Origin: an archaeon
Lineage (GTDB): Archaea > Iainarchaeota > Iainarchaeia > Iainarchaeales > 1-14-0-10-31-34
Direction: 5' to 3'
Length of the DNA stretch: 15,112 nt
Assembly (NCBI GenBank): GCA_043815885.1
Contig: JBDRIL010000062.1
Location: forward strand, 1 to 15,112
The notes under the pieces were generated by a model that was not told the origin of the DNA, did no database searches, and was given only the letters and a program-made list of their open reading frames with translations. Made by a program: the position numbers and the translations under genes. Positions 1-15,112 of this stretch are shown piece by piece; within the stretch, counting starts at the first letter, position 1; each line of letters opens with the position of its first letter.

Positions 1-1167
1 GGAAGAAAGGTATTAATGGATATAGCTAACCCTCATGTAATACTGATTTGTGGAAAGAGAGGGGGAGGAAAGAGCTATAGCATGTCTGTATTGCTTGAAG
101 AATTTGCCAGGCAGCCATTCAGTGTAAAGAAAAGGATTTCAGTTATTGTGATTGATACTGTCGGGATTTTTTGGACTTTAAAGATTCCGAATAAAGAAGA
201 AAAAGCCGAATTATTTAACTGGGATTTAACTCCACAGGCAACAGATGCAAGGGTATTGGTTCCAAAAGGAAAGATTTCTTTCTATAAAGAAAAAGGAATC
301 CCGATTGACGGAGCATTCACTCTAAAAGCATCAGAATTGGATGCAGAGGAATGGCTTGCTTTATTTGGCCTTTCATGGAAGGAAGAAGAGGGAATCCTTA
401 TTTCAAGAGTGATTGAAACACTTAAATCAAAACTTGGAACTAAATATGATTTAAATGAAATAATTGATTTAGTTAAGAAAGACAAGGAATCAGATAAGAG
501 AGCAATTCAGGCAGTAATCGGAAGACTGAAGGTAGCAAAGAACTGGGGTTTGTTTGATAAAGAAGGAACTAAAATAAAGGAAATAGCTGAACCAGGAAAA
601 ATAACAATAATTGATGTCTCTGCTTACCGCCAAGCAATTGGAATGGAGGGAACAAGAGACATTATTGTTGCATTGCTTGGAAAAAAATTATTCGAGGAAA
701 GAATGCTTTACAGAAAAGAAGAGGAAGTAAAACTGATTAAAGGATTAAAGAAAGAATCAACAATGCCGATAGTATGGATGATGATAGATGAAGCCCACAT
801 GTTCATGCCCAAAGACGAACCAAACATTGCTCTTAAAGTATTGCTTGAATGGGTCAGGGTAGGAAGACAGCCAGGACTAAGTCTAGTCCTAGCAACCCAA
901 AGACCAAATAAACTGCATCCTGATTGTATTTCCCAGTGCGATTTATTCATGAGCCACAGAATGACCTCCCAATCAGACATTGAAGCAGTCTCTCAATTAC
1001 GTCCCTCTTACCTTCACTCAAACTTTGATAAATTATATCAGGAAATGCCCAAATCAAAGGGATTTGCATTAATTCTGGACGACAATACAGAGAATCTATG
1101 GCTAGTGAAGGTCCGCCCAAGATTTTCCTGGGACGGAGGCGTTACAGCCTCTGCCTTTACCGAATAA
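1..1167 (+). CDS. HerA/FtsK-superfamily (DUF87-type) ATP-binding protein, probably 5'-partial
   Basis: Walker A GKRGGGKS, Walker B WMMIDEAH, RVGRQPG and LATQRP motifs typical of HerA/VirB4-like ATPases. The frame is open from base 1 (GRKVL precedes the ATG at 16), so the true start may lie upstream of the window. Confidence 0.85.
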   Translation, partial: GRKVLMDIANPHVILICGKRGGGKSYSMSVLLEEFARQPFSVKKRISVIVIDTVGIFWTLKIPNKEEKAELFNWDLTPQATDARVLVPKGKISFYKEKGIPIDGAFTLKASELDAEEWLALFGLSWKEEEGILISRVIETLKSKLGTKYDLNEIIDLVKKDKESDKRAIQAVIGRLKVAKNWGLFDKEGTKIKEIAEPGKITIIDVSAYRQAIGMEGTRDIIVALLGKKLFEERMLYRKEEEVKLIKGLKKESTMPIVWMMIDEAHMFMPKDEPNIALKVLLEWVRVGRQPGLSLVLATQRPNKLHPDCISQCDLFMSHRMTSQSDIEAVSQLRPSYLHSNFDKLYQEMPKSKGFALILDDNTENLWLVKVRPRFSWDGGVTASAFTE

Positions 1168-1211
1168 GAATTAAATACTTGTTGCTGTTTTTAATTATTT
1201 AAGTGAATTGA

Positions 1212-1652
1212 ATGGCTCGATTTTGTCTTAAAGAAATACCTGGAGCTAGCAAAAGCCGTCGAACAAAAGCCAGAAGGGAGTTTGCGGGGCTACCGACAGA
1301 AGTTATTACAATTAAAGTTTCAGGTTTTAAATTACTCAAACTAAGGCGTGGTCAAATTATAATTAAAATGAATTCATTGGTTAGTAAAAAAGATCGTCTT
1401 GGTGGGGAACTTTCTAAGAAGGAACAAGCCCAATTAGATGCTTTGAAAAGAGAAGTAGAAAAAAGAAAACTTGGGCAAAGAAGAGAACATGAATACAGGG
1501 TAGCATTTCCTAATGGTCGACAAATATATCTCCCTGCTTCGGAGATTGACGCAATGATTGAATTTTTTAGAGCTAAAGAAAAAGAAAGAACTCTTTCAGC
1601 AAAAGAAAAAATTTGTTTTTCTGCATTAGTTTCAGCTAAAAAAAATAAATAA
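1212..1652 (+). CDS. Hypothetical basic (K/R-rich) protein, ORFan-like
   Basis: 146-aa ORF filling the gap between two + strand genes. AAGTGA SD-like motif just upstream. No recognisable motif. Confidence 0.65.
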   Translation: MARFCLKEIPGASKSRRTKARREFAGLPTEVITIKVSGFKLLKLRRGQIIIKMNSLVSKKDRLGGELSKKEQAQLDALKREVEKRKLGQRREHEYRVAFPNGRQIYLPASEIDAMIEFFRAKEKERTLSAKEKICFSALVSAKKNK

Positions 1653-1676
1653 TCATTTTTTTGAAGTGAATTATTT

Positions 1677-2615
1677 ATGTCGAAAAAGATTGTCGTGTGT
1701 TTTGGAGGGAATGCCTTAATTAGAGAAGGGCAGAAGGGAACTGTTTATGAGCAGTTTGCTAATACCCGTGAGTCTCTAGAGGGAGTGGTGGAATTAATCC
1801 GGAGAGGGCATAAGATTGTATTGACTCACGGGAACGGCCCTCAAGTGGGAAATATTGTTATCAGGACAGAGGAGGCAGAGGGAAAGGCATATTATATTCC
1901 TTTAGGGGTTGCAGTAGCAGAATCACAGGGAGAAATCGGGTATATGATTGAACAAAGCCTGCAGAATAAATTAATGCTTGAAAAAATAAACAAGAAAGTA
2001 GCGACTGTTTTAACACAGGTGATTTGTGATAAAGATGATGCGTCAATAAAAACCCCGACAAAACCAATTGGACCATTCTATGGAAAAGAAAAACTTGATG
2101 ATTTTAAAGAACATAAAATCAAGTTTGTGGAGGACAGTGGAAGAGGCTACAGGAGAGTAGTGCCTTCTCCAATTCCGCTTGAAACAGTTGAAAGAGAAAT
2201 AATAAAGAAATTAGTTGATTCAGGCATAATAGTGATTGCCTGTGGTGGAGGAGGAATGCCTGTATATGTGGAAAAAGACGGAAGACTGGAGGGAATTGAC
2301 GGAGTAATTGACAAGGATTTGGCTTCAGCTGTACTTGCAACAGAAATTCAGGCAGAAGAAATGCATATCCTTACATCAGTAGAAAAAGTAGCATTGAATT
2401 ACAATAAACCAAACCAGAAATTCATTGATAAAATGACAATAAAAGAAGCAAAGAAATACATGAAAGAAGGGCATTTTCCTTCAGGAAGCATGCGTCCAAA
2501 AATACAGGCATCAATTGATTTCCTTGAAAAAGGCGGAAAAAGAGTAGTCATTACATCGATAAATAAATTAGTTGAAGGAATGGAAGGAAGCACCGGAACA
2601 GAGATAGTGAAATAA
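1677..2615 (+). CDS. arcC: Carbamate kinase
   Basis: Signature segments FGGNAL, THGNGPQVG, AESQGEIGY, PTKPIGPFY, GYRRVVPSP, GGGGMPV, GVIDKDLA, GSMRPK; 312 aa, full length. Confidence 0.96.
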   Translation: MSKKIVVCFGGNALIREGQKGTVYEQFANTRESLEGVVELIRRGHKIVLTHGNGPQVGNIVIRTEEAEGKAYYIPLGVAVAESQGEIGYMIEQSLQNKLMLEKINKKVATVLTQVICDKDDASIKTPTKPIGPFYGKEKLDDFKEHKIKFVEDSGRGYRRVVPSPIPLETVEREIIKKLVDSGIIVIACGGGGMPVYVEKDGRLEGIDGVIDKDLASAVLATEIQAEEMHILTSVEKVALNYNKPNQKFIDKMTIKEAKKYMKEGHFPSGSMRPKIQASIDFLEKGGKRVVITSINKLVEGMEGSTGTEIVK

Positions 2616-2616
2616 A

Positions 2617-2901
2617 CTATTTCTTTGAATAATACTTTCCAATAATGTATTTTGCTCCGAATTCACTCACTGAAGCCACTTTAAGGGATTTTCCATGATC
2701 TTCAATTAATCCCTTGTTTTTCAGATGTTTTAAAATTTTCTTGAACTCAGTCTTTTTCTTGTATTGTTTGGAGAATTCCTCGAAATTTATTCTCCTTTTA
2801 ATCAGAAAAACATTCTTGTAGGAATTCTTTATGATTAATCTGTCATACATTTCAATTAGAACCCTGTCCTCAATTGATTGAATCTTGTTCTTATCAAGCA
2901 T
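2617..2901 (-). CDS. Small winged-helix-like DNA-binding protein (putative)
   Basis: C-terminal KKILKHLKNKGLIE...ASVSEFGAKY resembles the wHTH recognition helix and wing (LxxKGLI...xTxxG). ATG at 2901 preferred; an alternative TTG start is at 2913. Confidence 0.6.
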   Translation of the reverse strand: MLDKNKIQSIEDRVLIEMYDRLIIKNSYKNVFLIKRRINFEEFSKQYKKKTEFKKILKHLKNKGLIEDHGKSLKVASVSEFGAKYIIGKYYSKK

Positions 2902-2986
2902 TAGAAAAACCAACTCTGCTAAAAAAGAAACAGGCCAACAAAAACCCCTTAAATCTAATCCATAGACAATAAACGAACAAAAATAC

Positions 2987-3036
2987 CAAAAGATATATCA
3001 ATAAGAAGCAATTAATAACTATTTATATATCTTTTG
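2987..3036. promoter_or_regulatory. 12-bp perfect inverted repeat overlapping a TATA box (candidate operator)
   Basis: CAAAAGATATAT (2987-2998) and ATATATCTTTTG (3025-3036) with a 26-nt spacer. The right arm overlaps TTTATATA (3022-3029), which ends 22 nt before the ATG at 3052. Confidence 0.6.
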
Positions 3037-3051
3037 CTTTATATTATCTTT

Positions 3052-3528
3052 ATGCGTAGAAAATCCATTACAATTGTTTCTTCAATCACCAAATGCCTGG
3101 AGAAGAACCCTGGATTGGCTTTGCCTCCTACAAGGATTGCAAGCCTTGCAGGACTTAACTATCATGCATGCAAGACTTACCTGCATTTAATTGAAAGCAT
3201 TCAGGAAATGCCCAAAATACAGGTAATAAAGACTCCACGAGGAGAGATATTCAAAATAGAAATGACTGCCCTTCCGCTGGAAGAACAAAAGGAAATATTG
3301 AAGGAAGAATTTGGAATGAAGCACTCTAAGACAGATGAAGTGTATATTGCTCTTCTTGAAAAAAAGGCTTTTAATCTAAAATCAGCGGTTAAAATAAAAA
3401 TGAATTCAATAATAGAGAAAGCCCTGAAGCTGGGGCACTTAAAGAAAACAAGGGAAAATAAGGTGTATTTAACAAAAGTCGGAAGAATAATTGCAAAAGG
3501 AGCAAAGGAATTGTTTCTTGAAGATTAA
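3052..3528 (+). CDS. Putative tandem winged-helix DNA-binding protein
   Basis: N-terminal PTRIASLAGLNYHACKTYL is HTH-like. C-terminal ALKLGHLKKTRENKVYLTKVG is wHTH wing-like. ATG 3052 fits a leaderless start after the TATA at 3022-3029; the ORF-track TTG at 3034 lies within the promoter. Confidence 0.65.
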   Translation: MRRKSITIVSSITKCLEKNPGLALPPTRIASLAGLNYHACKTYLHLIESIQEMPKIQVIKTPRGEIFKIEMTALPLEEQKEILKEEFGMKHSKTDEVYIALLEKKAFNLKSAVKIKMNSIIEKALKLGHLKKTRENKVYLTKVGRIIAKGAKELFLED

Positions 3529-4211
3529 TCCTCTGAATACTTTAGATTCATTTCTTTTGCTAACCTGTCTATTCTTTTTATTCTTGTATTGTCTCCTTCT
3601 ATTGCAATTGCATTTTCATTCCTGAATACTACCTTCAGTAACTCGTTCTCCAGCCTGCTGTTCTTGAGGATTCTTTTCTTTTCAAGGTAATTCAGTAAAT
3701 CCATTAGTTTTTCTGTCAGAACAATCAGTGAATGCTGTCCGCTTACTTCAAGCTTTAATTCATTTTCAATTGAATTCAATTCAACTGTTCCAATGAATTC
3801 AGGCTTAAAGGAAACAGAGTTAATTGCAAACAATGGATACATTGCTTCAAGAAAGTTCTTCATTGCCTTTGAGTCAGGAAAAAAGTAATTTCTGTTTGTA
3901 CGGAATTCCTCCAGAAAGAGGTTTGCCCTTACTGCGTCTTCCTCAAATCCCTTTAAGCTTTTCCTTAACTCTGAAAGCAGTGAATCCATTTTCTTGTAAA
4001 GCCCAAGAACATTTTTTTCCTTTATTAGTTTCTTTGAAATAGGATTAATTGAAGGATTCTCTTCTCCGATTCTTTCAATTGAAAGAATTCCATTGTAAAC
4101 AGAAGCAATTCCTTTATTCAGTTCCTTTAGTTCTTCCAGTGCCTTATTGGTTCTGTATAATTCCTTTTCAACTTCCTTTAATGTCTCCCTTACCTTAGCG
4201 TTATCATCCAA
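3525..4211 (-). CDS. Hypothetical protein with N-terminal coiled coil
   Basis: 228-aa ORF; TTG start preceded by a GGGGGAG SD-like motif; E/K/L heptad-rich N-terminus; 4-nt TTAA stop overlap with the convergent gene. Confidence 0.75.
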   Translation of the reverse strand: MDDNAKVRETLKEVEKELYRTNKALEELKELNKGIASVYNGILSIERIGEENPSINPISKKLIKEKNVLGLYKKMDSLLSELRKSLKGFEEDAVRANLFLEEFRTNRNYFFPDSKAMKNFLEAMYPLFAINSVSFKPEFIGTVELNSIENELKLEVSGQHSLIVLTEKLMDLLNYLEKKRILKNSRLENELLKVVFRNENAIAIEGDNTRIKRIDRLAKEMNLKYSED

Positions 4212-4256
4212 AGAATATCTCCCCCAAGAAAAAGAATGATAGGAACTATTTTTTAA

Positions 4257-6563
4257 TTATTCTCTCAAAACCCTTTTCTTATGGATAAAGATACTGTTGC
4301 TTGCATAAATCTTGTCCATTTCCATGAATTCAATTGGTTCAGCAGTTTCAGGGTTTCCGGTAATCATTTCATTAATTAAATTATTTTGATTCAATACATA
4401 GTCAATTCCATACTTATCCAGAATGCTGTAATCCTTTTTCTTAAGGAAACTGAATGAATCATTCAGCTTTGCTTCATCTGCATACTCTACATACAGGTCA
4501 GCCAATACAGTTCTTTTCCCAAAGAATGCAACATTGTGCCCGTAAAGCGGGTCTGCAAGAATTCTCGAATTGGATGAAGAATTATCTTTAAGGAAATTAA
4601 TCGGCTGAACCATTGAATTCGGAACAGTTATTCCTGGAACTAAAAGAAGGGAAATAACTACAATGATTAATAAAATCAATGAAAACATTCTTGCAGTCAA
4701 TTCATTGAAGGAATTCTTTGTATTGAAGTAGGTTAAAATGAATAAAGCAATAATGAATGAAGAAAAGATGTTCCATCTCCATGTAATGAATAACTGGACA
4801 GCAACAGAAATAATTATTGCAATCAAAAGCTTCTTTTTATAGGAATCATAGAATAAATTCTTTCCCCTTATTTTATCCCATACATCGAATGAAAGCATTA
4901 CAGCAATAAAGAACAGGGTTAAACCTTCCTCCAGCAATGAGAGTTCTAATGGCAGCTTAACCAAATAACCCCATTGCTCTGGCCTTATCTCGTAGGGCTG
5001 TCCAAAAAGCAATAAATTAGGCAGGAACAATGCAAGAAAAACCACAAAACCAATAATGATTGTTTTCATGAAATGCTTCCATTCAATCTTTCTTGAAATA
5101 AGCGGATAAGTGAAAATAAATCCCAGAAGCAATGGAATCTGTATAAAGGAAGTGACTCCCAAAAGCAATCCGGAAAACCAGTGGTCCCTGTTTTTAATCA
5201 GTAAAGCCAGTGCAATCAAAAGGAATGCAAGAGAAAAAAGATGCCTGGGAGTAAAAGTCGTATCAGGGAAAATGAACAGGTTTCCAATCAATAAAATGAA
5301 TGCCACTGCCCTTAGTTCTTTCCTGAATCCAAGTGCGTCAATCAAGAAATAAACGGAAAAAAAGAAGAAAAGGTTTCCCAACAACAGAATCAATGCAAAT
5401 AATCCTGCTTCACTCAACCCAGTAATCCATGAAAAACCTGCATTCAATAAAAAATAACCCGGAACAAAGGAAAAACCTCTTCCCAGATAACTCAATGAAT
5501 CTATTGAAGGAACAGCGAACTCTTCTGCAACCATTTCAGCTCCCCTTTCATAGAATACACTGAAGTTAGTGAAATGATTCAGGGAAATGAAGTGGAAGAA
5601 GATTGCAACAAATATAATGAATAAAAGAACCGAGATTTCCAGTAATGAAAAATTTCTGATAAACTTATCTTCATAGCTTAACCTGAATCTTTTCCTGAAT
5701 AAGGCAATCAATACAATTAATTCCACTATTAAGAGTATTATAAATGAAAAAAGATTCAATAACTTAAGCTGATTCAATACAAATCCATTGATTATGATTA
5801 AAACAAATAATGAAGCAAAGGAAAGAGCCATTTTTTCCGCAAATCCCTTGGAAGAAAAGACAAAGGAAGAAAAAACAAACAATCCAATAATCAGAATCAA
5901 TAACCCAACAATGAAATGCATCCTGAATTTTTCCTGCACAGTAATGCTTTCACTGTTCTCTTTCCCAAGAAAAACCACTTTTACTTCATTTTCTCCTTCC
6001 CTTAAATCAATTCTTTCAATGAATTCCTCTTCTCCTTCTTCCGGATACACTCTTCTTTCCAGCTCTCCATTAACAAATATTTCCACTGGCTCAAACTTGT
6101 TCCCAGAAGAATTTACCTTAAACCTTAATTCCTTTCCAGTCAAGGAAATTATCTGAATTGAGGCTTTCTCCTCTTTAATTCCTTCCTCTTTCATTAAATG
6201 ATAAAATAATTTATGCTCTCCTACAAGAATCTCAACCAGATTTTCTCCTTCCTTCAGCTCATTTGCATTAAAGCAATATCCCTTCACCATTCTTTCCTTT
6301 ACAAGAACTGATTCATTCAATAGCAGTTCTTCATTAGAAACAGCCATTACTTCAATTACTTTTCCTTCCCCGAATTCAATTGGCTCAAAAAGCAACTTAA
6401 AACAGCTTTCCCCGGAAGAAAGTTTTTTATCAAAGGAAATCAATCCTACACTCAATTCCTGGGGCTTATAAGCAAATTCCCCCCAGTAATTGCTTGCAGT
6501 CACTCCAATAACGCTTAAAACCAGTAAAACCACTAGAAAAGCCATTTCTCTTGAGTACTTCAT
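4257..6563 (-). CDS. Large polytopic membrane protein, GT-C fold / AglB(STT3)-like C-terminal domain, with N-terminal extracellular beta-sandwich repeats
   Basis: N-terminal hydrophobic anchor, two L(K/R)EGENxV motifs, many TM helices. C-terminal FLKDNSSSNSRILADPLYGHNVAFFGKRTVLAD...ILDKYGIDYVL parallels the STT3/AglB soluble domain but lacks WWD. Confidence 0.65.
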   Translation of the reverse strand: MKYSREMAFLVVLLVLSVIGVTASNYWGEFAYKPQELSVGLISFDKKLSSGESCFKLLFEPIEFGEGKVIEVMAVSNEELLLNESVLVKERMVKGYCFNANELKEGENLVEILVGEHKLFYHLMKEEGIKEEKASIQIISLTGKELRFKVNSSGNKFEPVEIFVNGELERRVYPEEGEEEFIERIDLREGENEVKVVFLGKENSESITVQEKFRMHFIVGLLILIIGLFVFSSFVFSSKGFAEKMALSFASLFVLIIINGFVLNQLKLLNLFSFIILLIVELIVLIALFRKRFRLSYEDKFIRNFSLLEISVLLFIIFVAIFFHFISLNHFTNFSVFYERGAEMVAEEFAVPSIDSLSYLGRGFSFVPGYFLLNAGFSWITGLSEAGLFALILLLGNLFFFFSVYFLIDALGFRKELRAVAFILLIGNLFIFPDTTFTPRHLFSLAFLLIALALLIKNRDHWFSGLLLGVTSFIQIPLLLGFIFTYPLISRKIEWKHFMKTIIIGFVVFLALFLPNLLLFGQPYEIRPEQWGYLVKLPLELSLLEEGLTLFFIAVMLSFDVWDKIRGKNLFYDSYKKKLLIAIIISVAVQLFITWRWNIFSSFIIALFILTYFNTKNSFNELTARMFSLILLIIVVISLLLVPGITVPNSMVQPINFLKDNSSSNSRILADPLYGHNVAFFGKRTVLADLYVEYADEAKLNDSFSFLKKKDYSILDKYGIDYVLNQNNLINEMITGNPETAEPIEFMEMDKIYASNSIFIHKKRVLRE

Positions 6564-6587
6564 AAATTCAAATTGTATGGAAAGGAA

Positions 6588-6593
6588 TTTAAA
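6588..6593. promoter_or_regulatory. Palindromic TTTAAA TATA box, probably bidirectional
   Basis: Exactly 24 nt from both divergent ATGs (6563 on -, 6618 on +). Confidence 0.6.
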
Positions 6594-6617
6594 AAAAGAG
6601 TGGACTCTATTTAAATT

Positions 6618-8117
6618 ATGGAGAAAAGAACAAGAAGCTTTTTAATTCTTGCCATTATATCTGCAGTGCTTTTACTGTTATTTTTTGTAAATGACTTAAT
6701 TCACTCCATTCTTTATGCAATTACAAGGGAATTAATTGGAGGCCTTTCAAGCGGGAAAACAATCCTTTTACTCTCATGGTTTATGGTGAATCCATTAATC
6801 AGCATCCTCTTCCTGAATTCATCTATCCCGAAAAAAATCCTTAAATACAAGGATTTACTGCTTAAAATATTCATTCTTTCCCTGATTGCAGGCTTTCTGC
6901 TTTCTGCAGCACAATACACTTATTTTTCTCTTTCATTTAATTCATACGGGCCTTTTGCTGCACTTACAATGGAGGAAGGATACATTAACTGGGAGGCCTC
7001 TAATGCATTGCATAATCACTTCCCTAAAGCAGCCATTTACTTCATTGAAAAATCCCTTGGATTCAGTATTGGAAACAAATTCGATGACGGAAAACCCCTC
7101 TACCTTATTTTCCCCAATCCAGAGCCATGGGCAATAGTATTCATAATCATTACCTCAATAATCCTTGTTTCTGGATTGCTTCACATTAACTCTCAAGTAA
7201 AAAAAATAAGTTTATTTGATTACCTCTTATTCCTTTTAGCATTCATTGCAATAACAGTTAATGTCATTGACGGAGGAATCGGCTCCAGTACAGCCTTTGC
7301 TCCATTCTTTTTCCTCTTTCTCTATATTTCAAGGAATTATTTCTCGCTAAAAAACAAAATCCTTCAAGCACTCCTTCCATTGCTTTTTCTTTCTCTATTC
7401 TTCCTTTCATTCACTCTATTGATTCAGGCTGACCTCATCCATGAAACACTCTCTCTTCCATTCGCTTTATTCATTGCAGTTCCATTTTACTTCTATGAAT
7501 TAAAGAAACAAAAACAACTGAATTTCAGCTGGCTGAATACAGCATTAGTAATCCTTTTCCTTATCTCTTCCTGTTTCGCTTTAATGAATCTCAGTAATTT
7601 TGCTTTCGGAAGAGAAATAACTGATTTAAGGCCTGAAGCGTCTCTTCAAGACTCCTTTAAAGGAGGAGGAATTTTCTTTTATGGTTTGCCAAGAGAAATG
7701 TCCCTGCAACAGCTTAATTCCGAATTGAATCCTTACGGAGAAATAATTGAATCCTACAAGAATGGATGGACTGCATATGCGAGAATTGTTCCATTCAAGC
7801 CATTCCGCACAGGAGAACTGGAGAATAAATTAACCCTAGAACTCAATCCTTCCACTTATTTCTTTGCAGTTGAAAACGTTCCCCTGCCGCAAAGAGAAAC
7901 TCTGGTAATTCACTGGTTCAGGGAAACCGATTCAACTGAATTCCTCAGAGATGAATTCCTTGGAATAAAGGTAATAGAAAGAAAAGAACTGAAAGAAGAG
8001 AATAAAACAGAAATCACAATTGACTCAAAAATCGATCTTCCTTGGCAGATGCTTTCAGTTCTAACAGAAATAAGGGAAAACGGCTTCAAAGGAAAACTGC
8101 TTGTAAGCCTGAAATAA
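6618..8117 (+). CDS. Hypothetical polytopic membrane protein with soluble C-terminal domain
   Basis: 499-aa ORF with multiple hydrophobic segments, an extramembrane loop (HNHFPK...FDDGKP), an IDGG motif and a hydrophilic C-terminal ~170 aa. Confidence 0.8.
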   Translation: MEKRTRSFLILAIISAVLLLLFFVNDLIHSILYAITRELIGGLSSGKTILLLSWFMVNPLISILFLNSSIPKKILKYKDLLLKIFILSLIAGFLLSAAQYTYFSLSFNSYGPFAALTMEEGYINWEASNALHNHFPKAAIYFIEKSLGFSIGNKFDDGKPLYLIFPNPEPWAIVFIIITSIILVSGLLHINSQVKKISLFDYLLFLLAFIAITVNVIDGGIGSSTAFAPFFFLFLYISRNYFSLKNKILQALLPLLFLSLFFLSFTLLIQADLIHETLSLPFALFIAVPFYFYELKKQKQLNFSWLNTALVILFLISSCFALMNLSNFAFGREITDLRPEASLQDSFKGGGIFFYGLPREMSLQQLNSELNPYGEIIESYKNGWTAYARIVPFKPFRTGELENKLTLELNPSTYFFAVENVPLPQRETLVIHWFRETDSTEFLRDEFLGIKVIERKELKEENKTEITIDSKIDLPWQMLSVLTEIRENGFKGKLLVSLK

Positions 8118-8119
8118 AG

Positions 8120-8191
8120 TGGGCCCGGGGAGAATTGAACTCCCGACCTACACCGTGTGAAGGTGTTGTCCTACCACTAGACCACGAGCCC
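8120..8191 (-). tRNA. tRNA-Val(CAC)
   Basis: Minus strand GGGCTCG-TG-GTCTAGTGGTAGGAC-A-ACACC-TTCACAC-GGTGT-AGGTC-GGGAG-TTCAATT-CTCCC-CGGGCCC-A folds into a full cloverleaf. Anticodon CAC; no encoded CCA. Confidence 0.97.
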
Positions 8192-8324
8192 AAACCGCAA
8201 ATCGGTTTACGCTTACAGCGTCGGGGTATCTTCGATACCCCATAAACTGAATGTTATCAGTTCACGCAAACCGCCACTGTCGGTTTACGCCAGTGTACTA
8301 CTTTCAGTAGTACGTGCTTCGCAC
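8192..8324 (-). repeat. Array of seven contiguous short hairpins abutting the tRNA-Val 5' end
   Basis: On the + strand, AAACYG-N5-8-CRGTTYACGC occurs three times (8192-8212, 8244-8267, 8268-8290). Four perfect triloop hairpins lie at 8209-8221, 8223-8241, 8295-8313 and 8314-8324. GC is 64/133. Confidence 0.85.
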
Positions 8325-8350
8325 CTATTATTTCCTTCCTACTTTAACTT

Positions 8351-8356
8351 TTTAAA
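8351..8356. promoter_or_regulatory. TTTAAA TATA box between the tRNA-Val/hairpin array (-) and the DUF362 gene (+)
   Basis: 23 nt before ATG 8380 and 26 nt before the edge of the hairpin array (8324) on the minus strand. Confidence 0.55.
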
Positions 8357-8379
8357 CACTAAAGTAATTCAATTATCTT

Positions 8380-9576
8380 ATGCCTCAAAAACCGGTTGTT
8401 TCAGTAATGGAATGCAATGAATACGATTTAATTAAGGTAAAGGATTCCTTAAAGAAAGGCTTCCAGAAATTAGGAGGATTGAATAAATTCATTAAGGAAA
8501 ACGAAAGAGTGCTCATCAAACCAAATGTATTGGGGCCGTTTCCTCCGGAAAAAAATGTTACAACTCATCCAGTTATTGTTCAGGCGTTAATTCAGTTAGT
8601 AAAGGAAATTAATGCAAAGCCATTTGTTGCTGAATCCGCTGGAATAATGGAAGACTTCGGCACAACAAAGGCAATGGAAAAAGCAGGAATACTTGAATTA
8701 GAGGCAAAAGAAAGAATTCCAGTGAAATCCTTTGAGGAAACAGGATATAAAAAAATAAGGATTAAAGGAAACAAGCTCAATGAATTCTTTATCCCAAATG
8801 ACGTAATTAAATCCAATAAAATAATTTCTGTTCCAAAGTTAAAGACTCATTTAAATACCTTGTATACCGGAGCAATAAAGAATTCCTTTGGTTTTGTTCC
8901 CTTAAAGTACAGAAAAAAAGCCCATTCATTCAAGAAAACAGAAGAATTCTCTGAAGCAGTAGTGGACATTTTTTCCGTCAGAAAACCTGACTTAATTGTA
9001 ATGGATGCAATTGAATCAATGGAAGGGGAAGGCCCTGTGAGCGGGAAAAAAGTCAATACCAATCTTCTCCTCCTTTCAAATGACGCAGTTGCTTTGGACA
9101 GGGTTGCAATAGATTTAGTTGGTTTCAGGGAAGAAGAAGTGCATCATGTAAGGATTGCAGGAGAGAGAGGTTTAGGCGAAACAGATTTAAATAAAATAAA
9201 ATTATTTACCCCAAAAAACCTAAAGAAATTCAGTTTCTCTAAGCCTTCTACAGTAATTTATGAGGGAAGGATTCCCTCTCCACTGAGAAGAATTGCAATT
9301 GAAATGATTACCCCTAAACCCCAAATAAACAGGGATAAATGCATTTCATGCCTTAACTGCGTAAAACACTGTCCAGTAAAAGCAATAAAGGAAACAAAAT
9401 CCACCCCAATAATCAACAGAAAAGAATGCATTGAATGCTATTGCTGCATGGAATTATGCTCCTCCAATGCAATCACTCCAAAAAGAAGCTTCACAGCAGA
9501 AACCGCCTCAAAAATCCTTAAATTAATCCGCAGAAGAGAAAAGATTATTAATAAAAAGCAACATAATTGTAATTAA
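8380..9576 (+). CDS. DUF362 domain protein with C-terminal 2x[4Fe-4S] ferredoxin domain
   Basis: VLIKPN, TTHP, PKLKTH, TGAIKN.FG, MEGEGP and DAVALD motifs; CISCLNCVKHCP and CIECYCCMELCS cluster motifs. Confidence 0.92.
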   Translation: MPQKPVVSVMECNEYDLIKVKDSLKKGFQKLGGLNKFIKENERVLIKPNVLGPFPPEKNVTTHPVIVQALIQLVKEINAKPFVAESAGIMEDFGTTKAMEKAGILELEAKERIPVKSFEETGYKKIRIKGNKLNEFFIPNDVIKSNKIISVPKLKTHLNTLYTGAIKNSFGFVPLKYRKKAHSFKKTEEFSEAVVDIFSVRKPDLIVMDAIESMEGEGPVSGKKVNTNLLLLSNDAVALDRVAIDLVGFREEEVHHVRIAGERGLGETDLNKIKLFTPKNLKKFSFSKPSTVIYEGRIPSPLRRIAIEMITPKPQINRDKCISCLNCVKHCPVKAIKETKSTPIINRKECIECYCCMELCSSNAITPKRSFTAETASKILKLIRRREKIINKKQHNCN

Positions 9577-9592
9577 GGAGAAAAGATTCTTT

Positions 9593-9718
9593 ATGCTAAA
9601 ACCAAAATTTTCAAGACTCAGAAACCCCAGAGCTGCAGCAGATGCTTTTGTAAGAGGGCTTAGACAATTTGGGCGTAGCAGTAAAAGAACCAAAAAATTA
9701 GAGCCACCTCAACTTTAA
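9593..9718 (+). CDS. Small basic ORF, 41 aa (MLKPKFSRLRNPRAAADAFVRGLRQFGRSSKRTKKLEPPQL)
   Basis: Translated by hand. AAGGAG at 9575-9580 upstream; T-tract shortly after the stop; fills otherwise empty space in a compact genome. Confidence 0.4.
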   Translation: MLKPKFSRLRNPRAAADAFVRGLRQFGRSSKRTKKLEPPQL

Positions 9719-9780
9719 CACGGGCTTTTTTTAATTAACACAAGAGTGTTATTTCTTTAATTTTAATTAATCTAGTGAAA

Positions 9781-9898
9781 TGCAGGGAGGAGGATTCGAA
9801 CCCCCGAAGGCACTAAGCCATCAGGTTGCTTCGAATAAAAATAAAAATTAATTTTATTCCCCTAAACCTGATCCGTTTGACCGCTTCGGTATCCCTGC
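9781..9898 (-). tRNA. tRNA-Leu(TAG) with a 34-nt intron at 37/38 (intron 9827-9860)
   Basis: Acceptor stem GCAGGGA/TCCCTGC-A, anticodon arm TCAGG-TTTAGG[intron]A-CCTGA, long variable arm, T-arm GGGGG-TTCGAAT-CCTCC. Intron stem GAATAAAA/TTTTATTC; no encoded CCA. Confidence 0.95.
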
Positions 9899-9906
9899 AA
9901 TAATAA

Positions 9907-10398
9907 TTATTTATTATAAAAGAGTTTTTCTATCTTCCTTAAATCCCCTTCAGGGAATTCATCAAATACTGCACTGATTAACTTCTTTTTTTCCTTGTCC
10001 TCTAACACAATGCAGTGCTTTCCTATCTCCTTATTGTAAAGGCATTTAGGAGGAAAGTGATGATGATGCCATTCAATGCCTTCTTCATTGAATTCCTCTA
10101 CTTTCTTGATTATCTTCTTCATTTCTTCATTCCTTATCTTTTTTTCTTTTGGTTCTTCCTCCAGAAAATCACTTCCATAAATTAACCCAGCTAATTCCTC
10201 TGCCTCTTTCTTCGGAATGAATTCAAAAAAGGAATAAAACTGTTCTTTGGTCATTTCATTCTCCAATAATATAACGAATTTATCCTTGTATTTATTGAAT
10301 AGGCAGTCCTTGCTGAATAAATGGAAATGCCATTTAGTGCCTTTCTTGCGGTATGATTCAGCTTTCTGAATTAATTCTTCTGCCTTGATTTCTTTCAT
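9907..10398 (-). CDS. Hypothetical protein with internal duplication of a W-H-x-H-x-F-x3-C-L-[FY]-N-K domain (putative metal-binding)
   Basis: GTKWHFHLFSKDCLFNK...VILLEN and GIEWHHHHFPPKCLYNK...CIVLED align as two ~75-aa repeats. Confidence 0.8.
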   Translation of the reverse strand: MKEIKAEELIQKAESYRKKGTKWHFHLFSKDCLFNKYKDKFVILLENEMTKEQFYSFFEFIPKKEAEELAGLIYGSDFLEEEPKEKKIRNEEMKKIIKKVEEFNEEGIEWHHHHFPPKCLYNKEIGKHCIVLEDKEKKKLISAVFDEFPEGDLRKIEKLFYNK

Positions 10399-10427
10399 GA
10401 TAAAAAAGAACCGTATCTCCTAATCCT

Positions 10428-10433
10428 TTTAAA
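10428..10433. promoter_or_regulatory. TTTAAA TATA box between divergent genes
   Basis: 29 nt from ATG 10398 (-) and 26 nt from ATG 10460 (+). Confidence 0.5.
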
Positions 10434-10459
10434 CCTATTCGATTCACTTTTTTTAGTGC

Positions 10460-11518
10460 ATGAACACTGAGCCCAAAAAGTCAAAGGGAAAGGAATCCTG
10501 TCCTGAATGTATTGCTCAACCTAAAATTCCTTGGCATAAAAAGAAATTATTCCAGGTATTAATTATTGCGGTTATCCTGCTCGTACTCTCCTTTATTTTT
10601 TACAAGCCATTCTTTAATGCCTTTATTGATTACCTGAATTTAATCTGGTGGGCAATCCTTTTGGGATTTCTTTTAGGAGGAGTAATTGATTACCTTGTTC
10701 CTTCCACTTACATTCAGAGATATCTCGCAAAAAAAGAAAAGAAAACAATTCTCTATTCCGTTGTATTCGGTTTCTTGATGAGTGCCTGCTCGCATGGAAT
10801 ACTTGCAATTGCGATTGAATTATACAGGAAAGGAGCATCAATTCCAGCAGTAATTGCCTTTCTCCTGGCTTCTCCATGGGCAAACCTCCCAATAACAATC
10901 CTCCTTCTCGGCTTTTTCGGAGTAAAGGCTCTCTACATCATTATTTCAGCAATAATAATAGCAATCATTACCGGATTAATCTACCAGTTTTTTGAAAGAA
11001 GAAACTGGATTGAAAAAAGCAAGCCATTAATTGAAATGAAAAAAGAATTTTCAATCAAGAAAGACATCAAAAACAGATTCAATAAATATGAATTCAATCC
11101 AAAAAATCTTTCCACTTCATTTAAAGGAATTGCCAAAGGAAGCTGGGCTTTAACTGAAATGGTTTTATGGTGGATTCTCATTGGAATGATTCTTGCTTCT
11201 GCAGCAAGAGCCTTTGTTCCGACAGAATTATTCCATCAATTTTTAGGTCCAAGCATACTTGGATTATTCATTACATTAATTATTGCAACAATAATTGAGG
11301 TATGCAGTGAAGGCTCTTCTCCAATAGCTTTTGAAATCTTCAATCAGACAAGGGCCTTTGGAAACAGTTTTGTCTTTTTGATGGCAGGAGTAGCAACAGA
11401 CTACACAGAAATAGGATTGATCTGGAGCAATATAGGGAAAAGGACAGCAATAATGCTGCCCCTAATAACAGTGCCCCAGATTCTTGTGCTGGGATTTTTA
11501 TTCAATCTGCTTTTATGA
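10460..11518 (+). CDS. DUF318 / ArsP-like permease
   Basis: Two-repeat membrane topology with ACSHG...LYRKGAS..AVIAFLLASP and EVCSEGS...FVFLMAG motifs; N-terminal CPEC. Confidence 0.85.
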   Translation: MNTEPKKSKGKESCPECIAQPKIPWHKKKLFQVLIIAVILLVLSFIFYKPFFNAFIDYLNLIWWAILLGFLLGGVIDYLVPSTYIQRYLAKKEKKTILYSVVFGFLMSACSHGILAIAIELYRKGASIPAVIAFLLASPWANLPITILLLGFFGVKALYIIISAIIIAIITGLIYQFFERRNWIEKSKPLIEMKKEFSIKKDIKNRFNKYEFNPKNLSTSFKGIAKGSWALTEMVLWWILIGMILASAARAFVPTELFHQFLGPSILGLFITLIIATIIEVCSEGSSPIAFEIFNQTRAFGNSFVFLMAGVATDYTEIGLIWSNIGKRTAIMLPLITVPQILVLGFLFNLLL

Positions 11519-11547
11519 TTTCATTTCTTCTTTTTCTTCTTTTTTTT
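11519..11547 (+). terminator. Pyrimidine/T-rich tract, candidate archaeal terminator of the permease gene
   Basis: TTTCTTCTTTTTCTTCTTTTTTTT (11524-11547) within a few nt of the TGA at 11516-11518; it is also the antisense of the poly-Lys codons. Confidence 0.4.
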
Positions 11548-11571
11548 CGTTGTACCGCAACCACAAGGCAT
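11521..11571 (-). CDS. Putative 16-aa micropeptide MPCGCGTTKKKKKKKK
   Basis: ATG CCT TGT GGT TGC GGT ACA ACG AAA AAA AAG AAG AAA AAG AAG AAA TGA. AAGGAGG (11586-11580) lies 8 nt upstream; all four G's in the Lys run are at third codon positions. Confidence 0.6.
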   Translation of the reverse strand: MPCGCGTTKKKKKKKK

Positions 11572-11664
11572 AACAATTTCCTCCTTAACCAGATGAGCTT
11601 AAATGATTTTCAATAGTAGTTTTTTTAAATTCTTCTGCATCCTTTCTTTTCAAGCGGTGGGGCC

Positions 11665-12306
11665 ATGAAGAGAATACTTAATTTCTTTGTTCCAAAGGAA
11701 ACCAAGTTTTTTGGATTGCTTGAAAAACAGTCCAAGAATGTCTGTTTGGGGTCAGATGAATTCAAGTCCTTTATTAATTCCTTTTCTTCTATTGATGAGG
11801 AAACAAAAAAAGAGAAAGCAGGAAAAATCAAGGAATTAGAACTCAAGGGAGACACTATCTCAAAAGAAATAACTGATTTACTGCATAAGAGTTTCATTAC
11901 TCCGATTGACAGGGAGGACATTCACGAGTTAACATGGCTTTTGGATGACCAGCTGGATTTACTTAACTCTTTTTCCAGGAAGATAGTTCAATTCAAGGTA
12001 AAGGAAATACCTGAATTAATGCTGAAGCAGGCAGAGCTGGCTTACGAGGCAATCCATGAAGTGGATAAAGCAGTCATGGCTTTGAGGCACGAGAAAATTG
12101 TTTCTTCTTTCTGTGACAGAATCCATGCAATAGAGGAAGAAAACGATGCAATTCACAATAAAGCAGTAGTTGAATTATTCCAGAACTCCAAAGATGCAGT
12201 AGAAATAATTAAGTTAAAGGATTTATACCAGGATTTAGAGATATTGACTGACAGAAGCAAGGACACTGCATTGGTAATAGAGGGCATAGTGGTAAAGCAT
12301 GCCTGA
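11665..12306 (+). CDS. DUF47 family phosphate transport regulator (PhoU-like, Pit accessory)
   Basis: ELELKGD, SFITPIDREDI, IEEEND and LEILTD motifs; translationally coupled to the PiT gene. Confidence 0.93.
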   Translation: MKRILNFFVPKETKFFGLLEKQSKNVCLGSDEFKSFINSFSSIDEETKKEKAGKIKELELKGDTISKEITDLLHKSFITPIDREDIHELTWLLDDQLDLLNSFSRKIVQFKVKEIPELMLKQAELAYEAIHEVDKAVMALRHEKIVSSFCDRIHAIEEENDAIHNKAVVELFQNSKDAVEIIKLKDLYQDLEILTDRSKDTALVIEGIVVKHA

Positions 12307-13297
12307 AATGCTTCTGGTAATCGGAGGCATTATCCTAACCCTGGCATTTGTTTTTGGCAATGGCTTTAATGATGCAGCAAACGCTGTTTCAACCATTGTC
12401 GCAACAAAGGTTTTGCCTCTAAGAACAGCAGTAATGCTTTCAGCTTTCTTCAATATGATTGCAGCATTTTTCTTCACTACAGCTGTAGCAAGGACAATTG
12501 GAAAAGGATTGATTGATCCAGGAGTAATTACTGAAGTAATAATTTTAAGCGGAATAATTTCAGCAATAATCTGGGTTTACTCTTCAACCTTTTTCGGCCT
12601 ACCGATCTCTGTCTCCCATTCACTGGTTGGAGGGTTAATTGGAGCTGCACTCGTCGCAATAGGATATGAGGCATTAATTTTTTCAGGAATAATCAAGGTG
12701 CTTGCATTTATTGTTATTGCCCCAATTCTGGGTATAATTGCTGCATTCCTTTTTTCTTCACTGGTTTTTAAGTTAGTTAAAAAAGTATCCCCCTTCAGAA
12801 TCAATAAATACTTCCAAAGGCTTCAATTAATTTCTGTTTCAATTTATTCTTTAGGGCATGGCTCCAATGATGCACAGAATGCAATAGGGATAATATCAAT
12901 TCTTTTATTTACCGGCGGATTTTTAGGCGGTACTTTCGACATCCCTTTTTGGGTTATTATAATTTGTTATCTTACAATTGCAGCAGGAACCCTTGCAGGA
13001 GGAAAACGCGTTATCAAAACAGTGGGCACTAAAATAACCACTCTCCGTCCAATCCATGGCTTCTGCGCTGAAACTTCTGGAGCAGGAGTAATTATTGCTT
13101 CAACCCTCCTGGGAATTCCTGTAAGTACAACACATGTAATTGCTGGCTCAATAATGGGGGTAGGAATTACTAAAAGGCTTTCAGCAGTCAGATGGAGAAT
13201 AGCAAGAAACATTGCATGGGCATGGATTCTAACAGTTCCAATTACGGTGGTTTTAGGAGGAATCATTTTCCTTTTATTCAGGTTTTTTGGTTTTTAA
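12299..13297 (+). CDS. pit: Inorganic phosphate transporter, PiT family
   Basis: Signature motifs GFNDAAN and HGSNDAQN, plus PISVSH and PVSTTH; 8-nt overlap with the DUF47 gene. Confidence 0.95.
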   Translation: MPEMLLVIGGIILTLAFVFGNGFNDAANAVSTIVATKVLPLRTAVMLSAFFNMIAAFFFTTAVARTIGKGLIDPGVITEVIILSGIISAIIWVYSSTFFGLPISVSHSLVGGLIGAALVAIGYEALIFSGIIKVLAFIVIAPILGIIAAFLFSSLVFKLVKKVSPFRINKYFQRLQLISVSIYSLGHGSNDAQNAIGIISILLFTGGFLGGTFDIPFWVIIICYLTIAAGTLAGGKRVIKTVGTKITTLRPIHGFCAETSGAGVIIASTLLGIPVSTTHVIAGSIMGVGITKRLSAVRWRIARNIAWAWILTVPITVVLGGIIFLLFRFFGF

Positions 13298-13843
13298 AAA
13301 TTCCCCAAGCCTTCCTGCAGCAATCGCTCTGTGAGAGAATTTATTCTTTTCCTTTCTGCTTAACTCTGCCATCAACTTCTTCTTTCCTTTCGGAATAAAT
13401 ATTCTCTCATAGGGAAGAACATCCTTATTCAAAAATTCAGGTTTTTCTGTAATCCTTCCCTCCAGTTTTCCTTCAAATAATTTATATTCTTCCTTTTTCC
13501 AAATAAAACAAATAACTGTTTTGAATAATGCATTTCTTTTCTTTCCCTTTAATTTCTCCATTAATCCTTTGTAACCAATTTCCTCAAAAATTCTTTTGGA
13601 TTTGCTTCCGGGAAAATTTTTCAGTGCAGTGAAATAAATCCCTGTATCCTCTGCAATTAAAGGCACTCCAAACTTTCTGTATGCCTGTTTCGCTTTACTT
13701 AAGGCAATTTCTTCAAGTGAAAGCAAGGGATTTTCCTCTAACTCCAATCCCTTTTGAATTAATTTTACATTGAATTCCTTTAGTATTGCCTGAATCTCCT
13801 TTACCTTGTGCTTGTTTTTTGTAACAAAAATTAGTTTCTTCAT
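13274..13843 (-). CDS. rdgB: RdgB/HAM1 family non-canonical purine NTP pyrophosphatase
   Basis: FVTKNKHKVKE, AEDTG, FPG and C-terminal KNKFSHR motifs. Confidence 0.9.
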   Translation of the reverse strand: MKKLIFVTKNKHKVKEIQAILKEFNVKLIQKGLELEENPLLSLEEIALSKAKQAYRKFGVPLIAEDTGIYFTALKNFPGSKSKRIFEEIGYKGLMEKLKGKKRNALFKTVICFIWKKEEYKLFEGKLEGRITEKPEFLNKDVLPYERIFIPKGKKKLMAELSRKEKNKFSHRAIAAGRLGEFLKTKKPE

Positions 13844-13868
13844 TGTAAGAAGAGAGTAATGGAAAAAC

Positions 13869-13874
13869 TTTAAA
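13869..13874. promoter_or_regulatory. TTTAAA TATA box between divergent genes
   Basis: 25 nt from ATG 13843 (-) and 28 nt from ATG 13903 (+); A-rich BRE-like GGAAAAA on its + strand 5' side. Confidence 0.5.
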
Positions 13875-13902
13875 TACTGGTTTCAATCTAACTCTATACA
13901 TA

Positions 13903-14880
13903 ATGAAAAAGATTGTATTGTTTTCAGGGATTTTTATCCTGCTTTTATTCAGTGGATGTATTTTTCCAAGCAAGCCAAACCTGGAAATAACTTCTCTTGA
14001 ACCAACTTCCTCCAGTACAATGGATTTATTTATTACCTCTAATCAGCAGATGCCAAAAGCAAGGATTGAATTAAGCGATAATAAAGGAAGTGTTTTCTGT
14101 GCAGAGTACTGGGATATAGATGAAGGGATAAACAGAATTGAATTAAGCTGTTCTCCAAGAAAAAACGTTACAGTTACACTGAAGAACATTCCAACCGAAG
14201 CTCCAGTCCAAAAGTCTTTTATTCTTCCGGTTATTTCAGAATTTGATTTACGAGAAGAGGCAATTGAGTTGGCTGAAACAACCATTGAAGCAGAATTAAT
14301 GGAACTAATGAATGAAAGCCTGAAAAGGATTGATGACTGCACTACCCAGGAGTATATAGATTCATTAGATCAAGTATCTGTCGAAATGGGAACCACTTAT
14401 TCCCCGCCTCCGCCAGAAATGCTGCCCCAGATAGATGAAGCAGTTGAAACAGCAAAGGAATGCAAGCCGGTAATGGAAAAAGAAGCAGAAAAAATAGGGG
14501 AAAACCTTTACAAGGTAAGTTATGTAATGAAAGTGACTCCTTCCTGCAGTCTCCCAAAATCCGTGTCTACCAGTGACTATAATCCTGACAGCATGATTGA
14601 AATGGAGGTAGACCTAAAATACAATACAGTTGAAGTAACAAAGGGAGGAATGAAGGAACCTGATGAACAACAAATCCAGCAATGGAAAAGAATGATGAAA
14701 GGATTAGGCAATTGTGCTGCACTGTTTTTCGTTACTTCAAGAATTAATACCCCCACAACTCCTTCTATTGAAGAAGTTCCCGGAGGCGGGGGAGAAGCAC
14801 AGACTGTAAAGATTTACAGGCAAGGGGAAGAACCTATAGATGTAAATGTAGTAAGAATAGATGAAAACTTTCCCGCCTAA
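13903..14880 (+). CDS. Secreted/lipoprotein-like acidic hypothetical protein
   Basis: MKK + hydrophobic stretch + FSGC lipobox-like motif; six further Cys; Pro/Thr- and Gly-rich linkers. Confidence 0.75.
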   Translation: MKKIVLFSGIFILLLFSGCIFPSKPNLEITSLEPTSSSTMDLFITSNQQMPKARIELSDNKGSVFCAEYWDIDEGINRIELSCSPRKNVTVTLKNIPTEAPVQKSFILPVISEFDLREEAIELAETTIEAELMELMNESLKRIDDCTTQEYIDSLDQVSVEMGTTYSPPPPEMLPQIDEAVETAKECKPVMEKEAEKIGENLYKVSYVMKVTPSCSLPKSVSTSDYNPDSMIEMEVDLKYNTVEVTKGGMKEPDEQQIQQWKRMMKGLGNCAALFFVTSRINTPTTPSIEEVPGGGGEAQTVKIYRQGEEPIDVNVVRIDENFPA

Positions 14881-15112
14881 TTACTGATTGATTCAATTAT
14901 TTCTTTCTTTAATCCAGGAAACTGCTTCAGCCATTCAATTCTCTCTCTTCTAAGCTTTTCATTTCTCTCTTTCAATTCCTTTTCCTCAATTACTTTCCCT
15001 GAAGGATTATTCGGGGAATTCAACAGCAATATTTTTGTATTCTCACTCAATGCTTCCTCAATCAATTCACTCTTAATCTTTAATTCTTCATCTGTTTCAA
15101 CAAATACCGGTT
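14877..15112 (-). pseudogene. Class I/II PLP-dependent aminotransferase fragment, C-terminally truncated/chimeric (5' end outside window)
   Basis: Frame open from the window end: PVFVETDEELKIKSELIEEALSENTKILLLNSPNNPSGKVIEEKELKE, then 29 unrelated residues and a stop. No SDExY or PLP-lysine motif follows. Confidence 0.7.

Follow-up and report, generated by a model that had tools for sequence, protein, structure and literature searches.

A mosaic array of small palindromic modules upstream of an archaeal tRNA-Val(CAC) gene, with copies at the boundaries of stable-RNA genes

The interval directly upstream of tRNA-Val(CAC) in this archaeal genome (8192-8324, minus strand) parses into seven back-to-back hairpins, and shuffled copies of these modules occur at 12 other loci of the same genome. 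The array is therefore not unique, and it is not a single structured ncRNA. We consider it probable that the array is a mosaic of small mobile or recombining palindromes, similar to REP/BIME elements or to mitochondrial GC clusters, and that RNase P removes it from the transcript, of which it forms the leader. Under this explanation the interval would be the transcribed 5' leader of pre-tRNA-Val(CAC), wholly built of modules, and the modules would be short GC-rich palindromes of a lineage-wide repeat family that accumulate in the transcribed-then-discarded parts of stable-RNA genes: leaders, trailers, introns and rRNA spacers. Spread and reshuffling would occur at the DNA level, through copy-insertion at the hairpin/gene junction, recombination between arrays, or both. 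Transcription would begin about 24 nt downstream of a shared A/T box, at the first hairpin. Each module would then fold locally and leave the tRNA cloverleaf free, and RNase P, for which this genome encodes the RNA, would cut between the last hairpin and G1, with the leader being discarded. The array itself would have no sequence-specific function.

The window, that is, the whole stretch of 15,112 nt that was analysed, is the entire contig C62 of a DPANN-type genome of 1.16 Mb (62 contigs, 36.8% GC, 91.7% complete). The seven-hairpin parse of the minus strand was obtained with ViennaRNA. An earlier reading made from the sequence only had given a parse of the tRNA strand that matches 8324-8192 of the minus strand exactly, and had placed nearly every base within a hairpin; in the fold, the hairpins cover all but 7 of the array's 133 bases. 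The minimum free energy of the array RNA was -56.7 kcal/mol, compared to a shuffle mean of -34.2 (z -6.84), and 0 of 200 shuffles were equally stable. Folded as DNA, the array reached -36.2 kcal/mol (z -7.8), again equalled by 0 of 200 shuffles. None of 1500 random 133-mers from the same genome folded as well as the array (minimum -54.5, mean -21.6). When the precursor was folded whole, the seven hairpins and an intact cloverleaf formed without cross-pairing. Array composition was 48.1% GC with 12 CpG and a CpG observed/expected ratio of 1.6, compared to 36% GC and a ratio of 0.41 in the window and a ratio of 0.43 in the genome, in agreement with the earlier description of 48% GC and 12 CpG in an AT-rich, CpG-poor window. 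A metagenome scan for the hairpin/tRNA junction gave a sole match, contig L157, which bears the identical array and is possibly from the same sample; the array is thus not an assembly artefact of the window's contig.

Array units are 11-24 nt long, with stems of 4-10 bp and linkers of 0-4 nt, and three of the loops are GAA closed by C-G. All seven hairpins are given here on the minus strand, in the direction of the tRNA. Hairpin 1, the A module (GTGC-GAA-GCAC, 8314-8324), lies at the predicted 5' end of the transcript. It contains GCGAAGC, which we take to be an unusually stable DNA mini-hairpin, and the A unit is also found directly before B at C14, C45 and C8/C52. Hairpin 2, the B module (GTACTACT-GAA-AGTAGTAC, 8295-8313), has an 8-nt mini-hairpin inserted in its loop in other copies. 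It is followed by hairpin 3, T1 (GCGT AAACCG-ACAGTGG-CGGTTT, 8268-8290), which is flush with the tRNA in a variant designated X4, and by hairpin 4, the T-like J module (GCGT GAACTG-ATAACATT-CAGTTT, 8244-8267). Hairpin 5, the G module (GGGGTATC-GAA-GATACCCC, 8223-8241), has copies at C14 and C33 in which the loop letters differ. Hairpin 6, the S module (ACGCT-GTA-AGCGT, 8209-8221), precedes the terminal hairpin 7, T2 (AAACCG-ATTTG-CGGTTT, 8192-8208), which is flush with G1 of the tRNA. Together with its GCGT lead (23 nt), T2 recurs flush before tRNA-Val(TAC) at C21 and tRNA-Pro(GGG) at C45, within the leader of tRNA-Trp, and in mirror image at the 3' end of RNase P RNA. The modules J-G-S-T2 form a 75-nt block (8193-8267, minus strand) that is bounded on both sides by GCGGTTT, the heptamer of the 3' arm of T hairpins, and is absent in a related contig.

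Array end 8192 abuts G1 (8191) of tRNA-Val(CAC), a gene on the minus strand (8119-8191) with no encoded CCA. Both ARAGORN and Rfam (RF00005, 67.5 bits at 8120-8191) place the tRNA end at 8191, so the flush junction described from the letters stands. A convergent 499-aa ORF (6618-8117), which had no Pfam match, ends with its stop codon 2 nt from the tRNA-Val 3' end. On the other side of the array is a divergent gene for a DUF362 + 4Fe-4S protein (8380-9576, plus strand; Pfam PF04015, E 2.7e-52), the mRNA of which is probably leaderless. Between tRNA-Val and the DUF362 gene there is just one A/T box (8349-8356; TTTAAAAA on the minus strand, TTTTTAAA on the plus strand). Its distance is 24 nt both to hairpin A, on the minus side, and to the ATG of DUF362 at 8380, on the plus side. 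In archaeal promoters the TATA element is centred about 26 nt before the start, and we infer from the spacing that this is a shared bidirectional archaeal TATA box. The sequence about 24-30 nt before G1, inside the array, is GC-rich and has no A/T box. The position of the sole A/T box, together with the lack of one inside the array, suggests a pre-tRNA that most likely carries the array as its leader and begins with the array's first base.

Searched by BLAST against the genome that contains it, the 133-nt array returned 15 non-self HSPs at 12 loci. At 10 of these, the copy lies directly against the 5' end of a tRNA, an exon boundary, a fragment of a tRNA 3' end, or the 3' end of RNase P RNA. 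Six are leaders, namely those of tRNA-Val(TAC), Pro(GGG), Ile(TAT), Trp and Tyr and that of an intron-bearing tRNA on C61. Two are introns, one of tRNA-Tyr, adjoining the 3' exon, and one of tRNA-Gly(CCC), adjoining the 5' exon, and two are 3' flanks, one of a tRNA-Leu fragment and the other of RNase P RNA (C14:17627-17933, minus strand). The two exceptional loci, C8 and C52, are versions of one locus before a protein gene. Since about 93% of the genome is in long ORFs and the flanks of some 45 stable-RNA genes are a minority of spacers, 10 of 12 is well above what a random scatter over spacers would produce and represents a strong enrichment, in which the units counted are copies of a repeat family and not independent events. 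The enrichment beside tRNA genes that the sequence-only reading had proposed to look for was thus found, at the boundaries of stable-RNA genes.

Upstream regions were read for 23 ARAGORN-called tRNAs, and in nine of them modules of the same or a related kind directly adjoin the tRNA, in varied order. Related arrays are also found in the 16S/tRNA-Ala/23S spacers and fill the 23S leader as far as its processing stem. Another set of modules (ATCGGAACC...GGTTCTGAT and partners) behaved like those of the Val leader, at tRNA-Val(GAC), tRNA-Pro(TGG), two tRNA-Ser genes, an operon tRNA and the 16S 3' flank. Copy number was about 2-10 per module, and at most array-bearing genes a T-type hairpin lies 0-2 nt from the mature end. 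Standard tRNA finders overlooked several intron-bearing tRNA genes in this genome; the two tRNA-Ser genes and the tRNA-Gly, tRNA-Tyr and tRNA-Trp genes were identified by eye. The tRNA-Tyr call relies on a C1-G72 pair, which we take to be typical of archaeal tRNA-Tyr. A hairpin-density scan limited to perfect stems of at least 7 bp overlooked most arrays.

Module content at a given gene varies between genomes. The orthologous tRNA-Val(CAC) locus was found via the tRNA and the 499-aa ORF in three relatives (G002, G007 and G001), all of which keep the convergent 499-aa neighbour (36-44% amino acid identity), and none has a GC-rich array. Upstream of the tRNA, G002 has an A/T box at about 20 nt, G007 has the end of a protein gene, and G001 has one unrelated AT-rich module that is missing in G007. 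The DUF362 neighbour had no match in 8 family genomes at E <= 1e-20. A metagenome contig of 5693 nt (run X4 record 22), known from an alignment table of segments and joints alone, covers 7929-8192 and 8268-8700 at about 90% identity and omits exactly 8193-8267, 75 nt and four hairpins, at the leader/tRNA junction. Its 58-nt leader is A-B-T1, with T1 flush on G1. Because the three orthologues lack the array and the X4 contig lacks 75 nt of it, the array is dispensable and changeable. Across relatives the arrangement is neither single-copy nor invariant, as expected of the mobile modules that the sequence-only reading had proposed.

The 75-nt difference would be an insertion, and it could also be a deletion between the two GCGGTTT repeats. 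The block has no terminal inverted repeats, and its ends are like-oriented T-type hairpins. Mirrored copies of J-G-S-T2 were found at C14:17550-17620 (94%, RNase P RNA 3' flank) and C33:13948-14011 (92%, tRNA-Leu fragment), and the similarity among the three block copies stops exactly at CGGTTT. Variation among the three was seen in loops alone: the 19 loop positions account for all 6 variable sites and both indels, and the 49 stem and 3 linker positions are unchanged. By our own arithmetic, the chance of all six variable sites falling in loops is about 2e-4. The C8 and C52 versions are identical for about 135 nt downstream of T1 and unrelated upstream of hairpin A; within the array, they differ by the insertion of an 8-nt mini-hairpin in the B loop and by one loop substitution. 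Copies and polymorphism together suggest that the modules are mobile. Tiny non-autonomous palindromes inserting at a tRNA 5' boundary had been the first option raised from the letters, and it fits the multiple copies, the 10 of 12 boundary loci, the variable order and the 75-nt junction polymorphism. Its restriction to the 5' boundary does not hold, as modules also occur reverse-complemented at 3' ends, in tRNA introns and in rRNA spacers.

To compare orientations, the 150-nt 5' and 3' flanks of 43 stable-RNA genes, taken in gene orientation, were searched all against all, and the best HSP per flank pair was retained (E <= 1e-4). Among 5'/5' pairs, 24 were on the same strand and 1 on opposite strands; for 3'/3' pairs the counts were 9 and 0, and for 3'/5' pairs 3 and 15. 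The three same-strand 3'/5' pairs are single spacers scored from both neighbours, and the informative 5'/3' flank pairs are reverse complements in 15 of 15 cases. The lone opposite 5'/5' pair is a spacer doubling as a 3' flank, and a few of those on the same strand come from flanks that overlap or from paralogous duplication (Lys/Phe; two tRNA-Ile genes). Modules lie in sense at 5' ends and reverse-complemented at 3' ends, with the T-type hairpin end toward the gene either way. A similar pattern was seen in relatives. Among 14 loci fetched by similarity, eight were flush and in sense (6 tRNA, 2 23S), three were mirrored against a tRNA 3' end or 5' exon, one was mirrored within an intron, two lay beside protein genes, and none was directed away from its gene; further loci gave two more mirrored cases. 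The module-sense strand out-folds its complement in 18 of 20 arrays. G.U pairs are kept on the module-sense strand, mirrored copies included, so that trailer RNA would have A.C mismatches at these positions. Strict mirror orientation is not predicted by simple selfish spread. Gene flipping between the arms of a terminal helix was considered as the source of the mirror and found no support at RNase P RNA; the AlaRS-like gene downstream of RNase P RNA is on the same strand as in relatives and shares only 25% identity.

The mirror rule could also reflect sites that act in duplex DNA. The palindromes would bind a dimeric or polar DNA-binding protein (an insulator, roadblock, terminator factor or chromatin protein) that brackets highly transcribed stable-RNA genes, with the leader orientation permissive to RNA polymerase and the trailer orientation blocking. 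The opposite strands of all 15 informative 5'/3' pairs and the same-strand 5'/5' and 3'/3' pairs are consistent with such sites, and so are the conserved stems and variable loops and the arrays that span the full gap from the gene end to the neighbour's A/T box. However, no candidate protein was identified, the stems reach only 4-10 bp, and most stable-RNA genes, like the orthologues, have no arrays. Loop motifs such as GAA, GNRA-like loops and tandem G.A stabilise single-stranded hairpins rather than duplex sites, and the array loops are of this kind. We therefore regard DNA-level sites as unlikely, and an orientation-dependent block to polymerase equally so.

Complementarity between leaders and trailers of different genes, which follows the same rule, raises the question of RNAs acting in trans. 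One or more independent structured small RNAs could be released from the leader by RNase P, and leader modules might, for example, pair with mirrored trailer modules on the RNase P RNA precursor or on another precursor. In support, the RNase P RNA 3' flank carries, at 94% identity, leader positions 63-133 in reverse-complemented form. An RNase P RNA was identified here and in 9 of 9 family genomes, and hairpin modules occupy its 3' flank in 9 of 10 family loci, but they are different in each, which rules out the RNase P RNA trailer as a conserved guide complementary to leaders. Rfam 15 gave nothing near the gathering score at 8192-8324 (best snR79, 15 bits vs 55, E 8.9), and its other matches were at chance level (E above 0.3) besides the tRNA and its reverse-strand image; the sequence-only reading had likewise recognised no named family. 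The architecture is not conserved at orthologous genes. We hold a trans-acting RNA to be very improbable, with or without pairing to other precursors, and the second option of the sequence-only reading, a structured ncRNA processed from the tRNA transcript, gains no support when the orthologues and the X4 contig are compared. A C/D-box sRNA was rejected, the sole hint being the chance-level snR79 match. Pairing of leader and trailer in cis was also rejected: no array follows tRNA-Val(CAC), and the module at the 3' flank of 16S has no counterpart at its 5' flank.

The T1 module was present in 7 of 8 other family genomes and in 1 of 32 genomes from other families of the order, with relatives sampled through at most 30 loci per search. 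An alignment of 17 instances, 13 of them distinct, revealed a loop, (A/G)CAG(T/A)(G/A)G, that is near-invariant across genera. In the stem, 5 of 6 pairs are changed on both sides, a level reached by 0 of 500 shuffles. Variants are common within a genome or genus (AAATCG/CGATTT in G001 and G006; CAACCG/CGGTTG in G002, G004, G005 and G007), a distribution that fits both copies spreading or homogenising within a genome and co-evolution with a recognising factor. A 17-mer T1 search of genome contigs returned 117 loci, nearly all of them chance matches in bacteria; the extended T1 module was found in only 5 of the 117, all archaeal MAGs and one labelled Candidatus Iainarchaeum. In viral contigs, the T1 17-mer gave 3 chance matches inside coding DNA and the T2 21-mer gave none.

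The covarying stem and invariant loop of T1, the position of T hairpins and the folding of the sense strand suggest selection rather than junk. These hairpins may serve the host: the terminal T-type hairpin, or perhaps the whole array, would label the mature ends of stable RNAs, as a signal for processing, protection or insulation of folding. Such hairpins would act in RNase P cleavage at 5' ends and in trailer trimming or termination at 3' ends, and in long spacers they would keep the sequence from mispairing with the tRNA. In this genome (G000), a T-type hairpin is flush (0-2 nt) at no fewer than 8 tRNA mature 5' ends, that is, at least 8, and at the 23S processing stem, and flush hairpins were found in relatives at the 6 tRNAs and 2 23S genes noted above. 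A T hairpin stands against G1 in both the long and the 75-nt-shorter forms. The near-invariant T1 loop on a stem changed on both sides, the G.U pairs favouring the sense strand, the free cloverleaf in the precursor fold and the modules after the RNase P RNA 3' end in nearly all family loci are further in line with such a role. However, the upstream regions of about two thirds of the genome's tRNA genes are short, plain and rich in A/T, three relatives do without the array at their tRNA-Val(CAC) orthologues, and module content at a gene differs among genomes. In mirrored copies the transcribed trailer strand has A.C mismatches in place of G.U pairs. The T1 instances were gathered with a pattern demanding all six pairs, although 14 of 14 similarity-only matches passed that pattern. 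A functional reading, whether as end-marking and processing hairpins or as a polar DNA site, is kept because of T1 conservation, flush T hairpins and the mirror rule, and we rate it as rather improbable, the individual roles at 5' ends, 3' ends and spacers included.

A bolder proposal, which we offer tentatively as a minority possibility, is that these are archaeal mini-elements that home to gene boundaries. The conserved-loop T-type hairpin would dock an array on the terminal helix of any stable-RNA gene. Since the terminal helix looks alike from both strands, mirror arrays would result on both sides of the gene. The same cassettes placed in anticodon loops would build long tRNA introns, and some such genes would perhaps be separately transcribed halves. 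If true, this would be a working mechanism by which archaeal tRNA genes gain leaders, trailers and introns.

Returning to the mosaic of mobile or recombining palindromes, we examined candidates for a mover. A Y1/HUH transposase (PF01797) was not found in this 91.7%-complete genome, while control genomes gave matches, and a reverse transcriptase (PF00078) search of the same genome also returned none. The HUH/RAYT or RT genes that the sequence-only reading had proposed to look for elsewhere in the genome were thus not seen; the absence of a mover from a 92%-complete MAG is not proof of its absence. Three TnpB-type copies (C38, C11 and C2/C7) have ends without a T-like hairpin and unrelated to the modules.

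In this lineage the shared units are small and countable, and they recur in leaders, trailers, introns and rRNA spacers and beside RNase P RNA. Together with the clean presence/absence difference at the 5' junction of a tRNA and the strict rule of orientation, they bear on how archaeal tRNA genes come to have introns, split forms and long leaders. For annotation, GC-rich and CpG-rich islands beside DPANN tRNAs are to be read as repeat mosaics, not as new RNA genes. Searches of the literature outside subscription journals found no account of such arrays at archaeal tRNA leaders.

Several known systems share features with the array. One group is that of MITEs or palindrome-associated elements derived from IS200/IS605 (reviewed in PMC10969869). 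They resemble the modules in being small, non-coding, structured, multi-copy and polymorphic for presence or absence. MITEs have terminal inverted repeats and a target-site duplication; the 75-nt block lacks terminal inverted repeats, and the GCGGTTT on its two sides is also the 3' arm of the T hairpins. In contrast to the shared ends of IS200/IS605 derivatives, the ends of the resident TnpB-type IS are unrelated to the modules.

Transposed tRNA introns of the Thermoproteales, and leader and trailer sequences of split tRNA genes, have been described (Fujishima et al. 2010; Randau et al. 2005; both as summarised in PMC4090602), and in the same text tRNA 'intron transposition' in archaea is inferred, with its mechanism unknown. 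As far as that text goes, the likeness lies in sequences common to introns and flanks of unrelated tRNA genes; here, the introns of tRNA-Tyr, tRNA-Gly and others are made of the same modules as leaders. In contrast to the cases as they appear there, small hairpin modules or blocks would spread here rather than whole introns, and the Val(CAC) copy would belong to a leader that RNase P removes instead of sitting at a bulge-helix-bulge site.

BIMEs are mosaic clusters of REP elements. In bacteria, REP elements and BIMEs are linked to RAYT (Y1/HUH) transposases, according to the parts of PMC3733652 and PMC4550694 consulted. The likeness to the elements as PMC3733652 describes them in those parts is in short imperfect palindromes in transcribed non-coding DNA, mosaic units, short linkers and a copy content that is variable between strains. 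Here, clustered palindromic units of 11-24 nt, compared to 20-40 bp in REP elements, occur in an order that differs between loci. The REP unit has a conserved GTAG (or CGTC) tetranucleotide at one end (PMC3733652, same parts), whereas GTAG here is found only within the stems of B and C modules, in both arms, and T, J, G and A have no tag; there is no single end tetranucleotide. The host here is an archaeon in which the PF01797 search gave no RAYT/Y1 gene, copies number about ten per module at most, not hundreds, and the modules are bound to stable-RNA gene boundaries with mirror polarity.

Reportedly, GC-rich palindromes flanking tRNA genes in Neurospora mitochondria were described by Yin, Heckman and RajBhandary in 1981. 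In the sections consulted of two further sources, yeast mitochondrial GC clusters merge, shuffle, vary more in loops than in stems and are flanked by short direct repeats (PMC4478555), and the RHEs of sponge mitochondria are GC-rich palindromic elements (PMC2800124). As these sections describe them, the mitochondrial clusters and the present arrays have in common GC-rich hairpins in an AT-rich, compact genome beside tRNA and rRNA genes, merging and shuffling, variable loops, presence/absence polymorphism, short direct repeats and no known dedicated transposase. By analogy and not homology, the array matches them in its 48% vs 36% GC, the boundary positions of 10 of 12 loci, the 75-nt polymorphism and the loop-only variation. 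The present arrays differ in belonging to the chromosome of a free-living or episymbiotic archaeon instead of an organelle, in their smaller modules (11-24 nt), in a terminal hairpin flush with the mature end and in the mirroring at 3' ends. In behaviour, REP/BIME mosaics and mitochondrial GC-rich palindromic clusters are the closest analogues. The present analysis contributes the rule of mirror orientation, the 75-nt polymorphism at the tRNA junction, the restriction of variation to loops, the copy beside RNase P RNA and the covariation in the T1 hairpin.

A single A/T box (window 8349-8356) lies between the seven-hairpin array that abuts tRNA-Val(CAC) and the divergent DUF362 gene. On the minus strand it stands 24 nt from the first base of the array, and on the plus strand 24 nt from the DUF362 ATG at 8380. 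This equal spacing on both strands suggests a bidirectional promoter and a leaderless DUF362 mRNA. CpG observed/expected was 1.6 in the CpG-rich hairpin array, compared to 0.43 across the whole source genome (G000), which is strongly depleted.

Hairpin modules also make up the long introns of two tRNA-Ser genes (UGA and GGA; G000 contig C29:~17790-17945 and ~19637-19765) and of tRNA-Gly(CCC) (C29:20350-20560), all three of which went undetected by both tRNA finders. In tRNA-Gly(CCC), an A/T box occurs ~20 nt upstream of the 3' exon, a placement from which the two halves might be transcribed separately. The ~150-nt intron of tRNA-Tyr(GUA) (C49:14887-15119, minus strand) begins with a hairpin and a T7 run, followed by a leader-like array of F, C, B and T1 modules; the leader of this gene ends in a T1 module as well. 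The second tRNA gene of the window, tRNA-Leu(UAG) (9781-9898, minus strand), contains an AT-rich intron of ~45 nt. It was recovered by the whole-genome search (RF00005, 43.7 bits) and was called neither by ARAGORN nor by the window-wide Rfam scan.

Directly 3' of tRNA-Leu(CAG), a degenerate second copy of its two acceptor ends surrounds a hairpin module (C33:13840-13936), and a mirrored array, with modules reverse-complemented, comes next. At contig ends C8:2263-2552 and C52:1-290, one side of a hairpin array is identical and the other unrelated; this array is a breakpoint, either strain-level or from assembly.

No Y1 transposase was found in the 91.7% complete G000, which carries TnpB-type (PF07282) insertion-sequence copies at C38:17321-18638, C11:11239-12556 and C2:2056-2885 / C7:12284-13113, pairwise 90-92% identical.

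Further, AT-richer hairpin repeat families were seen at ~100 loci of G000 (for example C56:2475-2623, C50:15644-15744 and C2:1515-1584); the number of BLAST partners of a single site reaches ~40. Some of these repeats are located within or just 5' of tRNA genes (C33:15462-15523, C31:718-747, C20:2152-2202).
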